Positions 1 through 64,000 are shown, counted from the stretch's first letter. The stretch: 64,000 nucleotides of DNA from Sulfurimonadaceae bacterium (GCA_041562555.1 JBFEXS010000002.1:17368-81367); one strand, 5' to 3'. Numbers and translations are program-made. Notes: generated by a model from the sequence alone, not told the origin.

Positions 1-142
1 TGTGCGATGACAACATCAATGCAGATTTGAAATTTTGACTTCTGTTCTGAATACGGCTTGTCGGTTTAAGAAGGTTTTGTAATGACTGGATGTCATTCTC
101 TTCTATCATCTGTTCTAAACGGTCTAATTGAGGGATGAACAT
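1..142 (-). CDS. 5' part of a gene running off the window edge; possibly ankyrin-repeat-like
   Basis: ATG at 142, 3 nt after the cytochrome c stop; open frame MFIPQLDRLEQMIEENDIQSLQNLLKPTSRIQNRSQNFKSALMLSSH to the edge; SALMLSS resembles an ankyrin TALMxA motif. Confidence 0.5.
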   Translation of the reverse strand, partial: MFIPQLDRLEQMIEENDIQSLQNLLKPTSRIQNRSQNFKSALMLSSH

Positions 143-145
143 CTG

Positions 146-481
146 CTACTCCTGTGTGTGCAAATAATTGTACAAAGCTATCACTTCTTTATCGGTCAAG
201 AAATACTTTGGCATGACTGAACGTTTTTCCTGCAAGGCAGCTTTGAACTCTACAAATCCTAATGAATTGATCTCTCTTGTCTGTAGATATTTGCTTTTTC
301 CTTTGTCCTTGTATGATGAAATCAACATGCCCTCACCTTTTTGACCGTGACACTTGTCACATCCTATCCCTCTTGGGTTTTTATACAGATGCTGCGCGTA
401 CTCTAATTCTGTAATAAAGGAGTCTTTCTCTTTTGCGAAGAGTGTTAAAAAAGAGAAGAAAAAAACCAAGGCCAAACGCAT
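146..481 (-). CDS. small periplasmic monoheme cytochrome c
   Basis: signal peptide, CDKCH heme motif, distal Met in VMPKY; divergent from folD. Confidence 0.9.
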   Translation of the reverse strand: MRLALVFFFSFLTLFAKEKDSFITELEYAQHLYKNPRGIGCDKCHGQKGEGMLISSYKDKGKSKYLQTREINSLGFVEFKAALQEKRSVMPKYFLTDKEVIALYNYLHTQE

Positions 482-543
482 TCAAAGCACCCTTTTAGTG
501 TAATACAGTATAATAACAAAAAATTTCTAAATGCGAGGTTTGG

Positions 544-1392
544 ATGCAGATTCTTGATGGTAAAGCGCTTTCATCAAAAATTAAAGACGAGGTGGCAAAA
601 GAAGCTACTGCGTTGAAGGAAGAGACAGGACGTGTGCCTGGTCTTGCCGTTATACTTGTTGGTAGTGATCCAGCCAGTCATGCCTATGTCGGTATGAAGA
701 AAAAAGCCTGTGATACGGTAGGCTTCTATTCAGTAACCCATGAAATGCCTCATGATATTTCTCAAGAAGCGATTGAGAAGACTATTGAAATGATGAATCA
801 AAACCCGAATATCGACGGTATCTTGATCCAACTCCCTCTTCCGGAACAGATCGATACTACACGTCTTTTAGAACTTGTCGCACCTGAAAAAGATGTTGAT
901 GGGTTCCATCCTTTCAACGTCGGACGCTTGACTACCGGTCTAGACGGATTCGTACCCTGTACGCCTCTTGGGGTCATGAAGCTTTTGGAAGAGTACGATA
1001 TCGATGTACAGGGGATGAATGCCTGTGTCGTAGGTGCATCCAACATCGTAGGTAAACCCATGGCGAGCCTTCTATTGAATGCAAATGCCACTGTAGACAT
1101 CTGTCATATCTACACAAAAGACTTGAAAGCACATACCCTGCAAGCAGACATCCTCCTTGTGGGAGTCGGAGTCATCAACCTTATCAAAGAGGATATGGTT
1201 AAAGAGGGAGCCATTATCATCGATATCGGAATCAACCGTGCCGACAACGGGAAGCTTGTAGGAGATGTTGACTATGAAAACGTCAGCAAAAAATGCTCAT
1301 ATATCACTCCTGTACCAGGCGGTGTCGGACCAATGACCATTGCAATGCTTCTGAAGAACACCCTAGAATCTGCTAAAAAACGTAAAGTATAG
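544..1392 (+). CDS. folD: bifunctional methylenetetrahydrofolate dehydrogenase/cyclohydrolase
   Basis: KDVDGFHP, PCTPLG, GASNIVGKP, ITPVPGGVGPMT motifs. Confidence 0.98.
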   Translation: MQILDGKALSSKIKDEVAKEATALKEETGRVPGLAVILVGSDPASHAYVGMKKKACDTVGFYSVTHEMPHDISQEAIEKTIEMMNQNPNIDGILIQLPLPEQIDTTRLLELVAPEKDVDGFHPFNVGRLTTGLDGFVPCTPLGVMKLLEEYDIDVQGMNACVVGASNIVGKPMASLLLNANATVDICHIYTKDLKAHTLQADILLVGVGVINLIKEDMVKEGAIIIDIGINRADNGKLVGDVDYENVSKKCSYITPVPGGVGPMTIAMLLKNTLESAKKRKV

Positions 1393-1406
1393 GAAAACAG
1401 ACCATA

Positions 1407-2216
1407 ATGAAAGAAAAAGCAAAAGACTTCGCCTATAAGGCCTATAAATTTTCAAACTCTTGGACAGGTACGATCATTATCGTCCTTCTAGTCATCTTTT
1501 TTGTCGCACAAGCCTTTCGAATCCCTAGTGGTTCGATGAAGTCTTCTCTGCTCGTAGGTGATCACCTTTTTGCAAAAAAGTTTGCTTATGGTATTTCTAC
1601 ACCACACCTTCCATTTTTAGAGATCCCTCTTATTCCAGGGACCGATGGACATATTATTGATGGTGACACACCACAGCGCGGAGATATTGTTATTTTCAGA
1701 TATCCGCAAAACACAAGTGTACACTTTGTCAAGCGCTGTGTCGCACTTCCCGGAGACATCCTTTTTATCAATAACAAAGACCTCTATTTACATCCTGTCG
1801 AGGGGGATGAATATATCAAACAAAACTATGCTAAAGAGCAGATCATCAGTGCAATGGACATGCTTTTTGTAAAAAACCCATATCAATCCGACCACCCGGG
1901 TATTCATCATGATGATGCCGTTGTCAACGATGGACAGACCCATGAACCGATTTTCTTCCTGCCGCCTATTAAAGTGCCTGAAGGGGAGTATTTTATGATG
2001 GGTGACAACCGTGATCACTCTAATGACAGTCGTTTTTGGGGAACAGTACCGTACGGTCTTATTGAAGGAACGCCTTGGTTCATCTATTTCAGTATCAATG
2101 ACAATTATGAGATCCGTTGGGACAGGATGGGTAAAACACCTACTGATCTTGAGGGTGATGCATTCATCAAACGTGCCCAAGCTGAAGATGTAAAAAAAGA
2201 CAAAGGTATATTCTAA
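1407..2216 (+). CDS. lepB: signal peptidase I
   Basis: TM helix, IPSGSM (catalytic Ser), FVKRC (Lys), GDNRDHSNDSRFWG. Confidence 0.97.
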   Translation: MKEKAKDFAYKAYKFSNSWTGTIIIVLLVIFFVAQAFRIPSGSMKSSLLVGDHLFAKKFAYGISTPHLPFLEIPLIPGTDGHIIDGDTPQRGDIVIFRYPQNTSVHFVKRCVALPGDILFINNKDLYLHPVEGDEYIKQNYAKEQIISAMDMLFVKNPYQSDHPGIHHDDAVVNDGQTHEPIFFLPPIKVPEGEYFMMGDNRDHSNDSRFWGTVPYGLIEGTPWFIYFSINDNYEIRWDRMGKTPTDLEGDAFIKRAQAEDVKKDKGIF

Positions 2217-2912
2217 TTGGATAGTGTAGATATTATCAAGATAATAGCAGCCGTTGCTGCCTTGATCATCGCAATTGTCGGACATGAGATCATGCATGGT
2301 TGGGTCGCCTATAAATATGGTGATAACACGGCCAAGGACTTAGGCCGTCTAAGTCTCAACCCACTGGTGCACGTTGATCTTTTCGGGACCATATTGGTAC
2401 CTGCTATGATGTATTTCATACCTATGCTCTTTGGCGCAAGTTCCGGTCTTCTTTTTGGATGGGCAAAGCCTGTGCCTATCAATACCCGGACAGTGATTCA
2501 TAACGGTGGCTATAATGCTGCCATGCAAGTCTCTCTTGCCGGTATTGCCTACAATCTTTTTATGGCCACACTTGCGTCGGTGATCTTTACGAGTATGATG
2601 CCCCGTGACCTTGGTTTACATGATCTTATCACCAATGCAGATGAGTTTATCATGCTCTATTTTGTATGGATGCTATTGATTATCAATGTTGTGTTGGCAG
2701 TATTCAATCTGCTGCCTATCCCCCAGTTTGACGGTGCGCATTTCCTTACCTATTTGAGCCTGAAACTCGGTCTTCCGAAGATTGCAGAGTTTTTTGTCAA
2801 AATGGAACCCTACGGTATGATCATTGTGATCATCATGCTTGTTGTTGATCCTATACGGGACATCATCCTATTGATGCCCGTTCAACTTCTATTACAACTC
2901 TTGTTGAGTTAA
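2217..2912 (+). CDS. site-2 protease family (M50) membrane metalloprotease
   Basis: HEIMHG zinc motif, FNLLPIPQFDG; TTG start directly after the lepB stop. Confidence 0.93.
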   Translation: MDSVDIIKIIAAVAALIIAIVGHEIMHGWVAYKYGDNTAKDLGRLSLNPLVHVDLFGTILVPAMMYFIPMLFGASSGLLFGWAKPVPINTRTVIHNGGYNAAMQVSLAGIAYNLFMATLASVIFTSMMPRDLGLHDLITNADEFIMLYFVWMLLIINVVLAVFNLLPIPQFDGAHFLTYLSLKLGLPKIAEFFVKMEPYGMIIVIIMLVVDPIRDIILLMPVQLLLQLLLS

Positions 2913-2928
2913 AACAAAGGAAAATTAG

Positions 2929-3366
2929 ATGAAATATTATGTGGCTACTGACCATGCAGGGATCGATCTTAAAAACCATACCTGCGAATACCTTAAATCC
3001 AAAGGGTATGAGGTCATCGACCTCGGTCCCAATACCAAGGATCGTGTTGATTATCCCGATTATGCCGTAAAACTCTGTGAGTCTGTACTTTCAGATGAAG
3101 GAAGTATGGGTGTGCTTATCTGTGGTTCAGGTATAGGCATGAGTATGGCTGCCAACCGTCATCACGGTATCCGGGCAGCCTTATGTCATGATGCCTATAC
3201 TGCACGTATGGGACGCCAGCACAATAATGGGAATGTATTATGCTTTGGTGAACGTATAGTCGGTGTTGGTGTTGCGGAATCTATTATCGACGCCTGGTGT
3301 GAAGGCGAGTTTGAAGGCGGACGTCACGCAGGTAGAGTTGATAAAATCGAAGCGATCAAGGGCTAA
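2929..3366 (+). CDS. rpiB: ribose-5-phosphate isomerase B
   Basis: DHAG, VDYPD, CGSGIGMSMAAN, FEGGRH motifs. Confidence 0.97.
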   Translation: MKYYVATDHAGIDLKNHTCEYLKSKGYEVIDLGPNTKDRVDYPDYAVKLCESVLSDEGSMGVLICGSGIGMSMAANRHHGIRAALCHDAYTARMGRQHNNGNVLCFGERIVGVGVAESIIDAWCEGEFEGGRHAGRVDKIEAIKG

Positions 3367-3398
3367 CACCCTAGTGTAAGTACAGCAAAAGGATATCT

Positions 3399-3731
3399 AT
3401 GTTTTTTGAATGGTCATTACTAAGCCTGGTCACGTTGGCTGCAATATTCTTATTTGTCAAGATGTTTTACTTCAAAAACATCACCTATAAAGAACAGAAG
3501 AGTAATGAACTAATGAAGCTAACGCTTCAAGAAGCGGAAATCCTTATTCGTAAATATCAGATACAGCTCCAACGTTCATTGGGAAATGTAGACATTCTTA
3601 CCGATGAGCTTAATAAACTCAGGAATGAGCTGAAGGTCCTAAAACAGAGAAACTCATCTCACCGTTCTGAAACCGATAGATTGAAGAATAAGATCAAAGA
3701 CCTTGAAGGTCGTATAGATGCCCTTCTGTAG
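3399..3731 (+). CDS. small membrane-anchored coiled-coil protein
   Basis: N-terminal hydrophobic helix followed by heptad-rich sequence; SD AAGGA; lies between rpiB and apt. Confidence 0.8.
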   Translation: MFFEWSLLSLVTLAAIFLFVKMFYFKNITYKEQKSNELMKLTLQEAEILIRKYQIQLQRSLGNVDILTDELNKLRNELKVLKQRNSSHRSETDRLKNKIKDLEGRIDALL

Positions 3732-3763
3732 CATCATACTATTTCATATAAGAGAGAAATTTT

Positions 3764-4309
3764 ATGTTAGACAATGAAAACAGACAACTGATTATAGAAG
3801 CCATTAGAGAGATCCCGGATTTTCCAAAACCCGGGATTATTTTCAAAGACATCTCTACGATTTTAAACAATGCTCAAGCATACGGCAGACTGATGGATCA
3901 TCTCAAAGACCGTTATAAGGATTACAACCTGGACTTCGTAGCGGGTATAGATGCCCGTGGGTTCATATTTGGGGCCAGTTTGGCCCGTGATCTTGGTGTC
4001 GGATTTGTTCCTATACGTAAAAAAGGGAAACTACCGTATACAACCATTTCTGAAAAGTATTCACTGGAGTATGGTGTAGATGAAGTAGAGATACATATCG
4101 ATGCCTTTAGAGGGATAGAAAATGCCCGTGTACTTTTAATTGATGACCTTATTGCAACCGGTGGAACCGCCTATGCAGCAGCAAGCTTGATCGGAAAATC
4201 CGGTGGTGAATGTGTTGAGTCTTGTTTTATTATGAGTCTAGATTTTTTAGGAGGAAGTGAAAAACTTTCAACACTTGCTCCTGTTTACAGTGTATTAGGA
4301 GAAGCTTAG
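3764..4309 (+). CDS. apt: adenine phosphoribosyltransferase
   Basis: [36 protein letters not shown] motif. Confidence 0.97.
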
Positions 4310-5511
4310 TGTATATACCTTCAAAAAGTAAATTTGACCCGGATGAGAATGGTCATTTCGGAATCTTTGGTGGACGATATGTCCCTGAAACACTTATGCC
4401 GGCTCTGCTTGAGCTTAAAGAACAATATGAGCAGATCCGTCATGACGAGTCCTTTTGGAAAGAGGTGCACTATTACCTCAATGACTATGTCGGTCGCCCT
4501 TCTCCACTCTACTTCGCCCAAAACATCTCGGACGAATTGGGTGCAAAGATCTATTTTAAACGTGAGGACCTTAATCACACCGGTGCACATAAGGTAAACA
4601 ATGTCATCGCACAAGGTTTGATGGCCAAGCGGCTTGGAAAAAAGAAGGTTATTGCAGAGACCGGTGCAGGACAGCACGGTGTGGCAACAGCGACCATTTG
4701 TGCCCTTCTTGGACTCGAATGTGAGATTTTCATGGGTGCAAAAGATGTCGAAAGACAAGAACTCAATGTCTTTAGAATGAAACTGCTGGGTGCAAAGGTC
4801 AATGCTGTTCAAAGCGGAAGCCGAACCCTTAAAGATGCTATGAACGATGCTATACGTCACTGGGTTACGAATGCCCGCGATACTTTTTATATTATCGGGA
4901 CTGTCGCAGGACCACACCCTTATCCGATGATGGTACGTGATTTTCAAGCGATTATCGGATGGGAAGCCCGCGCTCAAATACTTGAACTTGAGGGTAGGCT
5001 CCCGGATAAAGTTGTCGCATGTATAGGCGGAGGATCGAATGCTATCGGTGCCTTTCAACACTTCCTGGAAGATGAAGAGGTTGAATGTGTCGGTATTGAA
5101 GCGGGTGGCCTCGGTGTAGACACGGACAAGCATGGTGCTTCACTGGACAAAGGGCGTCCTGGGGTACTGCATGGGCAGATGTCTTATCTTTTACAAGATG
5201 ATGACGGTCAGGTCCTGGAAGCACACTCTATCTCAGCGGGATTAGACTATCCGGGGATAGGTCCAGAACATGCTTTTCACAAAGACAATAACAGCGTGAG
5301 CTATGATTCAGTCACCGATCAGGAAGCATTGGATGCCTTTGTTTGGTTATCACGTCAAGAAGGCATCATCCCCGCCTTTGAGAGTGCACATGCTGTAGCT
5401 TATCTCAAAAAGATCAAAGACATCAAAGGCCAGACGATTATTATCAACCTTTCCGGTCGCGGTGACAAGGACATGATCCAAGCCAAAGACTTATTACATT
5501 TTGACGATTAA
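4309..5511 (+). CDS. trpB: tryptophan synthase beta chain
   Basis: [15 protein letters not shown] site, [34 protein letters not shown]. Confidence 0.98.
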
Positions 5512-5532
5512 TAAGCGTAAGGAACTATACAA

Positions 5533-6969
5533 ATGAACATTTCAATCAATGACAAACACCTGTACGATATCACGGCAGATCTAACAGTCGTTTTCGCAGT
5601 AAACACCGATGAACTACTACACGAAGGTACCCTGCAGGAGCTTAACTTCAAAGCAGGTCAGGATGAAACCTGTTATCTATCTGAGTTTAAAACGCTTTAT
5701 GTGGGAGTAGAAGCAAATGAGCATGATCTGTTTCGCTCTGCAGCAGCAACTGCATACAAGACCCTCTCAAAGTTCAGCTATAGCTCATTAAAGCTTGCCC
5801 AATATGACATCAATAACGATCAAGGGATATTTAATGCATTGGTGGAAGGCTTCATCCTTGGTGCGTACAGCTTTGATACATACAAAAGTGAAAAGTCCGA
5901 TCCTTCTTTGAAAGAAATCATTTTCTCCTCACGTACCCTGGAGGATGAACGTAGTGATCTAAATATCCTTGAAGATGAGTCCAAAAAAGCTCAGATCCTT
6001 GCAACGGCTACAAACTATACGCGAGAACTTGTCAATACAACTCCTGAAGATCTCTACCCGGTTGAGTTGGCAAACATAGCCAAGGAACTCGCATCAAATA
6101 ATGGACTTGATTGTACTGTACTGGGAGAAGAGGCTTTGAACAATGAGAACATGCATGCCATGCTCAGTGTCGGCCGTGCATCACGTCACGAATCTCAGCT
6201 TATTCACTTAAGCCACAAACCTAAAAACCCTAAGGCTGTTGTCTCTCTGGTCGGAAAAGGCTTAACCTACGACAGCGGTGGACTAAGCCTCAAACCTTCT
6301 ACATCCATGGTCAGTATGAAGCTTGATAAAAGCGGTGCCTGTGCCGTTCTTGGTATCATGAAGGCCGTATCAGAGCTTAACATCCCGGTAGAAGTCCATG
6401 GTATTATTGGGGCTGTTGAAAATATGATAGGCGGGGATGCCTACAAACCTGATGATGTCTTGACTGCGAAGAATGGCAAGACCATTGAAGTCAGAAATAC
6501 AGATGCCGAAGGCCGCTTGGTATTGGCGGATTGTCTTTGCTATGCCCAAGAGAAGATTCAAGCGGATTACATCTTTGATTATGCGACCCTGACGGGTGCC
6601 TGTGTCGTTGCCCTAGGAAACTATACAACAGGACTTATGGGTCATTCGAGTAAACTTAAGCGTTCTATGAGTCATGCCGCAGCAAATACAGGGGAACTTG
6701 TAGGTTCATTACCCTTCAACCGTTATCTCAAGAAACAGCTTAAATCGGAAGTCGCTGATATCTCCAATATCTCGAATAAACCCTATGGCGGTGCCATCAC
6801 AGCGGCACAGTTCTTAGACTATTTCATCGATGATGCGAATAAAGACAAATGGATGCACTTTGATATTGCAGGTCCTGCCTACGTAGAGTCCTCATGGGGG
6901 TACAACCCTTACGGTGCGTCAGGCGCAGGTGTGCGTATGACCTTAGATTGGCTGGGAGCCATCGACTAA
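5533..6969 (+). CDS. pepA: leucyl aminopeptidase (M17)
   Basis: VGKGLTYDSGG, MKLDKSG, NTDAEGRLVLAD, ATLTGA. Confidence 0.97.
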   Translation: MNISINDKHLYDITADLTVVFAVNTDELLHEGTLQELNFKAGQDETCYLSEFKTLYVGVEANEHDLFRSAAATAYKTLSKFSYSSLKLAQYDINNDQGIFNALVEGFILGAYSFDTYKSEKSDPSLKEIIFSSRTLEDERSDLNILEDESKKAQILATATNYTRELVNTTPEDLYPVELANIAKELASNNGLDCTVLGEEALNNENMHAMLSVGRASRHESQLIHLSHKPKNPKAVVSLVGKGLTYDSGGLSLKPSTSMVSMKLDKSGACAVLGIMKAVSELNIPVEVHGIIGAVENMIGGDAYKPDDVLTAKNGKTIEVRNTDAEGRLVLADCLCYAQEKIQADYIFDYATLTGACVVALGNYTTGLMGHSSKLKRSMSHAAANTGELVGSLPFNRYLKKQLKSEVADISNISNKPYGGAITAAQFLDYFIDDANKDKWMHFDIAGPAYVESSWGYNPYGASGAGVRMTLDWLGAID

Positions 6970-6970
6970 A

Positions 6971-6990
6971 AAGGTAAGTACACTTACCTT
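6971..6990. repeat. perfect inverted repeat between pepA and ychF (hairpin, terminator-like or operator)
   Basis: AAGGTAAGT-AC-ACTTACCTT. Confidence 0.6.
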
Positions 6991-7031
6991 ATGTATAACA
7001 AAAAAAATTAATCAATCAAGGAAACAAATTT

Positions 7032-8132
7032 ATGGGACTTAGTATCGGCCTAGTAGGCTTACCAAATGTCGGGAAATCGACCACTTTCAACGCACTAACA
7101 AAAGCACAGAATGCAGAAGCGGCAAACTATCCGTTTTGTACAATTGAGCCAAACAAGGCCGTGGTACCGGTACCCGATTATCGCCTGGACGAATTAGCCA
7201 AGATCGTCAACCCTGAAAGGATTCAGCACTCAACCTTGGACTTTGTCGACATTGCCGGCTTGGTCAAAGGGGCTTCCAAAGGGGAAGGTTTAGGAAATAA
7301 ATTCCTTGAAAACATCCGTGAAACCGAGGTCATATTACACATTGTCCGTTGTTTTGAAGATGAAAACATCGTACATAACGAAGGGAATATCGACCCACTG
7401 CGTGATATCGAAATCATTGAGACCGAACTGATCTTCGCTGATCTTGAAGCAGTAGATAAACGTGCAGAACGTCTTAAAAAACAGGCTAAAGCCGATAAAA
7501 GTGCCGCAGCATTGATGGAGACAGCCCTTGAGCTTGCTCAACACCTTGAATCGGGGAATATGGCCCGAAGTTTTCCTAAAGCCGATGAGGACAACTTCAA
7601 GCAACTCAACCAAGAACTGCGTCTACTTACTTCTAAAGAAATTATGTACGGTGCCAATGTTGATGAAGACGGTTTGGCTGAAGACAGTGATTTTGTCAAA
7701 GCGGTACAGGAGCATGCTGCTAAAACCAACTCAGAAGTCATCAAACTGTGTGCAAAATTTGAAGAAGACCTTGTAGGCATGGATGATGAAGAAGCAGCGG
7801 AATTTCTTGCAGAAATCGGTGTTGAAGAGTCTGGCCTGTCACAGATAATTCATAAAGGATTTGATAAACTTGGTTTGATGTCTTACTTTACAGCCGGTGT
7901 AAAGGAAGTAAGAGCCTGGACTATCCGCAAAGAGACAACAGCTCCCAAAGCGGCAGCGGTGATCCATAACGACTTTGAAAAGGGATTTATTCGTGCGGAA
8001 GTCATTGGATACGAAGATTATATCGCCTGCGGCAGTGAAGCCAAAGCCAAAGAAGCAGGTAAAATGCGTCTAGAGGGTAAAGAGTACATCGTCCAAGACG
8101 GTGATATCATGCACTTTAGATTTAATGTCTAA
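7032..8132 (+). CDS. ychF: redox-regulated ATPase YchF
   Basis: [38 protein letters not shown]-terminal TGS domain. Confidence 0.98.
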
Positions 8133-8313
8133 GGCGCCAATATCAGTCTACCGATCAACGCCATAAGTAAAAGGCCCAAAAAGATTGGGATGTCTGATTT
8201 TTGCTTTTCCATAGTCCAATCTTACATCAAAAAAGTGAATGATTGGTAAAGATATGATTAAGAATTAATCAATCCTATAAAGTTTGATGTTTTTTTGTAT
8301 TCTACGGTGTGGC

Positions 8314-9393
8314 TTAAGCCATGTGCTGTAGATTATAGACCATGGCTTCTTTGACTCTCTTAAGCGTGATGTCAAAATTATCCAAAGGTCTCGCTCTTAA
8401 GGTTTTCAACTTGAGGCGCTGCTCCCTATAACGCTTGCTTTTTATTTCCAATTCACGTTTATACTCCTCAAAACGCGCTTCGATAAAACTTTCTGTGTTG
8501 ACTGTTTGACACTTTTTAAAAAAATCTGATATCTGCTTATAGTCTTTTTGCTCATTTGCCTTATCCGTCATCCCTCCCGCCTGATTAGCGATCATGACAA
8601 GAGCATGGGCTTTTTCACCTGCAGAGACATAGGAGAACATTGTTTTCTTCGTATGCAGCTGTATGTCGTCATCATCGGTGAACATATCCAATAAAAGCTT
8701 CGGTGTGACATTTTTAATATCTGAAAGTGTTAAGGACTTTGCAGCGACGATTGCCGAGATATGAAGTTTGAGTTCATCGACACGTCGTACAAGCTTGACA
8801 ATTTCATATTGATATTTCTTGGCTTTGAGGTTTTTATCATCGCGTGCCTGTTTGACACGCATCCACGCCTGATCACTTTTATAGAGTATCTGACCTCCAC
8901 CATGTTGTTCCAGCAGGGATTTGCGCTTCTTGGTCCCATTGATCGCTTCCGAAACAACAGGGCTTAAATTATCTGCCTTATCTGCAATACCGATCAGATC
9001 GAAAAAAGTATTCACAACCTCTTTATAAAAGTAAGTTCCAAACCGTCGCATATAGATTTGGGCAAGCTCATATAAAAATTTAATATACTCTTTGTTCTTT
9101 TTGGCACTTTCCATCTCAACACGGGTATATCGCTTCTCTTTTAACAGGGATAAAAGTTCTGCTAACAGTAGCTGAACAAGTGCTATCTTAACACCGCTGA
9201 AATCAAGGTCATCGATGCTTTTGATCTTTAAAAAACTTATTTTTGGAGCCAAAGACTCATTGGCACAGATGTCATGGCAGATAAGTGACATCACCTCTTT
9301 TCTATCTTCATCACAATTAACATGTAGTACTTCTTTTTCAAATATGAGTTTATCTGAAAAGATATGGTCTAAATACTCTTGCGACTTTGACAT
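8314..9393 (-). CDS. hypothetical helical/coiled-coil protein
   Basis: 359-aa ORF 5 nt downstream of psd, same strand; no recognisable motif. Confidence 0.8.
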   Translation of the reverse strand: MSKSQEYLDHIFSDKLIFEKEVLHVNCDEDRKEVMSLICHDICANESLAPKISFLKIKSIDDLDFSGVKIALVQLLLAELLSLLKEKRYTRVEMESAKKNKEYIKFLYELAQIYMRRFGTYFYKEVVNTFFDLIGIADKADNLSPVVSEAINGTKKRKSLLEQHGGGQILYKSDQAWMRVKQARDDKNLKAKKYQYEIVKLVRRVDELKLHISAIVAAKSLTLSDIKNVTPKLLLDMFTDDDDIQLHTKKTMFSYVSAGEKAHALVMIANQAGGMTDKANEQKDYKQISDFFKKCQTVNTESFIEARFEEYKRELEIKSKRYREQRLKLKTLRARPLDNFDITLKRVKEAMVYNLQHMA

Positions 9394-9398
9394 CTACC

Positions 9399-10220
9399 CT
9401 ACTCTTTCATATGTGCTATATCTTGTCCAAAGGATACTTTTTCGCCACTTTTAACGAATATCTCCATCTTTTCTGAAATAATGACAACGGTTGAGCCCAT
9501 TTGAAAACAACCAAAGTCATCTCCCTTATTCATATAAAGTTCCTCATAGGTATAAGCTACACTCTCCCGAATATCTGTATTCGTCTGAATACCAGGTTCA
9601 AAAGAGACTTCCATCTTACCCACATTCAATGCTCCTACAAGAATCATATAAAACAGTTCATCCTCTTGAGTATAACATTCTATGACTACACGCTCATTCT
9701 CGATAAACAAGTCCTGCTGTTTGTTCAAATAGGTAAAATTGACCGGATAGAGTTTGCCTGGGATGTGCACTGCTTTGCTTATACGACAATTGAGTGGAAT
9801 ATGATAACGATGATAGTCGCTAGGCGAAAGATAAAGATTTACGAAACGTCCATTCTTAATACGATGCTTATTCGTACCGTCTATGTGTTCACCCAGGAGT
9901 TCATCCACCTTGTATTTCATACCCTTGATCTGAAAAGAGCTGAAATCATGTACCTTTCCACACTCGGTGATCAAAGCATCACATGGAGAGATCATGATCG
10001 AACCGTCCATGTTAAACTGACGTTGTTCTCTAAGATGACGCGTAAATAGTTGATTAAGTGTTTCATAGGATGAAGCGGGATGAAAATCACTCATATCCAG
10101 ACCCATCAACCTCACATAGGCACTGTTAATAATATTTTGCACGGGCCTTGGAAACGCCTTTGAAGCAAACTTTCCAAAGAGTTGCGAAGCAGCCGAAGTA
10201 ATATGTCGTTTGTTCATCAA
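9399..10220 (-). CDS. psd: phosphatidylserine decarboxylase
   Basis: FTR, SPCD, YLSPSDYHRYH, NERV, VGALNVG, MGST self-cleavage motif. Confidence 0.96.
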   Translation of the reverse strand: MMNKRHITSAASQLFGKFASKAFPRPVQNIINSAYVRLMGLDMSDFHPASSYETLNQLFTRHLREQRQFNMDGSIMISPCDALITECGKVHDFSSFQIKGMKYKVDELLGEHIDGTNKHRIKNGRFVNLYLSPSDYHRYHIPLNCRISKAVHIPGKLYPVNFTYLNKQQDLFIENERVVIECYTQEDELFYMILVGALNVGKMEVSFEPGIQTNTDIRESVAYTYEELYMNKGDDFGCFQMGSTVVIISEKMEIFVKSGEKVSFGQDIAHMKE

Positions 10221-10251
10221 TGTCTTTCCTTAATGTTATTTTATCTTTTTT

Positions 10252-11328
10252 TTATTCTTTGATTTCACGTTTTGCAAGTTCTTCAATCAACACAGTTGCA
10301 TAGGACCCTTTTGGCAAAGTAAAGTGAAGCTCATACCATGCTTTGTCCTCTTTATATTCAGATTCTATATCTTCGGGAAATACGAAAGCATAACGCCGGG
10401 TCCCGTCTTCATTCGTCACTGCATCAAACTCTTTTTCAACAGTATGTGCGATATCCTCACTCTTTTTCACTTTTTTACCAGGAAGTAGACCTGTCGGTGC
10501 ACGGTCTTTTTCACTAAACAAACGCGCTTCCTCATCCAAATCCTCTGCAAAGAAAATTGCTCCATACGGATAGTGCATACACAGATCACCGGGAAGCATC
10601 TTAAAAGGGTGTCGCTGCTTTTGTATCTCTTTGATCAACTGTTTATCCAGATTAAGGACCTCTGAGGCTTCACCTGCTTCCAAACCGGATATCAGTCTAC
10701 TGATCTCGATACGTCGGCTTAACCATAGATTAAAAAGATGCGACTGGTAGGCAGAAGCAAAGAGTTTTGCTTTTTTCTTATTCCTCTCTTTTCGTTTGCC
10801 TTCGATAATCTCCTGACCGATTTTATAATTATCTCCATCATTTCCAAAGCGCTGGTATCCAAAATAGTTTGGCATCCCGTCTGTTGCTATATGCTTAAGC
10901 GCTTCATCCAACTTTGCAGCTGCCACGGGAAGTACTTTTTTCAGACGAATAAAAAACCGGTTTCCTTTAAGATGCCCCGTTCGTATCTTATTGTTGTGAC
11001 GCACCTTGGAGAGTATCTTGATCTGCGGATGTTCAAAGCTGTCGATAGCGTCTTCAATACGTATCGGTACAGAGATGTATTGCGTAGTCAGAGCATGCTT
11101 GTCTTTCAATCCGGCAGTACCGACTTCCTTGACTTTAATACCCAGAGTACTACAAAGTACATCGACCATCTCCCAGGTACTAAGGTTTTTTTTTCGTACG
11201 TGCAAGATCAGGTGTTCACCCTCACCGCTAAATTCATACAAAGGAATCTCATCAACAACAAAGTCTCTTGGACTTTGTGCGAAGTGGAATGGTATCGGCG
11301 AATGTGTCAGATAATAATTTCTATTCAA
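10252..11328 (-). CDS. truD: tRNA pseudouridine(13) synthase
   Basis: DFVVDEI, GEGEH, AGLKDKHA, PNYFGYQRFG, FTLPKGSYAT. Confidence 0.97.
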   Translation of the reverse strand: MNRNYYLTHSPIPFHFAQSPRDFVVDEIPLYEFSGEGEHLILHVRKKNLSTWEMVDVLCSTLGIKVKEVGTAGLKDKHALTTQYISVPIRIEDAIDSFEHPQIKILSKVRHNNKIRTGHLKGNRFFIRLKKVLPVAAAKLDEALKHIATDGMPNYFGYQRFGNDGDNYKIGQEIIEGKRKERNKKKAKLFASAYQSHLFNLWLSRRIEISRLISGLEAGEASEVLNLDKQLIKEIQKQRHPFKMLPGDLCMHYPYGAIFFAEDLDEEARLFSEKDRAPTGLLPGKKVKKSEDIAHTVEKEFDAVTNEDGTRRYAFVFPEDIESEYKEDKAWYELHFTLPKGSYATVLIEELAKREIKE

Positions 11329-12143
11329 AAGTGGTGTGCCTTACATCTTGATTTATAGTTGCTTCGTTTTGCTTTGGCAAAAACATTGAGTTCACAGCGC
11401 TCTGCTTTGGCCAGACGAATTATTTTTTTACGTGCTCGGGCGGGAAAGCCAATAAGCATTTCATACTCTTCACCGCTGCATCCGATCTCCTTGGGAACCC
11501 TATGCAAAAACTCAAAGCCCAGCTTATTTGCTTTTGAGAGTTTGGACAGATCTGCAAAAAGCCCATCAGAGATATCCATCCCACATGACAATGCCGGAGC
11601 ACTGCGCCGGATAAACTTCTGTCGTAGTGTCGGTTTGAAAAAGCGTGAACTTCTTCGAGCCTTATCACTACGTAACAAAGAGTGCAACGCTTTTTTCGAG
11701 GAACCCAGACTGCCTGTATAGGCGAGTAGATGACCACTTTTCAATCCCACACGATGCAGGGGGTTCTTACTCTTGGATAAAATGGTAATGGTAATATCGA
11801 TCTTTACATTGGATACGGTATCACCACCAATGATTTCCACACCATATTCCCGGGCTGCTCTTTCAAAACCACTGTGCAGTTGCTTTATCTCGTGCTTACT
11901 CAAGCTTGAAGGAAGTGCAACAGCCAAAAGTGCGTACTTGGGCTCAGCATTCATCGCAATGGCATCGGAGATATTGACCAACATCGACTTATAAGCGATT
12001 TCATCCAGTCTCAGCCAACTGCGTTTAAAATGTACATTCTCAAAAAAAGCATCTTTTGAAACGATCCAACCGTCAATGATTGCCGCATCATCTCCAATGC
12101 GTTTAGAGTCAAAACAGGAGATAAAATAATCTTCTTTATTCAA
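11325..12143 (-). CDS. thiL: thiamine-monophosphate kinase
   Basis: IGDDAA, NISDAIAMNA, IIGGDT, MDISDGL, SGEEYE. Confidence 0.93.
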   Translation of the reverse strand: MNKEDYFISCFDSKRIGDDAAIIDGWIVSKDAFFENVHFKRSWLRLDEIAYKSMLVNISDAIAMNAEPKYALLAVALPSSLSKHEIKQLHSGFERAAREYGVEIIGGDTVSNVKIDITITILSKSKNPLHRVGLKSGHLLAYTGSLGSSKKALHSLLRSDKARRSSRFFKPTLRQKFIRRSAPALSCGMDISDGLFADLSKLSKANKLGFEFLHRVPKEIGCSGEEYEMLIGFPARARKKIIRLAKAERCELNVFAKAKRSNYKSRCKAHHF

Positions 12144-12391
12144 ATGTCGTCCGTTAAAGTTTTAGGTTATGCTGTTTATAAAATGAATTGTATCAAAACT
12201 TCCTTTTATCCGGATGGCACCGATTAGAACAAAATACCATTTGCTCTAAAAAATGCGAAAGACTGCCCTATTTACCCACTCTTCATTTACTTATTTGGTT
12301 TATACTTGGCTTACTGTTATGCTTAAGTCTAATTTAAAGCATACAAGTCTAAAATAAACACAATTATTAACCATATATATTAAGGACACTA

Positions 12392-13600
12392 ATGCGCTGG
12401 TCTGTTAAAAAAATCTTTGACAATATCTCCAAGACTTCTCTTTTTCTAACTGTATTACTTGGGCTTTTAGCCGCTATTATCTTCACGCTCAACTCATCTG
12501 TTGAAAAAACCGATCTTTTATTACACCAAAAGGCACTTATCAAAGAAGCCTACAACCTAGGTCGTGAAGACATACAGTTAAGCAATATTCAGCTTAAAGG
12601 GATTATGAACAATATCAAGCATGATATCACTAAAATGAAGGATGCTTACACTTTCGATCTTCTCGGTGCATTTTTACTCGGTCACACCAAGGAATATGTT
12701 AATGACCTTGAACAACTAAGCATCAAACAACTTCTCTATATTGAAGCTGCCTATGCCTATTATGACCAGAGTCTGGAGAACCTTCCGATGCGTCTGGATG
12801 ATTATGACTTTGCTCAGGCTGAATATGAGGCGAAGATTTTTGAGCTTGAAGAGAAGCACCTTATATACGAATCCCAGAAGTTCAATATTTATCAATATAT
12901 CGTCTATCTTGCCTTTTTGGTCTCACTCATGTCAACCCTCTGGTTCACACGCAGACTCTCTTTTATCTATAAAGACCTGCGCACACTTTATTCCGTTGAT
13001 GAGAATGGTAAAAGCCGTATGTTCTTGACAGAAGAAGCTGAGATGATCACTAAACGTATGTCCCGCAAACCTACAGCGACAGAAAACCCTGCTTTTATTG
13101 ATCCGGTAACTGAGGTCAATAACTATAAAGGACTTTTACATGGATTTGCAAACCGCAAAGGCAATAACGGTGCTTCCCTAACCGTTTGTGTTTTTGCTAT
13201 CGACAACTTCAAAGAGCTCGAGAAAAAATATAAAAAAGACCTTACGAACCAGATCCTTAAGAAGATTGCCTTTATGTTCTCACTATATGAACAACATACG
13301 GATGTATTGGGTCGTATTGACTATGACCAGTTTGTTCTTGTACTCAATAGAGCCACAAAGGATGCTGCACTTAACGATTGTGAACAGCTGAGAAAAAGTA
13401 TTGAAGAAGCTAAGTTCAAGGCACCAAAGGGTGAAAGTATCAGTGTCACTGTCAGTGGTGGTTTCGTTGTCAAAACACCGAATAAGCAACTTGACCAGAC
13501 TATTGCCCATGCAAAAGAAGTGCTGGTTGCAGCCATCAAACAAGGTGGTAACAAAATCGCGCAACTGCGTGACAGTTCGGACAAACAACTCCGAGTCTGA
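12392..13600 (+). CDS. two-TM membrane protein with degenerate GGDEF domain
   Basis: two TM helices around a periplasmic region; DPVTEVNN, IDNFK, VTVSGG, GGNK; the A-site reads GRIDYDQF. Confidence 0.88.
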   Translation: MRWSVKKIFDNISKTSLFLTVLLGLLAAIIFTLNSSVEKTDLLLHQKALIKEAYNLGREDIQLSNIQLKGIMNNIKHDITKMKDAYTFDLLGAFLLGHTKEYVNDLEQLSIKQLLYIEAAYAYYDQSLENLPMRLDDYDFAQAEYEAKIFELEEKHLIYESQKFNIYQYIVYLAFLVSLMSTLWFTRRLSFIYKDLRTLYSVDENGKSRMFLTEEAEMITKRMSRKPTATENPAFIDPVTEVNNYKGLLHGFANRKGNNGASLTVCVFAIDNFKELEKKYKKDLTNQILKKIAFMFSLYEQHTDVLGRIDYDQFVLVLNRATKDAALNDCEQLRKSIEEAKFKAPKGESISVTVSGGFVVKTPNKQLDQTIAHAKEVLVAAIKQGGNKIAQLRDSSDKQLRV

Positions 13601-13721
13601 TTCTTCCCCGGTAGCTGCTACACATCGTAGCAAGCCCAAACCATCCCTGCTTCAAAGCGTAACATCACCGCTTTTACCTTCAGAACCAGGTCGCTTTAAC
13701 CTTCTACAAGTATTTACAAGA

Positions 13722-13749
13722 TATAATCGTGAAAAATATTTTCGGAGGA
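13722..13749 (+). promoter_or_regulatory. sigma70 -10 box and SD for sdhA
   Basis: TATAAT at 13722-13727; GGAGG 6 nt before the ATG at 13756. Confidence 0.6.
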
Positions 13750-13755
13750 TTGCGA

Positions 13756-15468
13756 ATGAGTATTCCTATTTATACTTATGATGCCATTGTTGTCGGTGCT
13801 GGTCTTGCAGGCTGTGCCGCAGCATTAGAGCTGGAAAAAGCTGGCAAAAAAGTCGCTGTAATTACAAAACTACACCCTTTACGTTCACACTCAGGTGCAG
13901 CGCAAGGTGGGATCAATGCTGCCTTTAGTGATGCAGACAGTGTTGACCTACATGAATTTGACACAGTGAAGGGAGCAGACTATCTTGCTGATCAAGATTG
14001 TGTTGAGTTTATGTGTCAAAAAGCTCCGGAGACTATCCGTTGGGCTGAACGCATGGGTGCAGCTTTTTCTCGTACAGAAGATGGGAAGATCGCACAAAGA
14101 CCTTTTGGTGGTCAATCATCTCCACGTGCTTGTTTTGCAAAAGACCGTACCGGTCTTACTCTTTTACAAACTATTTATGAGCAAGCACACCGTTATGGTG
14201 TAACCTTCTTTGATGAATGGTATGCAGCTGACTTACTCTATGAAAACGGTAAAGTATACGGAGTTGCTGCTTTTGATATCCGCAATTCAGAAAAAGCAAT
14301 CTTCAACGCAAAAACAGTCATGTTCGCTACTGGTGGATATGCACGCTCTTTCAAAATCAACTCCAACGCACACGCAAATACAGGTGATGGACTTTCTCTT
14401 GTTGCTCGTCATGGTCTTCCACTTGAAGATATGGAATTTGTACAGTTCCACCCGTCAGGTCTTTCAGGGAACGGTGTTCTTATTTCTGAAGCGGCACGTG
14501 GTGAAGGTGGACGCCTTCTTAACTCTGAGGGTGAGCGTTTTATGGAAAAATATGCGCCTAACGCTATGGAACTTGCTTCCCGCGATGTTGTTGCCCGTGC
14601 TATTATCCAGGAGATTCGTGAAGGACGTGGAGTCGGTCCTCGTAAAGATGCGGTTTACATTGACCTAGTACACCTTGGCAAAGACCTTATTATGGAAAGA
14701 CTTCCGGAACTCCGTGATCTTGCGATCACATTCTTGGGTCTTGATATGATCAAAGAGCCTATTTTGATCTCTGCAACGGCACACTACTCAATGGGTGGTA
14801 TACCATGTGATGTCAAAGGACATGTACGCAAAAACAATGACGAGTTTGTAGAAGGCTTCTACGCTGCCGGTGAATGTGCTTGTGTATCTGTACACGGGGC
14901 AAACCGCCTAGGTGCCAATTCTGTTCTTGAAGCACTTCTGTTTGGCCGATTCGTCGGTAAGACAATGGTTGAAGAAGTTGACAGCATTGAACTACGCAAA
15001 GCTTCTCAAGACGATGCAAAACGTATGGAAGAAGAGCTTGAATTCATTCTTACAAACAATGGAACGGAGAAAGTATCAGATCTCAGACATGAACTTCAGC
15101 AATCCATGACAGACAATGCAGGTGTTTTCCGTACAGAAGAGACACTTGCTACCCAAGTCAATAAAATCAAAGAACTGCGTGAACGTTATAAGAACATCCG
15201 AATTGCTGACAAGTCTAAGATATTTAATACAGAGATGCAAGAAGCGATCGAATTTGGTCATATGCTTGATTACTGTGCATTTATTGTCCAAGCTGCCTTG
15301 GCACGTAAAGAGAGCCGTGGTGCTCACTACCGTGAAGACTACCCGACACGTGATGACGAGAACTTCTTAAAACACACTATGGGATACATGGACAAAGATG
15401 GAAACATCAGTCTGGACTATATGGACGTTGTTCTTGGTAAACATGAGCTTAAAGCTAGAACGTATTAA
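13756..15468 (+). CDS. sdhA: succinate dehydrogenase/fumarate reductase flavoprotein (type E-like complex)
   Basis: [16 protein letters not shown] (FAD His), [41 protein letters not shown]; start moved to the ATG with an SD. Confidence 0.95.
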
Positions 15469-15477
15469 GGAGAAAAG

Positions 15478-16458
15478 ATGAGTGTAATTCCAACGAAAAA
15501 AATCACCTTCAAAATGTTCCGCTTTAACAGCGAAACAGACTATCTGCCGACATACATCGATTATGATGTAGATGTAACACACGAGAACGTCATCCTTGAT
15601 ATTCTTACCCATATCAAGAATGAGGTTGATGGAACGCTATCTTACCGCCGTTCTTGCCGTCATGGTATCTGTGGTATCTGTTCTGTCAAAGTCAATGGAA
15701 AAGCAATCCTTGCATGTAAAGAGAATGTACTTCAACTGGTTAAAACTTACGGGACAACATTAACGATTGAGCCATTAAGCATCAAACGCGCGATGAAAGA
15801 CCTTATCATCGATAAAGAGGACTTCTGGGTCAAACACGATCAAGTCAAACCTTACCTTATCTCCGACGTTGAAGAACATCCTGAACACGAACATATCGTC
15901 ACACCGGCAGAAGCAGAAGAACTTCTTGAAGCTGACTACTGTATTCAATGTGGTGCATGTCACTATTCGTGTCCTTCCCTTGAAATAAACGATGCCTTCA
16001 TCGGGCCTGCAGCTTTTGCAAAGGCGTATCGTTTTGAAGCAGATGTACGTGACGATGCTCACCGCGAGCGTCTTGATGTTATCAATGCGGAAGGGCAAGG
16101 TGTTTGGGACTGTGTCAAATGTATGGAATGTGCGGAAGTTTGTCCAAAAGACGTTAATCCGATCGAGAAGATTACTAAGCTACACAACATGGTCTTTACA
16201 GAGGGTAAACCACTTAACAACATCGCGACACGCCATGCTGTTTACTTTAAAGACTCTATTGCGAAGCACGGTCAGTTGAATGAAGCAGGCTTGGTCATAT
16301 ACTCTGAAAAGGGTTACGGTATGTATAAGCACCTTAAAGTTGGCGCAAAGATGATTGCCAAAGGTAAAGCTCATATCAATCCATTGATTGTTCCAAAATC
16401 AGACAAACTAGACGAGATCAAAAAACTAGTTGAGATCTCTTCTACAGCAAAATTCTAA
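15478..16458 (+). CDS. sdhB: Sdh/Frd iron-sulfur subunit, 2Fe-2S plus two 4Fe-4S
   Basis: SCRHGICGIC..C, CIQCGAC...CP, CVKCMEC...CP, C-terminal extension. Confidence 0.95.
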   Translation: MSVIPTKKITFKMFRFNSETDYLPTYIDYDVDVTHENVILDILTHIKNEVDGTLSYRRSCRHGICGICSVKVNGKAILACKENVLQLVKTYGTTLTIEPLSIKRAMKDLIIDKEDFWVKHDQVKPYLISDVEEHPEHEHIVTPAEAEELLEADYCIQCGACHYSCPSLEINDAFIGPAAFAKAYRFEADVRDDAHRERLDVINAEGQGVWDCVKCMECAEVCPKDVNPIEKITKLHNMVFTEGKPLNNIATRHAVYFKDSIAKHGQLNEAGLVIYSEKGYGMYKHLKVGAKMIAKGKAHINPLIVPKSDKLDEIKKLVEISSTAKF

Positions 16459-16468
16459 GGAGTACACG

Positions 16469-17347
16469 ATGTCTACACTTAAATATGCACTATTTACCGG
16501 TTGTACAGCACGTCAAAGTACACCTGAACAAATGATGTCTACTATGGCTATCGCCAATAAAATGGGGATCGAGTTGGAGATCCTTGAAGAGGCTACCTGT
16601 TGTGGTGCTTCTCACCTTCAAGATTATGATGAGTTCTTATCATTAGTTCTTAATGCACGTAATATCTGTTATGCAGAGTCACGTGGTATGACAATGGTCA
16701 CGATCTGTAATACCTGTCAGTTGAACACAATGCTGACAAAGCGCCGTCTTGACAATGATCCTGAGATGAAAGCAAAAGTAAATGAGAAGCTTGCAGAAGT
16801 CGGTCTGGAGTACAAGGGTACTTCCGAGATCAAACACTTCTTGTATGCCATCATTGATGACTTCGGTCTTGACAAGCTTAAGTCTATGGTAGTTAAACCG
16901 CTTGCAGAGTTCAACATCGCACCGTTCTACGGTTGTCACAACATTCGTCCTTCCGAGACGCATGAAGATTCAAACGGACATGAGAACGCTTATGCACCGA
17001 CCTCGCTTGATGATCTTATCCTGGCATGTGGCGGTAACAACGTCGATTATGATGAAAAGAATAAATGCTGTGGTTTCCATGCAGAACTTCAAGCACCGCA
17101 TACAGCAGCCACACTGACAGGTAATGCTCTGATGGGTGCAATGGACAACAATGCAGACTGGATGGTAACACCATGTCCACTCTGTCACCTGAAGCTGGAT
17201 ACACAGTACGAGCACGCTTCTAAAGCTGTCGGTCGTGACGTAAAGCTTCCGGTTTTACACATGCAACAGATGATCGGTCTTGCTTTCGGAATTGATGGCA
17301 AAGAACTTGGTCTTCAACACCACGTATCCGAAGTAAACTTCGTATAA
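16469..17347 (+). CDS. sdhE: CCG-domain (HdrB-like) membrane-anchor subunit (SdhE in the Wolinella sense, not the flavinylation factor)
   Basis: FTGC, TCCG, CNTC, YGCH, CCG, PCPLC; SD AAGGAG before the ATG at 16469. Confidence 0.92.
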   Translation: MSTLKYALFTGCTARQSTPEQMMSTMAIANKMGIELEILEEATCCGASHLQDYDEFLSLVLNARNICYAESRGMTMVTICNTCQLNTMLTKRRLDNDPEMKAKVNEKLAEVGLEYKGTSEIKHFLYAIIDDFGLDKLKSMVVKPLAEFNIAPFYGCHNIRPSETHEDSNGHENAYAPTSLDDLILACGGNNVDYDEKNKCCGFHAELQAPHTAATLTGNALMGAMDNNADWMVTPCPLCHLKLDTQYEHASKAVGRDVKLPVLHMQQMIGLAFGIDGKELGLQHHVSEVNFV

Positions 17348-17354
17348 CTTTGGC

Positions 17355-17376
17355 AGTAAGGCAAACTAGCCTTACT
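17355..17376 (+). terminator. hairpin after sdhE
   Basis: AGTAAGGC-AAACTA-GCCTTACT; weak U tail. Confidence 0.55.
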
Positions 17377-17409
17377 CCTCACACTCCCTCAGCCATCATC
17401 CAGATATAT

Positions 17410-17430
17410 AATATTTTATAATAAAATATT
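17410..17430. promoter_or_regulatory. perfect AT-rich palindrome upstream of putA
   Basis: AATATTTTAT-A-ATAAAATATT. Confidence 0.4.
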
Positions 17431-17504
17431 CTTTCCTTGACCTAATAAAGGTAACACTTTCGATGATTTTATATGAATCTAAAAATCTATCCAGATTTAA
17501 AGCG

Positions 17505-17520
17505 AGGTACAAGTTTTGCC
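17505..17520 (+). promoter_or_regulatory. putative sigma54 -24/-12 promoter for putA-putP-proB
   Basis: AGGTAC-AAGTT-TTGC with exact GG-N10-GC spacing. Confidence 0.45.
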
Positions 17521-17631
17521 TTGTTAGTATGCACAACATATGTTTATTTCAAAACACTTAGGACAAAAATATTATCAGCACCTGGATTTCATATCTGTAT
17601 ATTTTGTTGATTACAACAAGGATAGATACGC

Positions 17632-20600
17632 ATGAAAATCACTCCTAACGAATTTAAAGACGCCAAGTCACTGGCCTCACAATGGCAAGAGTCCATCTCT
17701 AAAAACCGTGAACCCGAAGAGAAAAAGTTTCACGAGATGATGGTCAATATGCTCAAAGACCCTCTAAATAAAGTCTTTCTTATCGAACTTCTTGATCAAA
17801 GTTTCAGATCACAAAACCCTGAGCGCATTGCAAAACAGATCGAATATGTATTTGAGCAGTATGAAGACACGAGTATTTTCTCTGACTTTGAAGCACTACT
17901 TATCGCCCTCTTTCGTTCTGTGGGCATGTGGTTTCCGAGACTTTCGATCCCTATGTTTATCAACTACCTGCGAAATGATATCAGCCGTATCGTCATCAAG
18001 GGCGAATCAAAAGCCCTAACGGATCATCTGCAGATGCGCCGCAATGAGGGAACCCGGGTCAATATCAATCTTATCGGTGAAGCCGTCTTAGGCGAAAAAG
18101 AGGCACGCGAACGCATTGAAAAGTATAAGGATGCCTTGAGTAACCCTAATATCGACTATATCTCGATAAAAATATCCACTATATTCTCACAGATAAACCC
18201 TCTGGCCCATGAGTGGAGTGTCGAACAATTAAAAGCACGACTGAGTGAGATCTATCAAGCAGCGATGAAATACCCTTTCACAGATACACAAGGATATACC
18301 CAAGCAAAGTTTGTCAATCTGGATATGGAAGAATATCGTGACCTTCATCTTACTCTCGACGCCTTTAAAACGACACTTGAACAAGATGAGTTTAAAAACT
18401 TTCATGCAGGTATCGTTCTTCAAACCTATCTTCCAGACACACTAAAAGAACTAAAATCCCTTGCACAGTGGGCAAAAGACAGGGTTCACAGTGGAGGTGC
18501 ACCGATCAAAGTGCGTCTTGTCAAAGGTGCCAACCAGGAGATGGAACTTACCGAGGCAAGCTTGCGTCATTGGGAATGTGTAACCTACCTAAAGAAAGAG
18601 TATAGTGATGCCAATTATAAGATTTGTATGGACTTTTTACTTGATCCCGAAGTTGCGCCCTATGTGCACATCGGTATAGCATCCCATAACCTTTTTGATC
18701 ATGCCCTTGCCAATATTCTGGCCAGCTCTCGTCAAGTAGAACAGTATTATACTGCTGAGATGCTTGAAGGCATGAGTGAGACAGCCTATAAACTTCTCAA
18801 GTCAAAGGGTATCAATGTTATCCTCTATGCCCCAATCGCAACGGCGAAAACCTTTACCAACGCTATCGCCTATTTAGTCCGCCGCTTTGATGAAAACACA
18901 GCAGATCAGAACTTCTTACGCTACAGTTTTGGACTTCAAATGAGATCGCCTGAATGGGAAAAGCTCCTGCAGAGCTATGACAAGTCTATAGAGGCCATCC
19001 CCTTCACATCCCAGATGCCCTTTAGAACACAAGATCGCAATCAGTCGCCTCATCCATGTACAACAAAAGTTGAGGACTACCGCTTCAAAAACGTAGCGGA
19101 CACAGATTTTTCGCTTTCGCAAAACAGGGTCTGGGCCGTAAAAATACGTGATAAATGGCAAAACATATCTAAAGAAGGAGGATTTCATGCCATGCCTGTC
19201 GTCGATGGCAAGCCACTTCCGAAGAAAAGTCCTCTCCGTGTTATAGACAAGTCCCAATACCATCAAGAGATCACCGTAGGCTCTTACACGAATGCAGATG
19301 CCTCAGATCTGCTCAAAGCGGTTGAAGTCGCGGCGCTTGATCCTGATGGCTGGAGAGAGAAAAGTCTTTCGCAGCGCCAGGAAATTTTAATGCAGGTAGG
19401 TGTAGAACTTGAAAGACGACGCGGTGATCTTATCGGTGTCGCTGCTGCCGAAGTCGGAAAGGTCTTCACTGAAACAGATGTAGAAGTCAGTGAAGCGATC
19501 GATTTTTGTAATTTTTACCCTTACAGTGTACGTCAGATCAATAGCTATACCGGCATTCATACCCGTGGCAAAGGTGTCGGTCTTGTCGTCTCCCCCTGGA
19601 ACTTCCCCGTAGCCATTCCGACCGGAGGTGTTGCCGCAAGTCTTGCTGCAGGAAACACCGTACTTATCAAACCTGCTTCAAACGCCGTACTTTGTGCCTA
19701 TATGATGTGTGAATGTTTTTGGGCGGCAGGTGTCAGTAAAAGGACGCTGCAATTTATACCTACTCCGGGCAAACTGGCCGGTGAAATACTCATTCCAAAC
19801 AAAAAAATTGACTTCGTCATCTTTACCGGAGGTGAGCAGACCGCCTATGATATGCTCAAAGTCAAACCCGATCTACATTTAAGTGCTGAGACCGGGGGAA
19901 AAGATGCCACCATAGTCACCTCTCTGGCGGACCGGGATCAAGCGATCAAGAATGTTGTCGCTTCTGCGTTTAATAACTCCGGGCAAAAATGTTCCGCCAC
20001 TTCTTTGCTTATCCTCGAAAAAGAACTGTATGAAGACAATGCTTTCATGAACAACCTTGTTGATGTGGCATCTTCCCTGGAAGTCGGTTCTGTATGGGAC
20101 TTTAAAAACCGCATAGGTGCACTCTCGGATCTGCCGCAAGGAAACCTGAACAAAGCCCTGCACCACCTCGATCCAAAAGAGAGATGGGCACTTCAGCCTT
20201 CCTATGCAGACCGTGATAATCCATATATGCTAAGACCTTCTATCCGGTATGGAACCCAAGCCGGCGATTTTTGCCATATGCATGAGCTCTTTGGTCCCGT
20301 ACTAAGCGTAATGAAGGCAGATTCCCTGGACGAAGGGATCGAGCTTGTCAATGCTACCGGCTATGGGCTTACCTCCGGTATAGAGTCTCTGGACAGAAGA
20401 GAACAGGAGTTCTGGAAAGAGAGACTTAAAGCAGGAAATCTTTATATCAACCGTATGACGACCGGTGCCATTGTATTACGTCAACCCTTTGGCGGTATGG
20501 GAAAATCGGCCATAGGTAGCGGGCGTAAAGCAGGCGGTCTGAATTATGTTGCCCAGTTCATGGACATAGGTTCGACCGGTGCACTCTTACTCAAAAGTGC

Positions 20601-21219
20601 AAAGCATATTCAGGTCGACCGACTTGCTGCCCTTTTGGATGGTGAACGTTTTTTTACACAAACGCTAAATGATGCCATACGGATTGCATCACACTTTGCC
20701 TCGTTTTTATATGATGAGTTTCTTCAAGAACATGATTATGTCAATGTACGGGGCGAGAGCAATGTTATTCGCTATCTTCCAATGAAAAGCGTACTCCTTC
20801 GTCTTGAAGAGAGCGATGATCTGGTCGAGATGCTTGTGAGTATTTCGGCTATCAAAATGAGCGGTGCCAAGCTCATCCTCTCACTGCCTTCTCTCTTGAG
20901 CAATGAACATAGTCTATGGCTGTATGACAAAGCATCGATGCTTTTGGATGCCCAGGACGAAGTCTATACAGAAGACCTCGGGCAGATGCTTGAACATATA
21001 CCAAGAGTAGAACGGTTACGGTTTTTAAACAAATCTACCTGTAGTCCCTCAGTCTATGCACATGCCCGTCAGCATGGCGTACATATAGCTACCGAGTCCT
21101 TCATATCCCATGGTCGTATAGAACTGATGCATTATTTTTACGAGCAGAGTGTTTCAAACTCCTATCATCGCTATGGAAACTTGGGACGCAAAGGTCTATC
21201 TTACAAGGAAAACACATGA
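17632..21219 (+). CDS. putA: bifunctional proline dehydrogenase / P5C dehydrogenase
   Basis: NLDMEEY, RLVKGAN, IASHN, YLVRRFDEN (PRODH); EAIDF, SPWNFP, AETGGK, NSGQKCSA, ELFGP (ALDH). Confidence 0.96.
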   Translation: MKITPNEFKDAKSLASQWQESISKNREPEEKKFHEMMVNMLKDPLNKVFLIELLDQSFRSQNPERIAKQIEYVFEQYEDTSIFSDFEALLIALFRSVGMWFPRLSIPMFINYLRNDISRIVIKGESKALTDHLQMRRNEGTRVNINLIGEAVLGEKEARERIEKYKDALSNPNIDYISIKISTIFSQINPLAHEWSVEQLKARLSEIYQAAMKYPFTDTQGYTQAKFVNLDMEEYRDLHLTLDAFKTTLEQDEFKNFHAGIVLQTYLPDTLKELKSLAQWAKDRVHSGGAPIKVRLVKGANQEMELTEASLRHWECVTYLKKEYSDANYKICMDFLLDPEVAPYVHIGIASHNLFDHALANILASSRQVEQYYTAEMLEGMSETAYKLLKSKGINVILYAPIATAKTFTNAIAYLVRRFDENTADQNFLRYSFGLQMRSPEWEKLLQSYDKSIEAIPFTSQMPFRTQDRNQSPHPCTTKVEDYRFKNVADTDFSLSQNRVWAVKIRDKWQNISKEGGFHAMPVVDGKPLPKKSPLRVIDKSQYHQEITVGSYTNADASDLLKAVEVAALDPDGWREKSLSQRQEILMQVGVELERRRGDLIGVAAAEVGKVFTETDVEVSEAIDFCNFYPYSVRQINSYTGIHTRGKGVGLVVSPWNFPVAIPTGGVAASLAAGNTVLIKPASNAVLCAYMMCECFWAAGVSKRTLQFIPTPGKLAGEILIPNKKIDFVIFTGGEQTAYDMLKVKPDLHLSAETGGKDATIVTSLADRDQAIKNVVASAFNNSGQKCSATSLLILEKELYEDNAFMNNLVDVASSLEVGSVWDFKNRIGALSDLPQGNLNKALHHLDPKERWALQPSYADRDNPYMLRPSIRYGTQAGDFCHMHELFGPVLSVMKADSLDEGIELVNATGYGLTSGIESLDRREQEFWKERLKAGNLYINRMTTGAIVLRQPFGGMGKSAIGSGRKAGGLNYVAQFMDIGSTGALLLKSAKHIQVDRLAALLDGERFFTQTLNDAIRIASHFASFLYDEFLQEHDYVNVRGESNVIRYLPMKSVLLRLEESDDLVEMLVSISAIKMSGAKLILSLPSLLSNEHSLWLYDKASMLLDAQDEVYTEDLGQMLEHIPRVERLRFLNKSTCSPSVYAHARQHGVHIATESFISHGRIELMHYFYEQSVSNSYHRYGNLGRKGLSYKENT

Positions 21220-22709
21220 TGCAGACACCTACCCTTATCTCATTTCTTATCTATATGTTTGGCATGATTGCTATTGGTATCTATTTTTACTTCAAAACCA
21301 ATGATCTAAGTGATTATGTACTCGGAGGCAGAGGACTAGGCCCCAGTGTGACTGCACTGAGTGCCGGTGCTTCCGATATGAGCGGATGGCTTTTACTGGG
21401 GCTTCCGGGGATGATGTATAGTGATGGTATCGTAGGCTCCTGGATCGGTATCGGTCTAGTGATTGGAGCCTATATTAACTGGCATTATGTGGCAAGGCCC
21501 CTGCGTGTCTTTACCCACCGATTGAACGATGCCATTACCATACCCGATTATTTTTCAAACCGCTTTGAAGACAGTGGAAACCTTCTACGCGTTGTCACTG
21601 CCATCGTCATCTTGCTCTTTTATACCCTGTATACCTCTTCCGGACTGGTCGGCGGTGCCAAGCTGTTTGAAGCCACTTTTGGACTTGACTACTCAACTGC
21701 CTTGATGATAGGAAGTTTCATCATAGTCTCGTACACTTTTTTGGGTGGGTACAATGCCGTTAGCTGGACCGATTTTTTTCAAGGTATCCTCATGATGCTT
21801 GCCTTGATCATCACCCCTATTGTCGTTCTTTATGACATAGGTGGTATCAATAAGGGAATTGAGATCATCGCATCCATAGATGCGACAAGACTTGATATGT
21901 TCAAGGGGACATCTTTGATCGGCATCATTTCTCTTATGGCCTGGGGGCTTGGGTATTTTGGACAGCCCCATATACTAGTAAGGTTCATGTCTATCCGTCA
22001 TGAAGATGAACTACATCGTGCAAAGCATATCGGAATGAGCTGGATGATTCTTTCGCTTATAGGTTCATTGGCCGTCGGCTTTTTCGGCTTTGTGTATGTT
22101 ATAGCAAACGGTGTCGATCTGCAGGATAATGAGAAGATATTTATCATCCTCTCCCAATTGGTCTTCAACCCGTGGATTGCCGGTTTTTTGCTGGCAGCTA
22201 TATTAGCGGCCATTATGAGTACCATCGATTCACAACTTCTTGTTTCATCTTCTGTATTGACCCGTGACATCTATCATGCACTTATACGTAAGGATGCGAG
22301 CAATAGGGAGCTTGTGTGGGTAGGTCGAGTCACGGTCATTATCATCGCGATAATTGCATGGTATATCTCGACAGATAAAGACTCCAAAGTACTTGACCTT
22401 GTAGCCTATGCATGGGCAGGATTCGGTGCATCTTTCGGTCCCCTTGTCATTCTCTCCTTATATAACAGGAACATCACCAAATATGGTGCTATTGCAGGGA
22501 TGATTGTCGGTGCTCTTACCGTAATTATATGGAAGCAGCTCCAAGGCGGTATATTCGAACTTTATGAGCTCCTTCCGGGGTTTATCGCAGCATGGATAGC
22601 CATTCTTCTGTTTAGCCCATTTGGTAAGCAAATGACATCAGCTTCACAGCAGATGTTTGATGAAGCACACCGCACACTCAATCAAAAAACATTAAAAGGA
22701 AATCAATGA
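21216..22709 (+). CDS. putP: sodium/proline symporter
   Basis: DYVLGGR, ALSAGASDMSGW, GYFGQPHILVRFM, AWAGFGASFGP; ATGA overlap with putA. Confidence 0.96.
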   Translation: MMQTPTLISFLIYMFGMIAIGIYFYFKTNDLSDYVLGGRGLGPSVTALSAGASDMSGWLLLGLPGMMYSDGIVGSWIGIGLVIGAYINWHYVARPLRVFTHRLNDAITIPDYFSNRFEDSGNLLRVVTAIVILLFYTLYTSSGLVGGAKLFEATFGLDYSTALMIGSFIIVSYTFLGGYNAVSWTDFFQGILMMLALIITPIVVLYDIGGINKGIEIIASIDATRLDMFKGTSLIGIISLMAWGLGYFGQPHILVRFMSIRHEDELHRAKHIGMSWMILSLIGSLAVGFFGFVYVIANGVDLQDNEKIFIILSQLVFNPWIAGFLLAAILAAIMSTIDSQLLVSSSVLTRDIYHALIRKDASNRELVWVGRVTVIIIAIIAWYISTDKDSKVLDLVAYAWAGFGASFGPLVILSLYNRNITKYGAIAGMIVGALTVIIWKQLQGGIFELYELLPGFIAAWIAILLFSPFGKQMTSASQQMFDEAHRTLNQKTLKGNQ

Positions 22710-23467
22710 AACGACTTGTTATAAAAGTTGGTAGTGCCGTTTTAACGGAAGAGAATCATATTGCAAAAGAACGCATGCTCAACCTAGTCTCTCTTGTTGC
22801 TGCACTGCAAGGAGTATATGACGTTATACTCGTCACATCAGGTGCCGTAGCAGCAGGATATTCTGCCCTCAAACTTGATAAGAAAAAGCAGATCGGGAAA
22901 AAAGCACTGGCAGCTGCTGGTCAGCCTATACTCATGACTGCCTACAAAAAGAAGTTTGATATCTATGATATTGACACCGCACAGATACTACTGACAGAAG
23001 ACGATTTTGATTCACGTAAACGTACCCGGATGTTTCAAGAGATCATCGATGCCCATTTGGAAAACGACATCCTTCCTATCATCAATGAGAACGATATAAC
23101 ATCCACGCCGGAGCAACTTTTTGGAGACAACGACCAACTCTCTGCGAATGTAGCTTACGCGACCGATGCTGAGCTTCTTGTCATTCTCAGTGATATCGAT
23201 GGGTATTATGACAAAAACCCTCAAGAGCATGCCGATGCAAAGCTCTATAAAATAGTCAACCACTTACCACAAGAAGCACTGGAAGATGTCTCAACAGCCA
23301 ATAATGATTTTGCGACAGGTGGAATCGTCACAAAACTCATTGCAGCAGATTATCTTATCAAGCGTAACCGAAAGATGTTTTTATGTAATGGCTTTGATCT
23401 CAGTGCGGCTGAATCTTTTTTGCTAAAGGGGGAACATACCCTTGGAACACTCTTTGAGCCTTTATAA
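22706..23467 (+). CDS. proB: glutamate 5-kinase without PUA domain
   Basis: VIKVGSA, VTSGAVAAG, PIINEND, FGDNDQLS, TGGIVTK; ATGA overlap with putP. Confidence 0.95.
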   Translation: MKRLVIKVGSAVLTEENHIAKERMLNLVSLVAALQGVYDVILVTSGAVAAGYSALKLDKKKQIGKKALAAAGQPILMTAYKKKFDIYDIDTAQILLTEDDFDSRKRTRMFQEIIDAHLENDILPIINENDITSTPEQLFGDNDQLSANVAYATDAELLVILSDIDGYYDKNPQEHADAKLYKIVNHLPQEALEDVSTANNDFATGGIVTKLIAADYLIKRNRKMFLCNGFDLSAAESFLLKGEHTLGTLFEPL

Positions 23468-23558
23468 GCAGATATAAAGTCTTAGTGTAACCCTAGATGT
23501 ATGAATTAGCTTTACCAGTCTAGAGATGATTTAAATCTATCCTTGTACAATCGCGTTC

Positions 23559-24998
23559 ATGAATTTAGACGCGCTGCAACTCGACACACCTTATCTCTGC
23601 CTTGATCAAGAGTTTTATGATGTATGTGATCCTATTCCTCTCGATCAACCCTATCTTGTCAGCTTCAACCCTAAGGCAGCCCAACTCATCGGGCTTGATA
23701 TAGACACGCATCAAGACCCTGCTCTCATAGAGCTTTTCAACGGTACCCACCTCCCCAAGGGTGCCAAACACTTTAGTATGTGCTATGCAGGGCATCAGTT
23801 CGGTAACTATAATCCGCGTCTGGGTGACGGCCGAGCACACAACCTCGGTAAAATAAAAGGCTGGAATCTTCAGCTCAAAGGAAGTGGAGAAACACTATAT
23901 TCCCGTATGGCTGACGGAAGGGCTGTATTACGGTCTTCCATTCGTGAATACCTCATGAGTGAAGCGATGTACCACCTTGGCATTCCGACGACACGTGCCT
24001 TGGGTATCATCGGTTCACAAAGCAAGGTCCTGCGAAATGACATGGAGCGTGCTGCTATTGTCATGCGTATGTCCAGCAGTTGGATACGTTTTGGTTCTTT
24101 TGAATATTTCTACTATACCAAGTCCTATGATAAACTAGAAGCACTTGCTGAGTATGTTATACAGGAATCCTTTCCCCATCTGACAGATGATGAAGACCGG
24201 TTTTTCAAAATGTTTTGCGAGACCCTTGAGCGTACGGCGAAGTTGATTGCCCAATGGCAAGGGGTAGGCTTCTGCCATGGTGTGATGAACACCGACAATA
24301 TGTCCATAGAGGGACTGACGATCGATTATGGTCCCTTTGCCATGATGGATGATTTCAACTATGGCTACGTCTGTAATCATACCGATAAGGCAGGACGTTA
24401 CAGCTACGGAGAACAACCCAATGTCTCCTACTGGAACCTGACCATGTTGGCCAAGGCGCTCTCTCCTATCATAGAGCACAAACGCATGCAGCAAAAGCTA
24501 AACGAATTTGGTGCCTTTATCTATCCCGATGCCTACATCGATGTAATGCGTAATAAGCTGGGGCTTGAGATCGAACATGAAGAGGATGTAGAACTGATCA
24601 AAGAACTTATAGGGATATTGCAAGATGTCTGTGTCGACCACACCCTCTTCTTTCGTACTTTAAGCCGTTACGATACAGACAAGAGTGAGATGTATGATAT
24701 TGTGATGGAGCCGGTAATCTTGGACAAGTGGCTTCAGCTTTACGACAAGCGGTTAAGCCTTGAAACACGTTCGCATACGCAGCGCCAGGAGTCTATGTTG
24801 AAGATAAATCCCAAATATGTACTTAAAAACCATATGCTCCAAAAGGCTATTGTCTTAGCAGAGAAAGGTGACTTTTCTATGGTCGAGACACTGTTGTATA
24901 TTGCTTCTCATCCCTACGACGAGTTGCCCGAATATGAACATTTTTCCCAAGACACCCCGGAAGAGTTTAAAAACCTTGGGCTTTCGTGTTCTTCCTAA
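23559..24998 (+). CDS. selO: protein adenylyltransferase SelO (YdiU)
   Basis: YAGHQFG, LGDGRA, QLKGSG, DGRAVLRSSIRE, HGVMNTDN, IDYGPF, C-terminal SCSS. Confidence 0.96.
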   Translation: MNLDALQLDTPYLCLDQEFYDVCDPIPLDQPYLVSFNPKAAQLIGLDIDTHQDPALIELFNGTHLPKGAKHFSMCYAGHQFGNYNPRLGDGRAHNLGKIKGWNLQLKGSGETLYSRMADGRAVLRSSIREYLMSEAMYHLGIPTTRALGIIGSQSKVLRNDMERAAIVMRMSSSWIRFGSFEYFYYTKSYDKLEALAEYVIQESFPHLTDDEDRFFKMFCETLERTAKLIAQWQGVGFCHGVMNTDNMSIEGLTIDYGPFAMMDDFNYGYVCNHTDKAGRYSYGEQPNVSYWNLTMLAKALSPIIEHKRMQQKLNEFGAFIYPDAYIDVMRNKLGLEIEHEEDVELIKELIGILQDVCVDHTLFFRTLSRYDTDKSEMYDIVMEPVILDKWLQLYDKRLSLETRSHTQRQESMLKINPKYVLKNHMLQKAIVLAEKGDFSMVETLLYIASHPYDELPEYEHFSQDTPEEFKNLGLSCSS

Positions 24999-25054
24999 AG
25001 CCTGATAAAGTCAATCTAGACTATAGTTTCATACCACATCATAAAGGATGACTC

Positions 25055-25507
25055 ATGCTAGAAGTGGCGGATATCAGTGATATAGAGCTCAAACAGCGAT
25101 GGAGGCTTTATTGGATCCAATCAGTATTTGAATTTTCCAACCTGAGGCTTCAACGTATGTCCTGGATCGAGGCTTCTGAAGTGTCCTGGCCCGATGAGCC
25201 TTGGGAATCTTCCTTTGAAGCATGTAATGACGCCTACTTCGAGAGTCTGGACCTGTATGATCAGTATGAAAAGGCCGTTGAAAGAACCTACGTAACTCCA
25301 GATGAGGCTGAACATGCCAAAAGCTTTCACCAACTCGCTCTGGCCTACATAGAGCCAGATGATGATCCGGTACTGATATTAGGCGATGAAACATGGCTTG
25401 AAGTCGTAGAAGCAGCTAAAGAGTTTTGGGAATATCTAAAAACGCATGTAGATGCGCCAAGGGAAAAAGAACTCATCAAGAAACTTGAAAACGAGTTTCC
25501 CTTATAA
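25055..25507 (+). CDS. hypothetical acidic helical protein
   Basis: 150-aa ORF with SD AAGGA; rich in Trp and Glu. Confidence 0.8.
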   Translation: MLEVADISDIELKQRWRLYWIQSVFEFSNLRLQRMSWIEASEVSWPDEPWESSFEACNDAYFESLDLYDQYEKAVERTYVTPDEAEHAKSFHQLALAYIEPDDDPVLILGDETWLEVVEAAKEFWEYLKTHVDAPREKELIKKLENEFPL

Positions 25508-25509
25508 GT

Positions 25510-26622
25510 CTATAAGAATGAGATGGCCACCTTATGCTCGTCAAACCCAAGCTTGGCACTGTCTTTTTCGCCTTTTAGAAGTTGCGTAAACTGTTCTTGA
25601 GAAACAACACTCATTCCCAGTTCTCTACCGACAAGCTTTTCCATCTTTGATTGGTTTTTATCAAAGAAATTTTTCGTTTTCTCATTTTTAACCAGTAAAA
25701 AATCGGCATTATTGTCTTTTGCTTCGACAAGGATATCCCCTGCAATCTTCAATGAAAAGCTCTCGTCTATCAATGCAGAATTGGGAGCCAAATCTTCTCG
25801 ACGTGAGTTTAAAGAGATATAGTTTGCCTGTGAGTCGTATACCAAAGACTCCAATTCGCTCCCCTCTACACCATCATAGGAAGCGATATTAAAGTCCTTG
25901 AAGAGTTGTGCAACACTTGGTTTTATTCCACTGTCCATATTCTCTTCAAAGCCGGAGATATCTGTCTTATCCAGGAATGCAGCTACACGTTTAGCCAACT
26001 TTGTCCTTGGCTTGATATATTCGAGTGCAAGATAGATCAATTTTTGGATCTTATTTTCTTCCTCGCTACGCCCTAGCCGCTTTTCCAGTGAAGTGTGATA
26101 CCAAATACCATTTACTTCACTGATAAGCAGGTCTAAAATCTCATTTCTGAGTTCAAATTTCTGTTCAATCAAGTCTGCAGCAATGATCAGAACATGATCG
26201 CCAATATAATCTCGATTGTAGTTTAAAGTGTTGGATGCATAATAGGCAAGCTCTGTACTCTTTCTATAAGCTATATTTTTTTCTGCGTCTATATATTTAT
26301 CAATCAATGAAAGTTTTTCTATGAAATCCGATCGATCAATCTTCAAATCCTCTTGCGCTCTCAACTCACTGATAGGATCGATTCTTAGATCCATTCCATA
26401 TTGAGCCACCATATCACGCACCAAGGTACGTGCATTCACATAAGAGCTGTTCACCTTAACATTCATATTGTCATCAAAACCAAAAGCATCTATGGCGTTA
26501 ATCGTATGCAAAAGGTCATTGATACTTTGCGTTGCATCATATGCAAGTGTATACTTTTTGTAATATGGAAGGTAGTCTGTGCGTGCATTGAATCTAAAGA
26601 GTTCTATATTAATCTTGTTCAT
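25510..26622 (-). CDS. cysteine-free SdhB/SdhE-like fusion protein of unknown function
   Basis: segments align by eye to SdhB (FRFNxxTDYLPxY) and SdhE (AxDNNAD, VGRE/D) from this window; own TATAAT upstream. Confidence 0.85.
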   Translation of the reverse strand: MNKINIELFRFNARTDYLPYYKKYTLAYDATQSINDLLHTINAIDAFGFDDNMNVKVNSSYVNARTLVRDMVAQYGMDLRIDPISELRAQEDLKIDRSDFIEKLSLIDKYIDAEKNIAYRKSTELAYYASNTLNYNRDYIGDHVLIIAADLIEQKFELRNEILDLLISEVNGIWYHTSLEKRLGRSEEENKIQKLIYLALEYIKPRTKLAKRVAAFLDKTDISGFEENMDSGIKPSVAQLFKDFNIASYDGVEGSELESLVYDSQANYISLNSRREDLAPNSALIDESFSLKIAGDILVEAKDNNADFLLVKNEKTKNFFDKNQSKMEKLVGRELGMSVVSQEQFTQLLKGEKDSAKLGFDEHKVAISFL

Positions 26623-26724
26623 CTATAATCTGTCCCTAACATCTAAAATTGCATCATTATAATATAAAATTTTAAAATAGGTGAATATTCAAAAAGGAGT
26701 TCCATTCTCTCAAATAGAAATGGG

Positions 26725-26802
26725 AAAAAAGAGGACGTTTCGTGCGTGAATTCTGGCAAGGCAGCCTGCAACTTGAAGAAACCCACAATACTCACACGTC
26801 CC
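26725..26802 (-). terminator. long imperfect hairpin with U tail after frdB
   Basis: minus strand GGGACGT...ACGTCCT followed by CTTTTTT; inner pairs GTGGGTTTCT/AGAATTCAC and CAAG/CTTG. Confidence 0.55.
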
Positions 26803-26810
26803 TGACAGGT

Positions 26811-27557
26811 TTATTTGTCTTTCATCATTACCATCTTACGACGTAAATAGGCGATCTTGGATTGCAAAGGAAGATCCTTCGGACAGACATCCTCACATCC
26901 CATTAAAGACATACATCCAAAGACACCATCCTCATCTCCGATAAGGTTGTAATAATCTTCATCATTCCGTTTATCCCGTGGATCAATAGCATAACGTGCA
27001 ATTTTATTCAGCCCCACAGCCCCTACAAAGTTCTCGCGCATCACCACTGTCCCGCATCCGGCGATACAACAGCCGCACTCGATACAACGGTCAAGTTCAT
27101 AGATCTCATCCGTCAGATCAGGATCCATCTTTTCTTCCAATCTGTCTACATTGACTTCCTGATTACCTTGGGCATGTATCCAAGTCTCCAGCCTGTCATT
27201 CATTCCGCTCATCCATTCACCCGTATGTACCGAAAGATCACCGATCAATCTAAACACCGGTAAAGGTGCCAAGGATATCTCCGGATCCATTTTGGATGTC
27301 AAAGTACGGCAAGCCAGACCCGGACGGCCGTTGATCACCATAGAACATGAACCACAAATACCTGCACGGCAAACAAAATCAAACTTCAAGGAGTTGTCTT
27401 GATGTTTGCGTATCTCATTTAATGCGATAAAGAGTGTCATCCCAGGTGCTTCTTCTACCTCAAAGGTCTGAACCCGCGGTCTATCCCATTTTAATTGGGG
27501 GTTATAGCGCAAGATCGATAGTTTTAAGATGCGTCCTTTTGGTTCACTGTTACTCAT
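26811..27557 (-). CDS. frdB: quinol:fumarate reductase iron-sulfur subunit
   Basis: [48 protein letters not shown]. Confidence 0.96.
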
Positions 27558-29557
27558 TTTGATTCTCCTGACAATGGTTCATATAAACGTTCATTCTTGC
27601 CTTGATACCGTTTAGGCAGCATTTCTCTAAAAGGCATCAAAGCTTCTTGTATCGCAAAGCGGTCTTTGCCTTCGGCCTCAAGTTGTTCTCTGATCTTATC
27701 CACCTCTTCCTGTCGCTTTGGCGAATCAGGATGGTGACGGGTCATATCCTTACCATATCCCCTGAATCCAGGCGGAAGTTCCATCTGTGAAATATCGATA
27801 TCCTCATAAGTCACCGTAGGAAGCATCTGGTTTTCATCAGGCCACGATGTGATGGTACGATTCAAATACTCCTCATCGTTACGCTCCGGGAAATCCTCTC
27901 TGGAATGTGCACCACGACTCTCTTTACGATCAAGGGCACCCTTCGCTACACACAGTGCAAGTTTCAACATTCTTTGAGTTCGGTAGGCATTGAAAAGCTC
28001 AGGGTTAGCCGTCAGTGTTTTACACTTTACCAATATGTTTTTGGAACGGATCAGAAGCTGTTCAAGCTCATCTACGGCCTCTTGCAGGTCTTTTCCATTT
28101 CTGAAAATCCCAACTTTTTCCATCATAATCTCTTCCATACGCTCACGCAGCATGAAGGCATCTTCAGGATTTTCTTTCTCTTCAAGTAGGTATTCCAGCT
28201 TTGCCTGTTCTTTGTCTAAGAATCCTCTGACCAATTGCGTTGAAATATCGATCTCACTCTCTTTAGTGTCACAATAGTCAGAGATATATTCCGCAACAAG
28301 CATTCCTGAGACAACGGTTTCAGCCACCGAGTTCCCTCCTAGACGGTTAAATCCGTGCATATCCCAGCAAGCCGCTTCTCCACAGGAAAAGAGCCCTTTC
28401 AGGGTTTGACTCTCTCCCCGATAATCCGTTCGGATACCTCCCATGGAATAGTGCTGTGTCGGACGCACAGGGATAGGATCGACCGCAGGATCAATTCCCA
28501 GAAAGCTCTCACATATCTCTTTGACCTCACGCAGGTTCTTTTCGATATGTTCACGCCCCAGGATCGTTATGTCCAACCAGAGATGATCTCCGTATCGGGA
28601 CTTCACACCCTTTCCTTTTCGCATGTGTTCGACCATACGGCGACTTACAACATCACGACTGGCAAGCTCTTTCTTCTCCGGCTCATAGTCTGGCATGAAA
28701 CGGTATCCGTCCTTATCCAGTAAAAGTCCTCCGTCGCCGCGGCATCCTTCTGTTGTTAAAATACCGACGGGAACAATTGCTGTCGGATGGAACTGTATTG
28801 CTTCCATATTTCCCAAAGTGGCAACACCCGTCTCTAACGCTATCGCTTGGCCCATACCCTGACAGATGACGGCATTGGTTGAGACCGCATAGATGCGTCC
28901 ATAGCCGCCCGTAGCTATCACTGTTGCCTTGGAGACATACGCGACCAGTTCACCGGTCATTAAATTACGGGCAATCGCTCCATAACAGCGTCCATTCTCA
29001 TGAATGATTGCCATCGCTTCCATACGCTCACGTACTTCTATCTTATCCTCATGCGCCTTATTATCCATAGCAAAGAGCATGGAGTGTCCTGTACCATCAG
29101 AGGTATAACAGGTACGCCACTTCTTCGTTCCTCCGAAATCACGGGCAGTGATGAGTCCATGTGCCTCTTCTTTTTCAGTGATGGTCACCTTTTGTGCGTT
29201 TATGATGACCTGATGATCTCCTGCACGAACCCGTGTCCAAGGCACACCCCAGGCAGCAAGTTGCCGGATCGCCTTTGGTGCAGTATTGGTAAACATACGT
29301 ACTACTTTCTGATCCGCACCCCAGTCACTTCCTTTGACCGTATCTTCGAAGTGGACATCTTCATTATCACCTTCACCTTTGATCGCATTTCCAAGACTTG
29401 CTTACATACCACCTTGAGCAGCTGCCGAATGCGAACGCTTAGGCGGGACAAGAGACAATAGGATACAGTCATGCCCTCTCTGTTTTACTCCGGTGGCAGC
29501 CCTTAGACCTGCGAGACCTCCACCGATCACGAGTACATCCGTATAGGTAACTTTCAT
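27554..29557 (-). pseudogene. frdA: quinol:fumarate reductase flavoprotein with in-frame TAA at codon 52 (nonsense allele or base-call error)
   Basis: ATG at 29557 overlaps the frdC stop; [17 protein letters not shown]...[16 protein letters not shown] continues in frame into the 580-aa ORF with [24 protein letters not shown]. Confidence 0.9.
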
Positions 29558-30330
29558 TTATGCACTCCTTTTTCAATAATTGATGCCGGAACATATCGTT
29601 CACCCGCCATATCCTTATGCGCCAAGCCTATTTTGATATACGCTGCCAGTGAAAGCAACCCAAGCGTCAAAAAGAAAACAGTAATAAACCACTTGTACAT
29701 CTTTAAACGTTTACGGCTTTTTTTAGGATCATTCCCTTCAAACCATCCCCACTTGATCGATAGTCGGTACAGACCAATGGAACCGTGAAATTCAACAGCA
29801 AGCAGCAGCAATAGGTACAACGGGGCCATCCAGTCACTTACCACCCTGTCTGCCGAGGCATAGGGTCCGATCTCCGAAGGATTTGTCATAATGATATAGA
29901 GGTGAACGGAACCGAGAAAAAACATCACAAAACCGGTAAAGACCTGATAAAACCAGAGATTGGTATCCCCATGTTTCATACGCTTCATGTGGGCACGGTA
30001 AAGACGGTACTCCTTAAAGTTTCCCGGAAACTTTCGAACCGCAATAAGTGCATGCGCAATAAAGATGATAAAAAGAAGTCCTGCTGTTACCGAGACGATC
30101 TGTGGATATGATTCACCAAAGATATAGGTTCCTTCAAACATTTTAGTGACCGTATACATCACCTCTTCACCCAAAAGAATACTCGAGACAAAGATCATAT
30201 GGCCCCACATAAACAGCGCCAGGATCAAACCCGTTGCACTCTGTAAATAGTCAAGTTTAGCGGGCATTCGGCTTTTTTTGACTCCGTACTTTATCTCGAC
30301 CTCGTCAACACGCGTGAGTTCTCTCTCCAT
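29554..30330 (-). CDS. frdC: fumarate reductase diheme cytochrome b subunit
   Basis: [16 protein letters not shown], five TM helices with His ligands (WGHM, IAHA, SVHL, EFHG), KWGWF; start chosen at the ATG 30330 with SD AAGGA. Confidence 0.95.
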
Positions 30331-30521
30331 ACTCTTCCTTTTATCATTCACAAGATTATCTTGTTAAGTGTAGTAAATATACCTTTAATAGATGTTAAGT
30401 TTCATCATAAAATCTAATATTAACATGATCGGTGTAATACAGTTGTAAAGTTTTTGCCGACTCTTTTAAGCCTTACGATACAAGCACTTGGATAGAATTC
30501 CACTAAAAACAGGGAAATATT

Positions 30522-31292
30522 TTGTCTATAGAAATCATCTCATGGAATGTCAATGGAATCCGTGCTGTCGCTAATAAAGAAGCTTTAAAATGGATCGATG
30601 AACGAGAACCGGACATCTTATGCCTGCAAGAGATCAAAGCCCTTGAAGAACAGATTCCAGATGATCTTTTTGATTTGGAGTACAGTTCACGTGCTGTCAA
30701 CAGTGCTGAGAAAAAAGGCTACTCAGGAACCTGTACCTATTCAGCCATGGAACCGGAATATACAGAGGTGCGTCACACTATTGACCTTGGACGGGAAGGA
30801 CGTATCCTGGAACAGGATTTTGGCGATTTCGTCCTGTTTAACGTCTACTTTCCCAATGGACAAAAGGATGAGGAACGACTGGCAGTCAAGATGAAGTTTT
30901 ATGATGATTTCTTAGATCACTGTAATGCATTAAGAGAGGAGGGAAAATCTATCGTCATCTGCGGAGATGTCAATACGGCGCACAAAGAAATCGATCTCAA
31001 AAACCCAAAAGCCAATTCTAAAACCTCAGGCTTTTTACCGATAGAGCGCGAATGGATCGACAAACTGATCGACAACGGGTACGTCGACACCTTTCGATAT
31101 GTCAACGGTGATGCGATCGACGAATATAGCTGGTGGTCATACCGTTCCGGTGCACGGGCAAAGAACGTAGGCTGGAGAATCGATTATTTTTTTATCTCTG
31201 ATGACTTGATCGAGTGCCTTGAAGATGCCTTTATCATGCAAGACATCATGGGTTCAGACCACTGCCCTGTAGGGATAAAGCTCGACCTATAA
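30522..31292 (+). CDS. xth: exodeoxyribonuclease III / AP endonuclease
   Basis: SWNVNGIRA, LCLQEIK, NVYFPNG, GDVNTAH, GWRIDYF, GSDHCP. Confidence 0.96.
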   Translation: MSIEIISWNVNGIRAVANKEALKWIDEREPDILCLQEIKALEEQIPDDLFDLEYSSRAVNSAEKKGYSGTCTYSAMEPEYTEVRHTIDLGREGRILEQDFGDFVLFNVYFPNGQKDEERLAVKMKFYDDFLDHCNALREEGKSIVICGDVNTAHKEIDLKNPKANSKTSGFLPIEREWIDKLIDNGYVDTFRYVNGDAIDEYSWWSYRSGARAKNVGWRIDYFFISDDLIECLEDAFIMQDIMGSDHCPVGIKLDL

Positions 31293-31746
31293 CAGATATC
31301 CCTACCAATTAATTTCTAAGCATACAAAACTTGAGGGCGCCTATACTTTCAGTGATATCATACTGATACACGGCCCCTTAAAATTGTTTATATTCTCCAT
31401 TTAGTCTTAATTTATCAATGAAAATATTACAAGCCTAACGATCTTTTTGTAAATCCCAACATATTATTTGCTAAACCGACTTTACATTAAACCTATATGT
31501 CTTATGAACGAAAAAAGCTGTTTTGAATATAAGGGATACATATAAGCTGACAAAAGGAATATCGTTGAATTTGCTTACATGAAGCTAGATTAAGTTAGAA
31601 CTCTACATATATTTTTTTATAATTAATTTCCTAATTATTGTGCTACACTATAGCTATAAGTCACTATAAGACTCGAGTAAATGCTCTTAATCATGGCTTC
31701 GTAAAACATAGATAAGTAATTATCAATAAAACTTAAGGTTGTAGAA

Positions 31747-32157
31747 ATGGAAAGAGAAATCAAAGCAAAAATGGATGAGTTGATTGCACTGCTGAAAGAT
31801 CCAGAAGTAACTGTAAGTGAAAAAGAGATGATAGTGAAGTTGGAGAAAGTGCTCGAGTTAATGAACAATCCAGAGCAGATTGCAGCAGAAAGGGCTAAGT
31901 TACAAGAAAGACTTAAGGCTGTTGTTACCCTTGTCGATAAAGCATCAGTTGACCCGGACATTGATGTCGAGTATTGTGTATCTGAAAATGGTGAGGCCCC
32001 GTATATTGCTGTTAAATATGCTGAAGACAAATATGTTGAGCGGAAAATTCGTTTGACTGACAAGTATTTAGATAATTCTGCCGAAGAGATTGCAAAACTA
32101 GTAACCTTCTCGATTGAACAGTTTAAAGAAGAAATTGATTCTGTTCAGATGGGTTAA
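31747..32157 (+). CDS. hypothetical protein
   Basis: 136-aa ORF with SD-like AAGG, in an AT-rich segment. Confidence 0.75.
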   Translation: MEREIKAKMDELIALLKDPEVTVSEKEMIVKLEKVLELMNNPEQIAAERAKLQERLKAVVTLVDKASVDPDIDVEYCVSENGEAPYIAVKYAEDKYVERKIRLTDKYLDNSAEEIAKLVTFSIEQFKEEIDSVQMG

Positions 32158-32470
32158 GATTCAGCTCATATCTTGTCACAATTAGCAGTTTTTTATACTT
32201 AGTCTAAAGTTCACAACAAAATGAGTTCACATATATCAAAAAGTGAATAACCAACTGCAACTTTGGTGTGCAGTAATACCGGTCAAGATGACAATACTAA
32301 AAAGCATTCAAAGTGCTTACAATAGAAATTAGGATAAACAGTAGGGTGATTTTAGATGAATACTGCTGACATTTGATAAACATCACGTTGTGCCATTGTT
32401 AAATTCGGGTTCTATTAGGCTTCAGATATTACCTATGAACACCTATTAAGTTTATGAATAAAGGAAAATT

Positions 32471-33055
32471 GTGAACAAAATAATAATTTTTGTATTAGGC
32501 TTTATACTAACCTCATGCGTCACAATAGCACCTGTTGTGAACCCTAATAATGAAATCAGTATATATGGTGTCACATCATTGCCTCCTCAAAATGGTAACT
32601 GGACTTTACTTGCTGCTGCAGGTTACCAAATATCTCTTGCTAAAGAAGGGTCGCAAAAAAATGAATCTTTAGTTGCTAATGTAGTAATTTATCAAATTCC
32701 TGAATTTACAAACAATGATGAGTTTCTTAGTCACATTTCTCAAGGCCGTGCAGCAGAGCCTGATATAGGAAGATTTGAAAATATCAAAAATGAAGAAATA
32801 CTTACACTTTTTAAAGACGTAACATGTGTCAAGTATCATTCAATATCAAAAGACAAGGCAGCAAGACTTCAAACTGGTGATACAGCAGAAATGCTTTTAG
32901 AAAGCATGGGATATCATTGCATACATCCAAAAAACAATACTGTGGGTGTGAATATAGAATATTCACTTCGTCATTTTTCAGATACAAACTACCCAATGTA
33001 TCCTAAAGACGCGAATGAATTTTTCAATAATATCAAGTTCACAAAATTCAAATAG
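32471..33055 (+). CDS. putative lipoprotein of unknown function
   Basis: SD AAGGA, GTG start, lipobox LTSC, two further Cys; AT-rich codon usage. Confidence 0.8.
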   Translation: MNKIIIFVLGFILTSCVTIAPVVNPNNEISIYGVTSLPPQNGNWTLLAAAGYQISLAKEGSQKNESLVANVVIYQIPEFTNNDEFLSHISQGRAAEPDIGRFENIKNEEILTLFKDVTCVKYHSISKDKAARLQTGDTAEMLLESMGYHCIHPKNNTVGVNIEYSLRHFSDTNYPMYPKDANEFFNNIKFTKFK

Positions 33056-33099
33056 TATCCAATATGTTGAGCTTTATTAATTATGAAATGTGAACAAAT

Positions 33100-33630
33100 T
33101 TATTTTGCCTTTGGGCGAAACGGCTTGATCACTTCCTCATTACACTCTAGATAAGGACCTTCGATAAGATCAATACAGTAAGGTACCGCCGGGAATACAG
33201 CATCCAGACACTCACGGATAGACTTTGGTTTACCCGGAAGGTTGATGATAAGCGACTGCCCTCGTATACCGGCTGTTTGACGTGAAAGAATAGCAGTCGG
33301 CACAAATTTTAGAGACTCTTGACGCATTAATTCTCCAAAACCAGGCATCATCTTCTCACATACATTTTCAGTAGCTTCAGGGGTAACATCACGCAATGCC
33401 GGCCCCGTTCCACCGGTTGTAACAACTAAACAACATTTCTCGGTATCACACAACTCGACCATTGTCTTTTCGATCTCTTCTTGTACATCAGGAATACAAC
33501 GATAAACAATCTCAAACTCACTTGTCAAATATTCTTTCATCGTATCCTGGATCGCGACACCTGAAATATCCTCATAAATTCCTGCACTTGCTCTATCTGA
33601 AGCAGTGATCACTCCGATCTTAATCTCCAT
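33100..33630 (-). CDS. mog: molybdopterin adenylyltransferase
   Basis: ITASDRAS.G.YED.SG, TTGGTGPALRDVTPEAT, NLPGKPKSIREC; start at the ATG 33630 with SD AAGGAG. Confidence 0.97.
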   Translation of the reverse strand: MEIKIGVITASDRASAGIYEDISGVAIQDTMKEYLTSEFEIVYRCIPDVQEEIEKTMVELCDTEKCCLVVTTGGTGPALRDVTPEATENVCEKMMPGFGELMRQESLKFVPTAILSRQTAGIRGQSLIINLPGKPKSIRECLDAVFPAVPYCIDLIEGPYLECNEEVIKPFRPKAK

Positions 33631-33640
33631 TTTATCTCCT

Positions 33641-34168
33641 TTATTCATTAGTGTCCTGTATCTGTAAAGTATGTCCGGCATGATTGATCATATAGGTCGT
33701 CGCATAAGGAAGAAAAAATATTTTTGCCTTATATGCATCAATTATTTTGTCTTCACTACCTAGATATACTTCGATCTTGACGCCTCTATCATTTAGCTCT
33801 TTTAGCTCATCCACCTTCCAGACAAAAGAGAGCAGCTCATCAAGCTCTTCTGCCTTCCCGGCTTCCAATCGGACACGCTCGTCTTTATCAACAGGATCAA
33901 AACAGGAAGCTATGAAGTTCTGCAGATAAGCATCTCTGTCTTTGGAAAAATACATGTTTTGCATACGCTTGAACTTGTCGTTTTTATCCTGAAAAAATGC
34001 AGGTGAAAAGAGTTGAAGGGTATCTACCCTGCTCCTACTCTCCTGTACCGCTTTAAAAGCTTTAATGGCACCATAGGAAAAACCGGCTACCGTGTAAGCA
34101 GAGTCTTTGAGATAGTCTGTAAAAAGTACCTGGTCGTTTGACAGAGAAAACCCGCTATAAAACTTCAT
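33641..34168 (-). CDS. bioV: pimeloyl-ACP methyl ester esterase, BioV type
   Basis: MKFYSGFS start, GFSYG nucleophile elbow, LFSPAFFQ, DKII, GH catalytic His. Confidence 0.85.
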   Translation of the reverse strand: MKFYSGFSLSNDQVLFTDYLKDSAYTVAGFSYGAIKAFKAVQESRSRVDTLQLFSPAFFQDKNDKFKRMQNMYFSKDRDAYLQNFIASCFDPVDKDERVRLEAGKAEELDELLSFVWKVDELKELNDRGVKIEVYLGSEDKIIDAYKAKIFFLPYATTYMINHAGHTLQIQDTNE

Positions 34169-35798
34169 CCATCACTTTCTTGATCTGTTCTTTGTTGATC
34201 TGTTCTTTACTTATCAGTTCATTTTGCAGAGCTTGTATCTGTGCCTGCATTCCTGTTAAGAACTCTTTGGTTTCAGTATACAAGCGGTTGATAAGATGTA
34301 TATCGTCTTTGGAACTAGGAATGATCTGATCACCCATTCCATAGTTCTCTAAAATCAACGTCACGATCTTTTTGACCTCATTAAGGTCCTGTTCCACATT
34401 GGTCGAATGTTCACCATAATGGATCTCGCAGATCGCCATACCCGAAAGCATCACCTTCACATAAGAAAGAAGCTTGTGTTTCGTGACCAACTCCACATCA
34501 TAAGGTCTCAGGCCGTCATTAATCATGGTGAACTTCTCAAAGGGCACCTCAAACCAGTACGCACTTAAGGCCTTGGCCGCTTGATATAAGGCTTGGAGCT
34601 CTTTTTCTTCACGTGTATACGACTTGAGCTTACGCTTCCCGAAAACCACCTTGTCCTTGACCGCCAAGACTTCTTCCATAGAGATATTATGACGGTTACG
34701 ACGAAGTGCTTCCAGGGCCGCCTCATTGACCAGAGTCGCCAAAGAAGCTCCGTTGAATCCAATCGTCATCTTTGCGATCTCTTTTGTGTCAACTTCATGG
34801 ATCATCTTCTCAAAATGCTTATCCAGGATTAAACGGCGTTCATCAATATTTGGAAGATCTACGAAGACACGTCTATCAAAACGTCCTGAACGCAGCAATG
34901 CTGAGTCCAGTACCTCTATTTTATTCGTTGCAGCGATCACGACAACACCCGATGAATCTTCAAAACCATCCATCTCGGTCAGAAGCTGGTTAAGTGTCGC
35001 TTCGCGTTCATCATTACGTGTCCCGCCGCGGGAACGCCCGACAGCATCGATTTCATCAATAAAGATAATACTCGGTGCATTACGTTTGGCCTGAATAAAA
35101 AGTTCACGTACGCGTTTTGCACCCATTCCGACATAGATCTGTACAAATGAGGCACCCGATTGATAATAGAAAGGCACATTCGCTTCTCCGGCCACCGCCT
35201 TGGCGATCATCGTCTTACCAACGCCCGGAGGACCTACTAACAATACTCCTTTTGGCATCTTTGCACCAAAGTTTCTGTATTTTTTAGGGCTTTTCAAAAA
35301 GTCAATAATCTCTTCAAGTTCTTCTTTGACATCCTTGATCCCGCCAACATCCTTGAAGGTGATATCAGAATGGGAAGGCACAATAGGCTCACTCAGTCCA
35401 GAACCATTTACACCTGTACTGTTTTTTTGACTTTTATGCTTCTCTTCATTCTCTTTCAGACTAAAACGATATGTCACACCGCCGACGATCATGATGATGG
35501 TCAAAAGCATCAGGATCTGGACAGCATAATTCCCGGACCCCGTCTCTACGGGAACATGAGAAAACATCTCCTTATCGACCAAGACTGTGGGAATACGGTA
35601 CTTCTCATCAGCGGTAATAATATAGACTTTCTCATCCGCCAGGACTGCACGTTTAATCAATCCTTTCTCCAAAAGTTCCGTCGTCTTGTCCAGGGTAATA
35701 GGTACCGAACTATCCCGTAAGAGTGCAAATAGAAAAAGTCCAAGTAAGACACCCGCAGAAACGTATAAGACCCAGCGATTTGTCTTAGAGTCTAGCAT
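34155..35798 (-). CDS. FtsH-like membrane AAA+ ATPase lacking the HExxH motif
   Basis: two TM helices, [44 protein letters not shown] where HEAGH is expected. Confidence 0.92.
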
Positions 35799-37035
35799 AG
35801 TTCAACTCCTCTTTGATCTCATAATCCTCAATCGTGATCCAGTTCCCGCTGAGATCATGTTCACACTCTATCTCAATCTTATTGAAAAATTGGTCGAGAC
35901 CCGTGTATATTCCTTCTTTTTCACTTTCAACCAAGACCTCCAAGGGTACCTTGTGGGATTTTCTAAATGCCAGATTGTTCGCATGTATGAGCTCAGTGAG
36001 TTCTGTCATCCTTGCTTTGGAGACAAGCCCGTTCACCTCCCCCTTCATGCTGGCAGAAGGCGTGCCGTCACGTTTAGAATACGTAAAGGCGTGGACATGG
36101 GTCAACGGCATCTGCTTCAGATTACGCATCGCTTCAGTCCATAGCGCATCCGTCTCGCCAGGATGTCCAACGATAAAATCCGTCCCCAGAGCATATCCCT
36201 TTTGTGCAAGTTCATTGAGCAGTTTAATATCCGTATCAACACGATTACGGCGGTTCATGATGCGCAACATCTCCTGGCTTGAGTGTTGGATCGCAATATG
36301 TAGATGTCTTTCCAACCACGGCTCGTCTAGCAGCTCTTTGAACTCAGGCGTGATCTGTATCGGCTCCATACTACCTAGACGGATACGGCGTACACCTTTG
36401 ATCATAGACATGCGTTTAAGCAAACCTGCCATGGAGCGCTTTTCACCCTGTCCGTAGGAGCCGACATTCGTTCCTGTCAGGATAAACTCACCAAACCCGT
36501 TGGCCGCCAAACGTCTGACCTGTTCCAAGATCTTCTCTTCATCATGGCTTCGGGCATCACCCCGTACAAAAGGTATGATACAGTATGAACAGCGAAAATT
36601 ACACCCTTCTTGCACCTTGATAAAGGCGCGGGATTTTCCGACAAACTCTTCTACCACCGTATCGTCAATAAAGTCTAAATCGCCAATCTCGTAGAACTTC
36701 GTCTCTTTCTTGAGCATCTCATTGATCTTTGCCTTCTCCGACTGGCCAAAGACACCAAAGACCTTATCTGCTTCAAATAATGACTCGCCTTTCGTATGGG
36801 CCCCGCATCCAGTCAGATAGACCTTGGCTCCTTTTTTATTCGCCGCATTGACATAACCCCGCACACCGGAGTCAGCGCCATTGGTCACAGTACATGAATT
36901 AACGATGATGATATCTGCTGCATCCTCATCCTGAGTGATCTCGAAATCTTTAAGGTGTGAAAGCATGACCTGCGAATCAAAGAGGTTTGTTCGACAACCG
37001 AAGGTCTTGATATATACTTTAGGGCTGTTGGCCAT
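35785..37035 (-). CDS. mtaB: tRNA t6A37 methylthiotransferase
   Basis: TFGCRTN, VNSCTVT, TGC, radical-SAM CNFRCSYC, HVHAFTYSKRDGT. Confidence 0.9.
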   Translation of the reverse strand: MANSPKVYIKTFGCRTNLFDSQVMLSHLKDFEITQDEDAADIIIVNSCTVTNGADSGVRGYVNAANKKGAKVYLTGCGAHTKGESLFEADKVFGVFGQSEKAKINEMLKKETKFYEIGDLDFIDDTVVEEFVGKSRAFIKVQEGCNFRCSYCIIPFVRGDARSHDEEKILEQVRRLAANGFGEFILTGTNVGSYGQGEKRSMAGLLKRMSMIKGVRRIRLGSMEPIQITPEFKELLDEPWLERHLHIAIQHSSQEMLRIMNRRNRVDTDIKLLNELAQKGYALGTDFIVGHPGETDALWTEAMRNLKQMPLTHVHAFTYSKRDGTPSASMKGEVNGLVSKARMTELTELIHANNLAFRKSHKVPLEVLVESEKEGIYTGLDQFFNKIEIECEHDLSGNWITIEDYEIKEELNYARL

Positions 37036-38666
37036 TACCACTGTGCTCCTAAATCTTTTGACTCATCCAATGGAGGAAGTTCATTCGGCCGTTTTTCTAC
37101 GGGATTGAGATGAAGCATCTGTGTAGGGTAAGCGATTTGAATATCTTCTGCCTGATTATAGGCCTCAATGATCTCAACTGAGATAGTCGATCTCAAGGTC
37201 AAGGTCGCATAGGCATTGGTCAGGTACCAGGTACTGATACGCACCCCGTTCTCTTCAGCAAACGAGAAGATGCGCGGCTCAACATTGGTGTTCTTGAGAC
37301 TATAACGGTTACGCAGTTTATTCAACTGTGTCCGGGTAATATCCGTATACCCTTTAGAGTACTTTCGGGCGATCTCTTTAGCGATATGGCTCGCTTTGCG
37401 ATGGTTGGAATCAAAGGTGATCGTTATATCAATACCATCCCATACGGTTTTCAAAGTCGCGTGAGAATAGTTCGCCAGAAGCGTCGTAAAGACATAGTTA
37501 TTAGGGATAAAGATGATACGCCCGGCGCGACGGTTACTCATGTAGGTCGTAAGGGTGATATCTTCAAAGATAGTGATACGCAGCAAGGAAATATCCAGTA
37601 CATCACCGACATATTCCACCCCCTCTTTGATAACACGGATCCTGTCACCGACACTGATGGAACCACTCACCAGAAGTACAAACCAGCCTAACATCGACAT
37701 GAACCAGTCTTTCATCGCAATGGCGATACCTGCAGAAGCGAAACCCAGTACGGTGATGATATAACTTACGTTGTCGATATATGAGAATGCGACAATGATG
37801 ACGATGAGCGAGATGTTAACGAAGGTAAGCATCTTATGCGCCATATAGATACGTTCATTATCGGTGATATATTTCTTGATGACCAGTTTGGCTAAAACGA
37901 ACAGGATAAAGAGGACGATAATGATGATCCCAAGGTTCAACAGTTTCCATATCTGCGCCTTGATCTCCTTTTGAAGTTGTGTCTCGACTCCGTCAATACG
38001 CTGTGCATATAGGACAGAAGCCTTATTAACCGTTTCCAGAGCACCCTCGAAAATCGTCAGTTTATGTAGGTCATCTTTGGCGATCACTCCATCTTCTTCT
38101 GATTTTGTCAATGCTGCCAGTTCACTGCTGATGCGTGTCTTTTTACGCAAGAGGACAATATAATCACCCAAAGTACTCTCTTCTTGAAGGTATTCTTTGA
38201 GTTTTCCTTCAATAAGCTTGATATACGAAAGCGCGGTAAAAATCGAAAAAGGATTACTTACTTCAGGTACTTCAGGCAGTTCATCAGGGATAAGCAGTTC
38301 GGTAAAGGGTGCATTCTCCTTGCCCTGAAGCAGATCGATTTGATTTGCAAGGATATGCTCGCGGGTCTCCAAAGCATTAAGTTCGTCCCGCTCTTCAAAA
38401 TTATTACCCTTTTTGGCAAGTTTCTTGATCTGCTTTCGAACCTCTTTAAGCTCTTTGGATACATTCAGCGAAGTAGTGTAGGAGTCGTATGACTTCTGCC
38501 ATAGGATGCCCTCTTTTCCAAGCTCTTTGATCGTCTTGTCATGCGCTTCTCGTAATTGATTGATATGCGCCTGTCGCTGTAGCTGTTCCGTTCTATTAAG
38601 ATCTGCTGTCTCTTCAGCAAAACAGAGTGTCGCGACACTCAACAATACCAATAGAAGTCTAGTCAC
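37035..38666 (-). CDS. MscS-family mechanosensitive channel with periplasmic coiled coil
   Basis: signal peptide, TM helices, LGFASAGIAIAMKD, VGDRI, FIPNN, IAYPTQ. Confidence 0.9.
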   Translation of the reverse strand: MTRLLLVLLSVATLCFAEETADLNRTEQLQRQAHINQLREAHDKTIKELGKEGILWQKSYDSYTTSLNVSKELKEVRKQIKKLAKKGNNFEERDELNALETREHILANQIDLLQGKENAPFTELLIPDELPEVPEVSNPFSIFTALSYIKLIEGKLKEYLQEESTLGDYIVLLRKKTRISSELAALTKSEEDGVIAKDDLHKLTIFEGALETVNKASVLYAQRIDGVETQLQKEIKAQIWKLLNLGIIIIVLFILFVLAKLVIKKYITDNERIYMAHKMLTFVNISLIVIIVAFSYIDNVSYIITVLGFASAGIAIAMKDWFMSMLGWFVLLVSGSISVGDRIRVIKEGVEYVGDVLDISLLRITIFEDITLTTYMSNRRAGRIIFIPNNYVFTTLLANYSHATLKTVWDGIDITITFDSNHRKASHIAKEIARKYSKGYTDITRTQLNKLRNRYSLKNTNVEPRIFSFAEENGVRISTWYLTNAYATLTLRSTISVEIIEAYNQAEDIQIAYPTQMLHLNPVEKRPNELPPLDESKDLGAQW

Positions 38667-39717
38667 CTTTATGTCCTGCGTAAGTTTTAAGGATGTCCAT
38701 CACGATATCTTTATCAATGTCATCTCGAAGCTGCACTCCGCCGATATGTTCGGGCACAATAAAGGTGATTGCAGCGTCTGAACTTTTCTTATCCAAGAAG
38801 AACGCTTCATAAAATGCCTCGACATCACTGATTTCATAGGCTACAGGAAGTTCATACTTTTGAAGCAACTGCTTGATACGCATCTCCTCATCACTTTTCA
38901 TCATCCCAAGACGTGTTGCCAGTTCATTGGCCATCATCATACCGATCGCTACGGTTTCACCATGAAGATAGCGTGTATAGTTCGTCTCATTCTCAATCAC
39001 ATGACCGAAGGTATGTCCATAGTTCAACGCGGCACGCAGACCTTTTTCTTTCTCATCTTGAGAAACAACATAAGCTTTAGTCTCCACAGATTTAGCGATA
39101 GCCGTTTTGATCTGTTCAGGATCAAGTAGGTCAGCCTGTTCCAGCCATTCAAAAAACTCCTGGTTAAAGCAGACAGCCATCTTAACCACTTCGGCGATTC
39201 CCGCCGCATATTCACGTCTAGGTAGTGTAGACAAGAAGTGCGGATCGATATAAACAGCTCGGGGCTGATGAAATGCACCGATAAGATTTTTTCCGTAGGC
39301 ATTGTTAATACCTGTTTTACCGCCTACACTTGCATCTACCTGTGACAGCAGTGTTGTAGGGACTTGAATAAAGTCAATCCCACGCTGATAAATACTTGCT
39401 GCAAATCCTGTCATATCACCGATAACACCACCGCCCAAGGCGATCAAGACCGAAGAACGGTTGAACTTGTGCTCGAATAGATTATTGACGATCTTTTCTA
39501 TTGTCGAAAGTGTCTTGTAGTTCTCACCGTCTTCAACGGTGATTATATAGACCTCTTTTGCACTTAATCGTGAAAGAAGATAATGCAGATGCAAACCACC
39601 GACTTTTGGGTTAGTCACAATGGCGACTTTTGCATCTACCGTGATCTCTTCGAGGGTACCGATATGTACCGGGTAAGAGTTGTCGATCTCTTTTTTTAGC
39701 TCAATATCTATCTTCAT
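38659..39717 (-). CDS. aroB: 3-dehydroquinate synthase
   Basis: ALGGGVIGD, PTTLLSQVDASVGGKTG, LNYGHTFGH, LHGE. Confidence 0.97.
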   Translation of the reverse strand: MKIDIELKKEIDNSYPVHIGTLEEITVDAKVAIVTNPKVGGLHLHYLLSRLSAKEVYIITVEDGENYKTLSTIEKIVNNLFEHKFNRSSVLIALGGGVIGDMTGFAASIYQRGIDFIQVPTTLLSQVDASVGGKTGINNAYGKNLIGAFHQPRAVYIDPHFLSTLPRREYAAGIAEVVKMAVCFNQEFFEWLEQADLLDPEQIKTAIAKSVETKAYVVSQDEKEKGLRAALNYGHTFGHVIENETNYTRYLHGETVAIGMMMANELATRLGMMKSDEEMRIKQLLQKYELPVAYEISDVEAFYEAFFLDKKSSDAAITFIVPEHIGGVQLRDDIDKDIVMDILKTYAGHKGD

Positions 39718-39788
39718 TATCTATCCAAAATGTTTTAATGGGATAGATAATACTAAAGCAAGGCTTTAAAGGGGATAAACCGGGCTGT

Positions 39789-41195
39789 TTATAATTGGGT
39801 AGGAATGAAAAGTTGGTGATATTCACCAAGTCGGTGATACAATTTTTCACTATCTGTTGAGAAAAGTGAGTACAAAGGCAGATCCAAGATCTTTTCCGTG
39901 AATGGAAGACAGTATAAAAAGTTCTCTTTTTCACGTAAAAAACGAATAGGATTCTTCTCTTGTGAATTGATTTTGATCGATTTGGAAAAGATGATCGACA
40001 GGTTTTCATAATGCTCGATGATACGCTCTTTTTCATCGGTCTTTTCCTGGGTAAATTCAAAAAGCTCAAGATTAAAAGAGAGTTGTGCGGAGATGTCAAA
40101 AACCGTCGTGGAAATCTTTTCCAGATCTCTGTTTTCCGTCAGGACGACTACAGACTCCTTGAGTTTGGAGAAAGGCTTATTAGACAGCTTCAATACCGGC
40201 ACCCTGCTTTCATGCAGGGTCTCTCGCATCTGTGTAATACCAAACAGTGTTGATGAGAGCATGACAAGGCCGATATCCATCTTTTTAATATCATTTAATA
40301 TAATATCCTTATAGCCCCGAGTAGTGTAATCAACGTCAATAATAATATCATCACTTCGATGAGACTTTATCTTTGTCAGGGTCTCAATATCACTGGCATT
40401 GACAACACGGATATAGAGTTTATCACCGATATTTCTATGAATATATTTTGAACGTTTGATCAATTTTGGCAGCGTCTTGACATTCTCTTTGGCCATATCG
40501 ATATACAGGTACAAGTTACTTCCATACGGAGCAGGAAACTGACCCAACTCACGCTTGATCGCCCGATATACGGTCTTCAGTACGGAAGGTTCTCCGACCA
40601 GGACAAGCAGGTCATTGGGCTGGATCATCCGCTTGGCGGTAGGAAGAATAAGACGCTGATTTCGGTAGATGGCCACGATCTTCCAGTTCTTCTGTTCAAG
40701 GGCACCGATATGTCTATATACGAAGGAGCTTCCAAAGGGAACAGAGACCTCCATGATCTCACCCTCTCCCATTCCGACGTTTTGTGCGATCACCGGTACA
40801 TTCGGTAGATAATCAATCAAACGGGATGAGAGTAACTCATTGGTATTGACGACAACAATATTCTGATCATCAAATTTAAGACCCCACCGATCAAGGGTGA
40901 CAATACGCAGCTGGCTTTTCACCGCACGAATGTTTTTAATACTAAGTTCAACATCCGTAGCATGCTTCATAACGATTAGCACTTGGATGAATTCCATCTT
41001 CAACAGATTAGAGAGTTTATGAAAGGAAGTCGGATCAAATTGGTAGAACTTAAACTGGGCCTGTTTGGCATTTTCTATCTCAAGCTTGTCCATGGATACG
41101 ACATAATAGATATTTTCACTGGTATAGGTATCAGCCACACGCTCAACAAAGTGTCTGCCGACATTTCCATCCGTTAAGATCAATATCTTTTTCAT
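39789..41195 (-). CDS. RCK/TrkA-C domain-containing protein
   Basis: Rossmann-like start (KILILTDGNVG), GEIMEVSVPFGS..YR and IVAIYRN...IQPNDLLVLVG (TrkA-C). Confidence 0.8.
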   Translation of the reverse strand: MKKILILTDGNVGRHFVERVADTYTSENIYYVVSMDKLEIENAKQAQFKFYQFDPTSFHKLSNLLKMEFIQVLIVMKHATDVELSIKNIRAVKSQLRIVTLDRWGLKFDDQNIVVVNTNELLSSRLIDYLPNVPVIAQNVGMGEGEIMEVSVPFGSSFVYRHIGALEQKNWKIVAIYRNQRLILPTAKRMIQPNDLLVLVGEPSVLKTVYRAIKRELGQFPAPYGSNLYLYIDMAKENVKTLPKLIKRSKYIHRNIGDKLYIRVVNASDIETLTKIKSHRSDDIIIDVDYTTRGYKDIILNDIKKMDIGLVMLSSTLFGITQMRETLHESRVPVLKLSNKPFSKLKESVVVLTENRDLEKISTTVFDISAQLSFNLELFEFTQEKTDEKERIIEHYENLSIIFSKSIKINSQEKNPIRFLREKENFLYCLPFTEKILDLPLYSLFSTDSEKLYHRLGEYHQLFIPTQL

Positions 41196-41228
41196 CTCTA
41201 TCCTGTTTTATTAGTTAAGTGATTGTAG

Positions 41229-42404
<1,176 letters not shown>

Positions 42405-42422
42405 TCAATTAAAGGAGAGATC

Positions 42423-43223
42423 ATGATCACCAACGAAAAAAAGATACACCTGGGTGTCAATATCGACCATATTGCTGTCTTAAGAGAGGCTCGCCGCATC
42501 AATGATCCTGATCCTGTCGATGCGCTGGGAATCTGTAAACGTGCCGGGGCAGACCAGATCACCATTCATCTGCGCGAAGACCGCCGCCATATCAATGACC
42601 TGGATGCACAGAAGATCATGTTTAATTCTGCACTACCTGTCAACCTGGAATGTTCCATAGACCCGGACATTATCGATATCGTCTGCCAACTTAAACCCCA
42701 CCGCGCGACCCTTGTCCCGGAAAAACGCGAAGAAGTCACAACTGAAGGCGGTCTGGACATACTGGGGCAACGCAAACAGATTCAAAAAGCCATTGAGCAA
42801 CTTAAGGCCCATGAAATAGATGTTTCCCTCTTCATCGATCCAAATGAAGAAGTGATCGAGTTCTCTTCCCAGCTTGACATTGATATGGTCGAACTTCATA
42901 CCGGCAGCTATGCCAACATCTATGCCATGCTTAATACACCCCTTGCAACGACACACCATAGTATCAAAGAGCTTGAACGTCCCCGTTCCGAACTCAAGAA
43001 GATGCTCCATGATGCTATCGAACAGATCAAAGATGCGGCTTATCTTGCGCACCAGAAAGGTCTGATGGTAGCAGCAGGACATGGTCTGAACTATCAAAAC
43101 GTACAGGCCATGTGTGATATCGGAGTTATTCAAGAGCTCAATATCGGTCAAAGTATCATAGCCCGTTCCGTCTTTACCGGGCTGGAGCAAGCTATTATCG
43201 ATATGAAAGAGCTGATCCAATGA
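42423..43223 (+). CDS. pdxJ: pyridoxine 5'-phosphate synthase
   Basis: LGVNIDH, HLREDRRHI, LVPEKREEVTTEGGLD, ELHTG, AGHGL. Confidence 0.97.
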   Translation: MITNEKKIHLGVNIDHIAVLREARRINDPDPVDALGICKRAGADQITIHLREDRRHINDLDAQKIMFNSALPVNLECSIDPDIIDIVCQLKPHRATLVPEKREEVTTEGGLDILGQRKQIQKAIEQLKAHEIDVSLFIDPNEEVIEFSSQLDIDMVELHTGSYANIYAMLNTPLATTHHSIKELERPRSELKKMLHDAIEQIKDAAYLAHQKGLMVAAGHGLNYQNVQAMCDIGVIQELNIGQSIIARSVFTGLEQAIIDMKELIQ

Positions 43224-44149
43224 GCAGACCCGTCATTGCAGTAAGTGTCGGTGACCTAAATGGTATTGGCATTGAGATTCTACTCAGAGCTCACGAAGAG
43301 ATCAACAAGATTGCCCGTCCAGTCTACTGTATCTCCGAGTCAATGCTCTCTCAGGCAGCACAAAAGCTTAAGCTTTCTGTTCCCAAAGAGATAGAACTCT
43401 TTCCGGTACGGGGAGATTTTGATATACATCCTGCAAAGATCAGCAGCAAAAGCGGTCTATATAGTTACAACTCATTCAAAAAGGCTATCAAACTGTGTGA
43501 AAAAGGGATCGCGGATGCCTTGGTGACCCTTCCAATACATAAAGAAGCTTGGTTTAAAGCAGGTGTTGACTACAAGGGCCATACCGACATGCTTAGAGAC
43601 TATTTTGACAAAGATGCTATTATGATGCTTGGCTGCGAAGAACTTTACGTCGCCTTATACACAGAGCATACCCCGTTAAAGTCTGTTGCGAAACAGATCA
43701 AAACAAAAAAGATCCTCCGCTTCCTTCTGGATCTCTCTAAAGACATCAAAGCTGAAAAGATTGCTGTTTTGGGGCTTAATCCCCACGCCGGTGATGGAGG
43801 CGTATTGGGTAATGAAGAGACAGAAATAAGCCATGCTGTCCAAAAAGCCAATCAGCAACTCGACAAAGAGCTTTTTATTGGACCAATGGTTCCCGACACC
43901 GCCTTCACCGCACGGATGCGCAAAGAATTCAAACATTATGTTGCCATGTACCATGACCAGGGGCTTATTCCCCTAAAAGCCCTCTATTTTGAAGAGAGTA
44001 TCAACATCTCCCTCAATCTTCCGATCATACGTACATCTGTCGATCATGGTACCGCTTTTGATATTGCCTATAATGATAAGAATCCTTCAACTATTTCTTA
44101 TCTCAATGCCGTCAAGGCTGCTATAACACAATCCAATCAGCGCCCATAA
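43220..44149 (+). CDS. pdxA: 4-hydroxythreonine-4-phosphate dehydrogenase
   Basis: GDLNGIG, GHTD, GLNPHAGD, AMYHDQG, RTSVDHGTAFDIA. Confidence 0.97.
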   Translation: MSRPVIAVSVGDLNGIGIEILLRAHEEINKIARPVYCISESMLSQAAQKLKLSVPKEIELFPVRGDFDIHPAKISSKSGLYSYNSFKKAIKLCEKGIADALVTLPIHKEAWFKAGVDYKGHTDMLRDYFDKDAIMMLGCEELYVALYTEHTPLKSVAKQIKTKKILRFLLDLSKDIKAEKIAVLGLNPHAGDGGVLGNEETEISHAVQKANQQLDKELFIGPMVPDTAFTARMRKEFKHYVAMYHDQGLIPLKALYFEESINISLNLPIIRTSVDHGTAFDIAYNDKNPSTISYLNAVKAAITQSNQRP

Positions 44150-44254
44150 TAGTCCTCTTAAACTAAAAAGTCAAAAATTTATTTTACTTATATTATATTT
44201 TTGGGTATTATTATTATGTAAACATAATATTCAAAGTGTGACAGGACTGTGCGG

Positions 44255-45976
44255 ATGACGGATGATTTTCTTTTTCAAGACGAAGAATCAATTACTCCGG
44301 ACAGTCAAAAAAAGCCCTGGAAGGTACTCATCGTCGATGACGATATCGGTGTACATGAGGTCACCATACTTGCACTAAAGAACCTATACGTAGATGACAG
44401 ACCTTTGTCTTTTACCTCTGTTTATTCTGCGAAAGAGGCAAAGAGCCTGTTGTCCGAAGACGACAGTTTTGCCGTTGCCCTCATTGATGTGGTAATGGAA
44501 ACTGCCAATGCCGGTCTTGAGCTCACACAATATATCCGTCAGGAGCTTCTTAATCCACATCTTCGCATCATAATTCGTACCGGTCAGGCCGGTCAAGCTC
44601 CCGAAAAGTTTGTGATCGATCATTATGACATCAATGATTATAAAGACAAGACAGAGCTTAATGCAGATAAGTTATACAGTTCTGTCAAAATAGCGATCAA
44701 CAACTTTTCCAGTCTTTTTCAGGTCAATACAGAAAAAGAAGCACTCTATAAAGAGATAATCCATCACCCTTTGACCAACCTCTATAATCAACACAAGCTT
44801 CATAACGACCTCATGGAGTTGACAGATGTAACCATAGTGCTGCTGAACGTAGACAGGTTCTCTCATATCAATGATCTGTATGGATATGCCCAGGGAAACT
44901 ACATCATTGAAGAGATCGGAAAGACACTCAAACTGCTCGAAGGCAAGGGAAACAAACTCTATCACATCGGTATCGATGAGTTCTTATTGCTTACACAAAA
45001 GAGCACTCCGATGGAGATTGACGAGACTGTTGCACTGATTCAAAATAAATTCCAAAACTCCAGTTTCACCCATGAAGATATCGATTTTAATATTACCTTT
45101 ACTATCGGTATTGTTGAAAATGAAACCGAGAATCTCTTCAATAAGGCTGATCTTGCGGTCAAAGAAGCCCGTCTTATCAGTTCTAACCGCGTGCAACGCT
45201 ATCATGAGAACATGAGTGTCATCCGTGATATACAAAACAATGTTACATGGTTTAAAGAGATCAAACATGCGTTGAAAGAAGATCGTATCGTCCCGTTTTT
45301 TCAACCGATCTATAATAACAACACTAAAAAAATTGAGAAATATGAATGTCTGGTACGTATGATCAAAGATGATGAAGTCATTCCTCCCGCCACCTTTTTA
45401 AAAGTTGCGGAAGAGACAGGGATACTTGTTCAAATCACACGTACCATGCTGGAAAAAAGTGCTAAGGTGTTCGCAGACAACAACTTCGTCTTTTCCATCA
45501 ATATCACTCCCCATGACTTACAAGACGGGAACTTTTCCTCCTATGTCAGTTCTATTCTTGAGACCTACGATATAGAGCCTTCGCGTATTATCTTTGAAGT
45601 GTTGGAAAACAACTCTCTGGATACTGTTCTTAACAGTCGAGAGAACATCAAACAGCTTCATGAACTTGGGTGCGGTATCGCTTTGGATGACTTTGGTGCC
45701 CAATGCCAAAACTTTGCCAACATCATCAATCTGCAACTTAATTCTATTAAAATTGATGGTTCTTTTATCAAAAATGTCCAAGATGAGATGTACCGCAAGA
45801 TGGTCGACAGTATTGTCTATTTTGCCAATAATGTCGGTATCGATCTTGTAGCCGAATTTGTCTGTAACGAAGAAATATACACCATAGTAAATGAGCTCGG
45901 CATCAAATACTCCCAGGGGTATTTTATCTCTGAACCTCTGCCACATCTTAGTGAAAAGGAGGACCCTTTATCATGA
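44255..45976 (+). CDS. REC-GGDEF-EAL response regulator, probable c-di-GMP phosphodiesterase
   Basis: VLIVDDD, IDVVME, RTGQAGQAPE receiver; GIDEF A-site; FQPI, YECLVR, ALDDFG, IKIDG, VAEFV, SQGY. Confidence 0.9.
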   Translation: MTDDFLFQDEESITPDSQKKPWKVLIVDDDIGVHEVTILALKNLYVDDRPLSFTSVYSAKEAKSLLSEDDSFAVALIDVVMETANAGLELTQYIRQELLNPHLRIIIRTGQAGQAPEKFVIDHYDINDYKDKTELNADKLYSSVKIAINNFSSLFQVNTEKEALYKEIIHHPLTNLYNQHKLHNDLMELTDVTIVLLNVDRFSHINDLYGYAQGNYIIEEIGKTLKLLEGKGNKLYHIGIDEFLLLTQKSTPMEIDETVALIQNKFQNSSFTHEDIDFNITFTIGIVENETENLFNKADLAVKEARLISSNRVQRYHENMSVIRDIQNNVTWFKEIKHALKEDRIVPFFQPIYNNNTKKIEKYECLVRMIKDDEVIPPATFLKVAEETGILVQITRTMLEKSAKVFADNNFVFSINITPHDLQDGNFSSYVSSILETYDIEPSRIIFEVLENNSLDTVLNSRENIKQLHELGCGIALDDFGAQCQNFANIINLQLNSIKIDGSFIKNVQDEMYRKMVDSIVYFANNVGIDLVAEFVCNEEIYTIVNELGIKYSQGYFISEPLPHLSEKEDPLS

Positions 45977-46476
45977 GGAAATCACTTCTTTTCATAAGTA
46001 TCATCCTATTAAGCACCAAGCTTCTGGCTGTTTCAGAGACGCAGATCAAGGCTGTGTTTTTAGAGAAGTTCACCCATCTTATCGAATGGCCGAAAAGTGA
46101 CAAGTCCTACTTCTCCGTATGTATACTCAATGATGATGATTTTGCAGAAATCCTGGAAAAAGTCTATATTGATAAAACCTATCATGACAGACCGGTCAAA
46201 ATTCTGCGTGTTTCTGATTTATCCAAGATACCTCAGTGTGATCTTCTTTTTATCGGGAAAAATACGAAAAATGTCTCTTCTATTACCGACAAGTACACAT
46301 CTTCTGCCCTATTGACAGTAAGTGACAACAAGCAGTTTCTCAATAAGAATGTTATGATCACCTTCTATTTACGGGACAAGCGTTTTAAATATATCATCAA
46401 CAACAAGGCTGCCAAAGATGCCAATATCAAGATCAGCTATCTGTTGCTGAAATCTGCCGAAGAGGTGATACAATGA
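45973..46476 (+). CDS. YfiR-family periplasmic protein
   Basis: signal peptide, QIKAVFLEKFTHLIEWP, C..C pair, LTVSD, INNKAAKDANIKISYLLLK; ATGA overlaps on both sides. Confidence 0.88.
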   Translation: MRKSLLFISIILLSTKLLAVSETQIKAVFLEKFTHLIEWPKSDKSYFSVCILNDDDFAEILEKVYIDKTYHDRPVKILRVSDLSKIPQCDLLFIGKNTKNVSSITDKYTSSALLTVSDNKQFLNKNVMITFYLRDKRFKYIINNKAAKDANIKISYLLLKSAEEVIQ

Positions 46477-48083
46477 ACCGCTTCTCTGATTTTTCGATCA
46501 AATACAAACTTATTCTATCCGTTGTCAATCTTTTGGTCCTGGCCCTTGGTGCCTATGTCTTCTTTACTCTTTTTGTAAACTATCAGCGCAACACTTCTGC
46601 TTTGCTGAGTGAATCAAAACTACAATCACAGCTTATTGCCGATTACGCTGTCACACCCCTTCTTTTTTCCGATCTTTCCGGCGCGAACGAAGTACTTAAC
46701 AAATTGGAGAGTATCCCCAATATCAACGCAGCTGCTCTCTATAATGAATCTGGAAAACTTTTCTCAACCTATACAAAAGACAATTATGAGACCACATTTG
46801 CACAGACCTTGACCAAATTCACCGACAGTGATCAGGTCATTGAAGATGAGATTGTCCTAGCGACACCCGTCACCTATAACGGTCAGACCTACGGAGCTAT
46901 TATTTTTTACGTCTCGACCAAAGAGATCCCTAAACAGTTATTATCCTACGCGCTTTTACTCTTGGCCGGAATGGTCATATTGGTTTTTCTTTCTCTGATC
47001 ATCATTTACAAGATCCAAAACTATATCTCGATGCCAATTATCAATCTGGCGAAGACCGCGCAGGAGATCTCTTTGAGCGAAGACTATACCATTCGTGCGA
47101 AGAAGATGTACAATGATGAAGTCGGACATCTATATGACGACTTCAACTCAATGCTTGGCAAGATCGAGCAGCGTGGGCGTGAACGGGATGAAGCTGAAAC
47201 CATATCGCGTACCTATCAAGCTCACCTCGAACGCCTGACAAATGAGCTTGAAGAACGGGTTAAAGAACGAACAGCGGAACTGCAAGAGAGTTTGGAACGT
47301 CTACAAAGTGCCCAATCCCAACTTGTAGAGTCAGAAAAGATGTCAGCCTTAGGAAACCTAGTAGCAGGCGTTGCCCATGAGGTTAACACACCCCTTGGTA
47401 TCTCTATTACTGCAGCCTCGATCTTTAAAAATGAGATCAAGACTGTTCAGACCATGCTTGCGGAAAACAAACTCTCCAAATCAGCCTTGGAGCACTTTAT
47501 CGAGACCATTTCCGAAGCCGATGAGATCCTTATCAAGAACCTCGATCGTGCTGCTTTACTGGTCCGTAACTTCAAAAAAATCTCGGTGGACCAGAGTAGT
47601 GAAGAGATCCGTGATTTTGAACTTAACGATTATCTTCAAGAAGTACTCAGCACCTTCAAAAATGAGCTTAAACACAGACCGGTTGAACTTAAACTCAAAC
47701 TTGACAGCGAACCAATCCATATGTACTCCTATCCGGGTGCCATCTCACAAATCGTAGTCAATATGCTTCAAAATGCACTCCTGCATGGATTTGACTATGA
47801 CCAGGAAGGCGAAATCGTCCTTGAGACACAGCACCATGATGAAGGTGTAACGATTATCTTCTCCGATAACGGCAAAGGCGTAGATGAAAGTGTCAAACAT
47901 AAAATCTTTGAACCGTTTATCACGACAAAAAGAAATAAAGGTGGAACCGGTCTCGGACTTAATATCACCTATAACCTTATCACCCAACATCTAGGCGGGA
48001 CGATCCGACTTGATACGGATTATGAGGAAGGAGCACGTTTTATCATGACCCTTCCGGCCAGAATTGATAAGAATAATGGCTGA
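46473..48083 (+). CDS. HAMP sensor histidine kinase
   Basis: two TM helices, HAMP (DEVGHLYDDFNSML), AGVAHEVNTP H-box, NALLHG, DNGKG, IFEPFITTK, GTGLGL. Confidence 0.95.
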   Translation: MNRFSDFSIKYKLILSVVNLLVLALGAYVFFTLFVNYQRNTSALLSESKLQSQLIADYAVTPLLFSDLSGANEVLNKLESIPNINAAALYNESGKLFSTYTKDNYETTFAQTLTKFTDSDQVIEDEIVLATPVTYNGQTYGAIIFYVSTKEIPKQLLSYALLLLAGMVILVFLSLIIIYKIQNYISMPIINLAKTAQEISLSEDYTIRAKKMYNDEVGHLYDDFNSMLGKIEQRGRERDEAETISRTYQAHLERLTNELEERVKERTAELQESLERLQSAQSQLVESEKMSALGNLVAGVAHEVNTPLGISITAASIFKNEIKTVQTMLAENKLSKSALEHFIETISEADEILIKNLDRAALLVRNFKKISVDQSSEEIRDFELNDYLQEVLSTFKNELKHRPVELKLKLDSEPIHMYSYPGAISQIVVNMLQNALLHGFDYDQEGEIVLETQHHDEGVTIIFSDNGKGVDESVKHKIFEPFITTKRNKGGTGLGLNITYNLITQHLGGTIRLDTDYEEGARFIMTLPARIDKNNG

Positions 48084-48152
48084 GACACGTTCTCTCACAT
48101 TATTTTTACACATTCAAATTTTATTCTTTAACTCTCAATTTAAGGAGTAAAC

Positions 48153-49547
48153 ATGACGAAAAGCATTGTAATTTTATCTTCCATATTTCTATTGGCCAAT
48201 GCAGCCACTATCAATTTTAAAGAGGCACCCAAGGTCGAAGAAAGAACCTTAGCCTTCGAAAAGAATACGATCCTCTCGTATTCCGAAGTCTTACAAAACA
48301 CCACCCCTTCGATTGTGCATATTTCCAGTTCTAAAAAAGTCCGCCAAAACATCCATATGCAAGAGTTTTTGGAGGAGTTCTTCGGCAGACGCATGCCACC
48401 ATCCCAACAAGCCCCCCAAAAACGTAGTCTGGGACTGGGTTCGGGTGTCATTATCAGCAGCGACGGATATATCGTAACGAACAATCACGTCATTGACAAC
48501 GCCGACACTATCACGGTCACGCTTCCAGGTAAAAATACAGAGTATGATGCAAAACTGATCGGGAGTGATCCAAAAAGTGATCTCGCCGTCATCAAAGTCG
48601 AAGCAGACGAACCCCTTAAAGCGATAACTATCGGGAACTCTTCCAACCTGAAAGTGGGTGATGTGGTCTTCGCTATCGGCAATCCATTTGGCGTCGGACA
48701 GAGTGTCACAAGCGGTATAATCTCAGCACAGCATAAAAATGGCATCGGTCTCAATGAATATGAAAACTTTATCCAGACCGACGCTTCGATCAACCCCGGA
48801 AACTCCGGCGGCGCACTGGTAGACAGCCGCGGTGTACTCATCGGGATCAATTCTGCCATTCTCTCCCGCAGTGGAGGAAACAACGGTATTGGATTTGCCA
48901 TAGAAGTCAACCTTATGAAACACGTTGTCCAAAAACTCATTGAAGATGGGAAAGTGACCCGCGGATATATGGGCGTGCAGATCTCTGATATCAACGCAAA
49001 ACTGAAATCTTTATACAAAAGTGAGACAGGTGCTGTACTGATCGATGTCAATGAGAACACTCCCGCACAGAAAGCCGGACTGCAGCGAGGAGACCTTATC
49101 ACAAAAGTCGATGGACATGACATCAAAAATGCAAGTGATCTCAAAAACCGTGTCGGACTGCTTTCACCGGACAAGAAAATCGAAGTTGAATATGAACGCA
49201 ATCAGAAGCTCTATACAACACATCTGGTCCTACAGACCCAGGAGAGCATCCAGGCTTCTGTCAATGAATCCCTATTGGGCGGATTGAGTCTCAAGGCTCT
49301 TGATGACAATCTTCGCTATCAATATCGTATCCCTTCACATATACAAGGCCTGCTGGTAACCAAGGTCAGCAATGAGGGTGAAGCACAAATTCAAGGTATT
49401 CAGCCAGGTGATATTATCATTCAGGTCGAAGGGTATACGGTGAAATCTGTTGATGAGTTAAAAACAATACTCAAAAAACATGAGGGCAGTTATAAACGTG
49501 TCTATATCAACCGAAATGGCAATATCTTCATGGTAGCGCTGAAATAA
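48153..49547 (+). CDS. htrA: HtrA/DegP serine protease with two PDZ domains
   Basis: signal peptide, GSGVII, TNNHV, SDLAV, INPGNSGG. Confidence 0.96.
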   Translation: MTKSIVILSSIFLLANAATINFKEAPKVEERTLAFEKNTILSYSEVLQNTTPSIVHISSSKKVRQNIHMQEFLEEFFGRRMPPSQQAPQKRSLGLGSGVIISSDGYIVTNNHVIDNADTITVTLPGKNTEYDAKLIGSDPKSDLAVIKVEADEPLKAITIGNSSNLKVGDVVFAIGNPFGVGQSVTSGIISAQHKNGIGLNEYENFIQTDASINPGNSGGALVDSRGVLIGINSAILSRSGGNNGIGFAIEVNLMKHVVQKLIEDGKVTRGYMGVQISDINAKLKSLYKSETGAVLIDVNENTPAQKAGLQRGDLITKVDGHDIKNASDLKNRVGLLSPDKKIEVEYERNQKLYTTHLVLQTQESIQASVNESLLGGLSLKALDDNLRYQYRIPSHIQGLLVTKVSNEGEAQIQGIQPGDIIIQVEGYTVKSVDELKTILKKHEGSYKRVYINRNGNIFMVALK

Positions 49548-49553
49548 GCGCTC

Positions 49554-50714
49554 CTAGGAGAGACGTTCTTTATAATCCTTGTATCCGAATGTGCGTACAA
49601 CTTTAAGCTCTTTCTCCTGCGTCCAAAGTGCAAGGCTGGGAAGTTTTATCCCATTGAAGGTCGTGTTTTTTACAAAAGTATAATGGATCTGATCTTCAAA
49701 AATGATCTTGTCCCCGATATTAAGAGGCCTGTCAAAAGAGTAATCCCCCATTACATCCCCGGCCAGACAGGTGTTGCCACCTAATTTATAGGTATATGCT
49801 TTCTTGTTAGCCTCTGCAGCACCTCTCACCTGAGCCCGGTAAGGCATGGCCAGAGTATCCGGCATATGTGCTTCTGCCGATGTATCCAATATTGCGATCT
49901 TCATCCCGTTATCAACAATATCCAAGACACTTGAAACCAATACCCCGGTCTCCCATCCAACAGCTTCACCCGGTTCAAGATAGACCTGTACAGCATGCTC
50001 TGAGCAAAAAGCTTTGATCACCTCGATCAGTCTGGATACATCATAACCCTTTTTGGTAATGTGGTGTCCTCCACCAAAATTGACATATTTCACTCTGGGA
50101 ATGAAGTTTCCGAACTTGGATTCAAAAGCTTTCAACACCCCTTCAAGGGCACCGACATCCTGTTCACACAAGGCATGAAAATTCAACCCGTCCAGATCTT
50201 CGAAGAAATCCCCCTCATAGGACTCGATGGCCTTTAGAAGATTCGCTTGTGTCGTACCTAGACGGCTGAACAGTCCACAAGGATTATACAGGTCAACCGG
50301 AGATTCGGAATACTCCGGGTTCAGGCGTAAAGAGAGTGAGATATCCGGATTAATGGCTTTTACCCTATCTTTAAACCGGAGATACTGTGCGGGCGAATTA
50401 AAAACGATGTCATCAGAGATAGCTGCGATTTCATCTATCTCCTCCTCTTTAAAAGCAGGAGAATACGTATGCACTTCCTTGTTCATCATTTCCCTAGCCA
50501 GTTTCGCCTCATGCAGACCGCTGGCAGTACATCCATGCAGATATTTCCCTACCAGATCAAAGGTAGCATGCATAGCGAACCCTTTGAGTGCCAGGATGAC
50601 TTTTGCTCCCGACTCCCTTTGGACCCGATCCAATATATGAAGATTGGCTTCAAGTCTTTCCAACTCACAAATATACATTGGTGTATGCGTGACATGATCA
50701 AAGTCTATACTCAT
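49554..50714 (-). CDS. nspC: carboxy(nor)spermidine decarboxylase
   Basis: LALKGF, YNPC...SRLG, FHALCEQ, GGGHHIT, EPGEA, HMPD, NTCLAGD, VKNTTFNG. Confidence 0.95.
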   Translation of the reverse strand: MSIDFDHVTHTPMYICELERLEANLHILDRVQRESGAKVILALKGFAMHATFDLVGKYLHGCTASGLHEAKLAREMMNKEVHTYSPAFKEEEIDEIAAISDDIVFNSPAQYLRFKDRVKAINPDISLSLRLNPEYSESPVDLYNPCGLFSRLGTTQANLLKAIESYEGDFFEDLDGLNFHALCEQDVGALEGVLKAFESKFGNFIPRVKYVNFGGGHHITKKGYDVSRLIEVIKAFCSEHAVQVYLEPGEAVGWETGVLVSSVLDIVDNGMKIAILDTSAEAHMPDTLAMPYRAQVRGAAEANKKAYTYKLGGNTCLAGDVMGDYSFDRPLNIGDKIIFEDQIHYTFVKNTTFNGIKLPSLALWTQEKELKVVRTFGYKDYKERLS

Positions 50715-51353
50715 CTATATTCTCCTAAAAATAAAAAGGTCTTTACCCACACGTTCAAATTCGGCCTGCCATTGTTTTGCCAACCACTGCATCGTCTCTA
50801 TCGAAAAAAAACAGACATGGGTCGGGTCATTTTTATAATACCATGAGGCAAATGCGTCTTGGGACGGGTACGGTTGTGTAAGTAGGGCCAAAAGTCCTTT
50901 GTTCTCTACCATAGACCAGAGTTTGTCCATAACTCCTTTTGGATCATACAGATGTTCTATGACTTCAGTAGAGGTAATAAAATCATAGCTTTTCTTTAAT
51001 ACTTCTTCATCTCTTGCATAAAAATGATCATAGATACACATTGTATGCCCCTGCTCTTCAAACATCTTGGAGAGGGTCGGTCCAGGTCCTGAACCAAAGT
51101 CCAGACCGGCAGCCTCATCGTCAATACGTTCGAGTACCGGATCTAAGACCTTGCGAAGATATTGACGGTACCCGGGATCATCCGGTGAATTTGTATGTAA
51201 ATCATATCGCTCTTTTTCATCCGCCTCAGCCAATCGAAACTCTTCTAGGACAAAAACAAGTGAACAGTCGGAACACAGATGGTATTCACCCGTCTCATGT
51301 TCACAAAAAAGCGAGGTGTCTGTACAATGGCAAAGAGGACAGATACTACTCAA
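50715..51353 (-). CDS. class I SAM-dependent methyltransferase with N-terminal zinc finger
   Basis: CPLC...CSDC, LDFGSGPGP motif I, TEVIEH, WYYKNDPTH. Confidence 0.9.
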   Translation of the reverse strand: MSSICPLCHCTDTSLFCEHETGEYHLCSDCSLVFVLEEFRLAEADEKERYDLHTNSPDDPGYRQYLRKVLDPVLERIDDEAAGLDFGSGPGPTLSKMFEEQGHTMCIYDHFYARDEEVLKKSYDFITSTEVIEHLYDPKGVMDKLWSMVENKGLLALLTQPYPSQDAFASWYYKNDPTHVCFFSIETMQWLAKQWQAEFERVGKDLFIFRRI

Positions 51354-52527
51354 GTTCTTTTATTTTCCATGGGAGGCCCTGCTCATTGAGTTCAGCCATA
51401 AATGGATCAGGATCAAACTCTTCCATGTTGAAGACACCTTCGGCAGACCATTTCCCTTCAACCATCAGTTTCGCACCGATCACCGCAGGTACACCAGTCG
51501 TATAGGAAACAGCTTGTGATTTGACCTCAGCATAACATTGTTCATGATCACTGACCTGATAGATATATATCTTCTTTTTCTGGCCGTCTTTTATCCCTTC
51601 CGCCACAATACCGATATTCGTCTTGCCTTTTGTTCGAGGACCTAAAGAGGCAGGATCAGGAAGAAGTGTCTTTAAAAACTCAATAGGAACGATTTTCTGC
51701 CCCTTATGTTCCACCTCTTCAATACCAAGCATCCCGACATTCTCCAGACACTGCATATGTGTAAGATAGGACTGGCCAAAGGTCATGAAGAAACGGATAC
51801 GCTTGAGTCCCTTGATATGTTTGACCAAAGATTCCATCTCTTCATGATACAGCAGGTAAGAGTCTTTAGGCCCTACTTCAGGATAGTCCCAGACCATCTT
51901 GATCTCCATCGGTTTCGTCTCGACCCATTCGCCGTTTTCCCAGTAACGTCCATTTGCCGAGACCTCACGAAGGTTTATCTCCGGATTGAAGTTTGTCGCA
52001 AAAGGGTATCCGTGATCACCGGCATTACAATCAAGGATATCGATTGTATGGATCTCATCAAAATAGTGTTTTTGTGCATAGGCACAGAAGACATTGGTCA
52101 CTCCCGGATCAAATCCCGAACCTAAAAGTGCCATCAAGCCTTTTGCTTTGAAGTCCTCATGTTTTGCCCACTGTTCTTTATACTCAAATTTCGCTTCATC
52201 AGGATGCTCATAATTGGCTGTATCCAGATAAGGGATACCTGTTTTTAAACACGCATCCATGATCGTAAGATCCTGATACGGCAATGCGACATTGATAAGA
52301 ATGTCCGCGTTAATCTCTTCGATCAAAGCTGCCAGTTCATCCGTATTATCCGCATCGACCTGAGCAATCTCTATCGCACCCTTTGGCAACTCATCAGCAA
52401 TCGTCTGACATGAGCTCAATCGTCGACTGGCAAGGGTGATCTTGCTAAAGGTGCTCTTGTTCATTACACACTTATGTGTTACAACACGTCCTACGCCGCC
52501 GGCTCCAATAATTAATACATGTGACAT
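51346..52527 (-). CDS. carboxy(nor)spermidine dehydrogenase (saccharopine dehydrogenase family)
   Basis: IIGAGGVG, NVALPYQD, YLDTANYE, GFDPG, TNFNPEINLRE, SYTTGVP; in operon with nspC. Confidence 0.93.
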   Translation of the reverse strand: MSHVLIIGAGGVGRVVTHKCVMNKSTFSKITLASRRLSSCQTIADELPKGAIEIAQVDADNTDELAALIEEINADILINVALPYQDLTIMDACLKTGIPYLDTANYEHPDEAKFEYKEQWAKHEDFKAKGLMALLGSGFDPGVTNVFCAYAQKHYFDEIHTIDILDCNAGDHGYPFATNFNPEINLREVSANGRYWENGEWVETKPMEIKMVWDYPEVGPKDSYLLYHEEMESLVKHIKGLKRIRFFMTFGQSYLTHMQCLENVGMLGIEEVEHKGQKIVPIEFLKTLLPDPASLGPRTKGKTNIGIVAEGIKDGQKKKIYIYQVSDHEQCYAEVKSQAVSYTTGVPAVIGAKLMVEGKWSAEGVFNMEEFDPDPFMAELNEQGLPWKIKELE

Positions 52528-52608
52528 CTTGTCATCCTTTATCTTTAACAGACTGCTTGAATAAGTGCTCGTTTCAAAGCGTTTATGCCAGAAGTCTTTC
52601 TCTGTTCT

Positions 52609-53778
52609 CTACGGAAATTTCAGTATAAAAAGTGTACCCTTCTTAGGCTTAGAATTTATTTCAATTTCTATATTATACCTCTGTGTGACCTGCTTGACAA
52701 TATCCAGACCGATACCAAAGCCGCCACGGTTCTTTTCAATGCGCATGTACCTCTCAAAAACCTGTTGTTGTTCGACCTCATCCATACCTTTTCCCTCGTC
52801 CTGTATATGTACCTCTTTGTTATGTATACCGATTGTGATCTGTGTATGTTTATAGCTGTATTTGATCGCATTGGAGATAAGATTATCGATAAGACGGATA
52901 CAGGCGGTTCTCTCCATAAAGAAATCAAACGAACTTTCCATCTCAGAGATCATCTTGACCTGCTTCTGTTCCGCCAAAGGGGAAAAATAGTCAATACGCT
53001 GTTCTAAAACAGCTTTCATATCGATATTCTCATCCATCTTGATTGACTTATCCAATTGCAATAAAAAGGTAAGGTCATGATAAATATCCGCAATCTGCCG
53101 GGAGGAGAGCTTGATGCGGCTCAATGCTTTTGACGGGGTCTGTTTTGAAAGCGCATCTACAGAGAGCATCAATGCAGTGATCGGAGTACTCAGCTCATGG
53201 GTCGAGTCCTTGATAAAAGCATCAATCGTATCAATCTTTTCCCTTACAGGCCGCAAAAATATCCTCCCGAGGTAGTAAGCAACAATGGAGATAAAGACTA
53301 CAGCCAAGATCCAATACAGTAAGACTTTCTCACGAAGCTCATCCAGCAAGGAGGTATACCCCGATTTTTTCACGACAATATGTTCCACTCCAAGGTGTCC
53401 CTGGGCAGCTCTTGAGATATAATACCAGTTTCCCTTGTCTTCATATGCCTTTTTTTCAAAGACAACAGTTTCTAAATGGTCCCCCTCCAAAAGTGTATTA
53501 TTCGCATCATACAATCCCACTTCATATTCATTTTCATCAGGCAACATATAGTCATTCGAATGCTTCATCGCCGACTTGATGATCTCCTCTGCCTGCATAT
53601 CCGCAAAATGCTGCATCTTCATCTGCATCATCTCCAAGGAGTTCCGTTTCTCGTTTTCATAGATCAGATATGCGATGATGGATATCAGCAGTACCGATGA
53701 TCCCACATAAAGCAATATGAAATTGATCAGGGAACGACGTTCATAATCACTCAGCTTCAATCTTAAAACCTTCTCCAT
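52609..53778 (-). CDS. sensor histidine kinase
   Basis: two TM helices, HELSTP, NLISNAIKY, DEGKG, GFGIGL; true start may be the TTG at 53760. Confidence 0.93.
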   Translation of the reverse strand: MEKVLRLKLSDYERRSLINFILLYVGSSVLLISIIAYLIYENEKRNSLEMMQMKMQHFADMQAEEIIKSAMKHSNDYMLPDENEYEVGLYDANNTLLEGDHLETVVFEKKAYEDKGNWYYISRAAQGHLGVEHIVVKKSGYTSLLDELREKVLLYWILAVVFISIVAYYLGRIFLRPVREKIDTIDAFIKDSTHELSTPITALMLSVDALSKQTPSKALSRIKLSSRQIADIYHDLTFLLQLDKSIKMDENIDMKAVLEQRIDYFSPLAEQKQVKMISEMESSFDFFMERTACIRLIDNLISNAIKYSYKHTQITIGIHNKEVHIQDEGKGMDEVEQQQVFERYMRIEKNRGGFGIGLDIVKQVTQRYNIEIEINSKPKKGTLFILKFP

Positions 53779-54394
53779 GTACGGTAACGATCATCTCTTT
53801 ACCTATGACCTGCCGCAAGTTTTTGATGTAAGTCCGCAAAGTGGCGTTCGAAGGGACTTCATCATATGCCCATAGATTGTCCATCAATTCCTGCGCACTG
53901 ACCGCGCGGTTGATATTACGAAGCAGGTAATGTAAAATCTCCGACTCTTTTTTACGAAGCTTTTCCCCGTTTACAGTATGTTCTATAGGGTTAAATCGTT
54001 TCCCGTCAGGCAAAACGATCACATCGTCACTCAGATGAAAGACCTTTTGGATCTGGAGTAGACGTACATCCAGTTCATCCATATCAAAAGGCTTCTTGAT
54101 GTATTCATCGCCTCCGACCTCATACCCCCGCTTCAGATCCTTCGTCGTATTCAAGGAGGTAATGAAAACGGCAGGTGTTTTAATACCGTTATCACGGATA
54201 CTTTCTACCAGACTAAAACCGTCTATATAGGGTACATTCACATCCAATAAAAGCAGATCGAAAGACTCTTTAAAGATCAACCTTTCAGCTTCTTCACCAT
54301 CTTCACATCCGAGGACTTCATACCCCGAGGCGAGCAGATGTTCCATTAAGATCTCATGCAATACAAGATCGTCTTCCATGAGAAGGACTTTCAT
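53747..54394 (-). CDS. OmpR-family response regulator
   Basis: VLLMEDD, LLDVNVP, KPFD, winged helix LRTYIKNLR...GEGF. Confidence 0.94.
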   Translation of the reverse strand: MKVLLMEDDLVLHEILMEHLLASGYEVLGCEDGEEAERLIFKESFDLLLLDVNVPYIDGFSLVESIRDNGIKTPAVFITSLNTTKDLKRGYEVGGDEYIKKPFDMDELDVRLLQIQKVFHLSDDVIVLPDGKRFNPIEHTVNGEKLRKKESEILHYLLRNINRAVSAQELMDNLWAYDEVPSNATLRTYIKNLRQVIGKEMIVTVHGEGFKIEAE

Positions 54395-54403
54395 ATCACT
54401 TCC

Positions 54404-54772
54404 TCACTTCACTAAACCGATATACAGGACACAGGACCATATGCATCCCGTCAACACAAGACTCAAAAAGACCAGACTTGCCCCTGCATCCTTAGCCCGT
54501 TTTGCCAATTCATGATACTCAAGTGTCACCAGGTCGACAACACGTTCAATAGCGCTATTGATCACTTCTGCCATAATAGGGATGAAAAGCGACAGCGAAA
54601 GAATAGCCTGCAGATGAAACGCCAAAGGAAGGAACCAGGCTACGGTATTAAGCCCGATGAAAAGCAAGATCTGTAGTTTAAAGGAAGACTCATGCTTTGT
54701 GATCTCTATCAGTCCCGCCAACGCATACGTCGTATTTTTAAAAAGTGTATATTTAGGTTTGTTCAATGCCAT
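54404..54772 (-). CDS. dgkA: prokaryotic diacylglycerol kinase
   Basis: E..F, AEVINSAIERVVDL, HELAKRAKDAGA. Confidence 0.93.
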   Translation of the reverse strand: MALNKPKYTLFKNTTYALAGLIEITKHESSFKLQILLFIGLNTVAWFLPLAFHLQAILSLSLFIPIMAEVINSAIERVVDLVTLEYHELAKRAKDAGASLVFLSLVLTGCIWSCVLYIGLVK

Positions 54773-54853
54773 TGCTTATCCTCTAAAGATATCATACAAG
54801 AGTATTCGTGTAATTATAGTGTAATGCCTGCAAAACCGATCATGTGAGATTGC

Positions 54854-55942
54854 TTATTTGTCTGTACAGGCATAAACATCCAACTCACCCATAGAGGGTT
54901 TCATCAAGACCCATTGTGCCGTCTCCCAGTTTAATACAGGCACCTGTTTATAGGCCAAAACAAGCTTTTCGGGCATCGGCACATCCTTGGTTTCTTGCAT
55001 AAAGCTGTCAAGAAGTTTGTAGCGTTGTTGGGAATTACGTAAAAGCTCTGAATCATACCATTGCTGTTCATCCATCTGTGCCACCTCGTCTTCGCTGTAC
55101 GCGGCTTCATTATGGTGTATAAACGGTGAGCCTTGCAGATCATAATGATTCGTCTGTATCAATAGCCCTCCTTCATCCATATAGCGTACATGTACCACTC
55201 CCTTGTGTCCGAGCTCAACCACACAGGCTTCTCCCTTTTCAACACCGCATAGGCTGATAAAACAGGGGGAACCTGTTTCCCAACTTTGCACCTCTTGCAA
55301 TGCCTCTGTATAAGAGTTGACACCCTCATCTTCAAGGAGTTTACGGATCAAAAAGGTGGGGTCGGATTTAAAGCGCGCCGAGCGCTTCCATGGTGCATAA
55401 TTGATAGCGATTGAGAATCCTTTCTTAACACCGGTCAATACGCCGACCATAGCCGTTATCCCCGCTATCTGTGCCACCTCTTCATCTGCTCTGTTTATAA
55501 AAGAGAACTTGCGGGTTGACTTGGCAATATCATCGGAACCTTTCCAGTCCAAAGAGCGAAAACAGAGCATCTGTTTGTCTTTCTCATCCCAGGCCATCAC
55601 CACAGAACACCCCATATGTGCGAGCGTATACTGCCGCTGCAAAAATGCCATAAGCGAAGGAGACATGCCTGAGAACTGATGCGCAAGATAGTCGCTTTCA
55701 TGCGTAAAATGTCCCCACCATCGGTAAACCGTATGATAGAGGATATTGGCACTCATATGTACCAGCCATTTAGGTACTCCCACTTCATAAACAAGTTTGC
55801 TCATTGCGGTACACAGCGCCTGCATACTGCTATGATCCTTTGCCATGACATCTCTCCATACCTCTTCGGCACTTTTTTCCTCAAAATAGACCTTGCGGGT
55901 CTCTTCTACTTTGATGATATTTTTATAGACATTACTGAGCAT
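54854..55942 (-). CDS. Ntn hydrolase resembling acid ceramidase/NAAA
   Basis: G-C112-S nucleophile, R129-x-x-D132, VGVLTGVK, GEACVV, QTNHYD, PVLN; 11-nt overlap with aas. Confidence 0.82.
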   Translation of the reverse strand: MLSNVYKNIIKVEETRKVYFEEKSAEEVWRDVMAKDHSSMQALCTAMSKLVYEVGVPKWLVHMSANILYHTVYRWWGHFTHESDYLAHQFSGMSPSLMAFLQRQYTLAHMGCSVVMAWDEKDKQMLCFRSLDWKGSDDIAKSTRKFSFINRADEEVAQIAGITAMVGVLTGVKKGFSIAINYAPWKRSARFKSDPTFLIRKLLEDEGVNSYTEALQEVQSWETGSPCFISLCGVEKGEACVVELGHKGVVHVRYMDEGGLLIQTNHYDLQGSPFIHHNEAAYSEDEVAQMDEQQWYDSELLRNSQQRYKLLDSFMQETKDVPMPEKLVLAYKQVPVLNWETAQWVLMKPSMGELDVYACTDK

Positions 55943-58900
55943 CGCCTAGCTCCTTGGCCAATTTTTTTGCACCTGAGAAATCACTTTTTCCGGTCCCGAG
56001 TTTTGGTATTTGATCCACTTCATACATTTCCGAAGGCAGCATCAATGGGTTCATACCCGACTCTATGAGCCCTTTTTTCAGTCCTTCAAGGTCACTGTAT
56101 CCTTGAAGGAGCAAGACAACCTTCTCGCCCTTTTTTGCATCAGGAAGATTTACCGCCAGCAGATCGATCTCACTGTCATTGATATAGGCCTTAATATACG
56201 CCTCTATACTGCCAAGGGAGACCATCTCTCCTCCCAATTTGGCAAAACGCGAATATCGATCAACGATAAAGAGGTATCCATCCTCATCAACATGTCCTTT
56301 ATCCCCTGTCTTATACCAGGTTGCACCGTCTATCTCAACCATCACTTCTGATGTCTTCGCTTCATCCTTCAAATATCCCTGCATCACCTGTGGACCGCCA
56401 ATGAGGATAAGTCCATCTTCATCTGCTTTTAACTCTTGCAGATTATCAGGGTCAACCACCTTAAATGCCGTACCCGGAAGAGGTAGACCGACACTTCCGA
56501 CCTTTGTTCCCACCTGAACACTAAAGGCTTCTGTCTCCAAGACATCCGGCAGGTTCACACTCGCGACCGGCGAACTCTCCGTCACTCCGTATCCTTCAAA
56601 GATATCCTTGTTAAACTTCACTTTAAAGGCCTCTTTTACTTCCGGACTCAATTTTTCTGCTCCCGATACTGCAAGACGCAAAGAATCAAACATCAGTGGA
56701 TGCACCTTCTTATTACGTGTATAGAGTCTGAAGAATGTCGAAGTACCGAACATGACTGTTGCGCTATACCGTGCAGCTGCACGACCGATACCCACCGCAT
56801 CTGTAGGATCAGGGTGACACACCATCGGTATGCCTTCTATCATCGGAAGCCATGTCGTTGCCGTTAGACCAAAAGCATGGAAAAGTGGCAGGGAAGCCAA
56901 TATGACATCCTCATCCCGCATATTGAGTACATCCGAAATCTGCTTGACATTAGCCATAAAGTTCTTATGACTCAACATGACCCCTTTTGGTTCCCCTTCC
57001 GAACCCGAAGAGAACAGAATAGCAGCAGTGTGTTCATTATCAACCTTATTGATATAAATCATCTTCAGAATAAACGAAGGCAGAACCTTTGCCAAGAGTA
57101 GTGTCGAGACCGCCTTGAATTTTGATATTTCACCTTTAAGTTCCTCAAGATAGACGACCCTGCATCCTGACAACAGAAGGTCCGTATCAAATCCTTTAGC
57201 CTGCAGTTTGGAAATGAACTGTCTTGCCGTATAGATAGTTTTGATCTCAGCCTTTTTTATCGCTGATACAACCGCATCGGAAGAGGCTGTATAATTAAGA
57301 TTCACAACGGTTTTTCCTGCCATCAGGGTGGCCATGTTCACGATAGCACCGGCAGAAGTCGTCGGCATCAAAATTCCAATATTCTGTTCTTCATGCTCTT
57401 TAATAAAACTTCTGAAAAGTATGGTCGCTGTCAACACTCGGGTATAGGACATGCTGTTGGTCTTGGAGTCTGCCATACAAAAATCCGAACCTAAACGTGA
57501 AGCTGTGTCAACCCATGCCTCCTGCATCGATGGAAGACTTTGTGTATATCGTTTCCATGAGCTAAAAGAGAGTTCAAACACTTTTTGCTTCACCTGTGTC
57601 CGGGTGCTGTTGATGTCTATCGGCTCTGAGAATGAGACCACGACTTCACGTTTACGGCTGTTCTTTGCCTTTTGTAGTTTCTCAGATGAGCGTGAAAAAC
57701 GGCTTCCCCACATTCCCTGAAGGTAAAAAGGTACGATGACGCCATTGGCACCCTTTGCCATATGTTCAAACCCTTTCTTAAACTCTGAAAGCTGTCCGGT
57801 ACGGCTAATGGTACCTTCAGGAAAAAGACAGACTACTTCCCCTTCATCCAACAGAGCCTTGACACGTTCAGCTGCTTCTTTGGCACCCCTTGGTGAGATC
57901 GGTATCACTTTAAAAAAGTCTAAAAAAGCCTTAAGATACCACTTCTCATAAATCGCCCTGTCCATGACGAACCGCACCTGTCGGGGTAAAGACATCTGAA
58001 TCAAGGCCCAATCCAACCATGAAATATGATTTCCCAATAGAAGCACTCCTCCACTTTGAGGAAAATGATTAAGACCCACGACATCGATCTTTATCCGGCG
58101 TGAGATCAATGACGAGATCAAAAAGATCACCATGGATTGCGGGATATAGGAGATCACATAGATCGATCCCACCAGTGCGACCACCAGCATCAGATAAAAC
58201 AGCCCTATACTGTTTAGACCAAAATAGGCGAAGACGACCGTGAGTGCCAAGAAGGAGATCATTGCGATATTCTGTATGAAATTATTTCCGGCGATCACCA
58301 GCCCGAGCTCATGATCTTTTGCATTAAACTGCAGCAAGGCATTAAGTGGGACAATAAACAGACCGGCAAAGAATCCAAAGGCCATAAAATTCAATGCATG
58401 TATCCATGTCGCCTGAACGTTGGGCAGGATCAACAGACTTATGGTAATCCCCAGAGCCCCTACCGGTATGGTTCCCGTCTCTATATAGTTTTTAGATATC
58501 TTACCTGCCATGATGGAACCGACCACGATACCGATCCCGGCCAAAGCCATCATCCCCTGTACGATGATCGTATTGTCCAAGGCAAGAGCATCTTTGGCAT
58601 AAGCCGGAAAACTTGCCAGGACGACCTGGGAGATCGACCAGAACAGGGATAGTCCGATAATGGAGTGAAAGATAATACTGTTTTGCGAGATCACCTTCAT
58701 ATTTCTTTTGAGATAACTTCCATTGAAGTATTGATTGACCTCAAAATGTATATCACTCTTGATATTCGTATCCGGAAGACGATAAGCAAGTAACAACTCT
58801 ACGATCGAGCCAAAGACCAAGGCCCATCCAATCGGTGCGATATAGTTCAGGATCTCTTCTGATGACGTATAGCTCTTCCCATCCAAGAAGCCCTCAAAAA

Positions 58901-59381
58901 ACACCGAGTAAACAACGATCCCTGCAAGTATAGATACCGTCGTCACTGCCTGTACAATACCATTCCCCAGTGTAAGGTGCCGATTTCCGACAAGCTCTTT
59001 GATATACCCGTATTTAGCCGGTGAATAGAGTGCAGACTGTACCGCAAGAATAAAGGTCAAAGCAAAAGCCAACTCAAAAGCCCCCGCGTAATATGACGCC
59101 GTGATCCCCAGGGTAATAAACACTGCTGCCCAGGCTGCATATCGCATGATCTTACTTTTTGAGTATTTATCAGACAGAAAGCCTGAAGGCGAAAACAGAA
59201 CGATAAACGGTAACAGGATGAGACCATTAACAACCGCCGTCAATATGATCTGTGTCTGTCCGTCATAGATCTTAAAGACTGTATTTTGGATAATAATCTT
59301 ATGTCCGAGGTCTGTAAAGGCATTTAAAAAAACAACGAGTATATAAGGGATAAACCCTTTGATCTTCCATATACTAGGCAT
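55932..59381 (-). CDS. aas: Aas-type fusion: MFS (LplT-like) + lysophospholipid acyltransferase + acyl-ACP synthetase
   Basis: about 12 TM helices, NHISWLD and FPEG acyltransferase motifs, SSGSEGEPKG, YGVTE, YKTGD, DRYSRFAK; start at the ATG 59381 with SD GGAG. Confidence 0.93.
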   Translation of the reverse strand: MPSIWKIKGFIPYILVVFLNAFTDLGHKIIIQNTVFKIYDGQTQIILTAVVNGLILLPFIVLFSPSGFLSDKYSKSKIMRYAAWAAVFITLGITASYYAGAFELAFALTFILAVQSALYSPAKYGYIKELVGNRHLTLGNGIVQAVTTVSILAGIVVYSVFFEGFLDGKSYTSSEEILNYIAPIGWALVFGSIVELLLAYRLPDTNIKSDIHFEVNQYFNGSYLKRNMKVISQNSIIFHSIIGLSLFWSISQVVLASFPAYAKDALALDNTIIVQGMMALAGIGIVVGSIMAGKISKNYIETGTIPVGALGITISLLILPNVQATWIHALNFMAFGFFAGLFIVPLNALLQFNAKDHELGLVIAGNNFIQNIAMISFLALTVVFAYFGLNSIGLFYLMLVVALVGSIYVISYIPQSMVIFLISSLISRRIKIDVVGLNHFPQSGGVLLLGNHISWLDWALIQMSLPRQVRFVMDRAIYEKWYLKAFLDFFKVIPISPRGAKEAAERVKALLDEGEVVCLFPEGTISRTGQLSEFKKGFEHMAKGANGVIVPFYLQGMWGSRFSRSSEKLQKAKNSRKREVVVSFSEPIDINSTRTQVKQKVFELSFSSWKRYTQSLPSMQEAWVDTASRLGSDFCMADSKTNSMSYTRVLTATILFRSFIKEHEEQNIGILMPTTSAGAIVNMATLMAGKTVVNLNYTASSDAVVSAIKKAEIKTIYTARQFISKLQAKGFDTDLLLSGCRVVYLEELKGEISKFKAVSTLLLAKVLPSFILKMIYINKVDNEHTAAILFSSGSEGEPKGVMLSHKNFMANVKQISDVLNMRDEDVILASLPLFHAFGLTATTWLPMIEGIPMVCHPDPTDAVGIGRAAARYSATVMFGTSTFFRLYTRNKKVHPLMFDSLRLAVSGAEKLSPEVKEAFKVKFNKDIFEGYGVTESSPVASVNLPDVLETEAFSVQVGTKVGSVGLPLPGTAFKVVDPDNLQELKADEDGLILIGGPQVMQGYLKDEAKTSEVMVEIDGATWYKTGDKGHVDEDGYLFIVDRYSRFAKLGGEMVSLGSIEAYIKAYINDSEIDLLAVNLPDAKKGEKVVLLLQGYSDLEGLKKGLIESGMNPLMLPSEMYEVDQIPKLGTGKSDFSGAKKLAKELGDAQ

Positions 59382-60030
59382 TGACTCTCCTTTTGTGTTC
59401 TTGTTTGGTTTGCAGGTTGAAGATATAAGGCCGTAAAGAGAGGACAAGGTCTAGAAAAAGTTCCTGCGCATGATTGCTGCCCTTGTCATCTGTCTCGATC
59501 AGCTCCGCACCGAGCTCATACTCCAAAGCAGCGAGATGTTTTGCTGCATCTGCATACGCTTTCAATAATTTCTCACCCCCGGAGGATGCTTGAAGGTCAT
59601 CCAGTATCTGCAGCATCTTCCAACTGCGATCGCTGAAATGGTTCTCATACATCTCAAGAACCCCCTCATCCACATAAGCCAGGATCTGTTCTTTAGTAAG
59701 GGAATAGATCTCCAAAGCCTCCTGCAAAGAACGGTAATGACGTTCTTTGACACCGCTGAGCAGGTCCAGCTTCTGTATCAATACGTCTATACCGTTCTCA
59801 AAATCAAACCGATTGTCATCAAAGACCTGTTTGATCTGTGTGATCGAATAATGCAACTGATGTTGCAAGGTCTTGATCAGACGGACACGTTCGATGGAAT
59901 CATCTGCATAGAGATGTACATTGGGTTTGGGTTTGGAAGGTTCTTGTAGAAGTCCTTCTTTGACATAAAAAAGAAGAGTTGAACGGGTCTCCCCTGTCGC
60001 TTTCATCAAAGCAGCCATTTTGATTGACAT
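59374..60030 (-). CDS. MerR-family transcriptional regulator
   Basis: IKMAALMKATGETRSTLLFYVKEGLL HTH, LY...IERVRLIK.LQ..L.YSI.QIK; 8-nt overlap with aas. Confidence 0.88.
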   Translation of the reverse strand: MSIKMAALMKATGETRSTLLFYVKEGLLQEPSKPKPNVHLYADDSIERVRLIKTLQHQLHYSITQIKQVFDDNRFDFENGIDVLIQKLDLLSGVKERHYRSLQEALEIYSLTKEQILAYVDEGVLEMYENHFSDRSWKMLQILDDLQASSGGEKLLKAYADAAKHLAALEYELGAELIETDDKGSNHAQELFLDLVLSLRPYIFNLQTKQEHKRRVNA

Positions 60031-60059
60031 ACATCACTCCTGAAGCTTTATACTTCAAC

Positions 60060-60107
60060 AGTATGACAAAATAATTAAAAAGTGTCAAGTGTCACTTGAC
60101 ACTTTTT
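60060..60107 (-). promoter_or_regulatory. rny terminator hairpin overlapping the -35 box of the merR-aas promoter
   Basis: AAAAAGTGTCAAGTG-T-CACTTGACACTTTTT at 60077-60107; minus strand TTGACA-N17-CATACT. Confidence 0.7.
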
Positions 60108-61675
60108 CAATGTGCGTATTCTACACTTCTGCTTTCGCGAATGACATTGACTTTGATATCTCCCGGAAAGCTCATCTTTGCCTCGATCTCTTTGGCGATC
60201 TCTTTCGCCAAAAGTGAAGATTCATCATCATTCAGCAACTGAGCATTGACGATAACCCTGACTTCCCTTCCCGCATTGATGGCATAGGCCTGTTTAACAC
60301 CATGTTTTTCCGAAGCGATCTCTTCGATCTCACTGACCCGTTTGAGGTAGGATTCCAAGACTTCACGTCTAGCCCCGGGTCTGGCGGCGGAGAGTGCATC
60401 TCCTGCACATACCGCCGCGCACTCAATACTCTTGATCTCTTCAAGTCCGTGGTGAGCTGGGATGGCATTGAGTACGACAGGGTCTTCATTATAGCTTTTT
60501 GCCAGTTCAAGTCCCAGATCAACATGGTTGCCACCTTTGTCGTGGGTCAATGCCTTACCAATATCATGCAGCAGCCCTGCTCTCTTGGCCAGTAATTCGT
60601 CTCCTCCAAGTTCAGCGGCGATAATACCTGCAAGATTAGCGACTTCCAGGGTATGTGCCAAAGCATTTTGCCCATAGGAAGCACGATAGCGCAAACGTCC
60701 GATCAACTTAAGAAGCTCGGGATGGATTCCCGAAAGACCCATCTCTCGTGCTATCTGTTCACCTTCATCCAGTATGGAAGCTTCAAACTCGTTGGTCACT
60801 TTTTCAAAGATCTCTTCTATGCGTGCGGGCTGTATACGTCCATCTTCGATCAAAAGCTCGATTGTTCGTGTCGCGATCGCTCGTCTGTAAAGATTGAAAC
60901 TGCTGAGGATGATCGCATTTGGCGTCTCGTCAATGATGATATCTACCCCTAAAAGCAGTTCAAGGGTCTTGATATTACGCCCTTCTTTACCGATAATACG
61001 GCCTTTTAGATCATCATCATTAAGATGTACTGTATTGACCAATCGCTCAGAAGCAAACTCTCCTGCAAAACGTGAGGTCGCCTGAGCCAAGATATAGTTC
61101 GCTTTGCGCTGAGCTTCATCTTTAGCCTCTTGCTCATACTTACGCACGATATGAGATATCTCGGCACGAGCATCCTCTTCTACCTTGCGTAAGAGCATCT
61201 CTTTCGCTTCTTCACGGGTCAGACCCGCACCACTTTCTATAATTTTCACCGCTTCGTTCGAACGGTTTAAGTAATCTTCTTTTTGTCTCTCCATAGAACG
61301 TGTGGCACGTTCTAACTGCAGGTTAATATTGTCAGTCTTCGCAGCTTCTATCTTGATACGGCGAAGCTGTTCTTCTTTAAATTCGGCAAAACTCAACTCT
61401 TTGTTCTCAAGCTCTTGAAACTTTGTCTTTAAAGAAGCCTGTGCTTCTTCTACCGCTTCATCGAATCTTTTCTGAGCCTTTGTATTGATCTCCTCGGCTT
61501 TAAAAGTCGCCTTATGAAGTAAAAGTTCTGCTTCTGAATCTATTGCCTTTGCTTTCGCTCTTGCTTGTTCAACAAGGGCATCAAACTGTGCGCTGCTTAA
61601 TTTTTTGGAGATAAAAAATCCGATTACTCCGCTGACGGTAGCTATACCACCGCCTAAGAGAATCTGATCTAACAT
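60107..61675 (-). CDS. rny: ribonuclease Y
   Basis: N-terminal TM, coiled coil, KH (KGRIIGKEGRNI), HD (LLHDIGK), SAARPGAR. Confidence 0.97.
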   Translation of the reverse strand: MLDQILLGGGIATVSGVIGFFISKKLSSAQFDALVEQARAKAKAIDSEAELLLHKATFKAEEINTKAQKRFDEAVEEAQASLKTKFQELENKELSFAEFKEEQLRRIKIEAAKTDNINLQLERATRSMERQKEDYLNRSNEAVKIIESGAGLTREEAKEMLLRKVEEDARAEISHIVRKYEQEAKDEAQRKANYILAQATSRFAGEFASERLVNTVHLNDDDLKGRIIGKEGRNIKTLELLLGVDIIIDETPNAIILSSFNLYRRAIATRTIELLIEDGRIQPARIEEIFEKVTNEFEASILDEGEQIAREMGLSGIHPELLKLIGRLRYRASYGQNALAHTLEVANLAGIIAAELGGDELLAKRAGLLHDIGKALTHDKGGNHVDLGLELAKSYNEDPVVLNAIPAHHGLEEIKSIECAAVCAGDALSAARPGARREVLESYLKRVSEIEEIASEKHGVKQAYAINAGREVRVIVNAQLLNDDESSLLAKEIAKEIEAKMSFPGDIKVNVIRESRSVEYAH

Positions 61676-62231
61676 CGTGTTTCCTATATTTTATCGTTTT
61701 TGGAGTCATATAAATATCAGCTTGGACATCATAATGGTCTGTCACTTCTTGATGACAGATACACTCATCTAGCTGAACAAAGATCGTGATGGGTTTTCTG
61801 GCAAGTCTCGAAAAAAATCTATCATACATGCCCTTACCAAAACCAACTCGCTTCGCTTCCGTATCTACTCCGACTACGGGAACAATGGCGACATCCACCT
61901 CTTTGATTGTCTTGTTTGTGTTGTTTGGCTCACTTACACCGAAGTCTCCTCGGCTAAGCGGCAGTCTGTATGGTACCATCTTAAAACTTTCGCCCACCAT
62001 AAACGGAACATAACATTTTTTAATACTTCTTTTTTGCTTTTGTAATAATTGTGTCAGATCGACTTCAAAGTCAAGAGGGAGGTAAAATAGAAGGGAAGCC
62101 GGCTGAATCTGATCAAGAATCTTCTCCAATTCGAATTGCAGACGATGTTCCTGACTTTTTTTGCGGATATTTGTGGCAGCTCTTAATCTTTTCATACAGA
62201 GTTTTCGAAATGATGCCTTGTCTATACTCAC
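61581..62231 (-). CDS. ygfA: 5-formyltetrahydrofolate cyclo-ligase
   Basis: EVD, EP, IVPVVG.D....RVGFGKGMYDRF. Confidence 0.92.
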   Translation of the reverse strand: MSIDKASFRKLCMKRLRAATNIRKKSQEHRLQFELEKILDQIQPASLLFYLPLDFEVDLTQLLQKQKRSIKKCYVPFMVGESFKMVPYRLPLSRGDFGVSEPNNTNKTIKEVDVAIVPVVGVDTEAKRVGFGKGMYDRFFSRLARKPITIFVQLDECICHQEVTDHYDVQADIYMTPKTIKYRKHDVRSDSLRRWYSYRQRSNRIFYLQKIKQRTV

Positions 62232-62336
62232 ATTAAGCCTTAATATTATAATATCTCATATCTTTCGTGTGATGGTATGAGACATACACACGTATATAAA
62301 GTAATATATCAACAATATATCAAAAGGACTGTATAA

Positions 62337-62891
62337 ATGTCATTAAAAAACATCGTGATTGTTCTAGGTGCGATTTTCATCTTGGCAGCATGTAGTGATT
62401 CCACCCAAGACGGTGGCTTAAACTCTCTGGTATCCTCCTCTTCCTATGATCTCAAGGATCTGCAGGACATAGAGTATGAGGTCGTCAAAGAGGGACACAA
62501 CTTCTCAGTCAGGGGATATGAGGACAAGGTGATCATCTTTGATATCTTTGCAACGTGGTGTCCGCCTTGCCGTGCTGCTGCACCGAACCTTGCCGCTTTG
62601 CAGAAAAAACACACCAAAGACCTTAAGATCATCGGTGTACTTATTGAAGAAGACAAATCAAATGAGTATGTACAACGGTTTGTTGATACCTACGGTGCCG
62701 ATTATTCTATCTCCAATGCAGACGACAACAGAGACCTTTCCCGTGCTATAGCAACCGCAATCGAGGTAGGCCAAAGTTTCCCGATTCCCCTGATGGTGAT
62801 GTATTACAAAGGTAAATACATCAACCACTATGTCGGCGCGATACCTGAAGAGATGGTAGAGAGCGATATTGAACGTGCACTTGGAAAATAG
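62337..62891 (+). CDS. TlpA-like thioredoxin-fold lipoprotein
   Basis: lipobox LAAC, FATWCPPC, IP cis-Pro loop. Confidence 0.9.
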   Translation: MSLKNIVIVLGAIFILAACSDSTQDGGLNSLVSSSSYDLKDLQDIEYEVVKEGHNFSVRGYEDKVIIFDIFATWCPPCRAAAPNLAALQKKHTKDLKIIGVLIEEDKSNEYVQRFVDTYGADYSISNADDNRDLSRAIATAIEVGQSFPIPLMVMYYKGKYINHYVGAIPEEMVESDIERALGK

Positions 62892-62894
62892 TTC

Positions 62895-63779
62895 ATGCTA
62901 GGATTTTTTAAAAAAGGGCTTAGCCGTACTGCTGAGGCGATCCGTACGGTTGTTCCCAAAAAAAAGATAAAGATATCCAAAGATGAACTTGAGGATATCC
63001 TGCTTGAGTCTGACGTACATTACGACCTTATTGAGAAGATCCTTTCAGAGATCCCTTATGATGAAGTCAAACGGGAACATCTTGAGTCTAAGCTTCTCGC
63101 CTGTTTCAATTGGGCGTATTATGATGAAAAAGAGTATGAAGCACCGAAAGTCGAACTGATCATCGGTGTCAACGGTGCCGGCAAGACAACAACCATTTCC
63201 AAACTCGCACAAAAGTACAAGAGTGATGGGAAACAGGTGATGCTCGGAGCTGCAGACACCTTCAGGGCTGCCGCTATCGAACAATTGACACGATGGGCCG
63301 ATAGACTTGAGGTTCCCATCGTAGCAACGAAACAAGGACATGATCCTTCAGCTGTCGCCTTTGATGCGATTGCTTCGGCAAAGGCAAAGAACTTTGACAA
63401 TGTCATCATCGATACTGCAGGTCGTCTGCATACCCAGACCAACCTGGCCAATGAGCTTAAAAAGATCGTACGTATCTGTGACAAGGCCCATGCCGGAGCC
63501 CCTCATGACAAGATCCTTATCCTTGACGGGACTCAGGGAAATTCGGCGATCGACCAGGCCCGTGCCTTTAATGAGATGGTCGATATCGACGGTATCATCA
63601 TCACCAAGCTTGACGGGACAGCCAAAGGCGGATCGGTCTTCTCCATCGCCTTTGCCCTGGAACTTCCTATCCTCTATATCGGTGTCGGTGAGACTCCCGA
63701 TGATCTGGTGAAGTTTGACAAGCATGAGTTTGTTTCTGACTTCCTGGATGCGATCTTTGTCGAGGAAGAAGAAAAATAG
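62895..63779 (+). CDS. ftsY: signal recognition particle receptor
   Basis: GVNGAGKTTT, ADTFRAAA, DTAGR, TKLDGTAKGG. Confidence 0.98.
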   Translation: MLGFFKKGLSRTAEAIRTVVPKKKIKISKDELEDILLESDVHYDLIEKILSEIPYDEVKREHLESKLLACFNWAYYDEKEYEAPKVELIIGVNGAGKTTTISKLAQKYKSDGKQVMLGAADTFRAAAIEQLTRWADRLEVPIVATKQGHDPSAVAFDAIASAKAKNFDNVIIDTAGRLHTQTNLANELKKIVRICDKAHAGAPHDKILILDGTQGNSAIDQARAFNEMVDIDGIIITKLDGTAKGGSVFSIAFALELPILYIGVGETPDDLVKFDKHEFVSDFLDAIFVEEEEK

Positions 63780-63810
63780 CCCCACACGATGTAGGGCTAT
63801 TGCTTTTTTT
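63775..63810 (+). terminator. intrinsic terminator after ftsY
   Basis: AATAGCCC...GGGCTATT followed by GCTTTTTTT. Confidence 0.75.
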
Positions 63811-64000
63811 GACAAATACTCCTACATTGCGTATGAATAACGACCAATGATCCAATATCCCCGCATCACTCCATCCCAGAATCATCCGAAAATTTGTCTT
63901 TTTGAGCCAAATAACGGCTATTTTCTTCCATATCACTACATTCTGTATGTTAGATAATATGTATATTTCAGTATTAATCCTATAAAGTGTTGGATATTAA

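Follow-up and report, generated by a model that had tools for sequence, protein, structure and literature searches.

Does a ceramidase-like hydrolase gene whose start overlaps the end of aas act together with the Aas protein, and if it does, on which lipid? This question is raised by four minus-strand genes in a 64,000-nucleotide stretch of DNA from a Sulfurimonadaceae bacterium (the whole stretch analysed, hereafter the window). The original prediction proposed that merR, aas, the hydrolase gene and perhaps dgkA form a system for the salvage or remodelling of amide-linked lipids. The ORF listing of the window confirmed the gene order (Table 1), and the predicted overlaps of 8 and 11 nt and gap of 81 nt were all reproduced on the minus strand. 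The gene labels agree with the domain calls, namely MerR_1, MFS_1 with Acyltransferase and AMP-binding, and DAGK_prokar, and the label "ceramidase-like" agrees with the structural and profile matches described below.

Table 1. Features of the merR-aas-hydrolase locus, in window coordinates
Feature	Position	Strand	Description
merR	59374..60030	-	MerR-family regulator, 218 aa; PF13411
aas	55932..59381	-	Predicted fused LplT-PlsC-acyl-ACP synthetase, 1149 aa; Pfam and NCBIfam
Hydrolase gene	54854..55942	-	Predicted Cys-Ntn proenzyme, acid-ceramidase/NAAA lineage, 362 aa; fold and profile
dgkA	54404..54772	-	Diacylglycerol kinase, 122 aa; PF01219
Candidate MerR operator	60077..60107	-	31-nt perfect palindrome AAAAAGTGTCAAGTGACACTTGACACTTTTT
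Promoter-like site	60060..60088	-	TTGACA-17 nt-CATACT, TG ahead of the -10 hexamer

Gene coupling and regulation

The genes merR, aas and the hydrolase gene form a real, tightly coupled module. The letters common to merR and aas are ATGCCTAG (merR ends GTC AAT GCC TAG; aas starts ATG CCT AGT), and those common to aas and the hydrolase gene are ATGCTCAGTAA (aas ends GAT GCT CAG TAA; the hydrolase gene starts ATG CTC AGT AAT). The longest aas reading frame runs from a TTG (55932-59447); the ATG at 59381 was taken as the biological start because AGGAG precedes it, giving the 1149-aa protein. The arrangement goes beyond chance because adjacency of aas and the hydrolase gene recurs in two distant clades. 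The fourth gene, dgkA (DAGK_prokar, PF01219, 94.1 bits against a cut-off of 22.3), lies beyond a spacer that contains TATAAT at 54818-54813, and no terminator-like site was found between it and the hydrolase gene. Across 17 related loci, dgkA adjoins the hydrolase gene only here and in loci L002 and L018; 12 of the 17 have a desaturase gene in between, alone or accompanied by others, and in L003 and L039 dgkA is not nearby. In L021, L025 and L028, relatives that lack the hydrolase, it comes after aas as well. The intervening genes, together with the proximity to aas even where the hydrolase is missing, speak against dgkA as a member of the system. Judging from these gene orders, it is a conserved neighbour of aas in the genus but probably no part of the module.

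The merR product carries an N-terminal winged HTH and scored 49.5 bits against MerR_1 (PF13411; cut-off 21.6). In its AF2 model (pLDDT 81.4) this HTH is followed by another HTH-like unit and by a long helical hairpin; the closest folds are SCO5550 (2dg6, E 2.4e-3) and the C-terminal domain of Rv1828. No conserved Cys/His metal site was found among 20 homologues (alignment A3). Of 19 loci fetched from other Campylobacteria, 14 have a homologue immediately ahead of aas, and the hydrolase was found in none of 300 genomes from the one order of the class searched, so that most aas genes have no hydrolase partner. This MerR-type protein is therefore not particular to the three-gene system.

The right arm of the palindrome upstream of merR includes the -35 hexamer TTGACA, and the promoter-like site has the top score of the region, with 10/12 matches. 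Both TTGACA and CATACT are retained in all five genus sequences compared (alignment A2), and TTGACA-17-TATACT, TAAAAT or TATTAT can be read by eye at the same place in other Campylobacteria. The palindrome core, GTGTnAAG-N5-CTTnACAC, occurs once in the window (at least one match was found in 18 of 100 shuffles) and once genome-wide, as does a control pattern; the operator call draws its weight from conservation of the motif and not from these counts. At about 70 nt ahead of merR the same motif recurs, both within the genus and in other Campylobacteria, including loci in which the upstream gene is not rny, and is absent upstream of aas in six loci that lack merR. As a side observation, the palindrome is also terminator-shaped and gives a terminator-like match for the upstream rny gene. 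A classical MerR operator sits inside an over-long -35/-10 spacer of 19-20 nt. We considered this layout and rejected it, as the spacer here measures 17 nt and the palindrome spans the -35 box together with DNA upstream of it; the MerR-type protein may thus act as a repressor or as a class-II-type activator. On the strength of this sequence conservation, the MerR-type protein with its palindrome is assigned as the regulator of aas across Campylobacteria, whether the hydrolase is present or absent.

Aas and the hydrolase family

The Aas protein contains MFS_1 (residues 16-375), Acyltransferase (431-554) and AMP-binding (640-1004) domains, all above Pfam cut-offs, and scored 1568.7 bits against NF006386/PRK08633 (NCBIfam cut-off 1221). 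Its translation shows NHISWLD and SSGSEGEPKG, which we take to be the HX4D and adenylation motifs, respectively. By its domains and equivalog score, the 1149-aa protein is assigned to the fused LplT/Aas type. Aas activates free fatty acid. Fused LplT-Aas forms are mentioned in passages of PMC11416262 and PMC8590670, and the former describes their functions as uncharacterized.

The AF2 model of the hydrolase (pLDDT 93.1) comprises an alpha part, residues 1-111, and a beta part that opens with Cys112. Its best structural match was the precursor of NAAA (6dxw; VIA-align Z 36.9, 311 residues aligned, rmsd 2.4), followed by acid ceramidase (5u84; Z 34.7, 318 residues) and, in third place, isopenicillin-N acyltransferase (IAT; 2x1c; Z 29.7, 309 residues). 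Foldseek matches to NAAA and acid ceramidase had E values of 1.6e-18 to 5.8e-18 and TM scores of 0.70-0.80, and all alignments to mature beta chains begin at model residue 112. Five residues (C112, R129, D132, N265 and R307) do not vary across the 30 hydrolase sequences and align with the ceramidase VRNMD, QTN and RRTP stretches; a common PVLN motif is aligned as well in the profile alignment. From published structures, we take these residues to include the catalytic Arg/Asp pair, the oxyanion Asn and a second Arg. A profile of the 30 sequences recovered five sequences from the PDB at E<=1, every one an acid ceramidase or NAAA (E 7.6e-16 to 8.8e-13); IAT was not recovered at this threshold.

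Acid ceramidase (ASAH1) and NAAA belong to MEROPS family C89, and the substrates of NAAA are N-acylethanolamines. Their small-subunit domain, PF15508, turned up in seven when 22 distant relatives of the hydrolase profile were sampled. The hydrolase itself matched neither PF15508 (NAAA-beta) nor PF02275 (CBAH) at E<=0.01. Curated models place it nearest C45, below their cut-offs (AAT, 20.5 against 23.2 bits; C45_proenzyme, 56.7 against 85), and NCBI lists its relatives under the C45 (acyl-CoA:isopenicillin-N acyltransferase) family name. Membership in C45 (PF03417/NF040521) was rejected given these scores and a Z for IAT below those of NAAA and acid ceramidase. The C45 family includes an acyltransferase. 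Fold and profile together mark the hydrolase as a Cys-Ntn proenzyme that belongs to the acid-ceramidase/NAAA lineage and, though bacterial, is related to human acid ceramidase.

No signal peptide was found in the hydrolase here or in the whole Campylobacterota clade, nor is there room for one: in many relatives the start codon is preceded by an in-frame stop at a distance of 0-1 codons. Tat-exported or lipoprotein-type orthologues occur elsewhere (L009, L011, L048, L051, L014 and L057); three that are linked to aas (L009, L011 and L051) have Tat signals.

Recurrence and neighbours of the aas-hydrolase pair

A neighbourhood survey, suggested in the original prediction, extended the aas-hydrolase pair well beyond one strain, so the confinement to a single strain that would have counted against that prediction does not hold. 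Within the genus, the hydrolase is encoded in 6 of 16 other species and its gene abuts aas in all six. Across the family, the gene immediately upstream of the hydrolase gene is aas at 10 of 15 genome loci and 17 of 32 metagenome loci; of the 15 remaining metagenome loci, eight extend about 1 kb or more upstream without showing aas, and seven are too short or cut. The linked hydrolases form two distant tree groups, in which 22 of 22 and 6 of 7 members are next to aas. In the Campylobacterota clade every locus with upstream sequence has aas directly upstream, although these loci are close kin and were counted as one evolutionary observation; the Alphaproteobacteria-like clade is linked in six of seven loci. 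The two clades differ in the NCBIfam equivalog of their aas genes (PRK08633 against PRK06814) and in the regulator (MerR against TetR), and in both the aas and hydrolase frames overlap or almost touch (11 nt here; 8 nt in L008 and L009). About a third to half of the family members outside Campylobacterota do not adjoin aas, which means that the family's link to Aas is not an obligate one.

Further neighbours are linked to membrane repair. The gene order aas-hydrolase-DUF2339, in which DUF2339 corresponds to Arc3A, is found in L010, L012 and L051, half of the six aas-linked loci in the Alphaproteobacteria-like clade. Passages of PMC8926400 describe Arc3A as protective against a phospholipase A toxin and place aas genes next to arc3 genes; the word "hydrolase" is absent from the main text of that paper, and its single "C45" is a chemical formula. 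DUF2339 (PF10101) was not found in the source genome, which is 88.9% complete, and was found in 1 of 17 genus genomes. The hydrolase gene has PspA as a neighbour in L053 and L056, and in L056 a pair of TetR and LplT-PlsC genes is also near it.

Substrate, rival readings and known systems

We propose that the hydrolase is a fatty-acyl amidase acting on an N-acylated membrane lipid, most plausibly N-acyl-PE, and that Aas re-activates the freed fatty acid; we give this tentative reading a probability of roughly 40%. We favour N-acyl-PE because published E. coli lipidomics ties Aas overexpression to this lipid. As reported in citing passages, Aas overexpression on its own raised N-acyl-PE and N-acyl-PG to about 20% of E. 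coli lipid (PMC11416262, discussion), and aas overexpression was the extreme for two N-acyl-PE species in PMC8145963, which labels Aas "headgroup acylation". Endogenous N-acyl-PE is a better lead than the environmental or host N-acyl lipids named originally. Under the amidase reading, an autoregulated merR-aas operon would have gained, in this genus, a third, translationally coupled gene, co-transcribed with the other two, for a cytoplasmic, self-processing Cys-Ntn amidase. The precursor would cleave itself before Cys112, and the mature enzyme, at the cytoplasmic face of the inner membrane, would hydrolyse an amide-linked fatty acid from a membrane lipid, the likeliest substrate being head-group N-acylated PE or lyso-PE. 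The acyl-ACP synthetase domain would re-activate the freed chain and return it to lysophospholipid, and the hydrolase would thereby correct or tune the output of the Aas repair cycle. Expression of the whole unit would be set by the MerR-type protein, bound to the palindrome over the -35 box. Strict proofreading cannot be the role of every member, because the Tat-exported, aas-linked orthologues act in the periplasm, away from the cytoplasmic side on which Aas works. Also weighing against the amidase reading are the lack of a hydrolase partner for most aas genes, the family members that stand apart from aas, the below-cut-off placement nearest C45, and an OlsF-like aminolipid synthase encoded in the genome, which would offer another amide-linked substrate.

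It is somewhat unlikely that a stricter version holds, in which Aas itself occasionally N-acylates PE, the hydrolase strips the chain as an N-acyl-PE head-group amidase, the synthetase re-activates it in a self-correcting cycle, and the MerR-type protein senses the lipid state. To our knowledge, no described enzyme has N-acyl-phosphatidylethanolamine head-group amidase activity. Were the stricter version true, the same enzyme, joined to Arc3A elsewhere, would be a missing catalytic step in the repair of phospholipase damage.

One alternative, close to the original prediction, is that the hydrolase splits ceramides, N-acylethanolamines or similar lipids from outside the cell and that Aas feeds the fatty acid to the membrane. 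The fold and residues shared with acid ceramidase and NAAA and the established activation of free fatty acid by Aas are compatible with this, and the six exported orthologues could meet outside lipids in the periplasm. We nevertheless consider such salvage unlikely: with no signal peptide here or in the Campylobacterota clade, substrates would need to be imported, LplT is described as specific for lysophospholipids in passages of PMC11416262, the only sequencing runs with this DNA are marine metagenomes with no host link, and the Arc3A and PspA neighbours point toward the cell's own membrane.

Alternatively, the enzyme could remove the amide-linked 3-hydroxy fatty acid of ornithine or lysine lipids or their lyso forms, with Aas recycling the chains. 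A 578-aa protein of the genome combines PlsC-like and Acetyltransf_5 domains, the architecture of OlsF, and similar proteins are encoded in 16 of 17 genus genomes; a passage of a 2026 review places OlsF homologues in Campylobacterales, and a word search of its text returned no degradation, amidase, turnover, deacylase or catabolism, leaving a niche for a degrading enzyme. This turnover is quite unlikely, given that genomes carry the OlsF-like gene whether or not they have the hydrolase, that the two genes are unlinked (contig 38 and contig 2), and that nothing ties Aas to amino lipids.

The enzyme could instead run as an IAT-like N-acyltransferase, as the original prediction also allowed, taking an acyl group from Aas-made acyl-ACP onto Cys112 and passing it to an amine to make an N-acyl lipid. 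Acid ceramidase can run in reverse, IAT is the third-best fold, and AAT and C45_proenzyme are the sole Pfam and NCBIfam matches, both below cut-off. The protein lies closer to the hydrolases than to IAT in the PDB profile search, the three aas-linked Tat orthologues cannot reach acyl-ACP, and a second N-acylating enzyme seems unnecessary if Aas overexpression alone already raises N-acylated PE, as the citing passages report; we find this idea, weakened as it is, highly doubtful.

We also think it improbable that the hydrolase has no functional tie to Aas and is an amidase for a soluble amide (a peptide, an acyl-homoserine lactone, or a bile-salt-like or polyamine conjugate) that merely stands beside aas. 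The gene is rare, its family is named by NCBI after carcinine hydrolase, and family members occur in unrelated contexts, with FG-GAP, CHAT, aldolase-SDR, MCP or DUF938 methyltransferase, or with Amidohydro_2 either fused or adjacent. These observations must be weighed against the overlapping or abutting adjacency to aas in two distant clades that differ in aas subfamily and regulator. Disposal of detergent-like lysolipids, with the Cys-Ntn enzyme as a lysophospholipase or transacylase alongside Aas and Arc3A, is very unlikely: the aas, Arc3A, PspA and LplT-PlsC neighbours are all tied to lysophospholipid or membrane stress and phospholipase-B-like Ntn proteins are among the folds (3fgw, Z 20.7; 4bwc, Z 15.3), but the enzyme's nearest relatives are amidases, this likeness falls far short of that to NAAA and acid ceramidase, and evidence of esterase activity in that lineage was not found.

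The pairing of aas and its regulators with a ceramidase relative, recurrent in distant bacteria, points to an undescribed membrane-lipid repair step. The original prediction knew of no description of the combination, and the literature searched likewise gave none for LplT/Aas with a dedicated MerR regulator or a coupled amidase; the passages of PMC11416262 and PMC8590670 mention neither.

Comparison with known systems places each part of the unit. The regulator shares the N-terminal MerR HTH with BmrR, CueR, MerR, SCO5550 and Rv1828, and its best folds are two-domain MerR proteins; it differs in the 17-nt spacer, the palindrome over and upstream of the -35 box and the lack of conserved metal ligands. 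IAT self-cleaves before a Cys that follows an alpha part of about 100 residues. The hydrolase resembles IAT in fold, whereas its scores lie below the curated C45 cut-offs, its profile misses IAT, and its context is lipid repair instead of beta-lactam synthesis. With ASAH1 and NAAA it shares the alpha-plus-beta proenzyme fold (Z 34.7-36.9), the Cys that opens the beta part, and the aligned Arg/Asp pair, Asn of QTN, an Arg and PVLN motif; the animal enzymes are lysosomal glycoproteins active at acid pH, whereas this protein is bacterial and lacks a signal peptide, identity is only 15-23%, and PF02275 and PF15508 do not match it. The Arc3 pathway of Pseudomonas aeruginosa is similar in that three related loci have the order aas-hydrolase-DUF2339 and in that aas and arc3 limit lysophospholipid damage in passages of PMC8926400, although DUF2339 was not found in the source genome. 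The closest known system is LplT/Aas of E. coli and Klebsiella, fused in other Gram-negatives. All three of its activities are predicted here in one protein, to which the locus adds a dedicated MerR-type regulator with its own candidate operator upstream and a translationally coupled gene for a predicted ceramidase-like amidase downstream.

Gene layout and family of the hydrolase

The four genes lie between rny, upstream of the unit, and a two-component pair (response regulator, histidine kinase) downstream of dgkA. The original prediction, which proposed an amide-lipid system of merR, aas, a ceramidase-like hydrolase gene and possibly dgkA, described these genes correctly in every detail, including overlaps, spacer and TATAAT. 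merR overlaps aas by 8 nt (merR end GCC TAG, aas start ATG CCT AGT), aas overlaps the hydrolase gene by 11 nt (aas end CAG TAA, hydrolase start ATG CTC AGT AAT), and the 81-nt spacer before dgkA contains TATAAT at 54818-54813. The ATG taken as the aas start is preceded by AGGAG and agrees with the starts of relatives' aas genes. Pfam and NCBIfam models also bear out the labels merR, aas and dgkA; Aas contains MFS_1, Acyltransferase and AMP-binding domains (Pfam) and scores 1568.7 bits against the fused-Aas equivalog PRK08633 (NCBIfam; cut-off 1221). Past the two-component pair lie saccharopine-dehydrogenase-like, methyltransferase and Orn/DAP/Arg-decarboxylase-like genes, the first and last of which resemble carboxynorspermidine dehydrogenase and decarboxylase of the alternative spermidine pathway.

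Coordinates of the features discussed, as window positions or as positions in fetched loci (L numbers)
Feature	Position	Strand	Remarks
merR	59374-60030	-	218 aa; MerR_1 (Pfam)
aas	ORF 55932-59447 from TTG; start taken, ATG at 59381	-	1149 aa
hydrolase gene	54854-55942	-	362 aa
dgkA	54404-54772	-	122 aa; DAGK_prokar (Pfam)
saccharopine-dehydrogenase-like, methyltransferase and decarboxylase-like genes	49554-52527	-	
short aas	L024:1498-4641, L025:1498-4629, L026:1480-4632, L027:1477-4635	-	four species of the window's genus
membrane desaturase gene	L005:8194-9360	+	388 aa; PF00487; same strand as hydrolase gene; equivalents in L001, L004, L029-L033, L038, L041, L042, L044
OlsF-like gene	L087:907-2643	-	own genome, contig 38; 578 aa; PlsC-like + Acetyltransf_5
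fusion P0122	L046:1074-3455	+	N-terminal Amidohydro_2 + hydrolase; about 790 aa
PspA/IM30 gene	L053:221-958, L056:5156-5890	-	divergent, beside hydrolase gene
LplT-PlsC gene	L056:2389-4290	-	633 aa; no ligase domain

The hydrolase scores below the cut-offs of AAT (Pfam; 20.5 bits, cut-off 23.2) and C45_proenzyme (NCBIfam; 56.7, cut-off 85). Among PDB sequences, the single-sequence query found five matches (best E 3.9e-4), each of them an acid ceramidase or an NAAA, and a profile of 30 homologues found the same five only (E 7.6e-16 to 8.8e-13). With a confident AlphaFold model (pLDDT 93.1, pTM 0.92), the top Foldseek matches were acid ceramidase and NAAA precursors (E 1.6e-18 to 5.8e-18, TM 0.70-0.80), followed by isopenicillin-N acyltransferase (IAT; 5e-12). 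An all-against-representatives search with VIA-align gave Z 36.9 for the NAAA precursor (rmsd 2.4, 311 residues), 34.7 for acid ceramidase (318 residues) and 29.7 for IAT, and its alignments to mature large subunits all begin at model residue 112. C112, R129, D132, N265 and R307 are invariant in 30/30 homologues and, in the profile comparison with PDB, align with the ceramidase catalytic stretches, with a PVLN motif common to both. R16 and R144 are further invariants, specific to the family, and self-cleavage would be expected between Gly111 and Cys112. The label "ceramidase-like" is upheld, since the PDB profile matches and the top folds in both structure searches are acid ceramidase and NAAA. 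An exhaustive profile search of 1.84 billion representatives returned 94 proteins at E<=1e-30, rising to 575 at <=1e-10 and to 1559 at <=1e-3; among 22 sampled more distant matches, 15 carried AAT, 3 carried CBAH and 7 carried PF15508, the small-subunit domain of NAAA and ceramidase. As judged from sequence and predicted structure, the hydrolase represents a small bacterial family of Cys-Ntn proenzymes. It falls within the acid-ceramidase/NAAA-IAT group and is closer there to the two lipid amidases, acid ceramidase and NAAA, than to IAT.

A search among longer proteins, which is weak evidence, found no hydrolase fusions. Two fused proteins seen in the profile search, P0122 in L046 and P0154 (hydrolase with a C-terminal Metallophos phosphoesterase, 605 aa), could be gene-calling artefacts because each comes from a single contig. 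In another locus, L052, Amidohydro_2 is encoded by the gene next to the hydrolase gene. We dropped the idea that P0154 joins a sphingomyelinase to a ceramidase, as its Metallophos domain has no likeness to sphingomyelinase in PDB.

Recurrence of the aas-hydrolase pair

A genome scan limited to one genome per species yielded 15 hydrolase loci, 10 with aas directly upstream on the same strand. Cultured carriers of an orthologue include Paramagnetospirillum marisnigri SP-1 and Terasakiella sp. PR1. The metagenome scan yielded 32 loci, some identical in DNA to genome loci, as with L015 and L055. In 17 of the 32, aas or at least the 3' end of aas is directly upstream; in 8, the available upstream sequence (about 1 kb or longer) contains no aas; and 7 are too short or cut to show the upstream gene. 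In the window's genus, the hydrolase occurs in 6 of 16 other species and abuts aas in all six; it is absent from 300 other genomes of the order, a sample without members of this genus.

On a maximum-likelihood tree of 44 hydrolases, the aas-linked genes form two distant groups, one of Campylobacterota (22/22 linked, these loci being close kin) and one Alphaproteobacteria-like (6/7 linked). Unlinked lineages lie between them, and the linkage label needs at least three changes on the tree. Across the two groups, the partner aas genes share only 27-29% identity and belong to different NCBIfam equivalogs (PRK08633 vs PRK06814), and the regulators also differ, with MerR in the Campylobacterota group and TetR in L008, L012 and L051. 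In both groups, the aas and hydrolase reading frames overlap or nearly touch. By this comparison, the pairing counts as two, possibly three, independent observations, and the case for a functional link between the hydrolase and Aas rests chiefly on this recurrence. The neighbourhood survey thus finds the pairing in two distant clades and not confined to this strain.

The titles of two high-GC loci, L010 and L012, name Bacteroidota and Candidatus Limiplasma. On the tree, however, both hydrolases fall with that of L051 inside a clade that also contains Alphaproteobacteria-labelled sequences; the aas genes of L010 and L012 are PRK06814-like, and the contigs may be mis-binned. Four species of the window's genus that have neither merR nor the hydrolase gene carry an aas shortened to about 1043-1052 aa. 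The stop falls within a few codons of a DGYLFIV/DGYLY motif, so that the adenylating enzyme lacks its C-terminal subdomain, and tblastn found no remnant in these four species. Either the locus is decaying or the short Aas may still be functional.

Regulation and downstream genes

Counts within the genus suggested that merR belongs with the hydrolase gene: merR precedes aas in 5/5 hydrolase-bearing loci with upstream sequence and in 0/6 loci without the hydrolase, and it precedes aas in 9/9 metagenome loci. However, a class-wide search altered this view, as it found full-length MerR homologues (23-38% identity) in 31 of 301 genomes. Among 19 fetched loci of other Campylobacteria outside the window's genome, aas directly follows merR in 14 (L068-L078, L080, L082, L083). 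Because these loci have merR-aas and the sampled order lacks the hydrolase, we read merR-aas as the older unit and the hydrolase as an addition.

A palindrome, GTGTnAAGT-N3-ACTTnACAC, precedes merR by about 70 nt, both within the genus and in other Campylobacteria; it is also present where the gene upstream is not rny and absent before aas in merR-less loci. Its right arm contains TTGACA, with CATACT 17 nt later (TATACT, TAAAAT or TATTAT in other genera). We rejected a MerR-type 19-nt spacer (TTGACA-19-TACTGT), as its final T is not conserved and CATACT at 17 nt is. The promoter layout differs from the classical MerR type. From the position of the palindrome, it is possible that MerR represses by occluding the -35 box or that it activates. 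The MerR model (pLDDT 81.4) has an HTH, a second HTH-like unit and a helical hairpin, and in fold it comes closest to SCO5550 and Rv1828, both two-domain MerR proteins. The homologue alignment contains no conserved metal ligands, and the effector domain has no Foldseek match at E<=0.001; the fatty-acid-binding regulatory domain Rv1264N (E 0.05-0.09) was too weak a match to retain. A genome search defined no regulon, as it gave a single match each for the operator core and for a control pattern. Searches of open-access papers and preprints yielded no description of a MerR-type aas regulator or of a regulator-operator-aas unit. This unit, conserved across Campylobacteria, offers an entry point to repair regulation in lysophospholipid-rich bacteria such as Campylobacter.

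The proposed membership of dgkA in the system is not supported. dgkA is directly next to the hydrolase gene only in the window, L002 and L018, and it follows aas in the hydrolase-less relatives L021, L025 and L028. In 12 of 17 related loci, a fatty-acid desaturase gene, sometimes with others, separates the two, and no dgkA is nearby in L003 and L039. Judged by position, dgkA is best described as syntenic with aas, and it has a -10 box of its own. With no terminator-like site separating the hydrolase gene from dgkA, transcription may read through into dgkA. The desaturase gene is missing between these two genes in the window, and the best that the window's own genome (88.9% complete) offers is a weak match at 30%. 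This enzyme matches generic PF00487 only, with no further PDB or NCBIfam match; it is possibly a fourth lipid-remodelling member that was lost in the window's genome.

Candidate functions and relation to lipid repair

Many Campylobacterota loci have in-frame stops 0-1 codons before the hydrolase start, and the enzyme of this clade therefore has no signal peptide. Other orthologues carry Tat signals (L009, L011, L048, L051) or Tat lipoprotein signals (L014, L057). Forms with and without signals are both found beside aas, and the Tat-exported orthologues argue against an obligate hydrolase-Aas complex. Further lipid-repair genes are found nearby: PspA/IM30 in L053 and L056, a locus with TetR and an LplT-PlsC protein and no aas upstream, and DUF2339 directly after the hydrolase gene in L010, L012 and L051. 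DUF2339 was not found in the window's own genome (88.9% complete). Passages of PMC8926400 identify DUF2339 as Arc3A, describe it as more critical than any other factor when Pseudomonas aeruginosa has to survive a phospholipase A toxin, report that it prevents lysophospholipid build-up, and note that arc3 genes have aas neighbours in many bacteria; the word "hydrolase" is absent from its main text, where the sole "C45" is a chemical formula. Because its forms suit either face of the inner membrane and its genes lie beside lipid-repair genes, the hydrolase most simply acts on a membrane lipid. In a Gammaproteobacteria-labelled MAG (L006:1238-2107, +), an upstream gene with an Lnb_N domain, related to lipoprotein N-acylation, overlaps the hydrolase gene by 4 nt; genes for HMG-CoA reductase, a UbiA prenyltransferase and a PEP-utilising enzyme lie downstream.

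Our preferred reading, at a probability of about 0.4, is that the hydrolase is a lipid fatty-acyl amidase working with Aas. N-acyl-PE bears the same N-acyl-ethanolamine amide that NAAA cleaves in free form. Because this amide is of NAAA type and Aas overexpression is reported to raise N-acyl-PE, we propose that the hydrolase might strip the N-acyl chain from the head group of PE or lyso-PE. Aas would then re-activate the fatty acid released. N-acyl-PE is the most specific substrate lead, and it comes from passages in the literature. The discussion in PMC11416262, citing Jeucken 2019, states that when Aas alone was overexpressed, N-acyl-PE and N-acyl-PG reached about 20% of Escherichia coli lipid, and it calls this rise potentially harmful. 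A paper from the same group as that reference, PMC8145963, labels Aas "headgroup acylation" and places overexpression of aas at the extreme for two N-acyl-PE species. N-acyl-PE as the specific substrate is still rather unlikely. Against an amidase working with Aas stand the many aas genes, indeed most, that lack such a partner, the many family members not beside aas, and the Tat export of some orthologues.

Salvage of outside ceramide or N-acylethanolamine by the hydrolase is less probable again. Turnover of ornithine or lysine lipids would fit the OlsF-like gene in the window's genome, found in 16 of 17 genomes of the genus, which suggests that the organism makes such lipids; however, OlsF-like genes and the hydrolase are uncorrelated in the genus, and we consider this turnover improbable. 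We hold the same low expectation for an IAT-like N-acyltransferase, which is weakened because periplasmic, Tat-exported forms cannot use acyl-ACP, and for a hydrolase of soluble amides unrelated to Aas. An ester-type lysophospholipase or transacylase is the least probable.

Consistent with the original prediction, which knew of no description of this combination, we found none in the open-access papers and preprints searched, nor any of an Ntn amidase partner of Aas or of bacterial members of the acid-ceramidase/NAAA lineage. The hydrolase-Aas association is a rare one, drawn from comparative genomics and structure prediction; a run search listed the window's DNA in four DNA runs of one marine-metagenome study and in no RNA run.

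LplT/Aas is the textbook Gram-negative system for lysophospholipid repair; lipoprotein maturation, type VI toxins and the phospholipases of hosts all cause such damage. An enzyme of the acid-ceramidase/NAAA lineage that is coupled to Aas, and to Arc3A in some bacteria, would bear on the fate of bacterial N-acylated phospholipids and on the enzymatic steps that accompany Arc3A-type defence. That lineage has been studied mainly as lysosomal drug targets; the window's member extends it into bacteria, some of them in culture and open to genetic work.
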